NCBI GenBank assembly: GCA_009711705.1
Contig: VENG01000008.1
Coordinates: 99,535 to 163,534 of the forward strand
Length of the DNA stretch: 64,000 nucleotides
Source: Bacillota bacterium
GTDB lineage: Bacteria > Bacillota > Desulfotomaculia > Desulfotomaculales > VENG01
Direction of reading: 5' to 3'
Shown: positions 1 to 64,000 of the stretch, in pieces
Numbering within the stretch: position 1 is the stretch's first letter
Layout: each line of letters starts with the position of its first letter
Made by a program: the position numbers and the translations under genes
Notes under the pieces: model-generated
What the model was told of the DNA's origin: nothing
Databases searched by the model: none
Seen by the model: only the letters and a program-made list of their open reading frames with translations

Positions 1-632
1 ATGCTCTTTAACACCTGCTCCGTATTTGATAGGGAAGTACCGTCGCTTTTACCCAGGTTGCAGTTGATCCAGAAGGAAATGTCACGGTACTCTATTTTTC
101 GTTTCTTGGCCAGAGTGGTAAGAAAGTGTTTGTTTAATTCGTCTATTCCCCGCTGGTGGAAAAGGTATATTATTTTATCCGCCTGCAGCGCAAGCTTTTC
201 TAGTTCCGTGATATTAGATGCTGTAGAGTCTATACCAGGAGTATCTACCAGGGTGAATTTTTTCAACAGCGGGTGGTTAAGCGCTATTTCTACCTGATCA
301 AATTTTACCGATGTTTTACCGTTTATAAAGGAAAGGAATTGTCCCTTGGTTGGGAAGTAAAGGGACTTGCCACTACCGCTCGTCCGTGCAGCGAATTTCT
401 CTCCGTACTTTAGATAAAAAAAAGATGATGTTTTGGGCAGGCTGTCTTCCGGGCATAGTTGGTCGTCAATTAAATTATTTAGTAAAGTAGATTTACCGGT
501 GTTAAAGGAACCCATGACGGCCACTACGGGAGGCGGAAACGCTTCTTGTGTTGCTAACTTATCGGTCAGCGCAAGAAATTTATTAATGGTAAATGTGTCA
601 ATCGCAAATTCATTATCTGTATGGATAATTAT
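1..632 (-). CDS. dynamin-family GTPase, N-terminal part (gene continues past window start)
   Basis: Not in ORF track (open to window edge, no canonical start). Minus-strand translation gives FPPPVVAVMGSFNTGKSTLLNNLI (G1/P-loop) and KKFTLVDTPGIDS (G3). SD GGAAAAGGGGGG abuts ATA-ATT-ATC at 632..624; first canonical in-frame starts are GTG 524 and ATG 515. Confidence 0.7.
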   Translation of the reverse strand, partial: MIIHTDNEFAIDTFTINKFLALTDKLATQEAFPPPVVAVMGSFNTGKSTLLNNLIDDQLCPEDSLPKTSSFFYLKYGEKFAARTSGSGKSLYFPTKGQFLSFINGKTSVKFDQVEIALNHPLLKKFTLVDTPGIDSTASNITELEKLALQADKIIYLFHQRGIDELNKHFLTTLAKKRKIEYRDISFWINCNLGKSDGTSLSNTEQVLKS

Positions 633-826
633 CCCCCCTTTTCCAGTACTTTATAGAAAATATATTTGCTATACGGGACAATTATTACTACTCGTCCTAA
701 GCTAATGGAGAAGGTGTTATTTCCATGGAGGATTCCCAAGAGGCAACCTAGAATAGTAATTAAAGTTGGTGAGTTGGTTAGTTGGTTAGGAAAAGAAATA
801 ATGTGTTCTTTGAGGAGTGATTTTAA

Positions 827-1483
827 ATGGTTAAACAACAAGAAAATACCCAGGTGCAAATAGTTGTAGACGGAATGACCGGCGTGGGGAAGACAACTCT
901 GGTCAATGTATTGGCTGAAGAAATGGATCTGGTTTCTTTTACGGAAATATTTGAGGATGAAAATGACCTCTTACATAAGTTTTTTCACGATAGGGAACGC
1001 TGGTGTTTTCCCATGCAGATTAACTTTTTAAACCACAGGTTCCGCCAGTATAAAGAGGCCACGGAAAAAAATTGTGCCATTATGGACCGATCAATTTATT
1101 CGGATAATATATTTGCTCGTATGTACAAGGAAATAGGTTATATGACCGTAGAGGAGTATAACGTTTACCACAGTTTATTGTATAACATGCTGGAAAGTCT
1201 GGAACCGCCGCGCTTGATAATTTACCTGAGCGTCGACGCTAAAGAAGCCATTAGGCGGATCAAAAAACGGGGGCGTAAAGACGAGCTGGAAGTGGAAGAA
1301 GGGTATTGGCGCAAGCTTCACCGCTTCTATGAGGAGCAGTACCGCAACTACAAAATGGGGAATCTTCTAGTTATTAATGCCAATGATCTTGACTTTGTAA
1401 AATATAATGATCACAGGAAGCAAATATTGGACACGGTAAAGCATAAGTGGGAAGCAATTAATGAGGCTGCTGTTGCGAGGTAA
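827..1483 (+). CDS. deoxynucleoside kinase (dCK/dGK family)
   Basis: P-loop DGMTGVGKTTL, MDRSIYSD and lid RRIKKRGRKDE motifs; 218 aa; SD GAGGAG 9 nt upstream of ATG. Confidence 0.8.
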   Translation: MVKQQENTQVQIVVDGMTGVGKTTLVNVLAEEMDLVSFTEIFEDENDLLHKFFHDRERWCFPMQINFLNHRFRQYKEATEKNCAIMDRSIYSDNIFARMYKEIGYMTVEEYNVYHSLLYNMLESLEPPRLIIYLSVDAKEAIRRIKKRGRKDELEVEEGYWRKLHRFYEEQYRNYKMGNLLVINANDLDFVKYNDHRKQILDTVKHKWEAINEAAVAR

Positions 1484-1485
1484 AT

Positions 1486-1512
1486 AAAAAAGGGGGACTG
1501 TCCCCCTTTTTT
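1486..1512. terminator. bidirectional rho-independent terminator between convergent genes
   Basis: AAAAAAGGGGGAC-T-GTCCCCCTTTTTT: perfect palindrome flanked by an A-run and a T-run. Confidence 0.85.
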
Positions 1513-1517
1513 AAATG

Positions 1518-2510
1518 TTAGACTGTTTTATACCTGGTCATGGAATCATATGCGTATTTTTGTACGTCCTCACCGGACCAGTAAGACATGGCTTTGGCAC
1601 CTATATTCTTGGCCTTGGCAATGGTAATATTTTCAATTAGTTTAGCTGCTGGACCCATATCTTTGGGCCGCATGACCAAATCCTGAACTCCCACAGCAAG
1701 TAAGATGGGTATAGCTTCGGGAAGAGAGGCCAGGTTGGCCGAAACGCTGACTATCTTATTCTTTTGGGTTGCTATTTGAGCTAAATTTTGAATCTGAAAG
1801 AGGAACATCGGTTCAAATTGATGCTTTAGATGCTCTAACCCTTGCGGCGAGAAATCCGCCCCCATGGTATAGTTTCTCAGAGCCTCCCCAACCTGGAAAA
1901 AGGATACGTCATAGCAGAATTGGGTTGTGTTTACCATGACCGAAGGCAGATCAGCCATAAGGCCCAGCTCAGTTACCGGGCGGTAATTTATATGCTCATA
2001 GGCCAGTTCAGATTCAGTCTCTTTTAGTAGCTTTTTAAACTGCTTTACCTCCCGTGGTGTACTGACCATGGGTAGTAATAAATGAATGTGCCCCAATGCG
2101 TTGGCCCTCGATATGGCGCGCAGCTGGGGCTTTAATATTGCCGGGTTGGCCAGTCCCAGGCGCAGCCCTTTTAGCCCCAGATCAGGGTTTTTTTCCCATG
2201 CAGGGGTGTCTATACCGGGTATTTGGCCGGCACTAAGGCTGCATGTGCGCACGGTAACCGGCCTGATCCCGGCTTTAGAGACCGCTTCTTTATATATTGC
2301 AAATTGTTCGTCTTCTCCCGGCAGGTCATTTCTACCTATAAAGAGGAAATCCGTATCCAGGAGTCCGATGCCGTGGCACCACTTACCGGTGGACTCTTCA
2401 ATATCCTCGGCGCAGGTAACCAGTGAGGTTATGCTTACTGGATGGCCGTCAGCAGTTTTAATGCATGCATGTCCCCGGAGTCCGGGAGTAGAATTATTGG
2501 GATTTGACAC
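1518..2510 (-). CDS. PEP-utilising-enzyme TIM-barrel domain protein (stand-alone C-terminal domain)
   Basis: GIGLLDTDFLF resembles the GIGLxRTEFLF motif of PtsI/PPDK C-terminal barrels. No phosphohistidine swivel domain in the ORF. Confidence 0.6.
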   Translation of the reverse strand: MSNPNNSTPGLRGHACIKTADGHPVSITSLVTCAEDIEESTGKWCHGIGLLDTDFLFIGRNDLPGEDEQFAIYKEAVSKAGIRPVTVRTCSLSAGQIPGIDTPAWEKNPDLGLKGLRLGLANPAILKPQLRAISRANALGHIHLLLPMVSTPREVKQFKKLLKETESELAYEHINYRPVTELGLMADLPSVMVNTTQFCYDVSFFQVGEALRNYTMGADFSPQGLEHLKHQFEPMFLFQIQNLAQIATQKNKIVSVSANLASLPEAIPILLAVGVQDLVMRPKDMGPAAKLIENITIAKAKNIGAKAMSYWSGEDVQKYAYDSMTRYKTV

Positions 2511-2595
2511 TGACTCACTCCTAAGTGCGGAGATTGGATAACCTTGTATGCATTATAGCACCGGCCCGGTGATATGATCAACCGGAGGCAAAGAA

Positions 2596-3318
2596 TTAAA
2601 GATTGAGGTTGGGGGTTATTTTTTCCTGAACATATTGAAAAAAGTCTTCGATGTCGTCGGTGATCTGTTCTGTAGCACTGGAGATTAGTTTGGCCACTTC
2701 AACGGTGTTAATTTGCACTCCATGCCTGGTAGACATTTGCGTGCCGTATTTTTCGGCCAGTGTTTTCGTTGTAATTTTATGGGTTTCTATATAATGTGGA
2801 AAGGCAGCTATTCTCCGTTGTAGAAAGGAAATGCCGGGGCATATGTGGGGCAGCTTGCTGCCAAGATACCGAATAAAATCATTGTTTATACACGCCTTTT
2901 GGATGATGTCTCCATAACGGTTATCTTGGCAGACGTGAAGTTCCACTGCCATTTCCACTATGTTATGTGCCTTCCACCAGCCCATCTGCTCGGGAATGTT
3001 GCAGGCGCGCATGGTTTGATTAACCAGCGGGCGTGCTTTCTCAAAACAATAGCCGCGCTCGTATTCCAGGTACTTTTCATCCCCGAAAAAGTCCAATCCG
3101 TTTGGTTCTATGCCGTGAGTAATAACTCCCCGGATAAAGTCAAGCAGTTCCTTTTCCGTGTTTAAATGATCCATAAGCAAAGTGCCCAGGCTGTGTGCTT
3201 CCTTGTGCTGTAATTTAGGGTTAATGATCATGTCCGGAAAAATACTTCCCAGGGCAAGCTCGTCGGACATATGCCCCAATACTCTTTGGGCAAAATAAAC
3301 GTGAGTTTGAGGAAACAT
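2596..3318 (-). CDS. hypothetical soluble His-rich protein
   Basis: Intact 240-aa ORF with an ATG start. I cannot name a family with confidence. Confidence 0.4.
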   Translation of the reverse strand: MFPQTHVYFAQRVLGHMSDELALGSIFPDMIINPKLQHKEAHSLGTLLMDHLNTEKELLDFIRGVITHGIEPNGLDFFGDEKYLEYERGYCFEKARPLVNQTMRACNIPEQMGWWKAHNIVEMAVELHVCQDNRYGDIIQKACINNDFIRYLGSKLPHICPGISFLQRRIAAFPHYIETHKITTKTLAEKYGTQMSTRHGVQINTVEVAKLISSATEQITDDIEDFFQYVQEKITPNLNL

Positions 3319-3403
3319 AAATGGCTTTCCCTCCGCTTTTTTGCAGCTTCACTGGCATTGACAAATAAAGCCCAAAGGGATATTATTTGCCGGGTGACAA
3401 TCT

Positions 3404-4918
3404 ATGTCTAAGACTTTATTACGAACATCTTCTATACTTTTTGTTCTCTTTGTAGCCAGCAGGATACTGGGGTTTATAAGAGAACAGGTGGTGGCTGCGT
3501 ACCTGGGGGCGACGCCCCAGTCAGACGCCTATGTGGTGGCCGCTACCATTCCCTTTATACTATCATACATCATTGGCACTGCGGCGGGAAACTCATTTCT
3601 GCCGGTCTATACCGGTAGGTTGGGTGATAAAGATGCTAACCGTCTGGCCTCTACGGTATTTGTAATCTTTGGCGGCGCCGTGGTTTTGATTTGTGTCGGC
3701 GGTTTCCTTTTTGCCCCCTACCTGGTGGATTTATTGGCACCGGGCTTTGCCGCAGATGTACGATCCCTGGCGGTTGTGCTTACCAAAATAATGTTACCGG
3801 GACTTGCCTTTTTGACTTTGGGGTACGTGGTGAAAGCAGCGCTGAATGCCCACCGCCAATTTACGGTTCCGGCAGCGGCTCCGGCTTTGCAGAACATTGT
3901 CTTCATTATTCTGCTGCTCTTTTTTGCCCAAAAAGGGGCGGTAGGATTAGCATGGTCTATGCTTGCCGGGACAGTGGTATTTTATTTGGTGCAGCGAATT
4001 GTGGCCGGGAATTACGGCATTACCTGGCGCCCGCAATTGGATTTTAAAGATCCGGATGTGCGGCGGGTAATGGTACTGGCGGTGCCGGTAATTTTGACCA
4101 CCCTGGGTACCAAGGGGTATATCTTTCTGGACCGCTGGCTGGGCTCACAATTAAGTGGCGGCAGTATTGCCGCTTTGAACTTTGCCGACCGTATCAGGGA
4201 ACTTCCTTACGGATTGTTTGTCGCTGCTGTTTCTACTGTGCTTTTTCCCACCCTTGCTTCCGCGGCAAGCAAGCAGGATATGCAATCTCTGCGTAAAAAC
4301 ACAGCCATGGGTTTGCGCATGGTGGCCATGCTGGGTTTTCCCGCGGCGGTACTGCTGTCGTTACTGGATCGCCCGGTGGTACGACTGCTCTTTGAGCGGG
4401 GTGCCTTTGATGCTGTGGCCACTACTGCTACGGCCGGGGCCCTGGGCTTTTATGCAGTATCGGTAATTGCGCTTTGCGCCAATTCCATTATTACATATAC
4501 TTTTCTGAGCATGCAGGATGGCATAATTCCATTGAAAATAGGGGCTGCGGCCCTGGGGGTTAACCTGGCGGCTGATTTGCTGTTGGTGAACCGCATGGGC
4601 CATGTGGGGTTGGCTCTTGGTAATACCCTTGCTGCTTTTTTTGCCATGTTTTTATTTGTGTCGTTACTGAGCAGGAGGCTGGAAGGTTTTGCTTGGCAGG
4701 GACTATTGGTCTCTGTTTTTAAAATAGGTATAGCTGCCGCTGTACTGGGTGTCATAAGTGTGGGCCTTGCCCACTGGACCGGCCTTTATAATCAGAACAT
4801 TTCGTTGTTCAGCCAAATTTGGGGATTAGGATTGTCTGTAGGAGTCGGCGGCTTGGTGTACGTTGCACTTTTGTTTGTGTTTAGGATAGAGGAGACCCGC
4901 ATGTTTTCGGGAAGATGA
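3404..4918 (+). CDS. murJ: lipid II flippase MurJ/MviN
   Basis: 504 aa, about 14 TM helices. N-terminus SSILFVLFVASRILGFIREQVVAAYLGATPQSDAY is typical of MurJ. Confidence 0.85.
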   Translation: MSKTLLRTSSILFVLFVASRILGFIREQVVAAYLGATPQSDAYVVAATIPFILSYIIGTAAGNSFLPVYTGRLGDKDANRLASTVFVIFGGAVVLICVGGFLFAPYLVDLLAPGFAADVRSLAVVLTKIMLPGLAFLTLGYVVKAALNAHRQFTVPAAAPALQNIVFIILLLFFAQKGAVGLAWSMLAGTVVFYLVQRIVAGNYGITWRPQLDFKDPDVRRVMVLAVPVILTTLGTKGYIFLDRWLGSQLSGGSIAALNFADRIRELPYGLFVAAVSTVLFPTLASAASKQDMQSLRKNTAMGLRMVAMLGFPAAVLLSLLDRPVVRLLFERGAFDAVATTATAGALGFYAVSVIALCANSIITYTFLSMQDGIIPLKIGAAALGVNLAADLLLVNRMGHVGLALGNTLAAFFAMFLFVSLLSRRLEGFAWQGLLVSVFKIGIAAAVLGVISVGLAHWTGLYNQNISLFSQIWGLGLSVGVGGLVYVALLFVFRIEETRMFSGR

Positions 4919-6058
4919 GAGATTTTAGGGTCGCTGCTTAAGGGTTAAAGTTCTTTTTTCGACGGGATTAACGGGATGTGCGGGATTAGTGATGGTGCTG
5001 TTTATTATTTGTTTGCTTAAATAGATGCTTATTTTTTATCATAACAGTGCTAGTAATAAAAGAAATTTAATGGAAATATAGGTTATAAAAAATCCTGGAT
5101 AAAGAAATCTAGGGTTACTGCTTAAGGGTCAAATCTTATTAGATAGATTAGTGATAAGTACTATGTACTGTTTGTTTTCCTTAGTTGACCAACTTTTTAC
5201 TATGACAGTGAGTACTTAAAAGAGTTTTAGTTTTTAATATGTTTTTAAAAATCCTGCTATCCTGTAATCCTGTCAGAAAAGAGACCCCAAAGAATTACAT
5301 GCAAATCTTTTAGATCTTAGAAAATAAATCTTGCCTTACAATCACAGTAAATAAAGCTTTACTGACTTACGTATCTTTAAATCCCACTAATCCCGTAAAT
5401 CCCGTCAAAACTCACATGAAACATATACACAAACTAGAATGAAAATTTATTTTCGTAAAAAAAATAGCAAAGATACAAGATTGTCATTCTGAGTGCAGCG
5501 AAGAATCTGAGTATTTATGCGACTTTTAAGATTCTTCATTTCACTTCGTTTCATTCAGAAAATGACATGAATCTGGACTTTTTCAGCAGTCCCGGACGAG
5601 TCCTCTTGCTTCCTTGCTTAAAAGTATTGTTTGGGTCTTGGCTTATGGGTCTTTTTTTCTTTGACAGGATTACAGGATTTGCAGGATGCTTTGGGGTCAT
5701 TGCTTTTGGGTCTTTAAAAGCATTTTTAAATTGTTTGCTTTAGAACTTTGGACTTGTCCAAAGCTCTGTTTAGATGATAAAGGCTTTCGATTGAGTTTTT
5801 ATTTTTTAAAAAATCCTGTTGATCCTGTTAATCCTGTCTAAAAAAATTGTTTGCCTCAAAGCCCCACATGCAAAGCCTTTTATCCCGCTTATCCCATTGA
5901 TCCCGTCAAAACTCACATGAAACATATACACAAACTAGAATGAAAATTTATTTTCGTAAAAAAAATGACCCAAAAGAACTACTTGCAAATCTTTAAATCC
6001 CACTAATCCCATAAATCCCGTCAAAAAACTGACCTCAAAGAACTACATGCAAATTCTT
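4919..6058. repeat. ORF-free intergenic region filled with copies of a ~60-65-nt unit (triple 9-nt sub-repeat WWATCCYRY + GTCAAAA + GACCYCAAAGAAYTACATGCAAAT)
   Basis: Forward triples at 5249..5280, 5379..5410, 5811..5846, 5880..5911 and 5995..6027; reverse triples at 4961..4987 and 5660..5687. No ORF >=60 aa in the supplied track. Confidence 0.85.
5483..5566. repeat. 84-nt imperfect palindromic element
   Basis: GTCATTCTGA..GAAGAATCT (5483..5508) pairs with AGATTCTTC..TCAGAAAATGAC (5529..5566). Confidence 0.7.
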
Positions 6059-7012
6059 TTACACCTTAGCCAAAGCCGCACCGTTAGTGTAATTAAACAG
6101 CCGGCCCTGGTAAGTATCTTTTGCCTCCAGCAACTCCTCAATAGCCTGCCTTAACTTCCACCAGCTCACATCCCAGTTGGAGAAAAGCACCTTTTCCGCC
6201 GGGCCCTTACCCACCAGGCGCTGTACCACTATCTCAGGGTCCAAATACTCGAGGAAAGTAACAACCCTCTGCGCATACTCCTCCAGGGAAATCATGTCAA
6301 ATTCCCCCTTCCGGTACATTTCCCCCAATACAGTGTCCCTTACCACATATAAAGAATGAAACTTTACATAGTCACTGTGCAGGACCGAAATCAGCTTAGC
6401 GCCTTCTACTATATCCTCCCGGCCATCCCCAGGGAGATTGAGAATTAGGTGGGTACAAATTTCAAACCCACGTTGTTTTGTACGCAGTACCGCATCCACA
6501 TATTCTGCCAGGGAATGCCCCCTGTTTATCCTGTGCAGGGTGTGATAATTCACGGTTTGCAGGCCCAGCTCAATATTAATATTCAAATTATGCTCTTGCT
6601 GCAGCCCGTGCAAATAATCCAGGTAGGCATCTGATATGCAATCGGGCCGGGTAGATATGGAAATACCTATTATGTCCGGTTCTTCCGCTGCCGCCTGCAT
6701 GTTTGCTTTAAACTGTTCTAATGGAAGATATGTATTGGTAAATGCCTGGAAGTAAGCGATAAACTTTTGGGCCTTAAATTTCTTTTTAAAGTTGGCCTTA
6801 TTGGTTTGCAGTTGGTCCTTTACGGCCAGGCTGTTGGGCAGGGCATCAAAGCCAGAGCCTTCTTCATCACAAAATATGCATCCGCCCCTGCCCACGGTTC
6901 CGTCCCGGTTAGGGCAGGTTCCGGGCAAATTTACAGGGAGTTTGTAAACTTTACACCCGAATTTTTCTTTCAAATGTTTGGAATATGTTCTGTACCTTTC
7001 TTCAGGCTGCAT
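6059..7012 (-). CDS. radical SAM protein, YhcC/TIGR01212-like
   Basis: CPNRDGTVGRGGCIFCDEEGSG cluster motif near the N-terminus; 317 aa. Confidence 0.75.
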   Translation of the reverse strand: MQPEERYRTYSKHLKEKFGCKVYKLPVNLPGTCPNRDGTVGRGGCIFCDEEGSGFDALPNSLAVKDQLQTNKANFKKKFKAQKFIAYFQAFTNTYLPLEQFKANMQAAAEEPDIIGISISTRPDCISDAYLDYLHGLQQEHNLNINIELGLQTVNYHTLHRINRGHSLAEYVDAVLRTKQRGFEICTHLILNLPGDGREDIVEGAKLISVLHSDYVKFHSLYVVRDTVLGEMYRKGEFDMISLEEYAQRVVTFLEYLDPEIVVQRLVGKGPAEKVLFSNWDVSWWKLRQAIEELLEAKDTYQGRLFNYTNGAALAKV

Positions 7013-7038
7013 GGTAACACCTTCCTGCTTTTATATCG

Positions 7039-8274
7039 TCAGCTGTAAGTAATATAAACCGTCTTGGTATCATTATCCCATTTAATTCTTGCTCCCATGG
7101 CCTTACTGACCAACCTTAATGGTACCATGGTTCTTTTATTATATATACGTGGTGGTGTGTTCAATGAGATATCTTCGCCATTTATTGTGGCGGTGGTTGT
7201 CCCTGGTTGCAACCAAATTGAATTGCCAGTTTTGTTGATCATTACACGATTAGCTTCACTGTCCCACCGCACTTTAGCGTCTATTGACTCGGATATAATT
7301 CTTACCGGTACAAGAACCGTACCGTTGCTTAAAATCGGTGAAACATCCGTCTTTAAGGGGCGGCCGTTAAGAGTAAGATCTATTTCTATTAGTTTGTCCT
7401 GGTGATCGTAAACAATTTTTGAAACTTTTTGTATTACTTGAAAAGCCTCGTCAGTCCCCGGGGTGTTTTTACTGAATACGGCGATAATATACGGGCTCTC
7501 TATATGCTTTACCAGTGCAACGTCATTAAAAGTTCCGGTGGGAGGCCAGTTTCCGATCTTATGTGCTATTTTAGTTCTCGGTGGCAGAAGTTTGGGTATC
7601 CGGTCATTGAAAATGGTGTTTTCGAGGTCATTCATAAGCTGCCCACCCAGTTCAGGGTGTTGGGAAGTAAACTTTACCAATCTGGACATGTAAAGTGCCA
7701 TATCACGAGGGCAGGTAGTGTTATCCCAGTAGTCTATAACCTTACCACCCAGTGACGCCATATAGCCCTTAACGTTCGAATAGCCCAGGTAGGACAGCAG
7801 CATGTTAGTTGCTATATTGTCACTATATCTTATAGAATACCTGGACAATTGCTTAATGCTATAACTGCTTCCCACGGGGTCATTTTGCAGCTTACTTCCT
7901 CCGTCTTCGTAATGCTCTTGGCGATAGACCAATTCTATAGAAGGGTTAACTTTACCTTTAGCCATTTGTTCATACAAGTAAAGGTTTACGGGCAGCTTGA
8001 TTGTGCTGGCGGCATGAAAAGTTTCCAGGTGGTTTACCCCGAAGGTGTGGCCGGTATTGAGGTCTTTTACGAATACTCCGTAGGTCCCTTTCTGATTTTG
8101 TAATAACCGAGTAAGCTCCTTTTGCATTTCTTGATAATCATTGTTTTGATTTATATTGCTTTGATATTCACTGCTTCGATTTTCATTGGATGCGGCTTCA
8201 GAGACCGGGAAGGTTCCCGGGAAATAGGTTAACAGCGTTAGTATGATTACGCTGATGACTAGTCTCTTGATAAT
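7039..8274 (-). CDS. secreted class-A beta-lactamase-like serine hydrolase with two C-terminal copper-amine-oxidase-N-type repeats
   Basis: SxxK motif AASTIKLPV. Repeats VLVPVRIISESIDAKVRWD and TMVPLRLVSKAMGARIKWD. The frame stays open 5' of track ATG 8127 and encodes signal peptide IIKRLVISVIILTLLTYFPGTFPVSEAAS, with only ATT 8274 / ATC 8271 after SD GAGGGGGG. Confidence 0.7.
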   Translation of the reverse strand: MIKRLVISVIILTLLTYFPGTFPVSEAASNENRSSEYQSNINQNNDYQEMQKELTRLLQNQKGTYGVFVKDLNTGHTFGVNHLETFHAASTIKLPVNLYLYEQMAKGKVNPSIELVYRQEHYEDGGSKLQNDPVGSSYSIKQLSRYSIRYSDNIATNMLLSYLGYSNVKGYMASLGGKVIDYWDNTTCPRDMALYMSRLVKFTSQHPELGGQLMNDLENTIFNDRIPKLLPPRTKIAHKIGNWPPTGTFNDVALVKHIESPYIIAVFSKNTPGTDEAFQVIQKVSKIVYDHQDKLIEIDLTLNGRPLKTDVSPILSNGTVLVPVRIISESIDAKVRWDSEANRVMINKTGNSIWLQPGTTTATINGEDISLNTPPRIYNKRTMVPLRLVSKAMGARIKWDNDTKTVYITYS

Positions 8275-8339
8275 GGGCCCCCCTCGCTTAAAATTATTAT
8301 TTGCACCTTAATTCTTCAAACAGTTGAAGGTATTCCTGC

Positions 8340-8366
8340 AAAAAAGAGGGGACTGTCCCCCTTTTT
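8340..8366. terminator. rho-independent terminator downstream of the deacetylase gene
   Basis: AAAAAAGAGGGGAC-T-GTCCCCCTTTTT; same GGGGAC/GTCCCC core as the terminator at 1486. Confidence 0.7.
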
Positions 8367-8385
8367 CAGGCAAAGTCCCCTCTTT

Positions 8386-9324
8386 TTATGGGAGTTGATT
8401 CAGGCTGGCAAAGGTATAACCCTGTTCCTTTAACTCCTTGATAATACTGTCCAGAGCCTTGGTGTTGGATTCGGAAACCGCATGCAAAAGGATAATAGCT
8501 CCGTTATGAATGTTATTGGTAACAAAGTTAAATGCTGCTTCTTTGCCGGGCTGATCGTCCACTACCCAGTCCCGGTAGGCCATACTCCAGAAAATGGTTT
8601 TATATCCTTCCTGAGCCGCCACATCCAGTACCCGCTGGTTAAATTCTCCCCGGGGAGGGCGGAAGTAGTGTAATTCTTGGCCTGTCAGTTGTTCCACTTG
8701 TGTTTCCACTGTACCAAGCTCTTCTTTAATTTTCTCGCTACTTATGGTCGGCATACTGGGGTGCGTGTCGCTGTGATTACCTATAATGTGACCTTCTTCA
8801 GCCATCCTTTTTATCAGGTCGGGCTTGTCCTTCACATAATCGCCGGTGACAAAAAAGGCTGCCGGTACTTTATTTACTTTTAAGGTATCCAGTATTACCG
8901 GGGTGTAGCCATTTTCGTAGCCTTCGTCAAAGGTAAGGAAAATCCTTTTTTGGTTGGTATCCCCCAGGTAATACCCCTTATTTTTAAGCATTTGTAAGTA
9001 CTGTGAGTCAGTGCTAGGGGGTGAATGCTGATTGTTACGATCACGCTTAAAATACCAGCCGTAGACTTTGTTATCCACTGTGTTTATAGGTTCGGGAGGG
9101 GATTGCAAACTGTCTAATCGCTCCCGCAGCCTTTGCTTTTCCTCTTCCAGCGCAGTTGTTTGTTGCTTATATTCGGCAATGCGGCTTTGCAACTGCTCCA
9201 GCTGTGCCGCTCCTTCCTCTGTCACGTCACCCGCGGCGGGGGAGATACCAAAAGAATAGGTTCCCACCAGGTAAATATTTAGCCCCAGAGAAAGTATCAA
9301 AAGCCAAGGTAAATATTTTCGCAA
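8386..9324 (-). CDS. polysaccharide deacetylase (NodB family, PdaA-like), membrane-anchored with coiled coil
   Basis: FLTFDEGYENGYT, HIIGNHSDTHP and IILLHAV motifs. TTG 9324 follows SD AAAGGAGGAG and starts the TM helix (M)RKYLPWLLILSLGL. The track start 9432 is less likely. Confidence 0.75.
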   Translation of the reverse strand: MRKYLPWLLILSLGLNIYLVGTYSFGISPAAGDVTEEGAAQLEQLQSRIAEYKQQTTALEEEKQRLRERLDSLQSPPEPINTVDNKVYGWYFKRDRNNQHSPPSTDSQYLQMLKNKGYYLGDTNQKRIFLTFDEGYENGYTPVILDTLKVNKVPAAFFVTGDYVKDKPDLIKRMAEEGHIIGNHSDTHPSMPTISSEKIKEELGTVETQVEQLTGQELHYFRPPRGEFNQRVLDVAAQEGYKTIFWSMAYRDWVVDDQPGKEAAFNFVTNNIHNGAIILLHAVSESNTKALDSIIKELKEQGYTFASLNQLP

Positions 9325-9437
9325 TTGTACTCCTCCTTTGGAATTATTGCTATGACCAACTTGCAAGACCCAACTGCGATCAATGTTTTTCAACACAACC
9401 GGGAGGGGGTGCCTCCCGGTTTGTCCCTTCAAATTAA

Positions 9438-10526
9438 TTAACGGGGAGTATATGCAGCCGTAACACTTCGATAAAGGTTTTCATTATTTATTCCGGTCCA
9501 GGTAATTTTTTTTACCGATCCCGCTTCCCGCTTGGTTATATACATTACCAGGTCCAGTACCCGGCAGGAATAACCCCACTCGTTATCATACCAGGCCATT
9601 GTTTTTACCAGGTTGTCGTCCATGACCAGGGTGGACATGGAATCAACAATGGAAGAGTGTGCATCACCGTAATAATCTTTGGAAACCAGGGGGGCTTCGC
9701 TATAACCCAGGATCCCTTTTAAGTCACTTTCAGATGCATTGCGCAGGGTTTCGTTTACTTGTTCCGCTGAAGTTTTGCGGCCCACCACGGCCACAAAATC
9801 TACTAAGGATACGTTAGGGGTGGGCACCCGAATGGCAAATCCATTTAATTTACCCTCCATTTCAGGCATAACCAATCCCACTGCTTTAGCTGCACCCGTA
9901 GTGGTGGGGATCATAGACATATTTGCCGCCCGGGCACGCCTGAGGTCTTTATGCGGCAAATCCAGAATCTGCTGGTCATTGGTATAGGAGTGCACGGTGG
10001 TCATGACTCCCTTTTCGATACCAAAACTATCATGTATCACTTTCACCACCGGAGCCAGGCAATTGGTGGTACAGGATGCATTAGATATAACGTGGTGCCT
10101 TTCGGGATCATATTCTTGGTGGTTTACACCCATCACAATGGTGGCATCGATTTCTTTGCCCGGGGCGCTGATAACCACTTTCTTAGCCCCTGCCTGTATA
10201 TGTTTGGATGCTTCTGCTCCTTTTGTGAAACGGCCCGTTGACTCTATGACTATGTCAACTCCCAGATTACCCCAGGGAAGAGCGGATGGGTCTTTTTCAG
10301 CTAAAACTTTTACTTCTTTCCCATTTATTGAGAATTTACCTTCTTCGGCCCGTATGTCGTCGTTGAGCACACCGTGTACCGAATCGTACTTCAAAAGATG
10401 GGCCAGGGTCTTGGCATCTGTAAGATCATTAACGGCAACTATATCTACGTCGGGGTTGTCCATAGCCACCCTAAAAACATTGCGTCCTATACGTCCAAAG
10501 CCATTGATACCCACTTTGACTGCCAA
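9438..10526 (-). CDS. gap: glyceraldehyde-3-phosphate dehydrogenase
   Basis: VKVGINGFGRIGRNVFR, active site SNASCTTNCLAP, WYDNEWGYS. Likely TTG start 10526 after AAAGGAGTG. About 30 aa C-terminal extension. Confidence 0.9.
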   Translation of the reverse strand: MAVKVGINGFGRIGRNVFRVAMDNPDVDIVAVNDLTDAKTLAHLLKYDSVHGVLNDDIRAEEGKFSINGKEVKVLAEKDPSALPWGNLGVDIVIESTGRFTKGAEASKHIQAGAKKVVISAPGKEIDATIVMGVNHQEYDPERHHVISNASCTTNCLAPVVKVIHDSFGIEKGVMTTVHSYTNDQQILDLPHKDLRRARAANMSMIPTTTGAAKAVGLVMPEMEGKLNGFAIRVPTPNVSLVDFVAVVGRKTSAEQVNETLRNASESDLKGILGYSEAPLVSKDYYGDAHSSIVDSMSTLVMDDNLVKTMAWYDNEWGYSCRVLDLVMYITKREAGSVKKITWTGINNENLYRSVTAAYTPR

Positions 10527-10760
10527 AATAAACACTCCTTTCACCTTTGTATAAAGGTTGGTTTAATGATATCATCATTTTCACTGAATTATTGATAGTT
10601 TGTCTTTTTTTCTATAGGGAATCCATATAAAAGGCATGAAAATAACGGTTTAATTGACACAAAAAATCATTTAAGATTTATGTTACTAATAATGCTTGGA
10701 AAATATAGCCCAAGGATTTAAGATTATATAAGCTAATATTTTCAACAAGGTGGTGTAATT

Positions 10761-12914
10761 TTGGATAAAATAGATTTCATTGCTGGCCAAGTGGCAGCGG
10801 ACACAAAAATAAATCCCAAGCAGGTAGAAAAAGCAATTGCTCTTTTGGACGATGGTAATACTGTCCCCTTCATTGCCAGGTACCGTAAGGAAGTTACGGG
10901 TGAACTTGACGAAATTCAATTGCGTTCAATTGAAGAAAGGGTACAATACCTGCGGAACCTCTCCCAGCGCAAAGAAGAAGTATTACGTTTAATCGATGAA
11001 CAGGGCAAGCTTTCGCCAGAATTAAAAAACCAGATACTGCAGGCAAAAAAACTTACCGCGGTGGAAGATTTATACCGCCCGTATCGCCAGAAGCGGCGTA
11101 CAAGAGCCACAGTGGCGCGGGAAAAGGGCTTAGAGCCTCTAGCGCAGTATATGCTTGCCGGGCCTGCATCCGGCGATCCCAGGGACGAGGCTGCAAAGTA
11201 CGTTAACGAAGAAAAAGAAGTGTCAACCCCGGAAGATGCAATAAAAGGTGCATTGGATATCATTGCCGAAACAATAGCGGATGAACCTAATATTCGTGCT
11301 TGGTTGAGAGATTTTACCTGGAAAAAGGGTACTTTGTCAACTAAGGCCAAAGAAAAAGATGCCGAGTCTGTTTATGAAATGTATTATGATTACCGTGAAC
11401 CAATTAAAACAGTGGTGCCGCACCGGGTTTTAGCCATCAACAGGGGCGAGCGGGAGGGGATCCTGCGGGTACATATTGAGAGTGAAGAAGACACCGCCTT
11501 AGAATATTTGCATCAGCAGTGGTTACGGAAAGGCTCTGTAACAGCCGAACTGGTGGCTGAAGCACTTCAGGACGGTTATCGGCGCCTTTTGGCACCTGCT
11601 ATAGAAAGAGACGTCAGGGGAGAGCTCACGGAGAAGGCGGAAAAACAGGCCATTAGTATCTTTTCTCAAAACCTTCGCGGTCTATTACTGCAACCTCCCA
11701 TTAAAGGGGCTGTTGTATTAGGCGTAGACCCCGCGTACCGTACCGGCTGTAAATGGGCAGTGGTGGATGAAACCGGAAAACTTTTGGATGTGGGGGTGGT
11801 TTACCCCACTCCGCCACAAGAAAAAGTTAAAGCAGCAAAGGATACTTTTGAGCAGCTTTTGGACCGTTATGACTTTGATGTAATAGCCATAGGAAATGGT
11901 ACGGCATCCAGGGAAACCGAAAGTTTTGTAGCCGAGTTTATTGGTTCTATAAATAAAAAATCTTTGAAATATATTATTGTTAATGAAGCCGGGGCCAGTG
12001 TTTACTCAGCTTCAAAGGTTGCGGCACGCGAATTTCCTAAATTAGATGTTTCTGAGCGAAGCGCGGTTTCTATCGCCCGCCGCCTGCAAGACCCGCTGGC
12101 TGAACTGGTAAAAATAGAGCCCAGGTCTGTAGGCGTTGGGCAGTACCAGCATGATGTTTCCCCCAAGAAGCTGGAAGCTGAATTGGGTAAGGTTGTGGAA
12201 TCCGGTGTTAACTACGTGGGGGTGGATTTAAACACCGCTTCCGTGGAATTATTGCATTATGTTTCGGGTGTCAATACTACTGTGGCTAAAAATTTAGTTG
12301 AGCACCGCAATGCTAACGGCCGGTTTAAAAGCCGCGCGGAATTGAAAAAAGTACCACGCCTGGGTCCCAAGGCCTTTGAGCAGGCAGCAGGCTTCTTAAG
12401 ACTGCGGGATTGTAGTAATCCACTGGATAATACACCCGTCCACCCGGAATCGTATGGCGTGGCCAAAGAGCTTTTGTCCATGCTGGGCTGTTCCTTGCAA
12501 GACGTGGGTACTGCTGAGTTAAAAGCAAAATTAAATGATGTCAATGTAGAGAGAGTTGCCGCCGAAACCGGGGCCGGTATTCCTACATTGAGAGATATCA
12601 TAGAAAGTTTAAAGAAACCGGGGCGAGATCCCCGGGAAGATTTACCGGCACCAATTTTCAGAACCGATGTTTTAAAGCTGGAGGATTTGCGTGAGGGCAT
12701 GATTTTAAAAGGGACCGTGCGTAACGTGGTGGATTTCGGTGCCTTTGTAGACATTGGAGTTAAGGTGGACGGTTTGGTACATATATCTCAAATTTCTGAC
12801 CGTTATGTAAGGCACCCCATGGATGTAGTGTCTGTTGGTGATGTAGTCACGGTAAAGGTGTTGTCTGTGGATTTAAGCCGGCAGCGGGTAAGTTTAAGTA
12901 TGCTGCTGCAGTGA
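10761..12914 (+). CDS. tex: Tex transcription accessory protein (S1 RNA-binding)
   Basis: 717 aa. N-terminus VPFIARYRKEVTGELDE; C-terminal S1 domain GTVRNVVDFGAFVDIG. Confidence 0.9.
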   Translation: MDKIDFIAGQVAADTKINPKQVEKAIALLDDGNTVPFIARYRKEVTGELDEIQLRSIEERVQYLRNLSQRKEEVLRLIDEQGKLSPELKNQILQAKKLTAVEDLYRPYRQKRRTRATVAREKGLEPLAQYMLAGPASGDPRDEAAKYVNEEKEVSTPEDAIKGALDIIAETIADEPNIRAWLRDFTWKKGTLSTKAKEKDAESVYEMYYDYREPIKTVVPHRVLAINRGEREGILRVHIESEEDTALEYLHQQWLRKGSVTAELVAEALQDGYRRLLAPAIERDVRGELTEKAEKQAISIFSQNLRGLLLQPPIKGAVVLGVDPAYRTGCKWAVVDETGKLLDVGVVYPTPPQEKVKAAKDTFEQLLDRYDFDVIAIGNGTASRETESFVAEFIGSINKKSLKYIIVNEAGASVYSASKVAAREFPKLDVSERSAVSIARRLQDPLAELVKIEPRSVGVGQYQHDVSPKKLEAELGKVVESGVNYVGVDLNTASVELLHYVSGVNTTVAKNLVEHRNANGRFKSRAELKKVPRLGPKAFEQAAGFLRLRDCSNPLDNTPVHPESYGVAKELLSMLGCSLQDVGTAELKAKLNDVNVERVAAETGAGIPTLRDIIESLKKPGRDPREDLPAPIFRTDVLKLEDLREGMILKGTVRNVVDFGAFVDIGVKVDGLVHISQISDRYVRHPMDVVSVGDVVTVKVLSVDLSRQRVSLSMLLQ

Positions 12915-12982
12915 TTTATGCTTTATGGCGGATAGTTTGTTAAGTGCATTGGAATTGTTAAAAAGAAACGGAGGTATGGAAG

Positions 12983-14050
12983 GTGACCGCAGGCGGAACA
13001 GGAAATGGACCCGGGACGGGAGAATCATTTCTTAAACGAAAAAATGTAATCATTTCTGTAGACCGTTATTTAATCCAGGCGCTGGGCGCCATGGCCCTGG
13101 GTCTTTTTGCTTCACTTATTATAGGCCTTATTCTCAAAGTTACCGGGGAGCAATTATCCATTATTACCGGGGAGCAATTAACCTTTCTGATTGAGTCCGG
13201 TAAATTAGCCATGAATACACAGCTTATGGGGGCGGCTATAGGTGTCGCGGTTGCCTACGGTCTACAGGCGCCGCCTCTGGTAATGTTTGCTTCGGCCATC
13301 ACCGGTGCAGCCGGGGCTTCTTCAGGCGGCCCCGCCGGGAGTTTTGTTGCGGCTGTCCTTGGTGCCGAATTCGGCAAGTTAGTATCCAAGGAAACGCCCC
13401 TGGATATCATAGTCACCCCGGTGGTTACTATTTTGGTAGGTTTTGCTGCCGCCACCACGGTGGGGCCGGCCATTGACGCCGGCATGAAATCACTGGGTGA
13501 TCTGATTGTATGGGCTACCGAACTGCAGCCTATCCCGATGGGGATACTTGTGGCCAGTCTGATGGGGCTGGCATTGACGGCTCCCATCAGCAGTGCGGCG
13601 CTGGGTATTATGATGGGGCTTGACGGCCTTGCTGCAGGGGCGGCAACTGTAGGATGTGCGGCCCAGATGATAGGTTTTGCCGTGATTGGCTTTAGAGAAA
13701 ACGGCGTAGGAGGGTTGTTTGCCCAGGGACTTGGAACCTCCATGTTGCAAATTCCTAATATAGTCCGCAACCCCTGGATAATTTTACCCCCTACCCTCGC
13801 CGGCGCGGTGCTGGGCCCCTTCGCCACCACAGTGTTTGCCATGAAAAGCATTCCCATCGGTTCTGGAATGGGAACTGCCGGTCTAGTGGGGCAATTTGCC
13901 ACTGTTACTGCCATGGGATTTACAACCGGGGTTTTATGGAAAATAATACTATTGCATTTTGTAGCGCCTGCCGTTTTGGCTGGTGCAGCAGCTATGATGA
14001 TGCGCAAAATGGGTAAAATTAAGAGCGGTGATTTGAAACTTGATCTTTAA
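12983..14050 (+). CDS. polytopic membrane protein, PTS EIIC-like (PF13303-type)
   Basis: Gly/Ala-rich, about 10 TM. Family assignment is from recalled similarity only. Confidence 0.45.
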   Translation: MTAGGTGNGPGTGESFLKRKNVIISVDRYLIQALGAMALGLFASLIIGLILKVTGEQLSIITGEQLTFLIESGKLAMNTQLMGAAIGVAVAYGLQAPPLVMFASAITGAAGASSGGPAGSFVAAVLGAEFGKLVSKETPLDIIVTPVVTILVGFAAATTVGPAIDAGMKSLGDLIVWATELQPIPMGILVASLMGLALTAPISSAALGIMMGLDGLAAGAATVGCAAQMIGFAVIGFRENGVGGLFAQGLGTSMLQIPNIVRNPWIILPPTLAGAVLGPFATTVFAMKSIPIGSGMGTAGLVGQFATVTAMGFTTGVLWKIILLHFVAPAVLAGAAAMMMRKMGKIKSGDLKLDL

Positions 14051-14080
14051 CCCACAAACAAAAACAAAAGGAGCAATCAT

Positions 14081-14965
14081 ATGAAGTTTGAAAGTGTACT
14101 GGGTACAATAGGAAATACTCCTATGGTCGATATATCATTGTTTTCTCCCAATCCCCAGGTGAAAATATGGGCCAAGCTGGAAGGCGATAACCCAGGTGGA
14201 TCAGTTAAAGACCGTACGGCTAAATATCTTTTTGCCGAGGCCGAAAGAAAAGAGGCACTTCTTGATGAACGTATTCTACTGGAACCTACCAGTGGTAATA
14301 CGGGCATAGCTCTGGCCATGATCGCAGCCATAAAAGGGTATCGTTTTACAGCAGTGATGCCCGATAATGTGAGTTGGGAAAGGAGAAAGCTGCTGGCGGC
14401 TTACGGGGCTGAACTGATTTTGACCGAGGGAGCCAAAGGAACAAACGGTTCCATCGAGGCGGCCCGACAGATGGTTAAGGATAATCCAACTTATTATATG
14501 TTTGATCAGTTTGAAAATGATGCCAACCCCAAGGCTCACTACGAGACAACCGGGGCGGAGATAATCGCTGATGTACCCGAGATAAACGCTTTTGTGGCCG
14601 GTGTGGGCACTGGGGGAACGCTTACAGGCGCCGGCAGAAGGTTAAGGGAGTACAGCCCGTCCATAAAGCTTATCGGCCTAGAGCCGGTGCGCAACAGTGG
14701 AGTGCAGGGGCTACGCAATATGGAAGATTACAAGCCGCTTGTTTACGATGATACATTATTGGATGAAAAAATGATCATTCCGGATGAAGAATCCTTCAGG
14801 TTGGCCCGGGCACTTTTTAAACAGGCCGGCATTTCCGCAGGGATTTCTTCCGGTGCCGCATTATGGGGAGCCATAGAGTACGCAAAAATCATGAAAAAAG
14901 GAACCATAGTAACGGTTTTCCCGGACCGGGTTGATAAATACATGTCAACAAACCTTTTGGATTAG
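14081..14965 (+). CDS. cysK: cysteine synthase (O-acetylserine sulfhydrylase), PLP-dependent
   Basis: NPGGSVKDR lysine motif and TSGNTGIALA; 294 aa; SD AAAGGAG. Confidence 0.85.
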   Translation: MKFESVLGTIGNTPMVDISLFSPNPQVKIWAKLEGDNPGGSVKDRTAKYLFAEAERKEALLDERILLEPTSGNTGIALAMIAAIKGYRFTAVMPDNVSWERRKLLAAYGAELILTEGAKGTNGSIEAARQMVKDNPTYYMFDQFENDANPKAHYETTGAEIIADVPEINAFVAGVGTGGTLTGAGRRLREYSPSIKLIGLEPVRNSGVQGLRNMEDYKPLVYDDTLLDEKMIIPDEESFRLARALFKQAGISAGISSGAALWGAIEYAKIMKKGTIVTVFPDRVDKYMSTNLLD

Positions 14966-15090
14966 CTTCACCACAATCCCTATAAGATTGGTCCCAAAAA
15001 ACGAGGTGGTATAGCCTTCTCCTTGTTTGTTGCACGGTATTTGGGGCAATACTGTTTTAAACGGTAACCAATAAGTAAGGGGGAAGGGTA

Positions 15091-15453
15091 ATGGCTGTGA
15101 TGAGCCAGGAACAGTTTACAGATGTATTTAATAAAGAGTGGCTGGAAAAAGAGGCCTTTATTGTACAGTTGGGAATGGATGACGGAGAAGTCTTCCGGGC
15201 TACAGTGATTTCTCACGCAATCCAAACCACAACGGGGGTAAAGGGTGAGATAAAAAAGGCCTTTGTTCAGGAAGGATTATCAACAGACAGGCAGTTTCTG
15301 CATATTACCGCTACCAATTTAGAGACAAAAAAAGATACCCAGACTCATTTGTTGATTGAGTTGGATGAAAGTGCTGTGTATGATGGAAGGCCAAATAACA
15401 TGGTCATAATTACGGACCGAGAACTGGTAAGCTTTATGAGACCACAACAGTAA
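15091..15453 (+). CDS. hypothetical protein
   Basis: 120-aa ORF with SD AAGGGGGAAGGG before the ATG. Confidence 0.4.
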   Translation: MAVMSQEQFTDVFNKEWLEKEAFIVQLGMDDGEVFRATVISHAIQTTTGVKGEIKKAFVQEGLSTDRQFLHITATNLETKKDTQTHLLIELDESAVYDGRPNNMVIITDRELVSFMRPQQ

Positions 15454-15639
15454 ATAGATGCCCATTTATAACTGTTCAATTAATGTGACTTCCATTCAAG
15501 GTGACAATATGACCGTTCAAATGTATTTCGTTGCAGTTTGCCGGTGAAGATTATAAAATAGCACAAAAGTATTATGCGAAAATTCTTAAACTTACAGCTC
15601 GGGCAGTTTTGGCGCAACTTTTTAAGTGAGGTGCTTTAT

Positions 15640-15924
15640 ATGACAGCAAACGAAATTGTCCTTCATGTTAGAAAATTGGAAAAAGCTCTGGTAACGCATG
15701 CGGATGTGGAAGACGCAGTAGTTCTAAGTGAAGAAAACCCGGAAAGTGAGACTTTTGTACTCAAAGTCTTTGTGGAACCTTCTTCCAACGACTCAGAGAC
15801 GGAGAAGAAAATAAGAGAGTTCTGTATTAGTCAGTCCAATGCTTTGCCCACAGAAGTGATTTTCAGGGAAATTCCCCGCACCCCCTCTGGAAAGGTAGCA
15901 CGGCAGCAGCTTCTAATGGCATAG
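15640..15924 (+). CDS. stand-alone AMP-binding-enzyme C-terminal subdomain
   Basis: VEDAVVL...FVLKVFVEP...IREF...LPTEVIFREIPRTPSGKVARQQL matches the C-terminal lid of acyl-CoA synthetases. ATG 15640 follows GTGAGGTG. No N-terminal domain is nearby. Confidence 0.55.
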   Translation: MTANEIVLHVRKLEKALVTHADVEDAVVLSEENPESETFVLKVFVEPSSNDSETEKKIREFCISQSNALPTEVIFREIPRTPSGKVARQQLLMA

Positions 15925-16196
15925 TGGTTTTATAGTCTAAGCAGGTCCTGTAAAGGGCCTGTTTTATTTTACTTTAGGGTATACCTTGCCATATAAATGG
16001 CAAGGACAAAGGAAAAAAGTACTGAAAAGCGCGCGCCATGTGCCCAGAATGGGTATAAGGGAACTGATTTAGTGCGCTTTTCTTGTGCTGAGCAAAAAAA
16101 GGTGCCTGTCCCATTTTTTATTATTGACGTGAACAGTGTTATGGCCATAAAATCTAATTTAGCGTATGGACAACCATATAATCAGCGGGGGACATT

Positions 16197-16517
16197 GTGA
16201 TGAGTTTTATATTTATCTGTCTGGCTACAGGTGGCTTAATAGGTTTTTTCAGACCACCGTCGAAAGCCTTGGCCAAGTATGTCAACTTTGCTACCATGGC
16301 GGGACTGTTTATTTTGCTGGTGTCCATGGGGGCACAGCTTGGTTCCAATAAAAAGGTGGCGGCGGATCTGGGGCAAATGGGTTTCCAGGCCTTTGTTTTA
16401 GCGGGCATGAGCGTACTGGGAAGCATTTGTCTGGTACGTTTGCTTGCCGCTAGCCTAGAAAAGAGACTCTCCCTGTCAGCGACTAAGGATATTGGTAAGG
16501 CAGGTGAAAACCGTTGA
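16197..16517 (+). CDS. LysO/DUF340 family membrane protein, small subunit
   Basis: 106 aa, 3 TM. Its stop overlaps the TTG start of the next gene. Confidence 0.6.
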   Translation: MMSFIFICLATGGLIGFFRPPSKALAKYVNFATMAGLFILLVSMGAQLGSNKKVAADLGQMGFQAFVLAGMSVLGSICLVRLLAASLEKRLSLSATKDIGKAGENR

Positions 16518-17110
16518 CAGGACTGGTAGTGGGAGCGGTCGTTTTAGGTATGGTATGGGGTAGGTGGTTTTTGCCTGTATCTTTGGTCGGGCATTTGGAA
16601 CTGGTAACTAACATAGCCCTTGGTCTTATGCTGGTGGGAGTCGGTATTGAACTAGGCGGTAAGCGTTCCACATGGCGTCGTTTGCGTGTGCTGGGGTGGC
16701 GGGTCCTGCTGGTGCCGCTGGCGGTTGGTATAGGTAGTTTAGCCGGCGCGGTGGGGGCAGGGTTGATGCTGAATCTTCCGTTTAACGAATCCTCGGCTAT
16801 CGGTGCCGGGTTTGGCTGGTACAGCCTCTCCGGTGTTTTGATTGCCCAAATTTATGACGTTCAGGTGGGTGCCCTGGCTTTTCTCACCAATGTAATCAGG
16901 GAGCTTATGGCCTTTATGCTGATACCTGTTTTGGCTGTAAAAATGAGTAAATTGATGGCTGTAGCCCCTGGTGGAGCCACTACCATGGATACAACTCTGC
17001 CTGTTATTTCCAGGGCAACAGACGCTGATACCACGATCATTGCCCTGGTCAACGGGACATCTCTTTCTTTAATGGTTCCTTTGCTGGTACCATTGCTGAT
17101 CAGCCTGTAA
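16514..17110 (+). CDS. LysO/DUF340 family membrane protein, large subunit
   Basis: GFGWYSLSGVLIA...APGGATTMDTTLPVI, typical of YbjE/LysO-like exporters. Confidence 0.65.
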   Translation: MTGLVVGAVVLGMVWGRWFLPVSLVGHLELVTNIALGLMLVGVGIELGGKRSTWRRLRVLGWRVLLVPLAVGIGSLAGAVGAGLMLNLPFNESSAIGAGFGWYSLSGVLIAQIYDVQVGALAFLTNVIRELMAFMLIPVLAVKMSKLMAVAPGGATTMDTTLPVISRATDADTTIIALVNGTSLSLMVPLLVPLLISL

Positions 17111-17155
17111 TTTTACCAATAACTCAACGCCTGGTGCCTGGCACCATGTGTTGAG

Positions 17156-19066
17156 TTATTGATTGGTTAGGTCTAATTCCTGCAGCTTATCCGGCAGCGG
17201 CCTGCCTGTTTCTTGATTCCACCCGCGGGCTTTGTAATACTCCTTTAGCACTTCTGCAACTTTTTCCCGGTCCAGGGTTTTGCCTGAAGACGAAGGTTCA
17301 TCGTAAAATCGGGCTGGGAAACGGGAGTCTTCCGGCTTTTCTCCGTGACGGATATTGAAAAGCTTTTGTAAATTCCAGGTGCGTTCCCCTGCCTTGATGA
17401 TTTCTTCCGGGGTGGTATCTATGCCGGTAAGGGCGGCGTACAATTCCGAGATCAGGGTTGGTCCTACCGTATGCAGTACCGGCGGGCGAATACAAAGGCC
17501 AACTGCATTGTACAGAGATATTAAGTCTTCCGACCATTTGCTCATTTGGGGTATGTCCACGTCCCCGGTTTTGGGGTCAAAAATTCTTTCTTTCAGGATT
17601 TTAGGTATGTCCAGGGTTTGTAACATTTCATCGGGAAACGAAAATTTTTCGGTGCGGTACGGGCGGGGATTATCATTATGGCGTAGATTCTCCACCGGGT
17701 TTCTTGTACGCAGGTGGTCACCGCCCCTTATATTTGTGATGTATCCCAATGTCCATGTAGACCAGCGGGCGCGCGGGTCAATGAGCATACATTCCAAACC
17801 CTTAACGTGAACACAATATTTCTCACTACCTGCGATTTTTTCCGCTGCCCGTTTGGTGCCTTCAGCTAAGATATCGCCAAAACCTTTCCTGTGAGCAATA
17901 TTTTCAATAAGCTTGATAGTGGTTGCCTGGTTTCCCCAGTTGAGTTTGAAGCCCAGCTCAGATTCGTTAATGATCCCCTTTTGGTAGAGTTCCATGGCAA
18001 AGGCAACAGCCCCGGCGGCGGAAACCATATCCAGGCCCAAGCGCTGGCAAACTTCTGTAAGCTTGGCCACTGCAGACAGGTTGTCGATATCACAGCCGGC
18101 GCCGAAAGCAATTACCGGTGTTACTTCCATATCTTTAAGCTGCAAGCCGGCATAAGGGCCGTCTTTTATTTCCACCCAGTGTGCACACGCTATGGGACAT
18201 GCCATACAGGCCACGCCCCGCTTAGTGTAGTGATGAAGTTGTTTCCGGGTGCGGGTACTTTCCCAGCCTTCAATGGTACCGGTTTGGTAGTTGCGACCCG
18301 GTAGGATACCATGTTCCTGGTAGGGAATGGTAACCAGCATGGTACCGTATTTGCTAAAAGGCTTATAGAATGGCGAATCCATTATGGCCTGGCGGGTTTT
18401 ATTAACAGACCGCAGAAATTCATTCTTGTAAGCTACTCTGACAGCGCCGGTACCCTTTACCGCGATAGCCTTTAAGTTTTTAGAGCCCATCACGGCACCC
18501 AGCCCGGTGCGGGCCCACGCGTCGTAAGGCCCGTTTTCAATGCTGGCGTAGCGAACCATATTTTCACCGGCCTGGCCGATACAGGCTACTTGCGCTTCTG
18601 CGTTCTGTTTACTGCGTATGGCGCGAATGGTTTCCCAGGCGTCCAAACCCCAAATATTTTGAGCAGAAATGATTTTTACTTTACTGTCGTTTATCTGTAG
18701 GTATACGGGTTTTTCGGACTTTCCTTTCAAGACAATGACATCAAATCCGGCAAACTTTAACTCTCCGCCCCAATAATTACCTGAACTTGAGGTACCGAAT
18801 AAACCGGTGGCAGGCGAAAGGGAGGAAACTTCCGTTCTACATGCCGTGGGAATATTAGTCCCACAGAAAACCCCTGTGCTGAAAATAAGCACATTTTCCG
18901 GGCCGAGAGGGTCGGCGCCGGGTGGAATATTATCATACAGAATACGTGCGTTGAAGCCCGTACCGCTTAAATACATGGTCTGTAAACTTCTATCCAAAAG
19001 CTGTTCAGTTATGGTATGATCGGTTAGGTTAATAATTAGCATTTTCCCTGCGTACCCGTAAGCCAT
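17156..19066 (-). CDS. aor: aldehyde:ferredoxin oxidoreductase family (tungstopterin enzyme)
   Basis: N-terminus MAYGYAGKMLIINLTD; Cys motif GVACMACPIACAHW. ATG 19066 overlaps the upstream gene's stop (TAATG). The track start 19159 lies inside the ferredoxin gene. Confidence 0.85.
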   Translation of the reverse strand: MAYGYAGKMLIINLTDHTITEQLLDRSLQTMYLSGTGFNARILYDNIPPGADPLGPENVLIFSTGVFCGTNIPTACRTEVSSLSPATGLFGTSSSGNYWGGELKFAGFDVIVLKGKSEKPVYLQINDSKVKIISAQNIWGLDAWETIRAIRSKQNAEAQVACIGQAGENMVRYASIENGPYDAWARTGLGAVMGSKNLKAIAVKGTGAVRVAYKNEFLRSVNKTRQAIMDSPFYKPFSKYGTMLVTIPYQEHGILPGRNYQTGTIEGWESTRTRKQLHHYTKRGVACMACPIACAHWVEIKDGPYAGLQLKDMEVTPVIAFGAGCDIDNLSAVAKLTEVCQRLGLDMVSAAGAVAFAMELYQKGIINESELGFKLNWGNQATTIKLIENIAHRKGFGDILAEGTKRAAEKIAGSEKYCVHVKGLECMLIDPRARWSTWTLGYITNIRGGDHLRTRNPVENLRHNDNPRPYRTEKFSFPDEMLQTLDIPKILKERIFDPKTGDVDIPQMSKWSEDLISLYNAVGLCIRPPVLHTVGPTLISELYAALTGIDTTPEEIIKAGERTWNLQKLFNIRHGEKPEDSRFPARFYDEPSSSGKTLDREKVAEVLKEYYKARGWNQETGRPLPDKLQELDLTNQ

Positions 19067-19332
19067 TAATTGGCACCTCCTTCGGTGTGACCGGTATTGT
19101 CCGGTACATTCATACTGCGTATTGCCCCTGAGGGGCATGCTTTTGCACACTGGTGACAACTTTTGCAGCTAGACAAGAAGGATATTAGAAAAATACCCTC
19201 AAAGTCATATTTAGTGATTCTGATATGAGATTTAGCCAAATCAAATTCCCCCTGGTTAGCGAGGGAACACGTGAGGGCACATGTGGAACAGCCAATACAT
19301 TTTGCGGGGGTGATGATTAGTTCTTTTTTCAT
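19066..19332 (-). CDS. 4Fe-4S dicluster ferredoxin-like protein
   Basis: CIGCSTCALTC and CKSCHQCAKACP motifs; translationally coupled to aor. Confidence 0.75.
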   Translation of the reverse strand: MKKELIITPAKCIGCSTCALTCSLANQGEFDLAKSHIRITKYDFEGIFLISFLSSCKSCHQCAKACPSGAIRSMNVPDNTGHTEGGAN

Positions 19333-19535
19333 TACATATCACTCCGTGTTCTTGATTGTTAACTAAATTTTCTTGGTCGGGAACTACTTTCCTGCCTGGT
19401 GAGGCTGTAATATTCAACAGTTAATTTTTGAACAATATTCATTTTGGTTAAAATGTACTATAACAGGTAAATATTGTTTCGCGAGGTTGCAGGTCAATGT
19501 TATAATTTACGAGAAATATCGATTTAGGAGGGAAT

Positions 19536-20489
19536 ATGTTGAAACTTCCTCAACTTAAAATAGGTAAGCTAAGACCTAGATTTCCTATTATTCAAGGAGG
19601 CATGGCTTTACGTGTTTCTACGGCACCGTTGGCGGCAGCTGTCGCTAATGCCGGGGGAATCGGTGTGTTGGGTGCCAGCGGTATGTCCAGTGATGAATTG
19701 CGTCAGGAAATCAAAAAAGCACGCAGCCTTTCTTCCGGTCTCCTGGGAGTAAATATTATGTTTGCATTAAAGAGCTTTCCGCAACTGGTTCGTACAGCCT
19801 TTGATGAAAAAATTGACGTTATTTTTACCGGAGCCGGCTTTTCCCGGGATATCTTTAAATGGGGCAAGGATGCCGGGGTACCGGTAGTATCTATTGTCTC
19901 CACGCCAAAGCTGGCATTTTTAGCCGAAAAACTAGGTGCCTCAGCGGTAGTGGTTGAGGGAACCGAGGCAGGGGGGCATTTAGGTACGGACAAGTCTTTG
20001 GGTGAAATACTGCCGGCCGTACGTAAAGCAATTAAAATCCCTTTAATTGCTGCCGGTGGAATAGTTGACGGCATAGGAATTTCTAAAATGTTGCAGTTAG
20101 GTGCGGATGGAGTGCAAATGGCCACTCGGTTTGTCCTCAGTAAAGAATGTGCCGTTGCTGATTCCTTTAAGCAGATGTATTTAAATGCCAAAGAGGAGGA
20201 CGTAGTTTTGATTCCTAGCCCGGTGGGAATGCCTGGGCGTGCCCTGCGCAATTCCTTTACTGCCAAAATAATGGGCGGGGGTAAAGTGAAGCCCCGAAAT
20301 TGTGATAGTTGTTTAAAGAAATGCTCATCACAATACTGCATTATGGAGGCGCTGGAGAATTCTCGCATCGGAAATGTCGGCGAGGGAGTGGTTTTTGCCG
20401 GGAAAAATGTCCATCGGGTGAAGGACATCCTTTCGGTGCAGGAGATTTTTGACCGCTTAATAAGTGAAGTGCACGCTGTACCGGAATAA
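19536..20489 (+). CDS. NAD(P)H-dependent flavin oxidoreductase (nitronate monooxygenase/FabK family)
   Basis: PIIQGGMA, GGIGVLG and VVVEGTEAGGH motifs. Confidence 0.75.
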   Translation: MLKLPQLKIGKLRPRFPIIQGGMALRVSTAPLAAAVANAGGIGVLGASGMSSDELRQEIKKARSLSSGLLGVNIMFALKSFPQLVRTAFDEKIDVIFTGAGFSRDIFKWGKDAGVPVVSIVSTPKLAFLAEKLGASAVVVEGTEAGGHLGTDKSLGEILPAVRKAIKIPLIAAGGIVDGIGISKMLQLGADGVQMATRFVLSKECAVADSFKQMYLNAKEEDVVLIPSPVGMPGRALRNSFTAKIMGGGKVKPRNCDSCLKKCSSQYCIMEALENSRIGNVGEGVVFAGKNVHRVKDILSVQEIFDRLISEVHAVPE

Positions 20490-20490
20490 G

Positions 20491-20516
20491 AAAACCCGCC
20501 TATTGGCGGGTTTTTT
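20491..20516. terminator. rho-independent terminator
   Basis: AAAACCCGCC-TATT-GGCGGGTTTTTT. Confidence 0.85.
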
Positions 20517-20835
20517 AACTTAAAAAGTTAATCAAGAATAGGGCAATAACTGCTGCTCCCAGGCTTAAAGGAATTTTTCTGGTAAAATAGGCTACAACAG
20601 CTCCGGTTAATACCACGCCAATTTCCCGCAGGTGCTCAGCCACAGCTATCTGCTCGCCGCCGGTAAGCAGCGGGGGAGCGATCATACTGGCAAAAATAAC
20701 AATTGGCAGCAGTCGCAGCCACTCTTTCAATGCTGGATGCATTTTTTCACCGCTGATGATAAAAAAGGGGAGCACTCTGGGTATACAGGTTACCAAAGCC
20801 ATACCCACAATTATGATCCAGATTTCTTGGCCCAT
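20515..20835 (-). CDS. azlD: branched-chain amino acid exporter small subunit AzlD
   Basis: 106 aa, 4 TM; overlaps the azlC 3' end. Confidence 0.7.
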   Translation of the reverse strand: MGQEIWIIIVGMALVTCIPRVLPFFIISGEKMHPALKEWLRLLPIVIFASMIAPPLLTGGEQIAVAEHLREIGVVLTGAVVAYFTRKIPLSLGAAVIALFLINFLS

Positions 20836-21536
20836 TTATATACCCCCAGTCCAAGCAGAGAAGCTACCAGGCTTGCCAGCAGCACGGCCGAAGAGCTGTA
20901 TCCGTTTAAAGTAAGGGTGACAGCTATGGCCGCGGCAATTAACGCCAGAAGAATATCAGTACGTTTGGATACTGATACTACAACAATGGAAATAAACAGA
21001 GCATAAAGCGCTGCTTCAATGCCCATATCCTGCATGCCTGGAACGGCATTTCCCAGGTAGATACCGGCCAGGGTGGAAAACTGCCACTGTAGATAAAGCG
21101 ATACATTTACCCCTAAAACATACCAGGGAGACATTTTGCTGCCGGAGGTAATGCGTTGTGAGGTCAGGGCAAATCCCTCGTCGGTGACCAGTGCGCCGGT
21201 AATGATACGGTGCAATGCATTACCTTTAGGGATGGCACTGGCAATGTAAGAACTCATCAGCACGTGGCGTAAGTTAATGATCAAGGTTCCCAGTATAATG
21301 GTGCCGGTGGTAGCCCCGGTGTTGAGTAAGGTCAGGGCCAGAAATTGGCTTGCCCCGGCAAAAACCAGGGTGGACATTCCTATGGTGGATAAAGTTGAAA
21401 GGCCGGTATCGAGTGACATGGCCCCGAATAATATGCCTACCGGCAAGAATTCTATGATAAAGAAAAGCGCGGCAACCATGCCGGTGTTAAATTCTTTCAG
21501 TACTGTTTGTGGCTGTGAGTAAGCCGGGGTAGACAT
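20811..21536 (-). CDS. azlC: AzlC family branched-chain amino acid exporter
   Basis: 241 aa; ASQF and LRHVLMS motifs; paired with azlD. Confidence 0.75.
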   Translation of the reverse strand: MSTPAYSQPQTVLKEFNTGMVAALFFIIEFLPVGILFGAMSLDTGLSTLSTIGMSTLVFAGASQFLALTLLNTGATTGTIILGTLIINLRHVLMSSYIASAIPKGNALHRIITGALVTDEGFALTSQRITSGSKMSPWYVLGVNVSLYLQWQFSTLAGIYLGNAVPGMQDMGIEAALYALFISIVVVSVSKRTDILLALIAAAIAVTLTLNGYSSSAVLLASLVASLLGLGVYKWAKKSGS

Positions 21537-21682
21537 AGGTTCACCAACTTCTAACTGATAGTGTTTTAATTACTTATACAATTAATCATTTTCAGCACTA
21601 AAAGTCAATGGTGCTTATAAAACAAGTTATTATTTTTAGTTCGGCTGTAAATAATAGAATTATTAAAGATAGGAGGGTCTGT

Positions 21683-22198
21683 ATGGACACTTGGCAAGCT
21701 ATTAATGCCAGAACCTCAGTACGTGAATTTAAAATGGAGCCTGTGCCTGAGGATCATGTAGAGCAGTTAGTGCAAGCAGCTGTGCGTGCCCCCAGTGCCG
21801 GAAATATACAGCCCTGGTTTTTTTATATCGTGACCAGCGGCAGGCTTAAAAATGCTTTGGCGCAAGCAGCGCTGGGGCAGGGGTCTATTGCTTCAGCTCC
21901 TGTTGTAATAGTGGTCTGCGCTGAGCCGGAAGCAAGCGCAAAGATTTATGGTGACCGTGGTAGACATCTCTATTGTTTACAAGATACCGCTGCAGCCTTA
22001 CAGAATTTGATGTTGGCAGCCATACCGCTGGGCTTGGGAACCTGTTGGGTTGGGGCATTTGATGAAGGTAAAGTTGCCGAGCTTCTAGACATGTCCGGAG
22101 GACGGCGGCCTGTGGCTATGGTACCCGTTGGTTACCCGGAAAATATAAAAGGGGTTACCCCAAGAAAATCGTTGGGGCAAGTTATGAAATATCTTTAA
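21683..22198 (+). CDS. nitroreductase family protein
   Basis: MDTWQAINARTSVREF...PSAGNIQPW. ATG 21683 follows AGGAGGG. The track start 21608 is upstream of the SD. Confidence 0.75.
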   Translation: MDTWQAINARTSVREFKMEPVPEDHVEQLVQAAVRAPSAGNIQPWFFYIVTSGRLKNALAQAALGQGSIASAPVVIVVCAEPEASAKIYGDRGRHLYCLQDTAAALQNLMLAAIPLGLGTCWVGAFDEGKVAELLDMSGGRRPVAMVPVGYPENIKGVTPRKSLGQVMKYL

Positions 22199-22426
22199 CA
22201 AAGAAATTTAGACTGCTTGCTTGTCTGATATGTAAACTATACTTTACATATCTTTTACTAACTGGTTACATAATTAACAGGTAGACTAGAATATGAAATT
22301 GGGTTCTATCGCGGAAATCTCGTCTCTGCTTAAAAATAATGAATTTTCTAAATTTACAGGTATTATTTTTGCAACATTTTTTTATAAATTGGTAAGTTAA
22401 AAAGGAATTAGATAAGGAGGGTTTCG

Positions 22427-22942
22427 GTGAACAAGATAGATGATTTTACAAAGGAAGAGCTTTATACTTTGGTACAGGACTTTGCCAAAAGGTGGTTGGC
22501 ACACGACGGACTATGGTTTCAAGCGGTGGAGAAGGCCGGGGGAATGGATGGAGCCATTGCAGCAGACACGGCTGCTTGGGAGAAGTTTACTGTCCTTGAG
22601 GCCAAAAGAATAATGAAGTTTCTTGGCCTGGAGCCGGGCGGTGGAATCCCTGCACTGAAAAAGGCACTGCAGTTGCGCCTGTATGCATTTATTAACAAAC
22701 AGGAAATAATCGATGTTGATGAAAATACTTTTATATTCCGTATGAACGACTGCCGCGTGCAGTCTGCGCGAAATAGGAAGGATTTACCGGATTTCCCCTG
22801 TAAAAGTGTAGGAGTTGTGGAGTATAGCGGTTTTGCCAGAACCATTGACCCCCGTTTTGAAACAAAATGTATATGCTGTCCTCCTGACGAACATCCCGCA
22901 GAATATTATTGTGCTTGGGAATTTACGCTACGGAGTGAGTAG
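22427..22942 (+). CDS. cytosolic protein, ATC-hydrolase/DUF6125-like
   Basis: KRWLAHDGLWFQ motif and a C-terminal Cys cluster; family recalled, not verified. Confidence 0.4.
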   Translation: MNKIDDFTKEELYTLVQDFAKRWLAHDGLWFQAVEKAGGMDGAIAADTAAWEKFTVLEAKRIMKFLGLEPGGGIPALKKALQLRLYAFINKQEIIDVDENTFIFRMNDCRVQSARNRKDLPDFPCKSVGVVEYSGFARTIDPRFETKCICCPPDEHPAEYYCAWEFTLRSE

Positions 22943-22954
22943 GGTGGTGACCTT

Positions 22955-23122
22955 TTGAAAAGGGAAGAAGAGGCTGCAATGGCATTAAAGAAGTATATTG
23001 AGGAACATCCTGGTGAAAAACTGGCTATTTTTAAACTCTCACATAAATTAGGTTATTCTGTACTGGAGCTGAATGCCGCCCTGCGAAAATTAGCATCTGA
23101 AGGCTGGTTGAAGCAAGGTTAA
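22955..23122 (+). CDS. small winged-helix-like protein (55 aa)
   Basis: Below the track cut-off. SD GGTGGTG + TTG 22955 (or ATG 22979): ...MALKKYIEEHPGEKLAIFKLSHKLGYSVLELNAALRKLASEGWLKQG. Followed by terminator 23133..23160. Confidence 0.35.
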   Translation: MKREEEAAMALKKYIEEHPGEKLAIFKLSHKLGYSVLELNAALRKLASEGWLKQG

Positions 23123-23160
23123 AAGGGAAAGGAATTACCCTCTTGGGGGGGTAATTTTTT

Positions 23161-23257
23161 ATCAGATTTCTAAAACTCCCACTTATATAAGTGGGAGTTT
23201 GCACTTTTTTTCTTCAGGTGGAAGCCCCGATGTTCAGCATTAGCTGAACGAGTTCAC
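23161..23257 (-). repeat. modular hairpin repeat, copy A (modules R+L)
   Basis: Reverse complement matches 40785..40896 except for the absent middle hairpin. Confidence 0.85.
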
Positions 23258-23517
23258 TGTTTAGGAAAGTATACCAAAAAGGGGACCGGCTCCTTTTTCC
23301 GCGCGTGCCCCAATATTGTGGCACGTCATTTGCTTACTTCACGTTGACTTCTAGTGGAGGGTGTGCTATTTTATAAAAGTGTCGTAAATTGTCGTTGATC
23401 TTTTATCAGTTCGGTATTATACTGGATGTGAGTTGTCGAAATTTTTTGAATTGAACATTTGCGAATTAACTATTTATTATGTTAACTAATATTCGTAGAG
23501 GAAAGGGAGTGTAATCA

Positions 23518-24189
23518 GTGGAGACAATTCAATTGGAAGCGGATCCGGTATTAAATGAGTTGGAAAAAATGATTATCAGGGAAGCAGGCTCCACTGTACA
23601 TTATCCAAAGGGACAAGTTATTTTTGCCGCCGGTGACATATCCGACCGAGTTTTATTAATAGAAAGTGGATGGGTAAAAATCTTTCGGCTTTCGGCAGAC
23701 GGTAAGAGGGTTACTGTAGGGCGCATGCGTAGTCCCGGAGAAATGATGGCATTAGCGGAGACACTTTTGGAAGTGGAGCGCACATGTTTTGCAGGAGCCA
23801 TAAGTGATGTAACCATGGTTGTGTTACGAAAGACCCAGTTTGAGGAATTGATGGCCAAGCACCCATTTTTGGGTATTAAAGTATCCAAATTGTTAGCGGT
23901 GAGAATGCGCGAGGCCGAGGGAATAATACATGAGATGGTTTGCTGGCAGGCACCTGGCAGGTTAGCTTTAATGTTAATGAAAATGGGTGACCGCTGCGGC
24001 AAAGAGACCAAGAACGGTATCATCTTGGACGTGCAGCTCACGCACGAAGAGATTGCTAGTATGGTCGGTACTTCGCGCCAGACTGTAACTTCTTTATTGA
24101 ATACGTTTAAACAGGAAAAGAGCATTGCCTACGAAGGTAGAGCAATACGTATAGTGGACCCTGATAAATTGGGTAAGTGGGTAGTATGA
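23518..24189 (+). CDS. Crp/Fnr family transcriptional regulator
   Basis: cNMP-binding barrel plus C-terminal HTH EEIASMVGTSRQTVTSLLNTF. Confidence 0.85.
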   Translation: METIQLEADPVLNELEKMIIREAGSTVHYPKGQVIFAAGDISDRVLLIESGWVKIFRLSADGKRVTVGRMRSPGEMMALAETLLEVERTCFAGAISDVTMVVLRKTQFEELMAKHPFLGIKVSKLLAVRMREAEGIIHEMVCWQAPGRLALMLMKMGDRCGKETKNGIILDVQLTHEEIASMVGTSRQTVTSLLNTFKQEKSIAYEGRAIRIVDPDKLGKWVV

Positions 24190-24366
24190 TATAGTTGGTA
24201 ATTATGCCCGTTAGGTATGCCCGGAACAGAAACTGATTTAGCGCGTTTTTTTAGCGGTAAAATGACAGTTTGTTTGTCAATCACAGGACAATGTCCTGTG
24301 ATTTTTTTTGTTAGATTAAAACTATCCATTAAGCGACTTTAGGAGGCCAGCTATAGGAGGATACCA

Positions 24367-24753
24367 ATGAAAGCTAATTTAAAGGTAGTTGAATTGAAAG
24401 AATTTGAAAAAGAAATAATCCGTCAAGCCGGTAATTTGGTGAGTATACGCCGGGGAAGCAACCTTTTTGCTGCCGGAGAAACGGCGAACCGTGTGTTTCT
24501 GGTGGAAAAAGGTTGGCTAAAAATTTGCCGTGTCAATCCGGAAGGTGAACATATAGCGGTAGGAAATTTGCGTGGGCCAGGAGATTTGCTGGGGGCAGCC
24601 GAAGCGTTATGGGGTGAGCATCATAAGTATGGTGCTCATGGTGTCACCGATGGCCTGATAAGTGTTTTGTCCCGTAAAGCATTTTTGGAACTATTGGATA
24701 CAGAACCATTCCTGGCTGTTAAGTTATGCAAAACGGTAGTCTTTTTAAGCTAA
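24367..24753 (+). CDS. Crp/Fnr paralog with sensor (cNMP-binding) domain only, no HTH
   Basis: Aligns to residues ~10-135 of the upstream Crp (RVFLVEKGWLKICRV vs RVLLIESGWVKIFRL). Stops before the HTH and is followed by a hairpin + T-run at ~24810..24850. Confidence 0.6.
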   Translation: MKANLKVVELKEFEKEIIRQAGNLVSIRRGSNLFAAGETANRVFLVEKGWLKICRVNPEGEHIAVGNLRGPGDLLGAAEALWGEHHKYGAHGVTDGLISVLSRKAFLELLDTEPFLAVKLCKTVVFLS

Positions 24754-24995
24754 TTCCGAAGAAAAGAAAGTAGGCAAAGAGTCATCTTGACAACGCTTTC
24801 CAGTCATTTTTCGACAGGAATGTGTCGTTAAGATGACTTTTTTTTGTCACCTGCCAGACAAAAAAGATAGATTAAATTTGATAATCTTATTCATAAGTTA
24901 AAGTTAATCTTGAGGTCGAAATACAGTCGCGGTAGTTATTATGGTCTGTATGGTTGCAGTATCAAGTGCTGCCTTATAAAAAGAGGAGGGGAATC

Positions 24996-25802
24996 ATGCT
25001 ACTAAATGTGAAGGAACTGGCACTAAAGGATAGCTTGAGCTATCAAGAAATGCAGGACGCTCTGGAATACTTGTTTAGGTTGGATTATCATCCCGTCGCC
25101 ATTAAGTTTTTCTTTGACCAGGCTGAGTACGACAGTTACCAGGCGGAAAAGGTGCCGGGTCCAAAAATGACTTATTGTCAAATTGCATTAGCATCACGTT
25201 TTAATAGTTTTACCGTTAAAGCTTCTGTAGATAACTTGTTATGTGGTAATGCCAAGACTGTATTTGGTTTTCGGGAAGCTGACGATGCAGAGGTTGACGG
25301 GCATGTTAAGTATACAGCTGATTGGGATGCGGCTAAAAAATGCCTACTTAGTAAGCCAAAACTGCCACTGGGAGAATTGAAAGGTTTTGCCACTGCGCCG
25401 CTGGGAAAAGCTGATTTTGAACCCAGTGTGGTATTTTTTGTAGTTAACCCTCTGCAGGCCTATCATATCGCCAATGATTACATCGGGGCTTTCGGAGAGC
25501 ACCCCCTTACCTATAAACATACAGTTAATTCCGCGGTTTGCGCCGGCAGCGTTGTTTCTTACCTGGATAATGCCATAAATATGACTACCATGTGCGCAGG
25601 TAGTTTTACTTCCGGGAAAACAGAAAAAGGTGAGGTTAATCTGTTTATTCCAGGCAGCAAAATAGGTGGGGTAGCTGCACAGCTGATTCACCGCACCAAT
25701 AAATACGGCGGCCCTTCCATGTTGGGGACACCAGGACAGGAATTCCCGGGCATGGATGCTTGTAAAAAATGTCCCATGATCAAGTTTAAGGATGCCAAAT
25801 AA
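24996..25802 (+). CDS. DUF169 (COG2043) family protein
   Basis: HPVAIKFF...MTYCQ motif region. ATG 24996 follows AGAGGAGGGG. Confidence 0.55.
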   Translation: MLLNVKELALKDSLSYQEMQDALEYLFRLDYHPVAIKFFFDQAEYDSYQAEKVPGPKMTYCQIALASRFNSFTVKASVDNLLCGNAKTVFGFREADDAEVDGHVKYTADWDAAKKCLLSKPKLPLGELKGFATAPLGKADFEPSVVFFVVNPLQAYHIANDYIGAFGEHPLTYKHTVNSAVCAGSVVSYLDNAINMTTMCAGSFTSGKTEKGEVNLFIPGSKIGGVAAQLIHRTNKYGGPSMLGTPGQEFPGMDACKKCPMIKFKDAK

Positions 25803-25953
25803 CAACGGGGTTACGCCCCAGAGTTTATAGATAAAACAGTGATTATATGATTTTTCAGGGGGGTGATAAGGTAGGTCGGCTTTTATTGTTGGAGAGAGTT
25901 GGGTTTGTTCAGGAGTGTAGGTAAATACTGAAAGGGAAAAGGAGGACTTATCC

Positions 25954-26949
25954 ATGGATTTTGCCATTTCTGGAATTCATGCTAACCCCATTTGGATTAT
26001 TGTTTGGGGCATTTTAACCGGATATGTTTTTTCTACCGTTGGTGCTGCGGGTGCTGTTTTGACCCTTATTGGACAGGTTTCACTGTTTAAGATTGATAAA
26101 ATCATGCCCAAACACTTGATGGCACAGGGTATGGGTGAGGCGGCAGCTACTGCACAAGCCAAAAATACAATCAAGGTACACAACTTGATGGCTGTTATAT
26201 TGTCACCGATCATCGCGGTACCCAAGTACTTTAAGGAAAAGCGGGTGGCCATCCCACTGGCCTTATGTGTTGCAGCCGGTGTTGTATTCGGTGCCCTTAT
26301 TGGACCACAAATCCCCATGTCCTTAAAGGCGTACAAGTTTGGTTTTGGGGTTATTACTTTCATAATTGGTTTACGTCTTGCATATGAGACTACAGGTATC
26401 TACCGCTCGAAGAAACAGAAGCTAAATGAAGTTTCCAAGGCCTTTGAATCCAAGGTAAAAGAAATGAAACAAAGTGGTAACTGGGATGCCCTGGCTACGG
26501 AAGGTTTTAAGGTTAACAACTTCAGCATTAAAGGATTAAACTTTACTTTCTGGGGACAGGAATTTTCCATTAACCCCATCATAGCAGCAGTTGGCGGTTT
26601 CTTCATTGCTATTATTGCATCCATGTTTGGTCTGGGCGGCGGCTTCATGTTGGTTCCATACTTGTCTTCCATCTTCGTACTGCCCATGTTCATGGTTTCC
26701 GGTACTTCCATTCTCATCGTGCTTGTGAACTCAGTGGTTGCTATTGGGAGTTACGTGGCCAAGGGTGCTACTCCTGACTTCCTGTACATTGGATTTTTCC
26801 TGGTCGGTGTTGCCGGTGGATCGTATCTTGGACCGGTTTTCTCCAAGTTTTACAAGGAAAAGTACTTGCGGTGGCTTTTGGCATCAATACTTCTGTTCTA
26901 CGGTCTGAGGTTTATGGGTGTTTGGCAAGCCCTTGGATTAGGCATCTAA
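25954..26949 (+). CDS. TauE/SafE (DUF81) family anion exporter
   Basis: Two 4-TM halves with a long charged central loop; VGAAGAVLTL and GLGGGFMLVP motifs. Confidence 0.7.
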   Translation: MDFAISGIHANPIWIIVWGILTGYVFSTVGAAGAVLTLIGQVSLFKIDKIMPKHLMAQGMGEAAATAQAKNTIKVHNLMAVILSPIIAVPKYFKEKRVAIPLALCVAAGVVFGALIGPQIPMSLKAYKFGFGVITFIIGLRLAYETTGIYRSKKQKLNEVSKAFESKVKEMKQSGNWDALATEGFKVNNFSIKGLNFTFWGQEFSINPIIAAVGGFFIAIIASMFGLGGGFMLVPYLSSIFVLPMFMVSGTSILIVLVNSVVAIGSYVAKGATPDFLYIGFFLVGVAGGSYLGPVFSKFYKEKYLRWLLASILLFYGLRFMGVWQALGLGI

Positions 26950-27052
26950 AGTTGCTATAATACTTTTAAATACTTTATTTCTTAATTAACGGGTGGGTTC
27001 GGTAGTGGCCGAACCCACCCCACAACTATTTAAAGAGAGTGGTGGTTTAGTT

Positions 27053-27496
27053 ATGGAACCGGCTTTTGTGGTATTATTGACCGCGTGTGGGGTAACAACG
27101 TTGTCCGCCATTCTTTCTAAGCGTTTAGGAAAAGAAAAGGAAATGGATAAATGGTCGGGGGAAATGAAGCGGTGTAGTGACCTTTCCACCGATGCTGAAG
27201 AGGCCGGCAGAAAAGATATTTACAGTGCCTTTCAAAAAAAAGGCAATGAAGCTATGCATAAATATTTTGCCGCGCTATACCTGGAGGCAGTTGTTGAGCT
27301 TTCTCCCCACGTGTTGGTCTTAGGGGTGTTGCAGCGCTATTATACTCAGGATGTACTGCATTTTGGTTTTAGTTTTTGGCCATTCGGTTCAGGCATAGGA
27401 TTCTTTGGTGTGTATTTAGTTAGCGCGCTGGTTTTCCATTTTGCCGTGTTGAAAAAATTGAAAAAGAAACTTCCCATATTTGGGACTGCAAAGTAA
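27053..27496 (+). CDS. small 3-TM membrane protein (DUF106/EMC3-like architecture)
   Basis: ATG 27053, downstream of hairpin 26991..27020. TM1, charged helix, TM2, then FGFSFWPFGSGIGFFGVYLVSALVF and a basic tail. Confidence 0.45.
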   Translation: MEPAFVVLLTACGVTTLSAILSKRLGKEKEMDKWSGEMKRCSDLSTDAEEAGRKDIYSAFQKKGNEAMHKYFAALYLEAVVELSPHVLVLGVLQRYYTQDVLHFGFSFWPFGSGIGFFGVYLVSALVFHFAVLKKLKKKLPIFGTAK

Positions 27497-27509
27497 ACGA
27501 TATACCCAT

Positions 27510-28751
27510 TTAAATAAACGAAAACAAAACTACAGATATTGCAGCGCCGGCGAGAACCAGCCAGAGAGTATCAAGTTTTGTATAGCGTTGGGCGGCAACA
27601 GCCCCCAGGGCCATTAGCCATGTAGGTATATCCACCAGGATGTCGTTAGTTAATCTAATAACCACGGCCCACAAAGTTCCGATAAATGCAGCTACCACTC
27701 CGCGTACCACCAAGCGGATACTGGGTACCTGCCCGGCCCGGCGGTATAAATCGGCGGTAAGGTTGATAATGCAAAAAGTGGGAATGTAAATATTTATTGT
27801 GGCCACCAGTGCCCCTGTTAAACCTGCTGCTTTGTAACCGATAAAAGTGGCAATTTTGGTTAATGGGCCCGGGGTTACTAAACTCAAGGCCAGAGCTGTA
27901 GTGAATTGCTGCGTGGTGATCCATTGATAATGATTGACGGCTTCTTCCTGGATAAAGGGCAACATGGCGTATCCGCTGCCAAAAACCAGGCCGCCTAATT
28001 CCATGAACGTAGTGCCCAAGTTCGTAAAGACTTTTGTGGTGCTGATTAAGGCAATATCTGCAGTCACCAGGGCGGCAACCAGGCCCACAGTATAACCCAG
28101 CTTTTTCCTGTCAATTGGTTTAATTTGGGTTTTTTCAATGTTCTGCTCTTTGGTGAGCCCGGCCATTTTTTCTGCCCACCAGGGAGAGCGCCGGCCTAAT
28201 ATGACAAAGGTGATGCTGAACAAGGTAGCCAGCAGGAGAATCCAGTAGATACTTAAATTCAGCCAGTAAATTAATACAAAACCTCCAATGGCCAGAACCC
28301 AATTCTGCTTATTGGTCACCCCTGATTTCCACAGGTTAAGAACAGTGTTGATAACCAGCCCCACCACCAGTGCCCCCAACCCTTTAAACAAGTTGGATAC
28401 TATAGACAGGTCACGGTATTCAGTATAAAGATAAGTAAAAACAACCATAAATACAAATGCCGGTAGCAGATAAGCTATAGCGGCGCAGGCTGAACCCCAG
28501 AAGCCGCGCAGTCGTTGTCCCAGGTATATCATTAGACTTACCGCCGGTGCACCTGGTAGAATTTGTGAGAAACCAACCCCCTGCAGGTATTCTTCATCAG
28601 TAAACCACTTCTTCTCTTTTACCAGCCAATTTTTTGCTTCCCCCAGAGCGGCTAGACTAAAGGATACAGCCCCAATTCGTAAAAAGGTAAGGCAAATTTC
28701 CGGCAACGAGGCGGTTTTTATATTGTCCCGGGGAGTTGTTTTTTCTGACAT
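27510..28751 (-). CDS. chrA: chromate transporter ChrA (two fused CHR halves)
   Basis: FLRIGAVSFS...ILPGAPAVS in half 1 and GGLVFGSGYAMLPFI in half 2. ATG 28751 follows AAGGAGAGG. Confidence 0.8.
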   Translation of the reverse strand: MSEKTTPRDNIKTASLPEICLTFLRIGAVSFSLAALGEAKNWLVKEKKWFTDEEYLQGVGFSQILPGAPAVSLMIYLGQRLRGFWGSACAAIAYLLPAFVFMVVFTYLYTEYRDLSIVSNLFKGLGALVVGLVINTVLNLWKSGVTNKQNWVLAIGGFVLIYWLNLSIYWILLLATLFSITFVILGRRSPWWAEKMAGLTKEQNIEKTQIKPIDRKKLGYTVGLVAALVTADIALISTTKVFTNLGTTFMELGGLVFGSGYAMLPFIQEEAVNHYQWITTQQFTTALALSLVTPGPLTKIATFIGYKAAGLTGALVATINIYIPTFCIINLTADLYRRAGQVPSIRLVVRGVVAAFIGTLWAVVIRLTNDILVDIPTWLMALGAVAAQRYTKLDTLWLVLAGAAISVVLFSFI

Positions 28752-28863
28752 AGTGTCCTCTCCTTGGTAATGAGCTTTCTTGACAGGGTAGCAGGCCATA
28801 ATAATCTGCCAGGCGCGGGTAGATTAATTTGATCTGGGTCCAAAGGTATTTTTATCGAGGTAT

Positions 28864-28882
28864 TAAGTGCACAGTGCACTTA
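28864..28882. promoter_or_regulatory. 8-3-8 palindromic operator TAAGTGCA-CAG-TGCACTTA upstream of chrA
   Basis: Perfect inverted repeat ~113 nt 5' of the chrA start. Same arms occur at 38996..39014. Confidence 0.6.
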
Positions 28883-28944
28883 TGTAATTTTAAGATATAG
28901 TATCATTACAATCTAATTAAAGCAATACTTTTTCCTAAATCAAA

Positions 28945-28972
28945 ACAGGGAATCCTATATAGGATTCCCTGT
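28945..28972. terminator. perfect 28-bp palindrome, terminator of the small minus-strand ORF
   Basis: ACAGGGAATCCTAT|ATAGGATTCCCTGT, followed by TTTTG on the minus strand. Confidence 0.6.
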
Positions 28973-29006
28973 TAACGAATCAAGATAGAACATAATTCAA
29001 AGTGTC

Positions 29007-29150
29007 TCAATCAGGGCTGGGCTCAACTTCATCATATGATAATTGGGTTACCCTGGTGAACTCTCCCGTCTTTTTTTCCTTACGGGTTGCTTTCTCCTCC
29101 AAATAATCATCATCCCCGGGTGCGGCAACTGGCTTTCTTCTTTCTTCCAT
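29007..29150 (-). CDS. small acidic hypothetical protein (47 aa)
   Basis: Below the track cut-off. ATG 29150 follows AAAGGGG: MEERRKPVAAPGDDDYLEEKATRKEKKTGEFTRVTQLSYDEVEPSPD. A terminator follows. Confidence 0.3.
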   Translation of the reverse strand: MEERRKPVAAPGDDDYLEEKATRKEKKTGEFTRVTQLSYDEVEPSPD

Positions 29151-29255
29151 TGTGATTAACCCCTTTTGTGATTGTTAAAACTAAATTATTTCCTATAGCA
29201 GGTTATATTATAAGGCCAGTCGAAGTGTTAATTAAAGTCAGTATTGGTAAGGTAA

Positions 29256-30122
29256 TTAAGCAAGGCCTTTGGCGCTGGCAATGGCCAGCACCTGCCTGGC
29301 ACGGTTAACAATGGGGTATTCCACCATTTTACCGTCTACCTGAATTACACCGGTGCCCTTGGTTTCTGCTTCTTCAAAGGCTGCCACAATTTTGCGGGCG
29401 TTTTTGATTTCTTCTTCCGAGGGGCTGAATATTGTATTGACCGGCCCGATCTGATTGGGGTGAATCACCATTTTACCCTGGAAGCCCAAACGTTGCGCTC
29501 TTTTGGCATCTTCCTGCAATGAGTCGGTATCCTTAATAAATGGGCAAACTGTATCTAAGGGAGCTTCGATACCGGCGGCCCGTGATGCAACTACCAGCCG
29601 GGAACGAGCATAAAAAAATTCGTCTCCGGTGGTGGAGTAAGGAGTTCCGATGTCTGTAGTGAAGTCATTGCCACCTAAGGCGAGCCTTTTTACTCTGGGG
29701 CAGGCGCACGCTATGTCATAGGCTTTTTCTACGCCCAGTGAAGTTTCCAGGAAAGGTACCAGCTCAAGTTTCTGTTTTTCCGGTACCTGTTCACCTTCCA
29801 AGAGCGAAAGCAGCCAGTCAACGTGCCTTACCTCTTCGGCGGATTCAGTTTTAGCAAGGAAAATTCCGGTAATGGGTTTGCCGGCAGCAGCCTGTAAATC
29901 GGCCAATATAAAAGGTGTTTTAGCATCGTTGACACGGACAAAGGTAGGTTTTGCCGGGGGGGAGCCCAAGAATTCTTCAACCTGTTCCCTGGCCGAGGCT
30001 TTTTGGCTGTAAGCCACGGCGTCCTCAAGATCGAGAATTATTGCATCCGCCTCCAGGCCATAGGCTTTGTTCATTTTTTTGCTGTCACTGCCCGGGGCAA
30101 AAAGCATAGAACGATAAAGCAC
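29256..30122 (-). CDS. CitE/HpcH-family CoA-ester lyase (citrate lyase beta-like)
   Basis: RSMLFAPG...DAIILDLEDAV...IHPNQI motifs. Confidence 0.8.
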   Translation of the reverse strand: MLYRSMLFAPGSDSKKMNKAYGLEADAIILDLEDAVAYSQKASAREQVEEFLGSPPAKPTFVRVNDAKTPFILADLQAAAGKPITGIFLAKTESAEEVRHVDWLLSLLEGEQVPEKQKLELVPFLETSLGVEKAYDIACACPRVKRLALGGNDFTTDIGTPYSTTGDEFFYARSRLVVASRAAGIEAPLDTVCPFIKDTDSLQEDAKRAQRLGFQGKMVIHPNQIGPVNTIFSPSEEEIKNARKIVAAFEEAETKGTGVIQVDGKMVEYPIVNRARQVLAIASAKGLA

Positions 30123-30241
30123 GGTGATGAACCTCCTTTAGTTCGAACATTATTTGTGACTATAATCATTTTTTCGACAGTAGTTAAATTTTTCCCTTCA
30201 AGTGAGCAATCCCATCAATTGAATCTAACGGAAGGAGTGGA

Positions 30242-30736
30242 ATGTTGACTCAAATATATGCACCGGATTTTGTAGGTAAGTCGGACCAAGCTGTTGTGTT
30301 TCTGGTTTCTTCTTTAAATCAGGAATTGGAAAGTGTTATGGAACGTGTTCACCGTGGAGAACAGGTTGTTTACCGTTTTGAGTGGAACCTTGCCAAAGAC
30401 AGTGAACAAAAGGATATGATTGTATTTGCTTTGGAGTTTGCCGACGAGGAAAATGTGTCTATTGGGCTGGCACCCCAATATTGGGAATGTTTACCCTCGG
30501 TTATTTCTCTCGGCTACATCGTTATTATGACCGACCCCGGCCTGATCAATGAGGAAAACCGGGCTACGGTGGGTGAAGAGCCCAGGGCATTAGTCATCCA
30601 CAGTGCTTTTAATGGCCTCGATGGATTAGCCGACCAGGCTAACCATCGAATACAGGCCGGAGAAAGAGGGAACTTAGACTTTTTGCTCAGGCTGCTTTCC
30701 GAGGGGACTGAGCCGGATGAAAAACCGCACCACTGA
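30242..30736 (+). CDS. hypothetical protein
   Basis: 164-aa ORF, SD GGAAGGAGTGG. Terminator AAAACCGCACCACTG-AATTT-CAGTGGTGCGGTTTT at 30721..30755. Confidence 0.45.
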   Translation: MLTQIYAPDFVGKSDQAVVFLVSSLNQELESVMERVHRGEQVVYRFEWNLAKDSEQKDMIVFALEFADEENVSIGLAPQYWECLPSVISLGYIVIMTDPGLINEENRATVGEEPRALVIHSAFNGLDGLADQANHRIQAGERGNLDFLLRLLSEGTEPDEKPHH

Positions 30737-30882
30737 ATTTCAGTGGTGCGGTTTTGTATTTGAGGTATTAATTTTCCCCAGTGTGATAGATTATTAGTTG
30801 TGTTTGGATACTTTTTTCAGCATTTTATCCCGGTAACTGTGGGTACAGGTAAGAGTCTGAGTGTTTACTGGAGACGAAATAT

Positions 30883-31590
30883 ATGTTAGCAATTGTGCTG
30901 AGAACCATTCTAATCTACTTTATCATGCTGGCGGTAGTCCGGCTGATGGGAAAAAGGGAGATAGGCCAGTTATCACCCTTTGATTTTGTGGTGGCCATTA
31001 TGATGGCTGAGTTGGCTGTATTACCCATGGAGTCACCTGACATTCCATTATGGCATGGCATAATACCTTTAGTGATATTAGTCTGCTTAGAAATAGGCAT
31101 TTCCTATATGGCCTTACACAGTCATACAGTGCGGGGCTTTTTAGACGGAAAGCCTCAAATTATCATTGAAAACGGCAGAATTCTCAAAAAGGAAATGCGA
31201 AAGAGCCGTTATAACCTTAATGATCTGATGGCCCAGTTAAGGGAAAAGGGGGTTCCCAATATAGAGGATGTGGAGTTTGGGATTTTGGAAACGTCGGGAA
31301 GGCTCAGCATTATTCCCAGATCTCAAAAACGTCCCATAACGCCTGCGGATTTGGGTATCCAGACCAAATACGAAGGTATGCCTTTGGCACTGGTTATGGA
31401 CGGGGTGGTTATGCACACTAATCTTGATATGTGCGGTCTGAATGAGAAATGGCTGTTTGAAAAGCTAAACGAAACCGGTATGGCCCTGGCCGATATTTTT
31501 CTGGCCATGCTGGATACCCAGGGGGAGCTTTATGTTGTTCCTAAAGATAATTTTAAAGATAATTTCCATGTACAGAAAAAGAAGGAATAA
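30883..31590 (+). CDS. DUF421 (YetF-like) membrane protein
   Basis: VRLMGKREIGQLSPFDFVVAIMMAE motif and a C-terminal soluble domain. Confidence 0.75.
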   Translation: MLAIVLRTILIYFIMLAVVRLMGKREIGQLSPFDFVVAIMMAELAVLPMESPDIPLWHGIIPLVILVCLEIGISYMALHSHTVRGFLDGKPQIIIENGRILKKEMRKSRYNLNDLMAQLREKGVPNIEDVEFGILETSGRLSIIPRSQKRPITPADLGIQTKYEGMPLALVMDGVVMHTNLDMCGLNEKWLFEKLNETGMALADIFLAMLDTQGELYVVPKDNFKDNFHVQKKKE

Positions 31591-31638
31591 ATGCCCTAAC
31601 AGTCGAATGAAAGTTTTTTAAGGCAAGGGGGTGGTTTT

Positions 31639-32334
31639 ATATACCAGCTGGAAAGAAAGCATTTAACAATACTTTTAATAGTAGCTGCCTTGGTGCTTTT
31701 GGGCGGCGGGTACAAGTTAGTATCACTATCGCAGGCGGAAAACAATAAAGGACAAGATGTATTAATAGATGCAAATTCCACAGGGCAGGAAATGAATTCC
31801 TTGAAATCGACGGAAAATTCCGGTAATGAAGAACAAACAGAAGAAGCAAAAGAAATATATGTCCATGTGGTAGGAGCAGTTGAAAGACCCGGTGTTTACA
31901 GGCTTCCTGAGGGGTCAAGGGTAGTGGATGCCATTAATAAGGCTGTTGCTGCCCCGGAAGCCCGACTGGATCTTATCAATTTAGCGGCACCGTTGCCTGA
32001 TGGCGTACAGGTTACGGTTTTATCAGAAGAAGAGTATCAAGAATCATTGTCCACTGCTGCAGGCAGTGTGGATGTGACGGCGCCCGTTCAAGGCTTTACC
32101 GGTACATCTTTTAAGCAGAGCAGCGGCGGCAATTCCGGTCAGGGACTGGTAAACATAAATACCGCCGGCCAGGGCGAACTGGAGACGCTTTCCGGCATTG
32201 GGCCGGCCTTGGCCGGGAGAATCATCGATTACAGAGAGAATACAAGATTTTTGTCCCCGGAGGATATTCGAAACGTTTCGGGGATCGGGGAAAAACGGTT
32301 TGAACAGATTAAGGATAAGATTACAGTTAACTGA
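31639..32334 (+). CDS. comEA: competence protein ComEA (membrane-anchored DNA receptor)
   Basis: SLBB-like IYVHVVGAVERPGVYRLPEGSRVVDAI and HhH VNINTAGQGELETLSGIGPALAGRIIDYRE. The TM anchor is encoded only if translation starts at ATA 31639 (SD AAGGGGGTGG). The track TTG 31690 lies inside the helix. Confidence 0.75.
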   Translation: MYQLERKHLTILLIVAALVLLGGGYKLVSLSQAENNKGQDVLIDANSTGQEMNSLKSTENSGNEEQTEEAKEIYVHVVGAVERPGVYRLPEGSRVVDAINKAVAAPEARLDLINLAAPLPDGVQVTVLSEEEYQESLSTAAGSVDVTAPVQGFTGTSFKQSSGGNSGQGLVNINTAGQGELETLSGIGPALAGRIIDYRENTRFLSPEDIRNVSGIGEKRFEQIKDKITVN

Positions 32335-32812
32335 TTTAAAAGTAAAGCATTACTTTGGGGTCATAATTATTTTTACGAAAATGCCCGGGATATATGGGAT
32401 TTTTGCATGCGTTCTTACTGTTTTTTGATATAAAAACATCTTAGGTATTCCTTTGGGGTCGTTTTCTGACAGGATTAACAGGATTTGCAGGATTTTTTTT
32501 TGAGCAGGATCATTACTTTGAGAGCGTAGATACTTCATGGTTTTAAAAGAGCACCATTAATTTAAAACAATGACTTATATTTATGAGATAGAATCGAAAT
32601 GAAAGTATTTATTAATAATTCCATTGCAGATAAACTTCATTGCTTATCCTGTTAATCCTGTAAATCCTGTCAAAATGTTTTTCTTTGTCTTTATTTTTTG
32701 ATTTTATCCCTATCCTTAATCCTATACCATGTCTTAATCCCTTTCCTTTTTCTTTTCTTTACGGAAATAGTTTGAAGGAAATAACTGTTTCCCGGTCGAA
32801 AATTTTCTTATT
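32335..32812. repeat. second locus of the triple-9-nt repeat family, between comEA and comEC
   Basis: Reverse triple 32466..32494 and forward triple 32644..32675 match in 24 of 29 positions as inverted repeats. Tail fragments at 32355..32420; degenerate copies at 32700..32745. Confidence 0.8.
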
Positions 32813-35233
32813 ATGAAACGTATAGCAATCATTGCAATAAAACAAATAATTAACGGAAGCAACGCTGTGAGCCGACCTCTTTTAGTGCTGGTACTGGCAT
32901 TCACTGTTGGTATTTTGGTGTCCGGTCTTTTAGAGCCCGGGCTCTTTTTGATTTTCGGATTATGCTTACTAGTTTTTTTGGTGGCCGTTTATAGTTTCTT
33001 TGTTGGTCGCAGAGGCACCGGGCTGTTAGTAGCCTTGCTGGCGCTTTTGTTAGGTTTATTGACAGGCGGTTTAGCCTGGCAGGGAATAGATCAAAGTATA
33101 CTTAAATATTGTGATCACTACGTAATTATAGGAGGGACAGTGAGACAGGCTCCCGAATACCGTCTTGACTCCATAGAGTACGTCATGGATGTTGAAACAG
33201 TGCGGGTAAACGGTAAGATGTATGCAAATTCCGGGGGCGTACTGGTAAGGGTAAAGGGAAAGCAAGGAAAGTTTGGTTACGGTGACAGGCTTCAGGTCGA
33301 GGGTGTTTTATACAGGCCTTCCACGCCAGGAAACCCAGGTTCGTTCAATTATCGCAAATACCTTGCCCGGCAAAATATTGTGGCTTTAACCACAGTAGAG
33401 CCTGACCATGTGCAAAGGCTGGCTAAGGGGGCACCGGGATTGCTCGGTGCTGCCGCAGTAATGCGGGAAAAAATGATGCAAATTGCCAGGGATACTCTTT
33501 CACCCACCCACGCGGCCATGTTGAACGGAATGATGTTTGGCTCCAGGGGAGAAATCCCACGTGATTTGCAGCAAGCATTTTCCCAATCCGGGCTGGCCCA
33601 TGTACTTTGCGTCAGTGGACTACATGTAGGCTTGGTGCTGGGAGGGCTTTTAATAGTATTGAGGATGATAGGTACTCCCGTTTCCTGGCTGCCCGCCGTG
33701 ATCACACCGATACTATTGTTTTATGGGGCTATGACAGGGTTTGGCCCGGCGGTATTACGTGCCACCGTAATGGCACTGATGCTTTTATGGGGGCACCGCC
33801 TGGGGAGAGAAAGAGACTGGCCCACCACGCTGGCGCTGGCTGCCTTAATCATCCTGGCTTTAAATCCTCTGCAGCTTTATGAAGTAGGTTTTCAGCTTTC
33901 CTTTGCCGCCACATGGGGCATTTTATATCTGGGGCCCTGGCTGCAATCAAAAATGGAACAGTGGCGGCTGCCCAGTTGGATAAAATCTATTCTCCAGGTT
34001 ACGGTCTCTGCCCAGCTGGGTACCCTACCCATAGTAATACAATACTTTAATCTGGTGTCCGCCGCTTCCATAATAAGCAACCTGGTGGCATTGCCACTGA
34101 CGGGTATTATCCTTTTAATGGGGTTTGCGGCAGGGGTAACGGGTCTTATCATACCCTTGGCTGCGCAGGTTATTAATGCGGGAACAGACATTTTATTAAG
34201 CATCTATGAATGGCTGGTTTTGACCATTAGAAATATCCCGGTAGCTTCACATTACACTGCCCCCTTGCCCTGGTGGGGAATCGCTGCCTGGTATGCGGGG
34301 CTGGTCACCGTGGTGGAATGGTGCCGGGTGCGGCCATTAATACCCATTTCGGGCTCTCGTAAGTCCTGGGCGGCAATAAGTGTTACCTGCCTGGTGGCCC
34401 TGGCAATTTGGCACGGTAGTAAAGGAAATAATTTGGAAGTTCACTTTATCGATGTGGGGCAGGGAGACAGTATACTGGTACGCCTGCCCGGCGGAAAGGA
34501 CATGCTGGTGGATACCGGGGGCTGGTTCGGAGACTTTGACGGTGAACCGGGTGTGGGCGACTACGTGGTGGTTCCCTATTTGCGCAGGTTGGGTATAAAT
34601 AAGCTTGACGCCGTGGTTTTATCCCACTTTCATGAAGATCATGCCGGTGGATTAAGAGCGGTTATGAAGGCTATAAACGTAGCTGTGTTGATTGTCCCAC
34701 CGCTGGATACGGAATTAGATGCCAACACCGGTGTTCAAGAAATTTTTGCCGTGGCCAGCCAAAAAAATATCCCTGTCCGTTTTGGCAATTACGGTGACAA
34801 ACTGTTCCCGGACAGCCCGGTTAAAATCTCTTGTTTGGGCCCTTTACAAGAACCTCTTGACGGGACCAGATCTGACCTTAACAATAATTCCCTGGTATTG
34901 TTTGTGGATTACAAGAATACCGAATTCTTATTGTCCGGCGATATTGAAGAAGAAATGCAGGAGAAACTGGTAGAAATGGGAGTGCTACAGGCAGTGGAAG
35001 TACTAAAAGTGGCCCATCACGGAAGCAGGTATGCCTCACCTGCCTTTTTGGAACAAACTGTACCAAGGGTAGCGATAATTTCAGTGGGGGAGGGGAATAG
35101 GTTTAATTTACCCAGTCAGGAAATAATTTCCCTTTTAGAAACCATGCAGGTGACAATATACCGCACTGACCGGGACGGCGCGGTGATAGTAAGTTCCAAC
35201 GGTAAGGGACTTACTATCAAAACCGGCCGCTAA
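32813..35233 (+). CDS. comEC: DNA internalisation competence protein ComEC/Rec2
   Basis: 806 aa; polytopic competence domain plus C-terminal metallo-beta-lactamase (HFHEDHAGG). Confidence 0.9.
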   Translation: MKRIAIIAIKQIINGSNAVSRPLLVLVLAFTVGILVSGLLEPGLFLIFGLCLLVFLVAVYSFFVGRRGTGLLVALLALLLGLLTGGLAWQGIDQSILKYCDHYVIIGGTVRQAPEYRLDSIEYVMDVETVRVNGKMYANSGGVLVRVKGKQGKFGYGDRLQVEGVLYRPSTPGNPGSFNYRKYLARQNIVALTTVEPDHVQRLAKGAPGLLGAAAVMREKMMQIARDTLSPTHAAMLNGMMFGSRGEIPRDLQQAFSQSGLAHVLCVSGLHVGLVLGGLLIVLRMIGTPVSWLPAVITPILLFYGAMTGFGPAVLRATVMALMLLWGHRLGRERDWPTTLALAALIILALNPLQLYEVGFQLSFAATWGILYLGPWLQSKMEQWRLPSWIKSILQVTVSAQLGTLPIVIQYFNLVSAASIISNLVALPLTGIILLMGFAAGVTGLIIPLAAQVINAGTDILLSIYEWLVLTIRNIPVASHYTAPLPWWGIAAWYAGLVTVVEWCRVRPLIPISGSRKSWAAISVTCLVALAIWHGSKGNNLEVHFIDVGQGDSILVRLPGGKDMLVDTGGWFGDFDGEPGVGDYVVVPYLRRLGINKLDAVVLSHFHEDHAGGLRAVMKAINVAVLIVPPLDTELDANTGVQEIFAVASQKNIPVRFGNYGDKLFPDSPVKISCLGPLQEPLDGTRSDLNNNSLVLFVDYKNTEFLLSGDIEEEMQEKLVEMGVLQAVEVLKVAHHGSRYASPAFLEQTVPRVAIISVGEGNRFNLPSQEIISLLETMQVTIYRTDRDGAVIVSSNGKGLTIKTGR

Positions 35234-35290
35234 AGGTCTAAGGAGTGGGAAAAAACACTTATTGCTTTTCATAAGCGGTGTTGCTCTCTC

Positions 35291-36448
35291 TTACACAGCT
35301 ATTATTTTGCGCTTAAGCAGTTCTTGCAGCGCGATGCCGGCTAAGAAACCTGCTCCCATATTCCACATCCCAAATCCAGCCGTAACGAGAAGGATATAAA
35401 AGTCTTCTTTCTCTCTACCCACATCTCTGGCACTTACCGCTAGCTCAAGACCGGCAAATAAAAGAATTACACCCAGTATGCACTCGGGAAAGATTTTAAA
35501 GATAAGGGCTACTGAGTTGCTAAAGAAAAGAGCCAATACAAGTAGTATGCAACCAAGTATTACAAGGGATCCGCCGGTTCTAGCCCCGAACCTGACGTGA
35601 CCGGCCATACCGCCCGCCCCGTGACACATGGGGGTGCCGCCGAAAATAGGTGATACCAGGTTCATTATGCCCTGCGAAACGGCAATTTTCTTTTCGGTTA
35701 CCGGCCTGTCCGGAAAGAGCCTATTATTTTCAGCAGTGATAGCAATGACGGCGTTCCCCAGTGTGAGTGGTATTTGAGGTATACCGAGTATTAGTGTCCC
35801 TTTGACAAAGTCCTGCCATGTTACACTGGCCACGGCCAGTTCAGGCATTCTAAAACCTATTTTAATTTGTGCCAGCTGACCAAATAGAGTAGGATCACGG
35901 AAAATGGCTACTGCTACGCCCACAACGAGAAGAACAAACATAGCCGGAACCTTTTTACCCTTGAGCAAGAAAAATGTAAGCAGCAAGGCAAATATGGCAA
36001 TTGCCAAATCACTCTGCATCTTTTGTATACCATCTTTAACGAACAAAAGCCCCAGGCCAAGTACAATACCTCTTATCACCGGCTTGGTTGCTATTTTGGA
36101 AATGTGATTTAGCATTCCCGTTAACCCCATAATAAGCCAGAAAAAACCGGTGAAAATTCCTGCCCCTAACACCATACTTGGTGTCAATGCCCCGGCACTG
36201 GTAATGGCTGCACCGCCTATAGCCTTCATGGGCTGGATGGGCAGTGGAGTCTTATAATACGAGCCCCCGATAATCATTAAGATACCAAACATAAACAATA
36301 CCCCGAGCGGGTCCATCTTCATTACCGTTATGTAGCCAACTATAAAAGGTATAAGGGTGCCCAGGTCACCAAAGGCACCGGCCCACTCCATGCGGTCAAA
36401 TTTGTTTTTAAGCTTTGTTGGTGCGGTTGGTTCCGTTTGAGTTTTCAT
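35291..36448 (-). CDS. MOT1/SulP-related putative molybdate/sulfate-type oxyanion permease
   Basis: WAGAFGDLGTLIPFIVGY and PIQPMKAIGGAAI resemble plant/algal MOT1 motifs (GDLGTxIP, PxQPMK). Confidence 0.6.
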   Translation of the reverse strand: MKTQTEPTAPTKLKNKFDRMEWAGAFGDLGTLIPFIVGYITVMKMDPLGVLFMFGILMIIGGSYYKTPLPIQPMKAIGGAAITSAGALTPSMVLGAGIFTGFFWLIMGLTGMLNHISKIATKPVIRGIVLGLGLLFVKDGIQKMQSDLAIAIFALLLTFFLLKGKKVPAMFVLLVVGVAVAIFRDPTLFGQLAQIKIGFRMPELAVASVTWQDFVKGTLILGIPQIPLTLGNAVIAITAENNRLFPDRPVTEKKIAVSQGIMNLVSPIFGGTPMCHGAGGMAGHVRFGARTGGSLVILGCILLVLALFFSNSVALIFKIFPECILGVILLFAGLELAVSARDVGREKEDFYILLVTAGFGMWNMGAGFLAGIALQELLKRKIIAV

Positions 36449-36452
36449 TCTG

Positions 36453-37238
36453 TCACCTCAACTTATATGTTGCTGAAATAAACTTTTTCTGTAACTCCAG
36501 ACCATAGGGGATTACTTTTTCCGGTTTTATTTTAAACCTTTTGCCATCGTCCAGATCGATAAAAAAGTTTATTAGCTTGTTAATTACAGTATCACTAGTG
36601 CCAAGGGTTAAAAGCTTTTTCGTAAATTTGTCATCAACAGGCTTAGTCTTAAAGATTCTGCAGCAATGGGGGTTCTCATAATATTGTCTTATCCTGTCCA
36701 GATTTTTCTCAAGGGCATCAATAAGTTCGTCCAAAACAGAACCGGTGGTTTCAACAACAACCGATGCCTGAACTAAAAAGCAATAAATAAACCTTTTTAT
36801 TTCAAATCCGCTTACTTTCAGAGGGCTGTTGTGCCGGTATAATTTTATTTCCGCTAAAGATTGTTTTTTGTCACCTGAAATAATTGTATGATCAGTTAGC
36901 CTGATACCAAGTAATGCCAGTTGCCACTTTAAAAATTCGGTGGAAACAACATCATTATCTGACGGGATAATTTCTCCGTGCCATGGAACTTGGGGGTGGT
37001 TATGCACGACTATGGCCTCTTGAAAGCATATTTTTGTTTGGCTTAGCCACTGAATTAAAACATTTACAGGTGGCATAATAGCCCATGTTTCCTGGCAGTT
37101 ATCACCACATAAAACTTTTAATTTGTTACTTCCACTGCCGAATACCAGTACTGCCTGTTCATATTTTTTTGTGGAAATGGCTTTTATTTCTTCGATACTA
37201 AGAATATCCACTGCTATGTAGGAAGTAGGTAGGGACAT
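36453..37238 (-). CDS. RadC-like JAB/MPN domain protein with ~125-aa unknown C-terminal region
   Basis: VVHNHPQVPWHGEIIPSDNDVVST...GIRLTDHTIIS fits HxH...SxxD with a 4-residue insertion relative to canonical RadC. ATG 37238 follows AGGAGGGG. Confidence 0.6.
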   Translation of the reverse strand: MSLPTSYIAVDILSIEEIKAISTKKYEQAVLVFGSGSNKLKVLCGDNCQETWAIMPPVNVLIQWLSQTKICFQEAIVVHNHPQVPWHGEIIPSDNDVVSTEFLKWQLALLGIRLTDHTIISGDKKQSLAEIKLYRHNSPLKVSGFEIKRFIYCFLVQASVVVETTGSVLDELIDALEKNLDRIRQYYENPHCCRIFKTKPVDDKFTKKLLTLGTSDTVINKLINFFIDLDDGKRFKIKPEKVIPYGLELQKKFISATYKLR

Positions 37239-37254
37239 TAAAGAACCCCTCCTG

Positions 37255-37686
37255 TCAATTTGACATATGCAGCTCATCTTCCAGGGCTTGAATAAAACTT
37301 TTTAATGAATAAGATCTAATGTTAAATAATATTAAGCCCAGGGCTACCATAATACACACAAAGTAGAACTGTGGAATCTGAATTCCCAGTACGGTGGGGA
37401 TCCCGTCAATAGTACGGAGGGCTTCATTTTTTTCTTTTGTCCAGGCTATCACTTTAGGTTCCGCATCCACGTCATTTGTCCGCGCCGGAATCATTTCAAC
37501 TGCTAAGTCGCCAAGTGCGGGATTGTAAAGAACGTCTAAAAAAATAACATTAAAAATAACCTGGTAGGCTAATATCCCACTGATTATAAAGACCAGTAAG
37601 AGGTGCCAGGAGACCTTCTTTTCGTAGTCATTGATTTTTCTTGTTAATTCTTTCTCGTTTAGCTTTGAGTTAGCCATTTTAACCAC
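37255..37686 (-). CDS. 2-TM hypothetical membrane protein
   Basis: 143 aa; TM helices WHLLLVFIISGILAYQVIFNVIF and FYFVCIMVALGLILFNI; tightly packed in the operon. Confidence 0.5.
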   Translation of the reverse strand: MVKMANSKLNEKELTRKINDYEKKVSWHLLLVFIISGILAYQVIFNVIFLDVLYNPALGDLAVEMIPARTNDVDAEPKVIAWTKEKNEALRTIDGIPTVLGIQIPQFYFVCIMVALGLILFNIRSYSLKSFIQALEDELHMSN

Positions 37687-37690
37687 GCCC

Positions 37691-38512
37691 CTAGCAAGGA
37701 ATTAAACCATTCTGCTCCAGTATTTCCTCTCCACGGGAACCGGTCAATATATCAATAAACTCCTGGGCTAGTTCCTTTTGATTCGATTCTTTTGGAATGG
37801 CGATGGCAAACTCAATGGGAGTACCGGTGATTTCGGTATCCAGGCCGGGATAACTTCCGTCAACTACAACTTTGGCCCGGGCATAATAATCAGCCAGGCG
37901 CGGGTCGCTTAAATTAATCTCAGGGGGGAATACTATGTGCTTTAGGTTTAATTGTTTGGCCACTGAAAGATATTCAAAGCCGTAATCAACCTGGCCCTGT
38001 AGAAGGGCACAAGCCAAATCAAAGGATTTGGGGTAGACATTACTCCAATTATCTTCCAATGCTTTAAACAGGCCCGGCCGGTTATAAAATTTCTCTGCCA
38101 GCTGCCACAACATCAATGTTCTGTACCCGCAGGGATCACGGTGATGGTCTGAACGACCGTATTTAATCTGGCTATTATTTAATAAAACATCCATCCAGTT
38201 GTCCTCGTTAATAATTTCACTATGCGTGGAAAACTCATCAAAGGCCAAAACCATTTGGTCGGTGGCAAAAGCAAAGGAGGTATCTACAAAGCGGGGAATT
38301 AGAATATCTTCAAATACCTTATAATCCGCCAGCGCAATTAAATCCACTATCTTTCCCCCCGCCACCGCCCGGGCACAGGCCCTTGACCCTGCATAATCCA
38401 ATTCTACTTTTAAATCAGGGTATCTTTCCCATAATATGTGAATGCACTCTTTCATGGGTTTACGCAGCGCCCCGGCATGAAGTACTTTAAAACAATTAGG
38501 ATTATTTTTCAT
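37691..38512 (-). CDS. WtpA/ModA-like tungstate/molybdate-binding protein lacking a signal peptide
   Basis: FKVLHAGALRKPM, HRDPCGYRTLMLWQLAE and VDYGFEYLSVAKQ match remembered WtpA class motifs (HAGSL, DPCGYR). Only 8 residues precede the first beta-strand. The start overlaps the padR stop. Confidence 0.6.
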   Translation of the reverse strand: MKNNPNCFKVLHAGALRKPMKECIHILWERYPDLKVELDYAGSRACARAVAGGKIVDLIALADYKVFEDILIPRFVDTSFAFATDQMVLAFDEFSTHSEIINEDNWMDVLLNNSQIKYGRSDHHRDPCGYRTLMLWQLAEKFYNRPGLFKALEDNWSNVYPKSFDLACALLQGQVDYGFEYLSVAKQLNLKHIVFPPEINLSDPRLADYYARAKVVVDGSYPGLDTEITGTPIEFAIAIPKESNQKELAQEFIDILTGSRGEEILEQNGLIPC

Positions 38513-38876
38513 CAGCGCTTCCCCCTTGCTCTTTTTGTTCTCGGTATAGACTAAGAAATTGTTCGACTTGAAGTTTTTGCTTCTCTACCTTTGCAGCAGC
38601 TTCGTCCAAAACGTTGATACCTTTTTCAGTTATTTCGTATAACCTGCGGGCAGGGCCCGATTCCGAGGTCTGCCAGCTGGATGTTAAAAGCCCGTTCTTC
38701 TCCATCCGTCTCAAGTTCCTGTATATGGTGCCCGGTTCTACTTCTTCCGTAGATTGCAATTTATTATAGTTTTGAATTAATTCATAGCCGTGCGAGGGCT
38801 TCATATAAACAAATAAAAGTAAGCCCGGCTGAATCAATTTATCCAGGGAAATATCCTCTCCGTTTTTTACCGCCAT
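38502..38876 (-). CDS. PadR family transcriptional regulator
   Basis: KPSHGYELIQ...GTIYRNLRRMEKNGLLTSSW...RRLYEITEKG. ATG 38876 follows ACGGAGG. Confidence 0.85.
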   Translation of the reverse strand: MAVKNGEDISLDKLIQPGLLLFVYMKPSHGYELIQNYNKLQSTEEVEPGTIYRNLRRMEKNGLLTSSWQTSESGPARRLYEITEKGINVLDEAAAKVEKQKLQVEQFLSLYREQKEQGGSADEK

Positions 38877-38995
38877 TATAAACCTCCGTATCAAGCGATT
38901 TCACAGAAATAATCAAGAGCACAGCCTTGTTCTAAAAATCTGTATCTTCATGGCATTACCTCCATTTAAATTGGCAAGCAAGTGCATTATAATTT

Positions 38996-39014
38996 TAAGT
39001 GCACCATGCACTTA
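38996..39014. promoter_or_regulatory. 8-3-8 palindromic operator TAAGTGCA-CCA-TGCACTTA between divergent padR genes
   Basis: Same arms as 28864..28882; an extra half-site AAGTGCA at 38979..38985. Confidence 0.6.
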
Positions 39015-39157
39015 GGTAATTGAAAATATATTAACACTATAATTTTATTTACACAATACATTTTTTCCAAATTTACCTTGCCATAAATATGAACTAATGT
39101 TAATATGATTGACAAATAACTCTATAGGCATATTGCACATAAGGGAGGTTTCCATAA

Positions 39158-39544
39158 ATGTGCCAAGACCAAGGTTCTCATCATGAAAGTAGTTGCAGCT
39201 GTTCTGGTATGCCAATGAGACGCTTTCTGCAGCCCTGTCTTTTACTGCTGCTTCACCGCCGGTCAACTCACGGGTACGATTTGATTCAAAATCTTGGAGA
39301 GTTCGGTTTTTCTTCCGGTGAAACAGACCCGGGCACTGTATACAGGCACCTGCGTAAGATGGAAGAGGAAAAATTAGTAACTTCCGCCTGGGATACAGAT
39401 CAAGGTGGGCCGGCTAAAAGGCTGTACCAAATAACCGGTGAGGGTGAGGAAATTTTACACGCCTGGGCCGTTACCCTGAATGGGAATAAACAGAGGATAG
39501 AAGACTTTTTGGTTAAATATAAAACCCAATTTCCGGGACAGTAG
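39158..39544 (+). CDS. PadR family regulator with Cys/His-rich N-terminal extension
   Basis: N-terminus MCQDQGSHHESSCSCSG, then the PadR core STHGYDLIQ...GTVYRHLRKMEEEKLVTSAW...KRLYQITGEG. Confidence 0.8.
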   Translation: MCQDQGSHHESSCSCSGMPMRRFLQPCLLLLLHRRSTHGYDLIQNLGEFGFSSGETDPGTVYRHLRKMEEEKLVTSAWDTDQGGPAKRLYQITGEGEEILHAWAVTLNGNKQRIEDFLVKYKTQFPGQ

Positions 39545-39772
39545 TATGCATTATAACTATAAAGAAGACTTGGTTCAGGTTGGGTTTTTACCCCATCTGA
39601 ACCTTAGTCGCACTTATTTCGAGCTTACAGCCTGTTAATCCTATTAGTTGGGGACATTCCTGTCCCCAGAGAAATACCCAAGCTTCAGCAGGTGTGTCCC
39701 CTTTCCTTATGCGAGGCCGGGGTCTTACAGGCTGTGCGAAGATAAAAACAGTTCTTAAGCGGGGGAACAAAA
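39545..39772 (+). other. 228-nt structured leader / repeat mosaic upstream of the split permease
   Basis: Hairpin 39572..39603. GGGGACA (39650..39656) can pair with TGTCCCC at 39661..39667 or 39695..39701. ACAGCCTGT 39627..39635 is complementary to ACAGGCTGT 39727..39735. Confidence 0.5.
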
Positions 39773-40249
39773 ATGTTTAATATCATCCTTTTTGTATCGG
39801 CTGCCATTGGATTTATAATATCCAATCAGAAAGACAAAGTAAAAACTAAGCAGGCCCTCAAAAAAGCCGTAAATTCCTTTATCAATTTATTGCCCAGCTT
39901 ACTGGGGATCATTGGCCTCATCGGTTTAATGTTGGCGCTGGTGCCCCGGGAATTAATTGCGGGGTTTTTCGGCGATAACAGCCCGGCAGGTATTGCCGTC
40001 ATTTCGGCCATCGGTTCCATTACACTGCTGCCGGCATTTGTTGCTTTTCCCCTGGCCTCATCGTTCCTTGATGCCGGGGCCAGTATCGTTGCCGTGGCCT
40101 GTTTTATCACCACTTTGCTGATGGTGGGGGTCATAACCGCTCCCATGGAAATAGAGTATTTCGGGAAGAAATTTACCCTTTGGCGTAATTTATCTGCACT
40201 GGTACTGGCAGTTATCATCGGTCCCTTGATTGGGGTGATGGTGCGGTGA
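39773..40249 (+). CDS. permease, half-size (DUF318/ArsP-superfamily-like), part A
   Basis: 158 aa, 4-5 TM; overlaps the next gene by 4 nt. Confidence 0.55.
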   Translation: MFNIILFVSAAIGFIISNQKDKVKTKQALKKAVNSFINLLPSLLGIIGLIGLMLALVPRELIAGFFGDNSPAGIAVISAIGSITLLPAFVAFPLASSFLDAGASIVAVACFITTLLMVGVITAPMEIEYFGKKFTLWRNLSALVLAVIIGPLIGVMVR

Positions 40250-40782
40250 AGAGTAAAATTAAAAAGTATAATCTTTTTTTCCTGGTTGTTTTAGTTGATC
40301 TTATTTTGTGGTTCTACTGGCCGGATAAGGGAACAACGGCAGTTATAAGTACCGGTGATTATCTAGTTGAGATGCTGCTGTTCATTCCACCTATTTTTAT
40401 ATTAATCGGTCTATTAGATGTTTGGGTACCCAGAGAAATTGTGGAAAAGAACGTAGGTTCCGAGTCAGGGGTAAAGGGTGTTGTTATATCCATTTTGGTG
40501 GCCACTGCTGCAGCCGGTCCCCTTTACGCGGGCTTCCCGGTAGCCTACACTCTGATGGAAAAAGGCTGCCGCATGGCAAATGTGGTGATCTTTCTCGGTA
40601 CCTGGGCAACAATAAAAGTTCCCATGCTGATGATGGAGATAAAATTTTTGGGAATGGAATTTGCGGCAGCCAGGTTGCTATTAACTCTTCCGGCAATTAT
40701 CCTTTCCGGTTACCTGGTAGAAAGATTGTTAGCCGGTGCAAAGAAAGCCGGTAAACCTAAAGCTAACAAACTTACCGGTTAA
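40246..40782 (+). CDS. permease, half-size (DUF318/ArsP-superfamily-like), part B
   Basis: 178 aa; LDVWVPRE...AAAGPLYAGFP...TWATIKVPMLMME. Confidence 0.55.
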   Translation: MKSKIKKYNLFFLVVLVDLILWFYWPDKGTTAVISTGDYLVEMLLFIPPIFILIGLLDVWVPREIVEKNVGSESGVKGVVISILVATAAAGPLYAGFPVAYTLMEKGCRMANVVIFLGTWATIKVPMLMMEIKFLGMEFAAARLLLTLPAIILSGYLVERLLAGAKKAGKPKANKLTG

Positions 40783-40784
40783 AA

Positions 40785-40896
40785 GTGAACTCGTTCAGCT
40801 AAAGCTGAACATCGGGGCTTCGAGTGGGGATTCAACCCCACCTGAAGAAAAAAAGTGCAAACTCCCACTTATAGAAGTGGGAGTCTTAGAAATCAG
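40785..40896 (+). repeat. modular hairpin repeat, copy B (modules L+M+R)
   Basis: L: GTGAACTCGTTCAGCTAAAGCTGAACATCGGGGCTT. M: GTGGGGATTCAACCCCAC. R: AAGTGCAAACTCCCACTTATAGAAGTGGGAGTCTTAGAAATCAG. Starts 2 nt after the permease stop. Confidence 0.85.
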
Positions 40897-40950
40897 CTAA
40901 ATATTACCTCAATTAGTTTTTGCGAAAGGGGGGTAGAACGGGGAGAAAAG

Positions 40951-41079
40951 ATGTGTAACTGTAACTGTGACCATCCCGATAAGTTGAAAGGGAAAAAGCC
41001 TGGTGAGTGCACCACGGAGCAAGTCAAGGAATGTCACGGGGATGAAAAGAATCATCCCTGCACTAAGGAAAAAGAATAG
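40951..41079 (+). CDS. Cys/His-rich mini-protein (42 aa)
   Basis: MCNCNCDHPDKLKGKKPGECTTEQVKECHGDEKNHPCTKEKE. ATG 40951 follows GGGGAGAAAAG. The track start 40855 lies inside the repeat. Confidence 0.5.
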   Translation: MCNCNCDHPDKLKGKKPGECTTEQVKECHGDEKNHPCTKEKE

Positions 41080-41411
41080 CAGCAGCAATACCGCAGTCAG
41101 ATGACATCCCAGTTTACCGATGAACAGCTGGTTGAAATGGGCAAAAACGGTGGCTGCGGCTTCCGTGGAGGTCATGGCTTCGGCGGCGGTTTTGTCGGGC
41201 GTTGAGTACTCATAGAGAATTATCAGGGTGAGGTTTTTAAAACCTCACCCTTTGTCTAGTTTAGGGAACTAGAAAACCCCCCCCGGAGAAGAGGTGTGAA
41301 GACGGTAGCCCCGGATTCGGCCAGAAGAGTATGGTAAGATAGAATGGCTGGGAAAGGTTACCTGCTGGAAGAAGGAAATAGGTAAAAAAACGGTAAAGGG
41401 GAATAAAAACC

Positions 41412-42101
41412 ATGGCCAACCATACTATTTTGGTGGTGGAAGACGAAGAGCGAGTACAGCAGCTGGTAGAACTGTATTTAAAGAAAGAGGGTTTTACCGT
41501 AGATATGGCTTTTGACGGAGAGGAAGCTGTGAAAAAGGCCAGGGCCGGTCTGCCTGATCTAATTTTACTGGACATTATGCTGCCTGAGATGGATGGCTGG
41601 GAGGTTTGTAAAGAGCTGAGGAAGACCATGTCCACACCCATTATCATGCTTACCGCCAGGGGAGATGAATTCGACCGGGTAATGGGGCTGGAACTTGGTG
41701 CGGATGATTATATAGCCAAGCCTTTCAGCCCTCGGGAAATGGTGGCCCGGGTGAAGGCTGTGCTTCGACGCACAGCCGCCGGAGCACAGAATGGTTCGAA
41801 GGTGCTTGATTTTAACGAGTTGTGTATTAACTACACCAGCAGGACAGTAGAGATTAAGGGTAATATAATAGAAATGCCGCCCAAAGAATTTGAACTTTTA
41901 TGGTTTCTGGCCGGTCACTGCGGCCAGGTTTTTTCCAGGGAACAATTGCTGCACAGTATTTGGGGGTATAGCTATGTCGGTGACCCCCGCACAGTGGACA
42001 CGCATATTAAGCGGCTGCGGGAAAAGTTGGCCCAGGCCCGGGAAGTTTGCTCGATAAAAACCGTTTGGGGATACGGGTATAAATTCGAGGTTGTGGGTTA
42101 A
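41412..42101 (+). CDS. OmpR-family response regulator
   Basis: Receiver domain (DLILLDIMLPEMDG) plus winged-helix output (RTVDTHIKRLREKL). Confidence 0.9.
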   Translation: MANHTILVVEDEERVQQLVELYLKKEGFTVDMAFDGEEAVKKARAGLPDLILLDIMLPEMDGWEVCKELRKTMSTPIIMLTARGDEFDRVMGLELGADDYIAKPFSPREMVARVKAVLRRTAAGAQNGSKVLDFNELCINYTSRTVEIKGNIIEMPPKEFELLWFLAGHCGQVFSREQLLHSIWGYSYVGDPRTVDTHIKRLREKLAQAREVCSIKTVWGYGYKFEVVG

Positions 42102-43864
42102 TGTTTAAAAGCCTTTTTAGTAAATTAATGTCCTCATATCTATTGGTTGTATTAGCTACACTGTTGGTTTTAGGTATACTTATCTCCCACCTTTTTTCCA
42201 ATTACTACTATTCATCCAGTGAACAAGAGTTAAAAGATAAGGGACTGGAAATGGCCGGTCTGATGAGTGACTATATGGAGCAGGGACGGCCCGTGGAAGA
42301 AGTCTTGGCTGTCACGGGCAGCATGGTGGATGCTCGAGTGTTCTGGGTGCAGCGGCAGGCGCTTGATTTTGCGCAGCGCGGGCGCATACACGGGCTGAGG
42401 TTGGATCGTGTTGAAGTAGAGCAAATTTTAAAGGGCGAAATAATAACCAAACAGGCATTTATGTACCGTTTTAACCAGGCTATGATCTCGGTAGCCGTTC
42501 CCGTGAGAGTTAATAGTAGTATCGCCGGTGCGTTATTCCTTTTTACGCCTGTTGCCGATATTACAGATACCATATCGGCAGTGCGCAAGCTAATATTTTG
42601 GGCCGCCCTCCCCACCATACTTTTTGCTGTTATTATCGCCTATTTCTTATCCCGCTCCGTTTCCCGCCCGCTACAAGATATGAGTTTGGCCAGCCGGGCC
42701 ATGGCGGAAGGTGACTTTCAGCAGCGGATTAATACGTCCTCCCGGGACGAAGTGGGGCAACTGGCCCAGAGTTTCAACCACCTGGCAGGGGCTTTGAATA
42801 ATACCATTAATGATCTGTCTATGGAAAAGGAAAAAATGGAAAGTGTGTTGGGCAACATGGCCGAAGGGGTTATAGCCATTGACCCCGGTTGCAGGGTTAT
42901 TGCCGCAAACCGGCAGGCTATTGAAACTTTCGGCTTTGATCAAAGTACTTTAAGCCAGGTGCTGGCGGAAACTTCTCTACCGGATGAAGTACAGGTACTA
43001 TTTAATCAAGTATTAGAATCAGGGGAAACAAAAAGTATTGAAATTACTTTAAACAACGGTAAAATATTTCTTCTCGCCCATGTATCACCGCTGCGAGAAA
43101 CCGGTGCCGGCGTATTTGGCGCGGTGGGTGTTTTCCATGACATTACCGATATCCGGCGCCTGGAACAAATGCGCCGGGATCTGGTGGCCAATGTTTCCCA
43201 CGAACTGCGAACGCCCTTAACTTCTGTGCAGGGGTTTGTTGAGGCCATGCTGGACGGTACTATAGAGGGCGAAGAGGATAAATCAATTTATCTTAACATT
43301 ATCCACCAGGAAACTATACGGCTTAACCGGCTTATTCATGATCTGTTGGACCTGGCCTCCATGGAATCCGGGAAGACATCCTGGGAAATAAACGCGGTAG
43401 ATGTAAGTGAATTAATAAGCCGGGTAGTGGCCAGGCTACAGCCGCAGCTTAAGCGCCGGCTGCTTACTGTTAAAAGAGAAATCCCTGCCGCTTTACCCTT
43501 GTTGTTGGCCAACGAAGACCGGGCGGAACAAGTCCTAACCAATCTAATTGGTAACGCCGTTCAGTTTTCTCCTGAAGGCGAAAGTATTACGATTGAGGTG
43601 CAGGCCGTACAGGGTGAAATAACAATAAGTGTAGTTGATCGTGGCCCCGGCATTGCGGTAGAAGAGTTGCCATATATCTGGGAGCGATTCCACCGGGTGG
43701 ATAAATCACGTTCCCGGGCCCTGGGCGGTACCGGCCTGGGCCTTGCCATAACCAAACAAATTATAGAGGCCCACGGCGGAAGAGTGGGAGTCCGGAGCGA
43801 ATCAGGCCGGGGTTCCGTTTTTAGCTTTACCCTGCCGGCGGTGCCGGGGGAAGAACCAGAGTAA
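42101..43864 (+). CDS. sensor histidine kinase (TM-HAMP-PAS-HisKA-HATPase)
   Basis: H-box SHELRTPLTS, G-boxes DRGPGI and GGTGLGLAI. Its start overlaps the response-regulator stop. Confidence 0.9.
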   Translation: MFKSLFSKLMSSYLLVVLATLLVLGILISHLFSNYYYSSSEQELKDKGLEMAGLMSDYMEQGRPVEEVLAVTGSMVDARVFWVQRQALDFAQRGRIHGLRLDRVEVEQILKGEIITKQAFMYRFNQAMISVAVPVRVNSSIAGALFLFTPVADITDTISAVRKLIFWAALPTILFAVIIAYFLSRSVSRPLQDMSLASRAMAEGDFQQRINTSSRDEVGQLAQSFNHLAGALNNTINDLSMEKEKMESVLGNMAEGVIAIDPGCRVIAANRQAIETFGFDQSTLSQVLAETSLPDEVQVLFNQVLESGETKSIEITLNNGKIFLLAHVSPLRETGAGVFGAVGVFHDITDIRRLEQMRRDLVANVSHELRTPLTSVQGFVEAMLDGTIEGEEDKSIYLNIIHQETIRLNRLIHDLLDLASMESGKTSWEINAVDVSELISRVVARLQPQLKRRLLTVKREIPAALPLLLANEDRAEQVLTNLIGNAVQFSPEGESITIEVQAVQGEITISVVDRGPGIAVEELPYIWERFHRVDKSRSRALGGTGLGLAITKQIIEAHGGRVGVRSESGRGSVFSFTLPAVPGEEPE

Positions 43865-43869
43865 TTTTT

Positions 43870-44397
43870 TCAAACCAATACAACCACCATTTCCTTTAAA
43901 GACTCCAACAAATCCTCGTTCCCCGGTTCCCAAATGACAGGGCATTCCTCCAGCTTTTTCCCCCCATTGACCATTTGGGCGGCAAAAGCCAAACAGGTTT
44001 GCTCGCCGCACCGGCGGCAGCCGGATTTTTGGGGCAGCCAGCCGTAAAGCACAAGGGGAGTGGGCCTGGAGCGCCTTTCATAAACAGGCTCAATGGTTTC
44101 CCTGTCAACATATGTTTTATTTATTAAGTCTTTCACCCAGGCAGCGGTTTCATCTGCATCCTCTTCGCTCAGCGCCTTGGCCACTGTTACTTCCCAGGGG
44201 TAAAGGGTAATCAATCTTTCGTCCTTGGTCATAGAGAGTACCTTGCCTTCATGATTATATACTGCATTTTTTTGGACCGCATTAAGATACGGCATTAAGC
44301 TGGTAATGTCATCAGAAAAAATGGCTCTGAATCTTATTCGATTGGGCACCACTATACATGGTGCTACGCTTGTAATCTTAATATCTTTTAAAAACAT
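43870..44397 (-). CDS. Fe-S-binding protein (RnfB/CFeSP N-terminal-type cluster domain)
   Basis: CRRCGEQTCLAFAAQMVNGGKKLEECP. ATG 44397 follows TAAGGAGG. Confidence 0.55.
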   Translation of the reverse strand: MFLKDIKITSVAPCIVVPNRIRFRAIFSDDITSLMPYLNAVQKNAVYNHEGKVLSMTKDERLITLYPWEVTVAKALSEEDADETAAWVKDLINKTYVDRETIEPVYERRSRPTPLVLYGWLPQKSGCRRCGEQTCLAFAAQMVNGGKKLEECPVIWEPGNEDLLESLKEMVVVLV

Positions 44398-44772
44398 AAG
44401 TTTTACCTCCTTAAGAAACACCTGCGACTATTCAATCTGTTATACCGCACGGGCGTTATCAGATTAACCTTCACTTGCGCCTTTTTTTATCTTATTTTCT
44501 GCCAAAAGCAACAATCTTTCCGGTTCCATGGTTTTCTCGTCTTTAAATAACGGCTGCATGAAATAAATACAATTTTTAATAGCCTGTTATTTTCCGGCTC
44601 TGTTTTTCTACCCGTAACAAAACACCTGTTGTTAACACTTAGCCCGCACTGCCCACAGCCCTGAATAGTAACACCCCCCTATTTTTTATTTTGGACTTCC
44701 GTTAATAAATCAATAGTTATATAATTATAGTATAAAAGTAAATGCCTGCCAACTATTTATAGTAAACACCCA

Positions 44773-44801
44773 TTGACAATATTCAAACATAAGGATATTA
44801 T
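44773..44801 (+). promoter_or_regulatory. sigma-A-type promoter of the arsR-trx-permease operon
   Basis: TTGACA (44773..44778), 17-nt spacer, TATTAT (44796..44801). Confidence 0.6.
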
Positions 44802-44811
44802 TATATAAATC

Positions 44812-45231
44812 ATGACTAATAAGGAGATGAGAAAGATGAGTATAGATAATTACGTCAAGATTTTTAAAGCTTTGGGTGAGCCCTCGCGATTACGAATGTT
44901 AAAAATATTGTCGGTAAGACCCATGTACGTGTGTGAGCTGGAGAAAGTGCTGCAAATGAGCCAGCCGAGAATATCCCAGCACCTGCGGGTAATGAAGCAT
45001 GCCGGGCTGGTAACAGAGCGCAAGGAGGCCCAGCGTACCTTTTACGCCCTTAAAATTGATTATCTTGATGAACAGTTTAAAGAATTGCTGGAATTCTTCC
45101 ATGCAGATTTGGAAAGCCTGCCGCTTTTTATCGAGGAATACCAGCGGCATAAAGAGCTGGAGGAGGATTCCGGAGTGGCACAATGTAAGGAAGGGAAAAC
45201 AGAGGCGGTAAAATTGGAGCAGGAGGCATAA
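44812..45231 (+). CDS. ArsR/SmtB family metalloregulator
   Basis: LGEPSRLRMLKIL...VCELEKVLQMSQPRISQHLRVMKHAGLV. The likelier start is ATG 44836, 9 nt after AAGGAG. Confidence 0.85.
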   Translation: MTNKEMRKMSIDNYVKIFKALGEPSRLRMLKILSVRPMYVCELEKVLQMSQPRISQHLRVMKHAGLVTERKEAQRTFYALKIDYLDEQFKELLEFFHADLESLPLFIEEYQRHKELEEDSGVAQCKEGKTEAVKLEQEA

Positions 45232-45409
45232 ATTAAATAGAACTGTTATGATCATTGCCATTAAGCCGTTAATTAGGTGATCTTCATGGCCGGTTTTTAC
45301 AGGTTGAGCCCCCGTTTTCAAAAAGTGTGGCATTTTAAGGAAGCCTTTTCTTCCGGTTAAGGCAAGGCCGGAACATATTTAAATAAATAACAATAAGGAG
45401 ATGGTATTA

Positions 45410-45649
45410 ATGGAAATCAAAGTACTGGGAACTGGCTGCAAGAAGTGCAAAGAAACTGAAAAAGCCGTGCAAAAGGCAGTGGAAGAGCTCGGTATTCAGG
45501 CTGATGTGGAAAAGGTGGAAGAAATGGACAAAATAGCTGACTATAATGTTTTAATGACCCCGGGCCTAGTGATTAACGGAAAGGTAAAGGTAACCGGGCG
45601 GGTACCCAAGCACAAGGACATTCTTAAGTACATTAAGGATGAAATGTAA
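45410..45649 (+). CDS. thioredoxin-fold redox-active disulfide protein 2 type
   Basis: MEIKVLGTGCKKCKE...MTPGLVINGKV; CxxC motif. ATG 45410 is better spaced from AAGGAG than track start 45401. Confidence 0.75.
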   Translation: MEIKVLGTGCKKCKETEKAVQKAVEELGIQADVEKVEEMDKIADYNVLMTPGLVINGKVKVTGRVPKHKDILKYIKDEM

Positions 45650-45750
45650 AATAAAAAAACCATGAATTTGATTTGCCCGAGAAGACTCTTCACCGTGATA
45701 GCAAGTAGTTAACTATATAGAGATAAACATGGCAGTTGGGAGATGACAAT

Positions 45751-46806
45751 ATGACCTTGATGGGTGTGCTGCAGAGCGGGTTTAATGAGCTTCTGGAGTA
45801 CCTGTCGGCTCACGTACTTACTTGCCTGGTGCCGGCGTTCTTTATTGCCGGCGGCATAGCCGCGGTGGTGTCCACCGGGGCGGTGCTTAAATATTTCGGG
45901 CCCCGGGCGCCAAAGCACATGTCCTATGGTGTAGCTTCGGTGTCGGGAGCAATACTTGCTGTTTGTTCCTGCACCGTGCTACCCCTTTTTGCCGGTATTC
46001 ATAAAAAGGGGGCCGGTCTGGGCCCGGCGGTGACATTTCTTTTTTCCGGCCCGGCCGTTAATATATTGGCCATAGTGCTTACCGCCAGAAAAATGGGCTG
46101 GGAACTGGGCGTGGCCCGGGCCATAGGCGCAGTAGTGTTTTCCATAGTAATCGGACTTTTAATGGCCTTGATTTTTAAAAAGGAAGAAGATAAAAAACAG
46201 GCCGAAAAAGGTGACGACGGCGGTATGTTTGACGGGGAAGACGGTAAACCCGTGGGTCACCTGCTTGCCTTCTTTGGTGCTATGGTGGCCATCCTCATTT
46301 TCGGCACCGCATCCATACCGCTTTGGAGTAAAATAGCCATTGTAATGGCGCTCTTAAGTTTCTTGGCCACAGTGCTCATCGCCTGGTATGACCGGGATGA
46401 AGTGCAGGATTGGCTGGTGGAAACATGGAAGTTTGTCAAATTGATTTTCCCCATCCTGCTGGTGGGTGTGTTTGTGGCCGGAGTATTAAAGGCCGTAATT
46501 CCCGAGCAGTGGATATCGGCTTCGGTAGGCGGTAACAGCCTCTCATCCAACGTAGTGGCATCCGTGATTGGTGCACTGATGTATTTCTCCACCTTGACCG
46601 AAGTGCCCATCGTAAAGGCTTTGTTGGACATGGGCATGGGGCAGGGCCCGGCCTTGGCGCTACTTCTGGCAGGCCCGTCCTTAAGTTTGCCCAACATGCT
46701 GGTGGTCAGAAATGTTATGGGTACTAAGAGAACTATCGTATATGTTGTTATTGTAGTTGTAATGGCAACGTTTACGGGCCTGATCTTCGGAAACATTGTG
46801 ACTTAA
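45751..46806 (+). CDS. DUF318/ArsP-type permease
   Basis: AVCSCTVLPLFAGIHKKGAGLGPAVTFLFSGPAVN motif region. ATG 45751 follows GGGAG. Confidence 0.7.
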   Translation: MTLMGVLQSGFNELLEYLSAHVLTCLVPAFFIAGGIAAVVSTGAVLKYFGPRAPKHMSYGVASVSGAILAVCSCTVLPLFAGIHKKGAGLGPAVTFLFSGPAVNILAIVLTARKMGWELGVARAIGAVVFSIVIGLLMALIFKKEEDKKQAEKGDDGGMFDGEDGKPVGHLLAFFGAMVAILIFGTASIPLWSKIAIVMALLSFLATVLIAWYDRDEVQDWLVETWKFVKLIFPILLVGVFVAGVLKAVIPEQWISASVGGNSLSSNVVASVIGALMYFSTLTEVPIVKALLDMGMGQGPALALLLAGPSLSLPNMLVVRNVMGTKRTIVYVVIVVVMATFTGLIFGNIVT

Positions 46807-46813
46807 TTTTAAC

Positions 46814-46867
46814 GCAAGTGGGGACGGTTCTTGCTTGCCCGGGCAAGCAAGAACCGTCCCCACTTGC
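46814..46867. terminator. perfect 54-bp palindrome between convergent permease genes
   Basis: GCAAGTGGGGACGGTTCTTGCTTGCCC|GGGCAAGCAAGAACCGTCCCCACTTGC; 27-nt arms, no mismatch. Confidence 0.8.
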
Positions 46868-46877
46868 ACATTTGTAT

Positions 46878-47843
46878 CTAGACAACCCACGGCCCTATGG
46901 CATTAAAAACATAGCCGGTAAATATAATGGCCAGGGCTACCACGGCAATAAAGACACCGATCAGTTGGGGCTTAAGGACCTTGCGTAGGATAATCATCTC
47001 GGGAAAGGACAGCGCCGTTATGGACATCATAAAGGCCAGTGCCGTTCCTATGGCGATTCCCTTGCCTAAAAGAGCCTGGATGACCGGTATTGTTCCCACC
47101 GCGTTGGAATAAAGGGGAACACCCAGCAGCACCGCAATGGGTATGGCAAATAGGTTACCCGGCCCAGCCCACCTGGTGATAAGGTCTTCCGGCGCGTAGC
47201 CGTGAATGCCTGCTCCAACGGCTATACCGATAACAACGTAAATCCAGATCCGACCCACAATGTCTTTGACATTGTCCCAGGCGTACTCCACCCGGTCTCG
47301 CCAGGTCATTTCAGGCAGTTCAGCACCCGCTACGCCTACTCTCTTTTTAAATACATAATCCTCAACATAGCTTTCCATCTTTAGCTTACCAATTATTATA
47401 CCGCCGATTACGGCGATTATTACCCCGCTGACCGCGTAAATGGCGGCCAGTTTCCAGCCCAGTGCGGCTATAAGCAACACCACCGAAACTTCGTTAACGA
47501 TAGGTGAGCTGATAAGAAATGAAAAGGTAATTCCCAATGGAATGCCCGACTCAACAAAGCCTATAAATATAGGCACGGAAGAGCAAGATCAGAAGGGGGT
47601 AACCGTGCCCAGCACGGCAGCGGCGGCGTGCCCGGTGTATAAACTGTAGCCGCTTAGTAATTGCCGGGTTCTCTCCGGTGGAAAAAAACTGCGTACTATG
47701 CTGATAATAAATATCATTACAGAAAGAAGGATAATTATTTTAATGGTATCGTAAACAAAAAAGTTTATAGATTCACCCAGGCGGGTGTGTGGAGCAAGCC
47801 CCAGCAAAGTATATACAACATAATCAGCAAAGTTTTGAATCAC
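46878..47843 (-). CDS. DUF318/ArsP-type permease interrupted by a single in-frame TGA (47591..47589)
   Basis: Track ORFs 47589..47843 and 46878..47576 share one frame. Joined: ...GTVTPF-TGA-SCSSVPIFIGFVESGIPLG. GTG 47843 lies 8 nt after AGGAGG. Confidence 0.65.
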
Positions 47844-47986
47844 TTGGACAACCTCCTTCTAAGTATATAATGGCCGTTACAAGTTAATTTAATCATTGAT
47901 TAACATAACAAAAGAACACAACTGAAGTGAGGAAATGCTGCACTGGTGTGGAATTACATGTGTAGTTTTGGTATTGAATTTACTTA

Positions 47987-48010
47987 ATATATAAATTAGA
48001 ATTTATATAT
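47987..48010. promoter_or_regulatory. 9-6-9 palindromic operator ATATATAAA-TTAGAA-TTTATATAT (site 1)
   Basis: Located in the divergent promoter region between the TGA-permease and the radical SAM gene. Arms identical to site 3. Confidence 0.55.
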
Positions 48011-48108
48011 CTTCACCTATTTATTTACGTTCCGGAATGAAACAACTTCTGGTTTATTTTAATACAAAGCGCGTATTTTTTTAGAACAGTTAATCGAGGA
48101 GGTTGTAT

Positions 48109-49254
48109 ATGACCGGCAATAAAAAGACCTTTACCGAAACCAGTTTTAAAACTCAAGGCCCGGAGGATGCTCTGATCATTAAGTGCGAGGACGGCTGGCA
48201 CGTAATTCCCAGGGTTCCCGATACCCAAAAATTATATATTGAAGCAACTACACACTGTAATTTTTCCTGCACCACCTGCATCCGCAATTCATGGCAGGAC
48301 GACTTGTCACATATGGAGTGGCCTGTTTTTGAGCGCATTTTAGACAGCATCCCACATTTGCCTCAACTGGAGCGCGTGCACTTTGGAGGTTTTGGCGAGC
48401 CTTTCAGCCACCCGCGTATTCTGGAAATGTTAGCGATGGTTAAAGAACGTAGAGTGAAAATAGAAGCAATTACCAACGGTTCTTTGCTCACGGAAAAAGT
48501 AATTAATAAACTGGTTGACATACAGATGGATAAAATATTTATATCCCTGGACGGCCCCGACGAGGAAGAATACTGCAACATAAGGCAGGGAGCTAATTTT
48601 TCCGGAGTTCTGGATAACATTAGAATATTAAACAAGATCAAAGAACGTAAAGGTGTCCGTTTACCTGAACTGGGAATAGAGTTTGTGGCCACCAAAGACA
48701 ATTACCATAAAATGCCGCAAATGGCGTCCCTGGCCTCGAAACTGGGGGCCCGTCAATTAATTATTACCAATGTACTCCCGTATAATGAAGAAATGAAAGA
48801 TCAAATTCTGTATGATATGGATGATACAGATATAACCTTTGGGCATAATTCACCCCTTTTGCTGATGCAGGCACATTTGCCATATATGAAGCTGCGTACC
48901 GAACGCTACTGCAAGTTTGTCGAGGACAAGGCCATGGCAGTTAACCACAAAGGGTTTATCTCACCCTGTTACGCTTTTATGCACAGGTACAGTTGCTTCA
49001 TTTACGACCGGGAGAAAGAAATATACCCATTTTATATGGGTGATGCAAGTGAAAAGCCTTTGAATGAAATATGGACCAGCCTTACTTATATTAATTTTAG
49101 GCGGGAAGTAAAGGATTTCCGTTTCCCTTCCTGTACGGACTGCAAATTCCTGGACGGGTGTTCTTATACAGAAACCAATGAAGGCGACTGCTGGGGTAAT
49201 ACACCTTCCTGTGCCGACTGCCTTTGGGCCAGGCAGATAATCACCTGTCCATAA
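48109..49254 (+). CDS. radical SAM / SPASM-domain enzyme
   Basis: CNFSCTTC (CxxxCxxC) and a C-terminal Cys-rich SPASM-like region (CTDCKFLDGC...CWGNTPSCADC). ATG 48109 lies 7 nt after GAGGAGG. Confidence 0.75.
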   Translation: MTGNKKTFTETSFKTQGPEDALIIKCEDGWHVIPRVPDTQKLYIEATTHCNFSCTTCIRNSWQDDLSHMEWPVFERILDSIPHLPQLERVHFGGFGEPFSHPRILEMLAMVKERRVKIEAITNGSLLTEKVINKLVDIQMDKIFISLDGPDEEEYCNIRQGANFSGVLDNIRILNKIKERKGVRLPELGIEFVATKDNYHKMPQMASLASKLGARQLIITNVLPYNEEMKDQILYDMDDTDITFGHNSPLLLMQAHLPYMKLRTERYCKFVEDKAMAVNHKGFISPCYAFMHRYSCFIYDREKEIYPFYMGDASEKPLNEIWTSLTYINFRREVKDFRFPSCTDCKFLDGCSYTETNEGDCWGNTPSCADCLWARQIITCP

Positions 49255-49291
49255 GAATATTGTAATTGACAAAGGGTTATTGTTAATATTA

Positions 49292-49315
49292 TTATATAAG
49301 CAACAATTTATTTAT
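49292..49315. promoter_or_regulatory. degenerate 9-6-9 operator TTATATAAG-CAACAA-TTTATTTAT (site 2)
   Basis: 15 of 18 arm positions match sites 1/3. Overlaps the putative -10 downstream of TTGACA 49266..49271. Confidence 0.4.
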
Positions 49316-49340
49316 GTATAATAGGGAGTGTTATTAAGAA

Positions 49341-49586
49341 ATGGCAAATTGTTGCGACCCAAAAGCACCAAGAGTTTTTCAAATCCAAGTGGGAGACGGG
49401 CCGGTCGGCATTACAGGACTTGACCGTGCAATATCGGAAGTAAAGGCCATGGAGCCATTATCTGAAGAAAAGGTCAAGGAAGAACTATTTAAGAAAATAA
49501 AGGCACATAACTATATTCCTGACTCAGCCAGGGAAAAGTATTGTGTGGCTTTGTTTAGAGAATATCAAAAAGCTAAAAAAAGTTAA
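49341..49586 (+). CDS. 81-aa hypothetical protein with N-terminal vicinal Cys pair
   Basis: MANCCDPKAPRVFQIQVGDGPVGITGLDRAI...; weakly spaced SD. Confidence 0.5.
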   Translation: MANCCDPKAPRVFQIQVGDGPVGITGLDRAISEVKAMEPLSEEKVKEELFKKIKAHNYIPDSAREKYCVALFREYQKAKKS

Positions 49587-49633
49587 AGCAAACTTCAATG
49601 TATCAACAAATGAGGTTAAAAAATTTTTTTAAT

Positions 49634-49657
49634 ATATATAAAAATATATTTATATAT
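49634..49657. promoter_or_regulatory. 9-6-9 palindromic operator ATATATAAA-AATATA-TTTATATAT (site 3)
   Basis: Abuts the acr3 SD (AGGAGG). Confidence 0.55.
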
Positions 49658-49671
49658 TAGGAGGCTAAAAG

Positions 49672-50736
49672 ATGACGGAAACAGTTACCCGTAAACTCCC
49701 TTTTTTAGAAAGATATTTAACTGTATGGATATTCCTAGCCATGGCAGTTGGTGTGGGTGGAGGATATATTTATCCCTCTGTCGCGGAATTCTGGGGTAAA
49801 TTCCAGGTGGGAACCACAAATATACCCATTGCCATTGGTCTCATTATTATGATGTACCCTCCGCTGGCCAAGGTGAAATACGAAGAAATTGGTAAAGCTT
49901 TTAACAATACTAAAGTAATGGGACTTAGCCTTTTTCAAAACTGGATTGTGGGCCCCATCTTGATGTTTATATTGGCTGTGGTTTTTCTTAAGGATTTCCC
50001 TGAATACATGGTGGGTGTGATCCTGATCGGTCTGGCCCGCTGCATTGCCATGGTCATCGTGTGGAATGTACTGGCCAAGGGTGACACAGAATATGCCGCC
50101 GCTTTGGTAGCATTAAACTCCGTTTTTCAGGTACTCCTTTTTTCTGTTTACGCCTACATTTTTATTACCGTGCTTCCACAATGGCTTGGCCTCAAATCCT
50201 TGGAAATAGATATTTCCATGGCGGAAGTGGCCAAAAGTGTATTCATCTACCTGGGCATCCCCTTCATTGCCGGCATTATAACCCGTTTCACGCTCATGCC
50301 GGCCAAAGGTAAGGAGTGGTATGAAAATAAGTTTATTCCCAAAATCAGCCCCCTCACCCTGGTAGCGTTGCTCTTTACCATCGTGGTGATGTTTTCACTA
50401 AAGGGGAGCTATATAGTAGCTTTGCCCATGGATGTATTGAGGATAGCGGTTCCACTAGTAGCCTATTTCCTTATCATGTTCTTCTTCTCATTCTTCATCA
50501 GTAAAAAGGCCGGGGTAAACTACGAGCAGGCCACCACTTTGTCCTTTACTGCCTCCAGCAATAATTTCGAGCTGGCCATTGCAGTGGCTGTGGCGGTATT
50601 CGGCATAAATTCCGGGCAGGCACTGGCCGCGGTTGTCGGTCCCCTTATCGAAGTGCCCATAATGATCGGGCTGGTTAATGTTGCCCTGGGCTTCAAGCGT
50701 AAATATTTCGGTGACCAATTGGCAAACGCTAAATAG
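49672..50736 (+). CDS. acr3: ACR3-family arsenite efflux transporter
   Basis: [17 protein letters not shown]...[18 protein letters not shown]...[11 protein letters not shown]; 354 aa. Confidence 0.85.
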
Positions 50737-50802
50737 TAGCAAAAAATAAGCCGGGAGTGGTCAATTTACTCTCCCGGCATTATAATTACCGGAGTGAAAA
50801 GT

Positions 50803-51165
50803 ATGAAGGAATTTCTTCGTTTCTTAAAAATCATTGCCGATGACACCAGGCTGAAAATAATCGATATGCTTTCTCACCATGATATGTGTGTATGCGAAAT
50901 TATGCACCGGCTGAATATGTCCCAGCCCGCCGTATCTCATCACTTGAGGGTGCTGAAAAAAGAGAAAATAGTTTTAGACGATAAGGACGGCCGCTGGGTT
51001 TTTTACTCCCTGAATAAAGAAGCATTTTTCAATCAAGTGGAACATCTAAACACTGAGTTGTTTAACAGCATGCGGGAGAACCTTCGATGTCGTACCACTA
51101 CACGTGACTACGAGGCATGTAAAAGGATTGAGAATACTTTATGCTCACATAAAACAGCCAGGTGA
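50803..51165 (+). CDS. ArsR/SmtB family metalloregulator
   Basis: IADDTRLKIIDML...MCVCEIMHRLNMSQPAVSHHLRVLKKEKIV. ATG 50803 lies 8 nt after GGAG. Confidence 0.85.
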   Translation: MKEFLRFLKIIADDTRLKIIDMLSHHDMCVCEIMHRLNMSQPAVSHHLRVLKKEKIVLDDKDGRWVFYSLNKEAFFNQVEHLNTELFNSMRENLRCRTTTRDYEACKRIENTLCSHKTAR

Positions 51166-51250
51166 ACTCGTTCAGCTAAAGCTGAACACCGGGGCTACAG
51201 ATGGGGAGTCCACCCCATCTGTAGTAAAAAGAGGAACTCCCACTTTATCC
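51162..51250 (+). repeat. modular hairpin repeat, copy C (L + variant M + truncated R)
   Basis: Starts inside the arsR stop codon. M variant is CAGATGGGGAGTCCACCCCATCTG. R is truncated before the SD of the next gene. Confidence 0.8.
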
Positions 51251-51266
51251 AAAGGAGATAATAACT

Positions 51267-51989
51267 TTGAAGATTGCAGTTCTGTCCGATATACATGGAA
51301 ATAAACATGCCCTGGACACAGTTTTGGCTGATATACACAGCCGCGAACCAGACATGGTTGTTTGTCTGGGTGACCTGGTAGGTTACGGGGCATTTCCTGA
51401 TCAGGTGGTGCAAACCATTAAAGCAGCAGGTATTCCCACGGTTATGGGGAACTATGATGATGGCATCGCTAACCAGCGCATGGTCTGCGGCTGTGACTAT
51501 AAAGATGAAAAGGCCGCTGAATTGGGTGTTAGATCTATTACCTGGACACTGGAAAATACCGGTAAAGAAAGCAAGGACTTCATGCGGTCTTTGCCGGAAA
51601 AGATGATTGAGAAGATAGGTGATTATAAAATATTGTTTGTTCACGGCAGTCCCCGCAGGTTAAATGAATATCTTTTCGAAGACGTGCCTGCCGGAGAGAT
51701 TACTTCCATGATGGAAGATGCCGGGGTCAATGTACTGGTTTGCGGCCATACCCATATCCCTTACCATCGCGTGTTGGAATCCGGCGCTCATATAATAAAT
51801 GCCGGTAGTACGGGCAAGCCCAAGCACGGTGACCCGAAGGCGGTATTTGCTCTGGTAGAGGTGGATAAGGATATTGAGGTTACCTTTCTAAAAGTTCCGT
51901 ATGATTACGAGGTTGCCGCCGGTGCCGTGGAAAAAGCCGGGTTGCCGGTGGAATTTGCAAATATCATAAGGACAGGTAAAGACGATTAA
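51267..51989 (+). CDS. metallophosphoesterase (YfcE/MJ0936-like)
   Basis: DIHGN, GDLVGYG, GNYD and GHTH motifs; TTG start after AAAGGAG. Confidence 0.8.
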   Translation: MKIAVLSDIHGNKHALDTVLADIHSREPDMVVCLGDLVGYGAFPDQVVQTIKAAGIPTVMGNYDDGIANQRMVCGCDYKDEKAAELGVRSITWTLENTGKESKDFMRSLPEKMIEKIGDYKILFVHGSPRRLNEYLFEDVPAGEITSMMEDAGVNVLVCGHTHIPYHRVLESGAHIINAGSTGKPKHGDPKAVFALVEVDKDIEVTFLKVPYDYEVAAGAVEKAGLPVEFANIIRTGKDD

Positions 51990-52007
51990 AAAAGGAGACC
52001 GGTACAA

Positions 52008-52382
52008 TTGCATTTCCAGGTTATTAAATCATATGTACTATTCTTTTTCGCCGGATTGGCTGAAGTTGCCGGAGGGTATTTTATATGGTTGTGGCTGAGA
52101 GAAGAAGCCCCGCTTTATTTTGGTATATTAGGCGGCATTATTCTTGTTGCCTACGGAGTTATTCCCACGCTGCAGCATTTCCCGGATTTTGGACGTATTT
52201 ATGCCGCCTACGGCGGTATTTTCATTATCATGGCCCTTTTTTGGGGATGGTGGATAGATGGGAAACAACCGGATTTTTTTGATTGGACGGGGATGCTGGT
52301 GGCACTTTTGGGCACCACAATCATACTCTGGGCACCCCGAAAAGAAAGGGAAGATGATATACGGGAGGCCGACCAATGCTAA
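52008..52382 (+). CDS. ynfA: YnfA (UPF0060) family 4-TM protein, copy 1
   Basis: AGLAEVAGGYFIWLWLRE...FGRIYAAYGGIFI. Confidence 0.75.
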   Translation: MHFQVIKSYVLFFFAGLAEVAGGYFIWLWLREEAPLYFGILGGIILVAYGVIPTLQHFPDFGRIYAAYGGIFIIMALFWGWWIDGKQPDFFDWTGMLVALLGTTIILWAPRKEREDDIREADQC

Positions 52383-52699
52383 AATCAGCGCTGCTCTTTG
52401 TAGTGGCCGGCCTGGCAGAAATAGGCGGCGGCTACCTGGTCTGGCTGTGGCTGCGGGAAAAGAAGGGAATCATGCTAGGAGTCATGGGGGCGGTAGTTTT
52501 GGTTACCTACGGCATTATACCTACGCTCCAGGATTATCCAAACTTCGGGAGGATTTACGCAGCGTACGGTGGCATATTTATCGTCCTTTCCCTGCTTTGG
52601 GGTTGGTTTGTGGACCGCAAAAAACCGGACCGCTGGGATTGGATTGGAAGTTTTATCTGCTTAATCGGAGCGGCTATAATCATCTGGTTTCCCAGGTAA
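52376..52699 (+). CDS. ynfA: YnfA (UPF0060) family 4-TM protein, copy 2
   Basis: AGLAEIGGGYLVWLWLRE...FGRIYAAYGGIFI; overlaps copy 1 by 7 nt. Confidence 0.8.
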   Translation: MLKSALLFVVAGLAEIGGGYLVWLWLREKKGIMLGVMGAVVLVTYGIIPTLQDYPNFGRIYAAYGGIFIVLSLLWGWFVDRKKPDRWDWIGSFICLIGAAIIIWFPR

Positions 52700-52753
52700 G
52701 AAATTTTAATGGTTTTGAACATTAAAGTTTTACTGCCGGAATCAACCGTACGA

Positions 52754-52787
52754 TAATAAACCCGGTGTCAGTACCCGGGTTTATTAT
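52754..52787 (+). terminator. rho-independent terminator
   Basis: ATAATAAACCCGG-TGTCAGTA-CCCGGGTTTATTAT. Confidence 0.75.
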
Positions 52788-52835
52788 CATCAATATTAAA
52801 ATCATATTACTCAAATTAGTCTAATCCTATTCTAA

Positions 52836-53063
52836 TTAACTCGCCTGTCGTGAAACAGTCTGTTTAGTTATAATTAAATAAATCCAATCCCTAAGATTTT
52901 TGAGACCTTTGTGAGAATTCTCAAATTGCAAAGGTCGGCATATTTCAATTCCATGATGGTCATAAAATTGTGCAATATTTTCATTTTCCATATTATTGTC
53001 TTTACTGATAATTAATGTCTTATCGTATATTTGCAGTGTTGTTTCGTAGTGTTTTATTTTCAT
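52836..53063 (-). CDS. hypothetical protein (75 aa) in an AT-rich islet
   Basis: Strong SD CAGGAGGAAAAAAATAATG; no recognisable motif. Confidence 0.4.
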   Translation of the reverse strand: MKIKHYETTLQIYDKTLIISKDNNMENENIAQFYDHHGIEICRPLQFENSHKGLKNLRDWIYLIITKQTVSRQAS

Positions 53064-53495
53064 TATTTTTTTCCTCCTGTGATAGTTATTATTTTATTGA
53101 ATTAGTTAATAAGTGTGCCAACTTTATTTAATTTTAATTTTAGTTTTAAATAACTTGTTGCCGCTAATGCTGCAATCATAAATATATTCGAAAATGGCCC
53201 ACCTTTTTAGGTGGGTAATATAAAAAACGACAACTATCATATTTTGCCATGCTTTTCACAGAGTGCCTTTCATCCATCCCAAGGCTCTTATGATGCCAGC
53301 ATAAACCCACATATACCCCTTCAAGGATCTTGTAATCACAACTGCGCAGGAAAACAAAATAGCGTATCAATTGGAAGTTATGGCCAGTGGTACGAATGCC
53401 GGTAAGGCCATAGCTTGCATAAATCAGTTATCCAATATACAATTTACTTATCTGTTCTTATCAGCAGTTACAAAATTACTTTTGGAGTGATTTCG

Positions 53496-53684
53496 GTGTC
53501 TGAAGATAATGAGATTATGACAATTGGCCAGGTGGCCAAATACCTCCAAATAAGTGAGATTACCACATATCGCTTGGTTCAAGATGGAAAAATCCCAGCT
53601 TTTAAGGTTGGCCGCGGTTGGAGGATCAAAAGGGAAGATCTTAACCAATTTATTGAAAAACAAAAATGTGGAGAGAGTTTTTAG
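53496..53684 (+). CDS. excisionase/MerR-type helix-turn-helix protein
   Basis: MTIGQVAKYLQISEITTYRLVQDGKIPAFKVGRGWRIKREDL. GTG 53496 lies 8 nt after GGAG; ATG 53517 is an alternative. Confidence 0.65.
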   Translation: MSEDNEIMTIGQVAKYLQISEITTYRLVQDGKIPAFKVGRGWRIKREDLNQFIEKQKCGESF

Positions 53685-53762
53685 TAAGCAAACTAAAAAA
53701 TAAAGCGGTGATACATTATTCATAGCATACCCTGCAAGCTATGCGGAGAAATTACCGGCAAA

Positions 53763-54377
53763 ATGGACAGTGTTACGTCTGCAGTTTACCACCACTGTCC
53801 CCATTGTGACTTTATATTTTTAGATGAGGAATATCTTATCGATGAACAAGAGGAACATTACCGGTATAAACAACATAATAACTCGATAGAGAACAAGGGT
53901 TATGTTAATAACTTTAATAAGTTTATAAAAACTGCTGGCATAGATACGTCTAAGGATGTAGAAATGGCTTTGGACTTTGGCTGTGGGCCGGGGCCGGTAT
54001 TAAAGGTTCTGTTGAATAGGCTGGGTATAGATGTTGATATATACGATCCGTTTTTTTTCCCGGAGAAGGTTTTCGTGAACAAACAATATGATCTAATAAC
54101 CTGTACAGAAGTATTTGAACACCTTAAAAATCCTTTAGAGGTTTTAACATTGTTAGAATCTTTGTTAAGGGAAAATGGGACTTTAGCTATCAACACTTTG
54201 TTCCATACTACCAGCGATAACTTTAATCTATGGTGGTACCGTAAAGACACTACACATATCTGTTTTTACAGTCCGAAAACCTTTAAGTGGATAGAAAATA
54301 ACTTTAATCTTACTATTGACGTTATGGACAACCATAGTATATGTGTTTTACACAAGACAAACAAGAGTACACTCTAA
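53763..54377 (+). CDS. class I SAM-dependent methyltransferase
   Basis: LDFGCGPG motif I and an N-terminal CPHC zinc-ribbon-like pair. Confidence 0.7.
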   Translation: MDSVTSAVYHHCPHCDFIFLDEEYLIDEQEEHYRYKQHNNSIENKGYVNNFNKFIKTAGIDTSKDVEMALDFGCGPGPVLKVLLNRLGIDVDIYDPFFFPEKVFVNKQYDLITCTEVFEHLKNPLEVLTLLESLLRENGTLAINTLFHTTSDNFNLWWYRKDTTHICFYSPKTFKWIENNFNLTIDVMDNHSICVLHKTNKSTL

Positions 54378-54479
54378 GCAGTTGGTTCAAGGTTCCAAGC
54401 AGCTTGATAGGCACGAGAATTGGGTAGACTTTGAATGTGCCTAATAAAAAATGTCAGGACAGGTGGGTAACATTTTAAA

Positions 54480-56096
54480 ATGAATCAAGTAGAACTACTC
54501 AGCGAGGCTAAGAGACGAAGGACATTTGCCATTATTTCGCACCCGGATGCCGGTAAAACCACATTAACGGAAAAATTATTGTTGTACGGAGGGGCTGTAC
54601 GCCTGGCGGGCAATGTAAAATCCCGCAAATCAAAACAATATGCCATGTCTGATTGGATGGAGTTGGAACAGAAAAGAGGTATTTCGGTAACCTCAAGTGT
54701 TTTACAGTTCGAGTACCACCAATTGAAAATAAACATACTGGATACTCCGGGACACCAGGATTTCAGTGAAGATACCTACCGTACGCTAATGGCTGCCGAC
54801 AGTGTGGTTATGTTGATTGATGCAGCCAAAGGGGTGGAGGAGCAAACAAAAAAGTTATTCCGGGTGTGCAGGGACCGGGGCATACCTATCTTTACCTTTA
54901 TTAACAAGATGGACAGGCATGGAAGAGAACCTTTGGACCTGTTGGACGAAATAGAGAAAACGTTTCATATAAAATCCTTTCCCATGAATTGGCCGGTGGG
55001 CAGGGGAAGTGAATTCACCGGCATCTATGACCGGCAATCTGCCCAAATAGAACTTTTTACCGGCAACAGGCAGGGCCGGACTGTAGTTCCCACCAAGGTG
55101 GGTAACTTGTCTGATTCGGATATTGCCGGTGCACTGCCCGAACCGGTATACGACCAGTTAAAGGAAGATATAGAACTACTGGACTTAGCCGGAGACCATT
55201 TTGATTTAAAATTAATCGCTCGAGGGGAATTAACACCGGTTTATTTCGGCAGTGCCTTGACCAATTTTGGGGTTCGTTCTTTTCTGGACTCATTCATTGA
55301 ACTGGCTCCGCCACCGCGCGAAAAAACAACGGGGAAAGGTACCATAAGCCCCGAAAATGAAGAATTTTCAGGGTTTGTCTTCAAAATTCAGGCCAATATG
55401 AATCCTGCCCACCGGGATAGAGTTGCCTTTGTTCGCATTTGCTCGGGCAGTTTCACTCGGGGGATGCTCGTAAAGCATGTTCCCACCGGCAAAACCCTAC
55501 GTTTATCACAATCCAGGCAGTTTATGGCCCAGAGTACAGCTACTGTAGATGAAGCATATCCCGGGGACATCGTGGGTATTTTTGATCCGGGTATATTTCG
55601 CATCGGCGATACACTAACGGAAAAAAGCAGCTTTGACTTCGAGGCCTTTCCGCTCTTCCAGCCGGAGATGTTCGCCAGGGTACACCTACGGGATGTTATG
55701 AAAAGAAAGCAGTTCATGAAAGGGATGAACCAGCTGGCTGAAGAAGGGGCTATACAAAAGTTTCAGCTGCCGGATATTGGCCTGGAGTCCCCGGTAATAG
55801 GGGCGGTGGGGGTGCTTCAGTTTGAAGTGCTGGAACACAGGTTGACCCATGAATATGGCCTGGATATATATCTTGAGCAACTTCCTTACAGTGTTGCACG
55901 GTGGGTCACGGGACAAGATTTGAATCCAAAATCGCTCAAGGGCAGGGGAAACCTGGTGGTACAAGACGATGAAGGTAATTATGTGGTATTATTCAGAAAC
56001 GAATGGGCTCTAAACTGGGATGCCAAAAATAATACTAAAGTAAAATACCTTGAACATCCTCCTCGGGAAGAATTGAGAAGGGAAAGGCTTAGGTGA
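54480..56096 (+). CDS. prfC: peptide chain release factor 3
   Basis: RRTFAIISHPDAGKTTLTEKLLL, DTPGHQDF, FINKMDR. Confidence 0.9.
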   Translation: MNQVELLSEAKRRRTFAIISHPDAGKTTLTEKLLLYGGAVRLAGNVKSRKSKQYAMSDWMELEQKRGISVTSSVLQFEYHQLKINILDTPGHQDFSEDTYRTLMAADSVVMLIDAAKGVEEQTKKLFRVCRDRGIPIFTFINKMDRHGREPLDLLDEIEKTFHIKSFPMNWPVGRGSEFTGIYDRQSAQIELFTGNRQGRTVVPTKVGNLSDSDIAGALPEPVYDQLKEDIELLDLAGDHFDLKLIARGELTPVYFGSALTNFGVRSFLDSFIELAPPPREKTTGKGTISPENEEFSGFVFKIQANMNPAHRDRVAFVRICSGSFTRGMLVKHVPTGKTLRLSQSRQFMAQSTATVDEAYPGDIVGIFDPGIFRIGDTLTEKSSFDFEAFPLFQPEMFARVHLRDVMKRKQFMKGMNQLAEEGAIQKFQLPDIGLESPVIGAVGVLQFEVLEHRLTHEYGLDIYLEQLPYSVARWVTGQDLNPKSLKGRGNLVVQDDEGNYVVLFRNEWALNWDAKNNTKVKYLEHPPREELRRERLR

Positions 56097-57814
56097 ATAT
56101 GGTTAGAACGAGAAAAAACTCGCTGGCATTGATGCCGCTGGGCGGTATTGCGGAAATAGGCAAGAATATGCTGGCTATGGAATGTAATAACGATATTATT
56201 GTAATCGACTCGGGACTAAAATTTCCTACGGAAGAATTGCCCGGTGTCGACTTGGTGATTCCTGACATCGGTTATTTAAAAAATAATCTGCAAAAAATAA
56301 AGGGTATTATTCTTACCCACGGGCATGAAGATCATGTGGGCGCTTTACCATTTGTTTTAAATGAAATTAATGTTCCCGTATACGGCACTTCTTTAACGGT
56401 GGGGATTGCCGGTAGGAAGTTATTGGACCGGGATAGTCGAAGTAAAGGTAAGATTAATGAATTTTCTTTAAATGTTATCACGCCTGCGGATAAACTGAAA
56501 CTAGGATGCTTTAAGATAAATTTCTTCCGAGTTAACCACAGCATTCCCGATGGCGTGGGGCTAGCTATAGAAACCCCTGCCGGGCTGGTTGTCCATTCCG
56601 GGGATTTTAAGATTGATCAAACTCCCATTGACGGTCATGTAATGGAACTGGGGAAGTTGGCCCAGTGGGGGGAGCGGGGAGTTCTCCTTTTTCTTTGCGA
56701 TACCACCAATGCCGACAGAGAAGGATATACCCCTTCTGAAAAAGTGGTGGGTGAAACGCTTCTGCACTATTTTGCGCAGGCTAAACAACGTATAATTGTT
56801 ACTACCTTTGCTTCCAACGTTCACCGTATACAGCAAATTGTTAACGCCGCTGTACTGTTTAACCGCAAGATAGCCCTTGCCGGCCGGAGTATGATTAACG
56901 TGGTTGAGGTCGCTACTGATTTGGGTTATCTACATATCCCTGACCATACCCTTATCGAAATTAATGAGGCCAATAAACTGCCGGGTGAGGATGTTGTAAT
57001 TATTACCACCGGTAGCCAGGGTGAACCAATGGCGGCTTTAACCAAGATGGCTCAACAATCACACCGGCAGGTGGTAATAAAGCCCGGTGATACTGTAATC
57101 ATTTCCGCCAATCCCATTCCAGGGAACCAAAAATTAGTAGCCCGGACCATTGATAACCTTTTCCGTATTGGTGCACAAGTGGTATACAAGGTAGATGGTA
57201 CAGTGCACGTTTCAGGACATGCTGCTCAAGAAGAGATTAAAACTCTGGTTAACATTTTAAAGCCCAAGTATTTTATGCCGTTCCATGGTGAATACAGGCA
57301 TAAAATTAAATTTGCACAGCTGGTTGAGGCGATGGGTATTCCCAAAAGTAATGTTATCTTTGCTGAGTGCGGTGACCGGTGGGAATTTAATAAGCAGCAG
57401 GCCAGTTTAAATGGTAAGGTAACTCACGGGGACATTATGGTCGACGGGTTGGGCGTGGGTGATGTAGGCAATATAGTTCTACATGACCGCCAGAGTCTAT
57501 CCACTGAGGGCATCATTGTGGTGGTAATGGTAATTGATAAAAAATATGGTACGCTTCTTGCCGGACCGGACATTATTTCCAGGGGATTTGTTTATATGCG
57601 GGAAAGCACTGAATTGTTGGATGAAGCTAAAAAACGTATTACCAAAGAGTTGAATGATTTGCCTTCAGCCCGACTTAAAGAATGGTCAACTGTCAAAGGT
57701 ATTATCATAAGGTCATTGTCCTCTTTTCTTTATAAACATATTGGGCGCAGGCCGGTTATTTTACCTGTCATAACGGAGTGCGTTCCCGTCACTGATCACC
57801 CATGGCCTTTATAG
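56093..57814 (+). CDS. rnj: ribonuclease J
   Basis: Beta-CASP metallo-beta-lactamase: ILTHGHEDHVGALP, HVSGHA. The start may be GTG 56093 or ATG 56099. Confidence 0.9.
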   Translation: MNMVRTRKNSLALMPLGGIAEIGKNMLAMECNNDIIVIDSGLKFPTEELPGVDLVIPDIGYLKNNLQKIKGIILTHGHEDHVGALPFVLNEINVPVYGTSLTVGIAGRKLLDRDSRSKGKINEFSLNVITPADKLKLGCFKINFFRVNHSIPDGVGLAIETPAGLVVHSGDFKIDQTPIDGHVMELGKLAQWGERGVLLFLCDTTNADREGYTPSEKVVGETLLHYFAQAKQRIIVTTFASNVHRIQQIVNAAVLFNRKIALAGRSMINVVEVATDLGYLHIPDHTLIEINEANKLPGEDVVIITTGSQGEPMAALTKMAQQSHRQVVIKPGDTVIISANPIPGNQKLVARTIDNLFRIGAQVVYKVDGTVHVSGHAAQEEIKTLVNILKPKYFMPFHGEYRHKIKFAQLVEAMGIPKSNVIFAECGDRWEFNKQQASLNGKVTHGDIMVDGLGVGDVGNIVLHDRQSLSTEGIIVVVMVIDKKYGTLLAGPDIISRGFVYMRESTELLDEAKKRITKELNDLPSARLKEWSTVKGIIIRSLSSFLYKHIGRRPVILPVITECVPVTDHPWPL

Positions 57815-57819
57815 ATTTT

Positions 57820-57974
57820 ATCTGATTTCTAAGACTCCCACTTCTATAAGTGGGAGTTTGCACTTTTTTTCTTCAGGTGGGGTTGAATCCCACCAGTTGG
57901 GGACATTCCTCCGCAGGAGGTGTGTCCCCTTTCCTCTTAAGCCCCGATGTTCAGCTTTAGCTGAACGAGTTCAC
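57820..57974 (-). repeat. modular hairpin repeat, copy D (R+M+X+L, longest)
   Basis: Same modules as copy B in reverse, plus module X (AGTTGGGGACATTCCTCCGCAGGAGGTGTGTCCCCTTTCCT), which is shared with 39646..39707. Confidence 0.85.
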
Positions 57975-58111
57975 TCCCGGGATCTCACTATTCTTCTTTG
58001 ACGGTGCTCCTTTTTTCGAGGAGCGCTTGTTTTTTTAATAACACTTTTCAACTTCAATACATAATATAAGATGAAAGTTGAATTATTCTATTGCTGAAGG
58101 GAGGATCATTT

Positions 58112-58225
58112 ATGGCTTATGGTTCTGGTTCTGGTGGAGGCGGATTAATTCTTTTCTTAATCCTAATCCTGTTAGTGTTTGGAATGGGTTTCGGTGGCGG
58201 TATTTGTCAAGTGGAAGATAAATAA
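58112..58225 (+). CDS. tiny Gly-rich single-TM protein (YjcZ-like), copy 1
   Basis: Below the track cut-off. SD GAAGGGAGG: MAYGSGSGGGGLILFLILILLVFGMGFGGGICQVEDK. Confidence 0.6.
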   Translation: MAYGSGSGGGGLILFLILILLVFGMGFGGGICQVEDK

Positions 58226-58256
58226 ACAGAATAATATCACAAAGGAGGGATATTAA

Positions 58257-58373
58257 ATGGCATATGGTGGCGGTACAACTGGTGCAGCTGGATTTGACGG
58301 TAGTTTTATACTGTTCCTGATCCTCATATTGTTGGTATTTGGTATGATGCCGTTCTTCGGCGGAGTTTGTTAG
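58257..58373 (+). CDS. tiny Gly-rich single-TM protein (YjcZ-like), copy 2
   Basis: SD AAAGGAGGG: MAYGGGTTGAAGFDGSFILFLILILLVFGMMPFFGGVC. Terminator at 58414..58445. Confidence 0.6.
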   Translation: MAYGGGTTGAAGFDGSFILFLILILLVFGMMPFFGGVC

Positions 58374-58590
58374 TCGGAACCACTAACAAAAGAAGTTACC
58401 TCTCAAAAATTACCCCTTTATATAAAGGGGTAATTTTATTTTGGCAAGCAGGGACGGGCAAGTGAGAACCGTCCTAACTTGCCAAACAACTTGGTAAGTT
58501 GGTTTGAGTTGCAGGAATCGACAATTTAATTGAGAATTTATAAATATAAGGATTTTTCGAAGAACTTCTACAAAAGGAGAGTGTCAATCA

Positions 58591-59370
58591 GTGGCAATGA
58601 CAGGTAAAGAGACACGTCGCGTCTATGACGCTTGGAGTAATGATTATGATCATTACATTTCGGAAGAAGAGAAAAACAAAAAGGAAGCCCTTTATTATGC
58701 AGGCTTGTTCAAAGAACACGGAGCGAAAAAGGTGTTAGATGCTGCATGCGGCACCGGTCGTCATGCAATTTATCTTGCACAGCAAGGGTTAGATGTTGCG
58801 GGTTTTGATATCAGTGAAGGTATGCTGGATATTGCACGCGAGCGCGCCGGCGATAATAATCTGGACATCGATTTTTGCCAGGCCTCTTTTACGGAGCTTA
58901 CAGAAAAATTCGGGCCGGCATCTTTTGACGGATTTGTATGCGCAGGTGGTGGGGTGGCCCACATGATCGACGATAAAGAATTTGAACAGGGTTTAAAAGC
59001 AATATATGATTTATTAAAGCCCGGTGGTCTGGCCGTCTTTGAAAACCGCGATTATGATATTTTCAAGGAAGATAAACTAAATTTCGGTCCTCTTACGGTG
59101 GCACAGGAAAATGGCAGTAAGGTGATGTATCTGAGGCTGCTGGACTACGAAGATAAATCGGTTCGCTATAACTTGCTTACAATCAGAGAGCAGGAGGATA
59201 ATCCTACATACGATGTATTGACCTTTGAGCTGCGCTTGAACATAACCAGTGAGCTGGAGGAGATATTGCCCCGTATAGGTTTTTCCCAGGTGGAAGCTCG
59301 CAGGCGCTTTAAAATGACAGGAGACACTGATAATTTGGGGGAAAAGGATTTAGTTTTTGCAGTTAAGTAG
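58591..59370 (+). CDS. class I SAM-dependent methyltransferase
   Basis: VLDAACGTGRH motif I; 259 aa. Confidence 0.75.
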   Translation: MAMTGKETRRVYDAWSNDYDHYISEEEKNKKEALYYAGLFKEHGAKKVLDAACGTGRHAIYLAQQGLDVAGFDISEGMLDIARERAGDNNLDIDFCQASFTELTEKFGPASFDGFVCAGGGVAHMIDDKEFEQGLKAIYDLLKPGGLAVFENRDYDIFKEDKLNFGPLTVAQENGSKVMYLRLLDYEDKSVRYNLLTIREQEDNPTYDVLTFELRLNITSELEEILPRIGFSQVEARRRFKMTGDTDNLGEKDLVFAVK

Positions 59371-59526
59371 ATAAAAAATACCTGTAATGAGGGGCAAGCA
59401 AGAACCGTCCCCACTTGCGGGGTATTTTTTCCAAAAGGATTTTTAGAGAATTTATTGAACTTTTACACTAAGTAGCATGCTGGTCATACCAGCAGCCAAT
59501 TTTCTTCTTGGTAAGGAGGACTATCC

Positions 59527-60540
59527 ATGGATCTTAACCAGATTCGTGATCAAGCACGAGAAAAACTTAAAGGTTATTGCAGGGTCTGTCCTGTTTGTGA
59601 CGGGCGGGCCTGTTCAGGGGAAGTGCCCGGCATGGGCGGTTCGGGAACGGGAAGTGCTTTTCGGGTTAACTTAGAGGCTCTACAAGGTTATAGCCTTAAC
59701 ATGCGCACTCTGCATAATGCTAAAAACCCGGTTACGGATTGTGAATTATTCGGCGTTTCCTTAAAAACTCCGGTTTTGGCCGCCCCCATGACCGGCACCT
59801 CTTACAATATGGGAGGGGCCATATCTGAGCGTGATTTTATCGGCATGATTATGTCCGGCAGTAAGGCTGCCGGAAGTATGGGCTTTTCCGGTGACGGAGC
59901 CGACCCGGCCATGTATGATTCCGGTTTGGAAGCAGTGGCAGTGGAAAATGGATGGGGAATACCGGTAATCAAACCCCGGGAACAAGAAGAAGTGATAGAA
60001 AGGATACGCCGGGCGGAATCAGCCGGTGCGGTAGCCGTAGGTATGGATATTGACGGCGCCGGATTGGTAACCATGGCTCTGAAAGGACAGCCTGTTGGTC
60101 CCAAAACACGCACTGAATTGGAGGAAATCATTGCTTCTACCAAACTTCCCTTTATTGTTAAGGGTATAATGACCCTTGATGAGGCTGTAACGTGTGCTGA
60201 AGCCGGTGCAGCGGCCATTGTGATTTCCAACCACGGAGGGCGTATCCTTGATTATACCCCGGGTGCGGCGGATGTACTGCCGGAAATCGCTTCTGAGGTT
60301 AAAGGGAAAGTAACTATCTTTGCAGACGGCGGAGTTAGGACAGGGGTTGACGTTATTAAACTTTTAGCTTTAGGTGCTGACGCTGTTCTCGTGGGACGCC
60401 CATTGGTTGTGGGAGCGTTTGGAGGCGGCGTAGAAGGAGTTCAGTTTTTCATTGAGAAAATGACAGCAGAACTGAGCCAGGCCATGATCCTTACCGGCTG
60501 TGCTTCGTTGCATGACATTACTGATCAAATAGTTTACTAA
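59527..60540 (+). CDS. FMN-dependent alpha-hydroxy-acid dehydrogenase/oxidase family protein
   Basis: ISNHGGR and DGGVRTGVDV motifs. N-terminal CRVCPVCDGRAC cluster. Confidence 0.75.
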   Translation: MDLNQIRDQAREKLKGYCRVCPVCDGRACSGEVPGMGGSGTGSAFRVNLEALQGYSLNMRTLHNAKNPVTDCELFGVSLKTPVLAAPMTGTSYNMGGAISERDFIGMIMSGSKAAGSMGFSGDGADPAMYDSGLEAVAVENGWGIPVIKPREQEEVIERIRRAESAGAVAVGMDIDGAGLVTMALKGQPVGPKTRTELEEIIASTKLPFIVKGIMTLDEAVTCAEAGAAAIVISNHGGRILDYTPGAADVLPEIASEVKGKVTIFADGGVRTGVDVIKLLALGADAVLVGRPLVVGAFGGGVEGVQFFIEKMTAELSQAMILTGCASLHDITDQIVY

Positions 60541-60655
60541 AAAAAGTTTAAAATAAGATAAGGGGCCGGGTTTTGAACCAGGCCCCGCATTTAAACAGAT
60601 AGTGGTCTGACCATCAGGGTGCATGAACAGTGGTAAAGAGGAGGGTAATTCTTTT

Positions 60656-62338
60656 ATGGGAATTGTAGGACTGGCGGTAGTTGCTTTCATACCTATATTA
60701 TTTACCGTAGTTATGATGACAGTTTTTTCGTGGCCGGCAAAAAGGGTGATGCCCTTTGCATGGGGTATAGCAGTAGTGGTTGCTTTAACTGTGTGGGGCA
60801 TGGAGTTAATACGCGTAGTTGCTTCCACTGTCTATGGATTTTTGTCAGCGTTTAATATTTTAATTATTATCTTTGGTGCCATTCTTATTTTAAATACTCT
60901 GAAGAAAAGTGGGGCCATGTCCACCATTAACCGGGGCTTTTACGGCATTACGCCGGACCGCAGAATCCAGGCCATCATTATTGGCTGGATGTTCGGTTCC
61001 TTCATTGAAGGAGCGGCCGGGTTCGGTACGCCGGCTGCACTGGCCGGCCCGTTAATGGTGGGGCTGGGCTTTCCTCCCCTGGCTGCTGCTATGGTGGCTC
61101 TTATATTTGACAGTACTGCTGTAAGTTTCGGGGCAGTGGGCACGCCGGTTATAGGCGGTGTAGGGGCTGTGATGAAAGCCACTGTGGTAGAGAGGTTAGG
61201 AGAAGGAGCTTATATTCCCTTCCTGAAATCAGTCGGTTTTTGGAGTGCGCTGCCTCACGCTATTGTGGGTACTTTTATTCCCCTGTTGGCCATTTGCATG
61301 TTAACGGCTTTCTTTGGCCCCAGCGAAAAGCGTTCTATTAAATACGGCTTAGCAGCGGCGCCCTTTGCTATCTTTGCGGGGCTTTGCTTTACTGTCCCCT
61401 ACATGTTGACCGCCACCCTGTTAGGCCCGGAGTTTCCTGCCCTGGTAGGTGCTCTAATCGGGCTGCCTATTGTTTTGTTGGCCGCGTCTAAAGGGTTCCT
61501 GGTGCCCAAAGATCAATGGGAATTTCCTACAAAAGATAAATGGGAAGGAAACTGGAAGGGCATGGTGGAAACAGGTTCAGATGAGGAAAGCAATATGCCG
61601 CTTTGGCTGGCCTGGACACCTTATGTTTTAATTGCTGTGGTCCTTGTGGTAACGAGGATTCCCGAATTTGGTTTGAAGACATGGTTAGCCGCTCAGGTTA
61701 TAGCGTGGGACAATATACTGGGGTCGGGCATTAATTATTCACTTAAATATTTATATCTTCCCGGCACCATACCCTTTGTTTTGGTGGCCATAATCACCAT
61801 CTTCCTGCACCGCATGCCTGGTGAAAAAGTAAAAGAAGCCTGGGGTGCCACTCTGAAGCAAATAGTGAGCCCTGCCATTGCATTGTTTTTTGCCGTGGCC
61901 ATGGTTCAGGTGATGGTTAATTCTTCGACAAATGTTAAGGACATTGACGGCATGATGCTCACCATGTCCAAGGCGACAGCCATGGTAGTGGGCGGCGCGT
62001 GGCCCCTGGTGTCTCCCTTTGTGGGTGTTTTGGGAGCCTTTATGTCCGGTTCAAATACTGTTTCCAATATTCTTTTCTCCCAGTTTCAGTTCGGTGTGGC
62101 AGGACAGTTGGGACACCCCGGAGTGGTTACTCTGGCCATGCAAAATATAGGCGGTGCAGTGGGCAATATGGTTTGTGTGCATAATGTTGTTGCTGCGTGT
62201 GCTACGGTAGGACTTACCGGTGTTGAGGGAATCATTATCCGCAGGAACCTTATTCCCATGTTTGTTTACGGATTAGCCGTGGGCATTGTGGGACTGGTTA
62301 TTATATACGGCGGTTTTGCCGCGGGTATTTTGTTATAA
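60656..62338 (+). CDS. L-lactate permease (LctP family)
   Basis: About 14 TM; [15 protein letters not shown] motif. ATG 60656 follows AAGAGGAGGG. The track start 60623 is possible. Confidence 0.8.
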
Positions 62339-62371
62339 TTTTTTGGGCAGCTATCCGAAGGAGGATGCTTC

Positions 62372-63772
62372 GTGTTGCAAAAGGAGATAATTAACGAACT
62401 GGTTAAAATAATAGGTAAGGAAAATGTAATCACAGGCCGGGAGGATTTACTTTGTTATTCTTATGATGCCACCCCCGATGTGCCTGACCCGCTTCCTGAT
62501 GTAGTGGTTACGCCTTCAAATACCGGGCAGGTATCGCAGTTAGTAAAAATCGCCCGGCGGTTCAAAGTCCCTCTCTACCCCAGGGGTTCAGGTACCAACT
62601 TAAGCGGAGGTACGGTGCCGCTTAAGGGTGGTATAGTACTGTCGTTACTAAAAATGGCAGATATTGTGGAAGTGGATGCGGAAAATTTAACAGCCACCAC
62701 ACAGCCCGGGGTAATTATACAAGATTTAAATAACGCTGTAGCACCGCACGGGCTTTTGTATCCCCCTGATCCCGGTACCGTGGCCACAGCCACCATGGGC
62801 GGCAGTGTAGCTGAGTGTTCAGGCGGGTTGCGGGGATTGAAATACGGGGTAACCAAGCACTATGTGATGGGGCTTGAAGTGGTACTGGCGGACGGGCAGG
62901 TGGCCCGTTTCGGAGGTAAGACCGTAAAAAATGTTACCGCCCTGGACATGGTGAAACTTTTTACCGGCTCCGAGGGGACATTAGGTATTATTACAGAAAT
63001 AATTGTGCGTTTAATCCCGGCTCCGGAATCCCGCAAGACAATGTTTGCAGCCTTTAACGATCTGTCCGATGCCGGTAATGCAGTTATATCCATCGTTAAG
63101 AATAAAGTAATTCCGGCCACGCTGGAGATAATGGATCAAGTTACCATAAAAACCGTGGAAAATTTCTCTAAAATAGGACTTCCCACAGATGCCAGAGCCA
63201 TTTTGCTTATAGAAGTGGATGGGATTCCGGAAGTGGTAGAGCGGGAAGCGGATACGGTCTTAGAAGTAATTAAGAATAATAACGGTAAGGTACAGATGGC
63301 ACGAGACGACAAAGAGCGGGACGGCCTTTGGGCGGCCCGCCGGACTGCACTGCCGGCTCTGGCCCAGGTTAAGCCCACTACAGTCTTGGAGGACGCTACC
63401 GTGCCGCGCAGCAAAATAACCGAGATGTTGTTGGCGTTGGAGGAAATTGCCCGGAAATATAATTTGCAGATCGGTACCTTCGGGCACGCCGGAGACGGTA
63501 ACCTGCACCCCACCATCCTTACCGACGAGCGGGATAAAGAGGAAATGGAAAGGGTCCACGCCGCGGTAAAGGAAATATTTGAAAAAGCCCTGGCCCTGGG
63601 CGGTACGCTGAGCGGTGAGCATGGCATAGGCATGGCCAAATCCGGTTTCCTGGAATGGGAACTGGGTGCCGGTGGTGTGGGCGTGCTGCATAAGATTAAA
63701 AATGCCCTGGACCCGGAAGGAATTTTAAACCCCGGTAAGATGGGTTTTAACGGGGGGACCGGGCATGAGTAA
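62372..63772 (+). CDS. glcD: FAD-linked oxidase (GlcD / D-lactate dehydrogenase type)
   Basis: FAD-binding PCMH domain (PRGSGTNLSGG) and C-terminal GTLSGEHGIG. Confidence 0.85.
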   Translation: MLQKEIINELVKIIGKENVITGREDLLCYSYDATPDVPDPLPDVVVTPSNTGQVSQLVKIARRFKVPLYPRGSGTNLSGGTVPLKGGIVLSLLKMADIVEVDAENLTATTQPGVIIQDLNNAVAPHGLLYPPDPGTVATATMGGSVAECSGGLRGLKYGVTKHYVMGLEVVLADGQVARFGGKTVKNVTALDMVKLFTGSEGTLGIITEIIVRLIPAPESRKTMFAAFNDLSDAGNAVISIVKNKVIPATLEIMDQVTIKTVENFSKIGLPTDARAILLIEVDGIPEVVEREADTVLEVIKNNNGKVQMARDDKERDGLWAARRTALPALAQVKPTTVLEDATVPRSKITEMLLALEEIARKYNLQIGTFGHAGDGNLHPTILTDERDKEEMERVHAAVKEIFEKALALGGTLSGEHGIGMAKSGFLEWELGAGGVGVLHKIKNALDPEGILNPGKMGFNGGTGHE

Positions 63773-64000
63773 CCGGCTTAAATCCATTGAACATGAAATT
63801 ATAAAATGTATGAAATGCGGCAACTGCCAGGCGGTCTGCCCTCTGTACAAAGAAACAAGAGCCGAGAATGCGGTGGCCCGGGGGAAAGTGCAGCTGGCGG
63901 CAGCAGTCCTTAGCGGCAAACTGGACTATACAGCTGAGCTGGCCCACCGTTTTGACCTGTGCCTTACCTGTATGGCCTGTGTGAGCAACTGTCCTTGCGG
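63765..64000 (+). CDS. Fe-S subunit (GlcF/HdrD-like), N-terminal part, runs off window
   Basis: Not in the track. ATG 63765 overlaps the glcD stop: MSNRLKSIEHEIIKCMKCGNCQAVCP...CLTCMACVSNCP. Confidence 0.7.
   Translation, partial: MSNRLKSIEHEIIKCMKCGNCQAVCPLYKETRAENAVARGKVQLAAAVLSGKLDYTAELAHRFDLCLTCMACVSNCPC

Follow-up and report, generated by a model that had tools for sequence, protein, structure and literature searches.

Permeases of the SO_0444 family (NCBIfam NF033936; e.g. WP_014809615.1 of Desulfomonile tiedjei) carry Sec-Ser-Cys in place of Cys-Ser-Cys (Haft, bioRxiv 10.1101/2022.07.06.499078; review PMC13188914), and the family appears as a 'UxC' selenoprotein in this 2026 review. 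Another point of reference is ArsP, which exports trivalent organoarsenicals (PMC6205960). The ArsP protein of Campylobacter jejuni, a member of the TCDB organoarsenical exporter family, mediates methylarsenite and roxarsone efflux. Its Cys pair was reportedly found by Chen et al. in 2015 to be needed for transport. SaoE, encoded at the SAO locus of Clostridioides difficile, is also an ArsP-type exporter of anaerobic Bacillota with a CSC motif; it reportedly never carries Sec and always occurs alongside the SaoP/A/B/X importer. At the RNA level, the reference is the SECIS element of Escherichia coli fdhF, a hairpin located in the coding region 3' of the UGA, whose GGUC loop occupies nucleotides 22-25 counted from the U of UGA and whose sequence we confirmed in 5,419 E. 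coli genomes. The published model of bacterial SECIS elements places a G in the first two loop positions and the hairpin 16-37 nt from the UGA, with a folding energy of -7.5 kcal/mol or lower.

We analysed a permease gene of the ArsP_1 (PF03773) superfamily located on the minus strand (46878..47843) of the window, i.e. of the whole 64-kb stretch of DNA under study. It comprises 321 codons, from a GTG start at 47843 to a TAG stop at 46880-46878, and direct reading of the sequence confirmed the Shine-Dalgarno motif AGGAGG (47852..47857, minus strand) that the initial annotation had placed 8 nt upstream of the GTG. The frame contains a single internal stop, the TGA at 47591-47589, which is preceded by 84 sense codons counted from the GTG and followed by 236 up to the TAG. 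Two ORFs, 47589..47843 and 46878..47576, had been described as sharing this minus-strand frame, split by the TGA, with a joined product of about 321 residues; coordinates and frame proved correct, and the joined product matched the Pfam ArsP_1 profile with 254.8 bits over positions 3-293 of 294 (cut-off 32.3). TGA is also a normal terminator in the window, where it ends 10 of the 48 long ORFs. An independent Logan assembly (L001) contains the identical TGA. Gene callers report the permease as two pieces. In GenBank the gene has no protein entry, since the accession series MTI83793-83800 passes over it.

The internal TGA, codon 85, falls on the first Cys of the motif PF-C-SC, in agreement with the earlier reading of the sequence. 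The paralogue present in the window (45736/45751..46806) has C-S-C at the aligned position, and PF-C-SC was found at the TGA column in all 120 best homologues. When a second homologue search was made, 112 of 120 matches had Cys at this column and the other eight were translations of a TGA as 'W' under genetic code 4. Both halves of the gene had been judged otherwise undamaged and this is indeed the case: 60 Cys homologues share 63 invariant residues, and 62 of these are present in the window protein, the only exception being the TGA itself.

Comparison with the described families indicates where this permease stands. Like the SO_0444 proteins, it belongs to ArsP_1 and has the Sec-Ser-Cys motif (with the UGA read as Sec) at the same position, and both are predicted soft-metal exporters, SO_0444 for Cu/Zn efflux. 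Its score against NF033936 was 97.8 bits in two partial stretches, for a curated cut-off of 300, and representatives of all three clades of TGA-containing permeases defined below reached 93-116 bits; the TGA permeases therefore form a subfamily distinct from SO_0444. Unlike SO_0444, this subfamily belongs to Bacillota, is about 315-335 residues long and is found in an ArsR/thioredoxin-like/ACR3 context, and the literature searched gave no report of Sec in it. The best NCBIfam match of the window protein was SaoE (NF040736), with 116 bits for a cut-off of 325; the window genes that were examined around the permease included none recognized as SaoP/A/B/X, and the neighbours are ars genes. With the ArsP of C. 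jejuni the permease shares the Pfam family name, a setting among ars genes and, within a membrane segment, a vicinal C-x-C pair, predicted here to be U-S-C at the C-S-C site; ArsP carries Cys where the window permease carries a predicted Sec.

The initial annotation had proposed aligning orthologues to see whether the TGA was conserved. A scan of GTDB species genomes with a DNA pattern gave 44 matches, 35 of which were permease genes open on both sides of the TGA and eight of which were chance matches. The window gene thus shares its TGA with 35 other bacterial species, almost all labelled as Clostridia or other Bacillota, and we distinguished three clades of Bacillota permeases (A, B and C) with a conserved UGA and an open, selected frame. 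TGA stood at the same codon in all relatives whose identity to the window protein exceeded 70% (five distinct relatives, additional to the 35 GTDB species), and more distant relatives had Cys at codon 85. The five database matches with an identity above 70% to the C-terminal part were all truncated fragments, with TGA at this point in their DNA, and the N-terminal 84-residue fragment grouped with two further 84-residue fragments from other datasets. Near-identical Paraclostridium copies are present in databases with W at codon 85, which corresponds to TGA under genetic code 4; among the database matches of the homology searches there was no full-length Sec entry, just fragments, Cys paralogues and such 'W' translations. 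A Peptoclostridium acidaminophilum plasmid homologue proved to be a Cys form. A metagenome scan with a TGH pattern yielded no TGA gene among the at least 120 matches listed, and these served as a Cys control.

Purifying selection acts strongly on the codons that follow the TGA. Between the window gene and its clade mates, dN/dS in this part was 0.076-0.090, at a saturated dS of about 1.7, and across comparisons it ranged from 0.06 to 0.10 upstream of the TGA and from 0.08 to 0.18 downstream, the value of 0.18 being that obtained with L166, a 94%-identical relative. In L166, the N and A of PLYSNA, otherwise invariant, are lost.

We then considered the RNA 3' of the UGA, where two hairpins were found in all 34 TGA genes analysed; an RNAalifold consensus supports this element independently and predicts hairpin 1. 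Hairpin 1, GCCUAU-AUUU-AUAGGC (47559..47574, minus strand), occupies positions 18-33 when the U of UGA is 1 and encodes V-P-I-F-I-G; it is the first of two hairpins mentioned in the initial annotation, and it is both real and conserved. In 33 distinct TGA genes, 97.5% of its cells were paired. The pair formed by two synonymous third positions was AU in eight genes, UA in eight, CG in seven, GC in seven and GU in two, and the covariation score was reached by none of 500 shuffles. The complete hairpin was present in 30 of the 33 TGA genes versus 2 of 107 Cys genes.

Hairpin 2, GUUGAGU-CGGGC-AUUCCAU (47537..47555, minus strand; positions 37-55, loop 47548-47544), is the proposed SelB-binding stem-loop. 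The second hairpin mentioned earlier, AUUCC-AUUG-GGAAU, is not the conserved one; hairpin 2 overlaps its 5' arm. In clades A and C all seven pairs are formed in 17 of 18 genes, and six of seven in the window. The codons of this region are nearly fixed in the TGA genes of these clades (V as GUG in 17/18, S as UCG in 18/18, I as AUU in 18/18), whereas in Cys genes they are mixed and the complete hairpin was found in 0/32. Likewise, the peptide TSAGLP has its Ser encoded by UCG in 10 of 10 TGA genes versus 1 of 31 Cys genes. The window deviates from the clade consensus, GUGGAAU-CGGGN-AUUCCAC, by one U x C mismatch and two G-U pairs, and within its clade it has the least stable hairpin 2 (-2.0 kcal/mol versus about -6.3 typically); the same weaker variant exists in L166. 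The clade B hairpin 2 contains GCAGGUCUGC, that is, the apex of the E. coli fdhF SECIS (GCA-GGUC-UGC), and the loop CGGGC in the window's clade is a related G-rich loop.

The hairpins 3' of the UGA had at first been regarded as weak SECIS candidates. It is true that neither conserved hairpin agrees with the published model when taken alone: hairpin 1 has a fitting spacing of 20 nt, but its loop AUUU lacks a G and its energy is -5.9 kcal/mol, and hairpin 2 has a G at loop position 2, but a spacing of 40 nt and the energy given above. They looked weak because the usual single-hairpin search model does not fit them; yet they covary and are conserved in TGA genes only. Compensatory pairs that change the amino acids were also seen, AUGCA/UGCAU replacing CGGCA/UGCCG in Paraclostridium and Romboutsia. 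Together the hairpins reach -9.6 kcal/mol. Folding of the region as a single sequence gave unremarkable z-scores (-1.7 and -1.2), which would have suggested a weak SECIS, and the element is therefore visible by comparison only. A single long structure, with hairpin 1 extended downward, was rejected in favour of two hairpins because the constrained codons at positions 49-54 are accounted for by hairpin 2 only. A helix enclosing the UGA, GGCACGG/CCGUGCC, had also been pointed out; it exists in the window and in the 94%-identical relative, but it is missing in the other clades and was rejected as a conserved element.

Taken together, these data make it very probable that a single intact gene, 47843..46878 (minus strand), encodes a 321-residue permease of the ArsP_1 superfamily and has its UGA codon 85 decoded as Sec. 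The UGA (47589..47591) aligns with the Cys of homologues, it is conserved in orthologues with a frame that is open and selected on both sides, and it is directly followed by conserved stem-loop structure, a set of two covarying hairpins absent from the 107 Cys genes. The selenocysteine candidate put forward in the initial annotation thus gains support from the conservation of the TGA, from a downstream dN/dS of 0.08-0.09 and from hairpins confined to TGA genes. We infer that the source organism decodes Sec. Neither selA, selB, selC and selD nor other selenoprotein genes were found in the 64-kb window; tRNA-Sec was not found in 42 related loci, no gene of the Sec machinery was seen in the window or in the related loci retrieved, and scans for tRNAs and Rfam families, over the window as well as the SECIS region, gave nothing relevant. 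A scan of the window with relaxed limits gave no credible further Sec candidate.

Hairpins 1 and 2 would together constitute the SECIS element. The G-rich loop of hairpin 2 (CGGGN in the window's clade, the fdhF-type GCA-GGUC-UGC in another) may bind SelB carrying Sec-tRNA, and hairpin 1 may act as a compact spacer that sets hairpin 2 at the right distance from the ribosome paused on the UGA. Compared with fdhF, the G-rich loop of the permeases is at nucleotides 44-49, a second conserved hairpin of 16 nt lies in between, and the spacing is 40-42 nt instead of the published 16-37 nt.

Three other explanations were weighed. The permeases could be a true selenoprotein family and the copy in the window a relic that is decaying or poorly expressed, its hairpin 2 having weakened or Sec decoding having been lost. 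The hairpin 2 shared by the window and L166 is the only mismatched one among 18, at the low stability noted above, L166 has lost two otherwise invariant residues and the Sec machinery was not seen in the 64-kb window, all of which would fit such a relic. The window copy, however, retains every invariant residue, and in its hairpin 2 the CGGGC loop is intact, as are the four upper pairs. Moreover, no difference separates the window from L166 between the start of hairpin 1 and the end of hairpin 2, against six synonymous differences in the 27 nt just before, which points to continued selection on the RNA, and their dN/dS is far from the value of about 1 that a relic would show. We thus consider a relic unlikely.

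The UGA could also be conserved for a function other than Sec insertion, either termination followed by re-initiation at GTG 47576, giving two polypeptides, or readthrough with an ordinary residue, for example Trp or Cys, the hairpins serving for pausing or readthrough. That the hairpins fall outside the standard SECIS model and that a GTG lies four codons past the TGA in the window would agree with this, but no start codon is kept at this place: clades A and C have GUG, GUU or GUC, and clade B has AUU, AUA or AUC. Further observations speak against a non-Sec function and make it very improbable. The UGA coincides exactly with a Cys that does not vary among homologues, the classical signature of Sec/Cys pairs; in clade B, loop and stem are the same as in the apex to which SelB binds in E. 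coli fdhF; many of the carriers come from genera known to use Sec, for example Paraclostridium and Romboutsia; and at two loci a second candidate Sec gene adjoins the permease. Finally, the alternative raised in the initial annotation, a fresh nonsense mutation that would leave the two ORFs as halves of a young pseudogene, is refuted by the conservation data and deserves next to no credence: a change from TGY to TGA takes one step, and the gene has no GenBank protein and is split by gene callers, but 35 other species and every close relative share the TGA, downstream dN/dS is 0.08-0.09 against clade mates with saturated synonymous sites, no invariant residue is lost, a dedicated RNA structure lacking in Cys genes accompanies the TGA, and the covarying hairpins exclude independent recent mutations in the TGA genes.

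The permease gene lies in a metalloid island. Downstream, a convergent cassette on the plus strand (44812..46806) encodes an ArsR repressor (44812-45231), an MTH895/ArsE-type thioredoxin-like protein with CxxC (45401-45649) and the Cys-type ArsP_1 paralogue (45736-46806). Between the two convergent permease genes lies a perfect palindrome of 27 + 27 nt (46814..46867) whose arms are 100% complementary; it is kept in L166 as 25 + 25 nt and is probably a bidirectional terminator. On the other side, four divergent genes of the same island (48103..51165, plus strand) encode a radical SAM/SPASM maturase (48103-49254), an 81-residue protein beginning with MANCC (49341-49586), an ACR3 arsenite exporter (49672-50736; GenBank gives it this name, under MTI83800.1) and a further ArsR (50794-51165). 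Around the TGA-type genes of the other clades the same ArsR/Trx_3/permease arrangement recurs, and ArsR, Trx_3 and ACR3 neighbours are found at most other loci.

An AlphaFold model of a Cys homologue 66% identical to the window protein (P0001, pLDDT 78.9) puts Cys85 after a loop (82-85), between helices 68-81 and 86-98. In this model a pair of short helices is interrupted at the motif, and the protein's other half has a second, mirroring break. Solved structures yielded neither a sequence homologue nor a significant match in fold (best Foldseek E-value 0.02, TM-score at most 0.43), and the fold comparison gives no functional lead. The U-S-C pair, a selenol-thiol pair that would replace the dithiol, most likely forms a soft-metal binding site in the translocation path. 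Given the neighbouring ArsR, ACR3 and ArsE-type thioredoxin-like genes and the Cys paralogue, the exported substrate is most likely an arsenical or organoarsenical in trivalent form, or else a related soft metal(loid). Selenium could make ligand exchange tighter and faster at physiological pH.

The Sec-Ser-Cys motif was known from SO_0444, and the window permease, unannotated in GenBank, would extend it to another subfamily. If the UGA is read as Sec, at least 36 species, nearly all of them labelled Bacillota, have a genuine selenoprotein where databases now show two fragments, a pseudogene or 'W' readthrough products. This would lengthen the short list of selenoprotein transporters and put selenium on the path that the substrate takes through a permease of an arsenic island. 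It is testable in organisms already cultured, since carriers include the cultivable Desulfoscipio geothermicus, Paraclostridium bifermentans, Phosphitispora, Wukongibacter and Anaerosolibacter; Thermincola carriers are known from metagenome-assembled genomes only. The covariation-supported element breaks the spacing and loop rules by which bacterial selenoproteins are found, and for this reason other selenoprotein families may be missed; one new model could let annotation pipelines recover the gene. As a more tentative proposal, which we regard as possible rather than probable, the permeases would define a two-hairpin class of SECIS elements missed by standard tools, with a spacer hairpin at the canonical SECIS site and an fdhF-like SelB-binding stem-loop about 24 nt further downstream, and their selenol-thiol site would make them high-affinity exporters of trivalent (organo)arsenicals in anaerobes. 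P. bifermentans includes an arsenic-methylating strain. If this proposal is true, selenium availability would be linked to arsenic resistance and to methylarsenite release.

The permease gene runs on the minus strand from a GTG at 47843, preceded 8 nt upstream by AGGAGG, to a TAG at 46880-46878. Its frame contains a single internal stop, the TGA at 47591-47589, with 84 sense codons upstream and 236 downstream, so that the gene limits, the frame and the ribosome-binding motif are as given in the initial annotation. With Cys set at the stop, the 321-residue product covers the whole Pfam ArsP_1 profile (254.8 bits). The residue aligned with the TGA is the first Cys of a P-F-C-S-C motif that is invariant in the best 120 homologues among 5.8 billion database proteins, exactly where the stop had been placed. 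TGA is an ordinary stop in this organism, terminating 10 of the window's 48 long ORFs. The source of the window is a metagenome-assembled 'Firmicutes bacterium', and an independent Logan assembly of run SRR9198947 splits the permease gene identically. Since the GenBank numbering from MTI83793 to MTI83800 includes no protein for this gene, it is not annotated as coding.

We scanned GTDB representatives, one per species, with a DNA pattern for P-F-TGA-S-C-S-S/T-x-P-x-F. Among the 44 matches, 8 were due to chance and 35 were homologous permease genes (TGA genes) with an open frame on either side of the TGA. Flanking sequence was sufficient for measurement on both sides in 33 of these 35: 84-143 codons precede the TGA, 230-279 (mostly 230-236) follow it in genes whose sequence extends to their stop, and identity to the window protein is 44-79%. 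Clade A comprises Sporosalibacterium, Thermohalobacter, Marinisporobacter, Wukongibacter, Anaerosolibacter, Caloranaerobacter and others, clade B Thermincola, Phosphitispora, Paraclostridium, Romboutsia and others, and clade C the window and Desulfoscipio geothermicus DSM 3669. When proteins were searched with the C-terminal part, all hits more than 70% identical were truncated fragments of 198-224 aa whose DNA carries the TGA at this very codon. Among full-length proteins, the best is a Cys form that reaches 67% identity over the C-terminal part and 66% over the whole protein. The alignment of orthologs proposed earlier thus finds the TGA conserved, in 35 species and in these closest relatives. 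Outside the 35, a Chromatiaceae MAG (TGA at 1619 of L016) gave the only match in a proteobacterial-labelled genome that is permease-like after the TGA; its translation is unrecognisable 5' of the TGA, a second TGA lies 97 codons downstream of the first, and degradation of the copy, misassembly or a contaminating contig could each account for it.

Two stem-loops 3' of the UGA emerged from RNAalifold without guidance. Counting the U of UGA as 1, hairpin 1 occupies positions 18-33 (47574-47559, minus strand), in codons V/I-P-I-F-I-G. Its outermost pair links two synonymous third positions and is AU in 8, UA in 8, CG in 7, GC in 7 and GU in 2 of 33 distinct TGA genes, with one unpaired; the pair between the third positions of the Pro and Ile codons is UA in 19 and GC in 12. 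Altogether 97.5% of the cells are paired in these genes, and the observed covariation score was reached by none of 500 shuffles. Hairpin 2 of clades A and C, GUGGAAU-CGGGN-AUUCCAC, lies at positions 37-55 (47555-47537, minus strand), and in 17 of 18 genes all 7 of its pairs form. Its stem shows almost no synonymous variation (Val GUG 17/18, Ser UCG 18/18, Ile AUU 18/18), whereas the third codon position within the loop and subsequent codons vary freely. The clade B form, CGGCA-GGUC-UGCCG, is displaced by 1-2 nt; in Paraclostridium and Romboutsia it reads AUGCA-GGUC-UGCAU, compensatory changes keeping the helix despite Ser to Asn and Pro to His replacements.

The window's own hairpin 2 is GUUGAGU-CGGGC-AUUCCAU, a variant shared by L166, a 94%-identical relative from a different sample. 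A single U x C mismatch, two G-U pairs and a folding energy of -2.0 kcal/mol (about -6.3 for the others) could mean that the copy of this lineage is impaired. We consider this very improbable: the upper four pairs still form, the loop is preserved, and the two sequences are identical from hairpin 1 onward beside six synonymous differences in the 27 nt before it, which suggests that the RNA is still under selection.

As a Cys control, metagenomes were scanned for the pattern with TGH in place of the TGA, which gave at least 120 matches; TGT or TGC was present in all 120 listed, so Sec forms are a small minority. Hairpin 1 is complete in 30/33 TGA genes and in 2/107 Cys genes (homologues with TGT or TGC at that codon), and its outer synonymous pair is formed in 32/33 and 33/107, respectively. 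Within the identical peptide TSAGLP the Ser codon is UCG in 10/10 TGA genes against 1/31 Cys genes, and hairpin 2 in the peptide VxxGIPL is complete in 17/18 against 0/32. This contrast indicates that the hairpins are selected only where the TGA is present, as predicted for a SECIS element. One Cys-type gene, L111 (metagenome contig Ga0209414_1001763, match 4996-5028), is sister to clade A and still pairs 5/6 of hairpin 1 and 6/7 of hairpin 2, its loop having changed from CGGGU to CCGGU; it may have exchanged Sec for Cys recently, leaving a SECIS in decay.

At the protein level, comparison of the window with D. geothermicus-like sequences gave dN/dS values of 0.07-0.10 before the TGA and 0.08-0.09 after it, with synonymous sites saturated (dS 1.6-2.2). 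Of the 63 residues that never vary among 60 Cys homologues, the window protein retains 62, the sole departure being the TGA. The fresh nonsense mutation first offered as the alternative is excluded by this purifying selection downstream of the stop, by the intact invariant residues and by the same TGA in 35 species and in close relatives. The selenocysteine candidate is favoured by the conserved TGA, the selected frame and the covarying hairpins found in TGA genes only, and the TGA thus very probably does encode selenocysteine, as a conserved feature of an intact gene.

The published bacterial SECIS consensus calls for a G within the first two loop positions and a UGA-to-loop distance of 16-37 nt (PMC13188914). 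Hairpin 1 fits the distance but lacks the G, while hairpin 2, which does carry the G, is 40-42 nt away from the UGA. The clade B apex GCAGGUCUGC has the same sequence as the apex by which the E. coli fdhF SECIS binds SelB, a sequence verified in 5,419 E. coli genomes; the GGUC loop of fdhF is at nucleotides 22-25, whereas the G-rich loop of the TGA genes is at 44-49. Hairpin 2 would bind SelB, with hairpin 1 as a compact spacer; alternatively, the roles could be reversed or joint. The two-hairpin geometry accounts for the unremarkable folding of single sequences and for the initial annotation's judgment that the hairpins are weak, which holds for the consensus but not for their covarying conservation. 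No Rfam family matches the SECIS region or the window, the 64-kb window contains no tRNA, sel gene or further Sec candidate, and tRNA-Sec is absent from all 42 related loci searched; because of the evolutionary conservation we infer that the organism would decode Sec. Indirect support comes from clade A, where a second thioredoxin-like (Trx_3) ORF, located downstream of the permease, contains a TGA in frame within I-C-*-G-G in Sporosalibacterium faouarense (L002 6022-6222, plus strand) and Wukongibacter baidiensis (L035 768-1010, minus strand); these are candidate Cys-Sec selenoproteins of the same operon.

Sec-Ser-Cys occasionally replaces Cys-Ser-Cys in the SO_0444 family of the same superfamily (Haft, bioRxiv 10.1101/2022.07.06.499078), and NF033936 ('UxC') is the only selenoprotein entry with a PF03773-superfamily model in a 2026 review (PMC13188914). 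The permease is a Sec-Ser-Cys transporter of the ArsP_1 superfamily, a kind already known from SO_0444. Permeases of the three TGA clades are predicted to work like those selenoproteins but fall outside that family, the window protein and representatives scoring 93-122 bits with NF033936 and NF040736 (cut-offs 300 and 325). In the literature searched, Sec has not been reported for the window's subfamily, and TGA permeases appear in databases either as fragments or translated with code 4, which puts W at the site. In a neighbour-joining tree of 294 proteins, Sec genes are split over no fewer than three clades that each have Cys sisters, implying several Sec/Cys switches. Paraclostridium combines a Sec copy with a Cys paralogue of about 80% identity: P. 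bifermentans L005 carries the TGA type, and another P. bifermentans genome encodes the Cys type. Near-identical full-length entries of the TGA copy (among P0195-P0199 and P0228) have W because they were translated under genetic code 4. The species includes an anaerobic arsenic methylator said to carry two arsP genes (PMC11653729).

The gene lies in a metalloid-resistance island with ArsR, a thioredoxin-like protein of the MTH895/ArsE type, a Cys-type ArsP_1 paralogue in convergent orientation (45736-46806, plus strand), a divergent radical SAM/SPASM gene, an 81-aa MANCC protein, ACR3 and another ArsR. The TGA genes of clades A and B belong to cassettes of the type ArsR / Trx_3 / permease / Trx_3, which frequently adjoin ACR3. 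The radical SAM/SPASM gene (48103-49254, plus strand) matches TIGR04317, 'tungsten cofactor oxidoreductase radical SAM maturase' (425.9 bits, cut-off 380), here inside an arsenic island; L166 shares it and L169 also has a radical SAM/SPASM gene. In D. geothermicus-like loci (L168 3969-5153, L169 2345-3529, L170 1461-2645) the divergent gene is instead a 394-aa SAM methyltransferase (DUF7884, CMAS and Methyltransf domains), followed by a PF04060 Fe-S protein gene, and may tie the permease to metalloid methylation. The 81-aa protein (49341-49586, plus strand), just upstream of ACR3, starts with MANCCDP and has no match in Pfam or NCBIfam; its vicinal Cys pair suggests a small metalloid-binding protein. 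Homologues with 58-60% identity occupy the same position in L167, L168 and L171, each with a second, weaker copy elsewhere in the locus. Between the stops of the convergent permease genes, a perfect 27 + 27 nt palindrome without loop (46814-46867; 25 + 25 nt in L166) is probably a bidirectional terminator, of unusual length and perfection.

The Cys pair of C. jejuni ArsP was reportedly found by Chen et al. in 2015 to be required for transport. In the AlphaFold model of a 66%-identical Cys homologue (pLDDT 78.9), the motif is at a break between short helices 68-81 and 86-98, with a pseudo-symmetric second break at 240-245, as is typical where a substrate binds within the membrane core; neither sequence nor fold relates the permease to any solved structure. 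ArsP exports methylarsenite and roxarsone (PMC6205960). Because of the island context and the motif at the helix break, we propose a selenol-thiol site that would chelate the exported substrate, putatively an organoarsenical, a trivalent arsenical or some other soft metal, with a presumed advantage from selenium. The permease is notable in being unannotated and in having a covariation-backed two-hairpin SECIS outside the usual search rules.

Follow-up and report, generated by a model that had tools for sequence, protein, structure and literature searches.

Palindromic boxes in the promoters of an arsenic gene island are predicted, by sequence comparison, to be real and conserved ArsR-type repressor sites. 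They probably serve as operators for an As(III)-released ArsR/SmtB homodimer, most likely ArsR2, whose gene lies downstream of the arsenite efflux gene acr3 as the second gene of its operon. The operator is of a known kind; the content of the regulon, a Cmo-like radical-SAM/SPASM enzyme and a CCDP mini-protein, is new. We infer the identity of the binder, repression by occlusion, and the inducer. The window (the whole 64-kb stretch of DNA that was analyzed) contains the following features.

44773–44801, plus strand: predicted promoter of the arsR1-trx-permease operon, TTGACA-17-TATTAT (11/12)
44785–44808: box 4, AAACATAAG-GATATT-ATTATATAA, within the predicted arsR1 promoter, 14.8 bits
44836–45231, plus strand: arsR1, ArsR/SmtB paralog, 34% identical to ArsR2, single Cys in helix alpha-3
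46878–47843, minus strand: ArsP_1-family permease with an in-frame TGA (47589–47591) in a U-S-C motif, divergent from the radical-SAM gene
47974–48002, plus strand: predicted radical-SAM gene promoter, TTGAAT-17-TAGAAT, −10 inside the box 1 spacer
47987–48010: box 1, perfect 9-6-9 palindrome ATATATAAA-TTAGAA-TTTATATAT, predicted operator of the radical-SAM promoter, 21.1 bits
48109–49254, plus strand: radical-SAM/SPASM enzyme, TIGR04317 at 425.9 bits (cutoff 380), Radical_SAM and SPASM
49266–49295, plus strand: predicted mini-protein gene promoter, TTGACA-18-TATTAT (11/12), −10 overlapping the box 2 left arm
49292–49315: box 2, TTATATAAG-CAACAA-TTTATTTAT, degenerate right arm, predicted operator of the mini-protein promoter, 14.7 bits
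49341–49586, plus strand: 81-aa mini-protein, N-terminal CCDP motif
49629–49658, plus strand: weak candidate acr3 promoter, TTAATA-18-TATATT (9/12), enclosing box 3
49634–49657: box 3, perfect 9-6-9 palindrome ATATATAAA-AATATA-TTTATATAT, directly 5′ of the acr3 SD, 21.1 bits
49672–50736, plus strand: acr3 arsenite efflux transporter, TIGR00832 at 462.5 bits (cutoff 282.8), SBF
50803–51165, plus strand: arsR2, ArsR/SmtB, HTH_5 at 61.9 bits, NF033788 at 95.5 bits (cutoff 55)
51267–51989, plus strand: metallophosphoesterase, conserved last gene of the cassette, by domain match and synteny

Palindromic boxes and their expected frequency

Direct reading of the sequence recovered the three palindromes described in the first-pass annotation, with identical 9-6-9 arms at boxes 1 and 3 and 15 of 18 arm positions matched (three mismatches) at box 2; the total of three did not hold, a fourth box at 44785–44808 having been overlooked. 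The pattern with up to three mismatches has six matches in the 64-kb window versus 0.12 ± 0.36 in dinucleotide shuffles, none of which reached six, and the exact 9-mer half-site occurs five times in the 64 kb, four of these within boxes 1 and 3. As a stricter null, a third-order Markov chain was fitted to the AT-rich DNA of the window itself (69% AT), and the box was represented by a 24-bp weight matrix whose training sites came only from other genomes; at the threshold of 14 bits or more, the null gives 0.0045 matches per kb and the window holds four, all of them in promoters of the arsenic gene island. The frequency expected by chance, raised earlier as a point to be checked, is thus far below the count observed in the window under both the shuffles and the Markov null. 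Boxes 1, 2, and 3 together with box 4, which ranks third, are the top four matrix matches in the window. The box consensus is (W)WATATAAR-N6-YTTATATR, with half-sites ATATAAR and YTTATAT 6 bp apart.

Two further stretches were considered as regulon members and are at most weak candidates, one at 25827–25850 (12.0 bits) and one at 22228–22251 (10.9 bits, with the invariant core altered on both arms). The latter is a related perfect palindrome remote from any ars gene.

Overlap with predicted promoters

Every box overlaps the −10 element or the −35/−10 spacer of a predicted sigma-A-type promoter. At the mini-protein gene the hexamers are TTGACA (49266–49271) and TATTAT (49290–49295), the second of which covers the left arm of box 2, in keeping with the earlier placement of this site over a likely −10; box 4 lies within the arsR1 promoter, with TTGACA at 44773 and TATTAT at 44796–44801. 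Box 3 ends 2 nt before the acr3 SD (GGAGG, 49660–49664; ATG at 49672) and so abuts it, as had been noted, and it could act on read-through from the mini-protein promoter instead of on a promoter of its own. Among the loci compared (L001–L030, including L013, Desulfoscipio geothermicus DSM 3669, and L012, Desulfallas sp. Bu1-1), the radical-SAM promoter layout is kept as TTGCAT-17-TA(G/A)ACT in L012, L013, and L017, and a TTGACA-N17/18-TATTATATAAG block is kept at the mini-protein promoter in L002, L007, L010, and L013–L017. At acr3 orthologs, the right arm of the box terminates in TATAAT or TATAAA.

An RNA element in the radical-SAM leader (48011–48108), seemingly conserved between the window and L002, was rejected after folding tests. 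Single-sequence folding of this leader gave a z-score of +0.46, RNAalifold applied to six leader sequences returned 0 consensus pairs, and an Rfam search with the boxes and leaders produced no relevant match.

The first-pass annotation also linked the divergent permease, which carries a SECIS-like hairpin in addition to its in-frame TGA, to the palindromes, and this link found no support. The promoter scan returned no minus-strand candidate at box 1 or close to it, and the box remains at the radical-SAM promoter regardless of what is upstream. In L001–L006 the divergent neighbor of the radical-SAM gene is an Ldh gene, and relative to the near-identical L019, which lacks the permease, the permease segment (about 46871–47878) is an indel that leaves the radical-SAM promoter and operator untouched.

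Conservation of the box across genomes

The box is kept at the orthologous radical-SAM, mini-protein, and acr3 promoters in the window, L001–L009, and L012–L019. Genomes with the box at all three promoters are assigned to Desulfoscipio, Desulfallas, Desulfotruncus, Desulfotomaculum, and Peptococcaceae, covering at least five genera. Across orthologous boxes the arms are constant and the spacers, low in information, are variable; ATAA/TTAT cores occur in 24/24 compiled sites, a count that is not independent because the site list was chosen partly by core matches. Counterparts of box 1 are present at the orthologous radical-SAM promoter in L001–L006, L012, L013, L017, and L019, and counterparts of box 3 occupy the same position in L012, L013, L014, and L018. 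The ortholog of box 2 in L007 is a perfect 7-6-7 palindrome (ATATAAG-CAATAT-CTTATAT, 20.1 bits), and those in L015–L017 reach 20.7 bits, above the 14.7 bits of the window. In L002 and L007, the acr3 site is a symmetric variant, ATGCATAAA-N6-CTTAT(G/A)CGT, and its paired arm changes (ATGCATAA...TTATGCG) are as expected of a dimer site. Box 4 has a counterpart in L019 at position 1003, and a related box lies 5′ of an arsR1-like gene in L018.

The box is clade-specific. The distant radical-SAM/acr3 islands L026–L028 and L030, with ArsRs 44–46% identical to ArsR2, contain no box of 14 bits or more. A box universal to Firmicutes ArsR proteins was likewise rejected, as the promoters of the Staphylococcus aureus plasmid arsR and the Lactobacillus plantarum arsR-arsA genes are without it.

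ArsR2 as the candidate repressor

ArsR2 is the sole regulator that constantly accompanies the box. One or more boxes scoring at least 17 bits are found at each locus with an ArsR2 ortholog (58–65% identity or higher), an association that holds partly by construction because these loci were gathered by ArsR2 search, with ArsR1-type genes possibly falling beyond the fetched flanks. At loci with an ArsR 27–51% identical (L020–L028, L030), no box attains 14 bits, and at 44–46% identity the box is gone though the remaining island genes persist. In L010, which lacks acr3, a box promoter lies 167 bp 5′ of arsR2, and the intervening DNA holds nothing more than a gene remnant.

The CVC motif of ArsR2 (DMCVCEIM) and its recognition helix (MSQPAVSHHLR) are invariant in an alignment of the protein with eight orthologs. 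The Cys-X-Cys pair in helix alpha-3 (an ELCVCDL-like motif) is present and the third alpha-3 Cys is absent; in R773 ArsR, this third Cys is dispensable (bioRxiv 10.1101/2022.10.17.512643). The helix alone is no predictor of the box, given that the ArsR of L027 has a nearly identical one (LSQPAVSHHLK) and the box is absent there. Each repressor is encoded within an operon that it may control, arsR2 behind acr3 and box 3 and arsR1 behind box 4, a layout that is kept in orthologous loci. Conservation at orthologous promoters, promoter overlap, the match to the AseR box (below), and co-travel with ArsR2 together point to one repressor type for all sites, as proposed in the first-pass annotation.

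The boxes may instead be ArsR-family operators bound by ArsR1 or by both paralogs, with an effector that is perhaps not inorganic As(III), an arrangement that we consider unlikely. arsR1 is the first gene of the arsR1-trx(ArsE-like)-ArsP permease operon (the SD AAGGAG favors a start at 44836 rather than 44812), box 4 falls within its promoter, and in L018 and L019 related boxes precede ArsR1-like genes. In its recognition helix, MSQPRISQHLR, ArsR1 is similar to ArsR2 and to Bacillus cereus ArsR, the latter with the box in its promoter; the likeness to the B. cereus protein (MSQPxISQHLR) makes cross-binding between paralogs possible. However, L001–L007 and L012–L017 keep boxes 1–3 with no arsR1 within 6–10 kb, boxes of the arsR1 type score lowest and diverge most (14.8 bits or less), and no other complete gene stands between the box promoter and arsR2 in L010. 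The first-pass annotation did not choose between the two ArsR proteins; comparative evidence from these sequences favors ArsR2 over ArsR1 as the putative binder.

It is very improbable that a non-ArsR regulator from elsewhere in the genome binds the palindromes and that their ArsR neighbors are coincidental. Though AT-rich palindromes serve many regulator families, and the palindrome at 22228–22251 is far from ars genes, that site alters an otherwise invariant core on both arms, and the box is identical to the AseR operator of the literature, is found again at an arsR promoter of B. cereus, and tracks the ArsR2 clade, vanishing at 44–46% ArsR identity while other genes stay. Chance AT-rich DNA, generic promoter or UP elements, or transcript hairpins with no specific binder are scarcely credible as explanations: the regions are about 70–80% AT and the −10-like hexamers inside the boxes mean that part of the conservation could be promoter conservation, but no shuffle or Markov expectation approached the observed count, both arms (including the arm outside the −10) are symmetrically conserved across genera, a 9-bp A/T stem would be a weak hairpin lying mostly 5′ of the predicted transcription start, and neither an Rfam match nor a conserved leader structure was found.

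With ArsR2 as the probable repressor, its dimer would occupy the boxes when metalloid is absent and block RNA polymerase at the promoters of the radical-SAM gene, the mini-protein gene, and the acr3-arsR2-phosphoesterase operon; because arsR2 lies in this last operon, ArsR2 would also repress itself. As(III) or a related trivalent metalloid would bind the Cys-Val-Cys of helix alpha-3 and lower the affinity for DNA, so that all three transcription units would be released together. For the arsR1-trx-ArsP operon, whose box is similar in type and weaker, there may be cross-regulation, or ArsR1 may be the regulator.

Genes of the predicted regulon

The shared boxes, their AseR-type match, and co-travel with ArsR2 place the radical-SAM and mini-protein genes in a putative arsenic-type regulon. 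The same assignment in the first-pass annotation gains from operator conservation and from persistent synteny: the two genes remain together with acr3, arsR, and the phosphoesterase gene even in genomes with a different operator. Homologs of the radical-SAM enzyme, which has a CX3CX2C motif and SPASM architecture, adjoin acr3, arsR, phosphoesterase, ArsP, and Trx genes down to 57% identity in at least eight genomes; one 53%-identical Clostridium homolog stands solitary. No Pfam or NCBIfam family was found for the mini-protein, which has 356 distant homologs, some fused to Thioredoxin_3/ArsE-like and DUF2703 domains. Its AF2 model is confident (pLDDT 87), and comparison with PDB folds returned no match with E below 0.9.

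With these data, the range of the Bacillus AseR/ArsR box widens to include sulfate-reducing Peptococcaceae, and a usable 24-bp matrix becomes available for locating arsenic regulons in their genomes. The radical-SAM enzyme and the 81-aa Cys-Cys protein are predicted to be under common control with the arsenite pump, which turns two unannotated or probably misannotated genes into a concrete hypothesis on arsenic biology in strict anaerobes. The ArsI C–As lyase is O2-dependent, and such enzymes are inoperative in strict anaerobes. Tentatively, the ArsR2-controlled radical-SAM/SPASM enzyme and CCDP mini-protein might form an unrecognized anaerobic arsenic-handling module of Desulfotomaculia, possibly performing C–As or S–As radical chemistry without O2 or maturing a Cys-Cys As(III) carrier that feeds Acr3. 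The radical-SAM enzyme is at present automatically annotated as a tungsten-cofactor maturase; were the arsenic-module reading true, the TIGR04317 family name would be wrong for this clade. A literature search on radical-SAM enzymes in acr3/arsR cassettes of anaerobes found only ArsL (arsinothricin). Cultured strains with the same cassette exist in Desulfoscipio geothermicus DSM 3669 and Desulfallas sp. Bu1-1.

Comparison with known systems

To our knowledge, neither a radical-SAM/SPASM enzyme nor a CCDP mini-protein has been reported in an ArsR regulon. The operator itself closely resembles those of AseR and Bacillus ArsR (CDB3 ars1 and the B. cereus plasmid), with the same arms and geometry (a 22-bp inverted repeat), a site in the promoter of an arsenite-efflux operon that encodes an ArsR-family repressor, and a repressor with Cys residues in helix alpha-3. 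The Bacillus subtilis AseR operator of the ase operon, as quoted in a 2025 review (PMC12607644, citing Harvie 2006), is TATATAACGATTTGCTTATATA, or TATATAA-N8-TTATATA; boxes 1 and 3 contain this latter sequence exactly, and boxes 2 and 4 match at 5/7 core positions when their two arms are compared. The ArsR of Bacillus sp. CDB3 shifts a promoter fragment that has a 22-bp inverted repeat, and arsenite causes its release (PMC4562236). The promoter of the B. cereus plasmid arsR-acr3-arsC-arsD-arsA operon contains ACATATAAG-TGTATG-CTTATATAA, to which a matrix built with this site left out assigns 20.1 bits, though B. cereus ArsR and ArsR2 are only about 36% identical. Unlike these systems, the island has the box at three to four separate promoters, and arsR2 is the second gene, after acr3, rather than first as in Bacillus arsR-first operons.

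The classical SmtB/CzrA operator is a 12-2-12 inverted repeat, whereas the geometry here is 9-6-9 (equivalently 7-8-7) with a different half-site sequence. Shared with classical ArsR/SmtB systems are the winged-helix dimer, an imperfect inverted repeat near the repressor's own promoter, and release on (metalloid) binding. The promoter of the S. aureus plasmid arsR, as read from its sequence, has a ATCTATATAGAT-type repeat and not the box. The statement in the first-pass annotation that ArsR/SmtB proteins typically bind AT-rich inverted repeats is imprecise in view of these two cases. In E. coli, the R773 ArsR site spans −64 to −40, upstream of the −35 (PMC12607644), in contrast to the boxes here, which are over the core promoter.

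The radical-SAM enzyme scores above the family cutoff of TIGR04317/Cmo, the "tungsten cofactor oxidoreductase radical SAM maturase," and has the same architecture. However, there is no adjacent aldehyde:ferredoxin oxidoreductase (AOR) gene, as in the setting for which the family is named; the only AOR in the window (17156–19159) is 29 kb away, with no radical-SAM gene beside it. The arsR1-trx-permease operon has the same gene set as organoarsenical-type ArsR-ArsE(Thioredoxin_3)-ArsP operons, an example of which is the As-induced ArsR5-ArsP-ArsE of P. mercurii ND132. Fusion to the Thioredoxin_3 domain of those operons is common among mini-protein homologs, whereas the mini-protein of the island is a separate protein whose gene has a radical-SAM gene as its partner.

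Palindromic boxes in the arsenic gene island

Direct reading of the window sequence confirms three palindromic 9-6-9 sites (boxes 1 to 3) at the coordinates reported in the first-pass annotation; matrix scanning adds a fourth.

Boxes in the window
47987-48010, box 1, ATATATAAA-TTAGAA-TTTATATAT, radical-SAM (rSAM) promoter
49292-49315, box 2, TTATATAAG-CAACAA-TTTATTTAT, three mismatches, mini-protein promoter, behind TTGACA (49266-49271)
49634-49657, box 3, ATATATAAA-AATATA-TTTATATAT, acr3 promoter, ending 2 nt 5' of the acr3 Shine-Dalgarno (SD) sequence
44785-44808, box 4, AAACATAAG-GATATT-ATTATATAA, arsR1 promoter, between the -35 and the end of the -10

Genes of the island
44836-45231, arsR1
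thioredoxin-like gene, MTH895/ArsE-type
ArsP_1 permease, first of two in the island
46878-47843, minus strand, TGA-permease, the second ArsP_1, in-frame TGA at 47589-47591, hairpin at 47559-47574
48109-49254, rSAM/SPASM gene, TIGR04317 at 425.9 bits (cutoff 380)
49341-49586, mini-protein, 81 aa, beginning MANCCDP, no match in the family search
acr3, TIGR00832 at 462.5 bits
50803-51165, arsR2
metallophosphoesterase gene, last of the cassette

With up to three mismatches, the palindrome pattern occurs six times in 64 kb, where dinucleotide shuffles predict 0.12, and four of the five exact copies of the 9-mer half-site fall within boxes 1 and 3. A symmetric matrix built from 20 sites of other genomes, with scoring restricted to the arms and a background of 70% AT, returned as its four top matches boxes 3 and 1 (21.1 bits each), box 4 (14.8) and box 2 (14.7); under a third-order Markov null fitted to the AT-rich DNA of the window, 0.0045 matches per kb reach ≥14 bits. 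By both measures the motif exceeds the chance expectation for such DNA. Across 315 kb of comparison loci (numbered with L, from other genomes or contigs), matches of ≥12 bits lie almost exclusively at promoters of the rSAM-mini-acr3-arsR2-phosphoesterase cassette.

Two further sites lie elsewhere in the window. A perfect 9-6-9 palindrome at 22228-22251 (ATATGTAAA-CTATAC-TTTACATAT), flanked by a nitroreductase gene and a DUF6125 gene, has promoter-like surroundings (TTGCTT-16-TATACT). Both of its arms carry G where the box has an invariant A, so a different regulator, possibly a paralogous one, probably binds there. About 100 nt 5' of the gene for a TauE/SafE-family exporter (25954-26949) is a weak box (25827-25850, 12.0 bits, ATAGATAAA-ACAGTG-ATTATATGA); the Desulfofundulus ars-type island (L026) also has a TauE gene at its border.

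Conservation and promoter overlap

In the comparison loci, palindrome scanning and direct reading of upstream regions find the box at the rSAM, mini-protein and acr3 promoters, as in the window. The rSAM promoters read TTGCAT or TTGAAT, 17 nt, TA(G/A)A(C/A)T, and the -10 falls within the spacer of AAATATAAG-N6-TTTATATAT; the mini-protein promoters read TTGACA-N17/18-TATTAT, continuing into TTATATAAG-N6-TTTATAT, with a perfect 7-6-7 box in L007 and an additional box ~35 bp downstream in L013-L016. The acr3 box is ATATATAAA-N6-TTTATATAA, and L002 and L007 carry a variant altered symmetrically on both arms (ATGCATAAA-N6-CTTATGCGT). L010 lacks acr3; its promoter with the box is 167 bp 5' of arsR2, and a gene remnant is all that separates them. 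In a compilation of 24 sites the cores, ATAA and TTAT, never vary, and each of the six spacer positions holds 0.08-0.44 bits; because this set was partly chosen by core matches, the independent evidence is the positional conservation at orthologous promoters.

Every box overlaps a predicted core promoter. Box 1 spans the spacer and -10 (TAGAAT, 47997-48002) of the predicted rSAM promoter; box 2 begins within the -10 (49290-49295) and extends over the likely transcription start; box 4 lies across the spacer and -10 of the predicted arsR1 promoter (TTGACA 44773, 17 nt, TATTAT 44796); and box 3 lies within a weak candidate promoter (TTAATA 49629, TATATT 49653). By analogy with the family, a repressor bound to the box would occlude the core promoter, and As(III) would release it. 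Since no terminator follows the mini-protein gene, box 3 may also stop read-through from the mini-protein promoter.

The TGA-permease

The first-pass annotation had also linked box 1, 144 nt upstream of the TGA-permease start, to this divergent gene. That link is unsupported: no minus-strand promoter near box 1 passed the promoter scan, the divergent neighbor of rSAM varies (Ldh in L001-L006), and L019 lacks the permease segment (~46871-47878) but retains an intact rSAM promoter and box. Relative to this near-identical MAG (Soudan_19, L019 3930-4000), the whole permease gene and its RBS form an indel whose junction lies directly 3' of the hairpin ending the other permease gene. In the gap between the convergent permease genes, a near-perfect GC-rich hairpin with 26-nt arms (46814-46867) may act as a bidirectional terminator.

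The in-frame TGA stands for the first Cys of a conserved C-S-C motif (PF-U-SCS) and is followed 14 nt downstream by a SECIS-like hairpin (z = -2.45); the gene probably encodes a selenoprotein. The USC variant has already been described for the SO_0444 family (bioRxiv 10.1101/2022.07.06.499078).

The candidate repressor

A search of GTDB genomes with ArsR2 recovered orthologs 58-65% identical from Desulfoscipio geothermicus, Desulfallas sp., two Desulfotruncus species, a Desulfotomaculum MAG and a Peptococcaceae MAG, together with the near-identical MAG and distant archaeal ArsRs; tblastn mapped the cassette, whole or partial, at the ortholog loci. Alignment of ArsR2 with its orthologs shows two invariant motifs: DMCVCEIM, which holds the Cys-X-Cys pair of the alpha-3 As(III) site, and MSQPAVSHHLR, the recognition helix. 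A box of ≥17 bits is present at every locus that encodes an ArsR2 ortholog; in loci whose ArsR is only 27-51% identical, the matrix scan found none of ≥14 bits. These include L026-L028 and L030, although all four keep rSAM, acr3 and ArsP-family permease genes nearby and varying subsets of the four also have the mini-protein, phosphoesterase, ArsR and thioredoxin-like genes. On this co-occurrence, ArsR2 is the best candidate for the box-binding protein. ArsR1 may cross-bind the boxes, as its recognition helix (MSQPRISQHLR) is similar; it is 34% identical to ArsR2, has one Cys in alpha-3, and the weakest box is at its own promoter. The main proposal of the first-pass annotation, a single ArsR-type repressor governing an arsenic regulon that includes the rSAM and mini-protein genes, is supported. 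Its arsR1 start (44812) is probably too far upstream; an SD sequence (AAGGAG, 44821-44826) and the predicted transcription start favor the ATG at 44836.

Divergent from arsR1 is a PF04060 'FeS'-domain protein (43870-44421, minus strand; CODH/ACS gamma-like N-terminus), which recurs in related ars-type islands (L014 3131-3712, L028 5244-5774), there adjoining a zf_CopZ/BFD protein. The short acr3-arsR2 intergenic region holds a stem-loop lacking a T-tract (50750-50778, GCCGGGAG...CTCCCGGC), conserved in L012, L013, L014 and L018, which may be an attenuator or an mRNA-processing/stability element setting the pump-to-repressor ratio; Bacillus CDB3 ars1 is attenuated by an analogous hairpin (PMC4562236).

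Content of the predicted regulon

Automated annotation names the rSAM homologs 'tungsten cofactor oxidoreductase radical SAM maturase'. Those with identities as low as 57% occur in ars-type neighborhoods (Desulfofundulus, Desulfotomaculum nigrificans, Desulforamulus ferrireducens, a Peptococcaceae MAG); a Clostridium homolog (53%) is solitary. As the window's aldehyde:ferredoxin oxidoreductase (17156-19159, minus strand), 29 kb away, has no radical-SAM maturase adjoining, the Cmo-like enzyme of the ars island could still serve it. The same 64 kb also encode a MOT1-type molybdate transporter (35291-36448) and a chromate transporter (27510-28799), both on the minus strand.

The mini-protein has just three close clusters in a 5.8-billion-protein database, and their contigs all carry rSAM-mini-acr3-arsR-phosphoesterase. 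Its 356 distant relatives typically share the CCDP start, and many of them are fusions with a Thioredoxin_3/ArsE-like or DUF2703 domain; the ArsE-type domain has been tied to organoarsenical resistance operons (bioRxiv 10.1101/2022.10.17.512643). A confident AlphaFold model (pLDDT 87) consists of a beta-hairpin, three helices and a flexible N-terminus that holds the Cys-Cys pair; a PDB structure search with it gave no match.

The module decays in several lineages while acr3-arsR2-phosphoesterase and the promoter boxes persist: in L019 (4218-4956) rSAM has an internal deletion and the mini-protein gene is truncated, L014 (4494-4744) retains only the promoter and a 48-aa remnant, and L017 (4395-4548) has lost the mini-protein gene. 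In a Desulfoscipio MAG (L011 3134-8374), the genes behind a 17-bit box encode, in order, a GcvH-like lipoyl carrier, Acr3 and ArsR2, followed by a small thioredoxin-like protein and dihydrolipoamide dehydrogenase; a lipoate-protein ligase gene lies upstream. The same operator may thus control an arsenite module based on lipoyl groups.

Comparison with known operators

The B. subtilis AseR operator, quoted as TATATAACGATTTGCTTATATA (TATATAA-N8-TTATATA) in a 2025 review citing Harvie et al. (2006) and termed there a conserved site for arsenic-resistance regulators (PMC12607644), is contained exactly, in arms and spacing, in boxes 1 and 3. In Bacillus sp. CDB3, ArsR shifts a promoter fragment (forward primer ...TTGAATATATAAGCG) bearing a 22-bp inverted repeat, and is released by arsenite but not arsenate (PMC4562236). 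The arsR-acr3-arsC-arsD-arsA operon of a B. cereus plasmid carries ACATATAAG-TGTATG-CTTATATAA 22 nt 5' of the start codon, scoring 20.1 bits by the matrix, from whose training set it was absent. Reading and matrix scanning found no box in the S. aureus arsR or L. plantarum arsR-arsA promoters; the box therefore belongs to one branch of the ArsR family and is not general. A literature search found no description of such a radical-SAM enzyme in acr3/arsR cassettes. The kind of operator is thus already known, and the novelty, and the part worth pursuing, lies in the content of the predicted regulon: the rSAM enzyme and the mini-protein.
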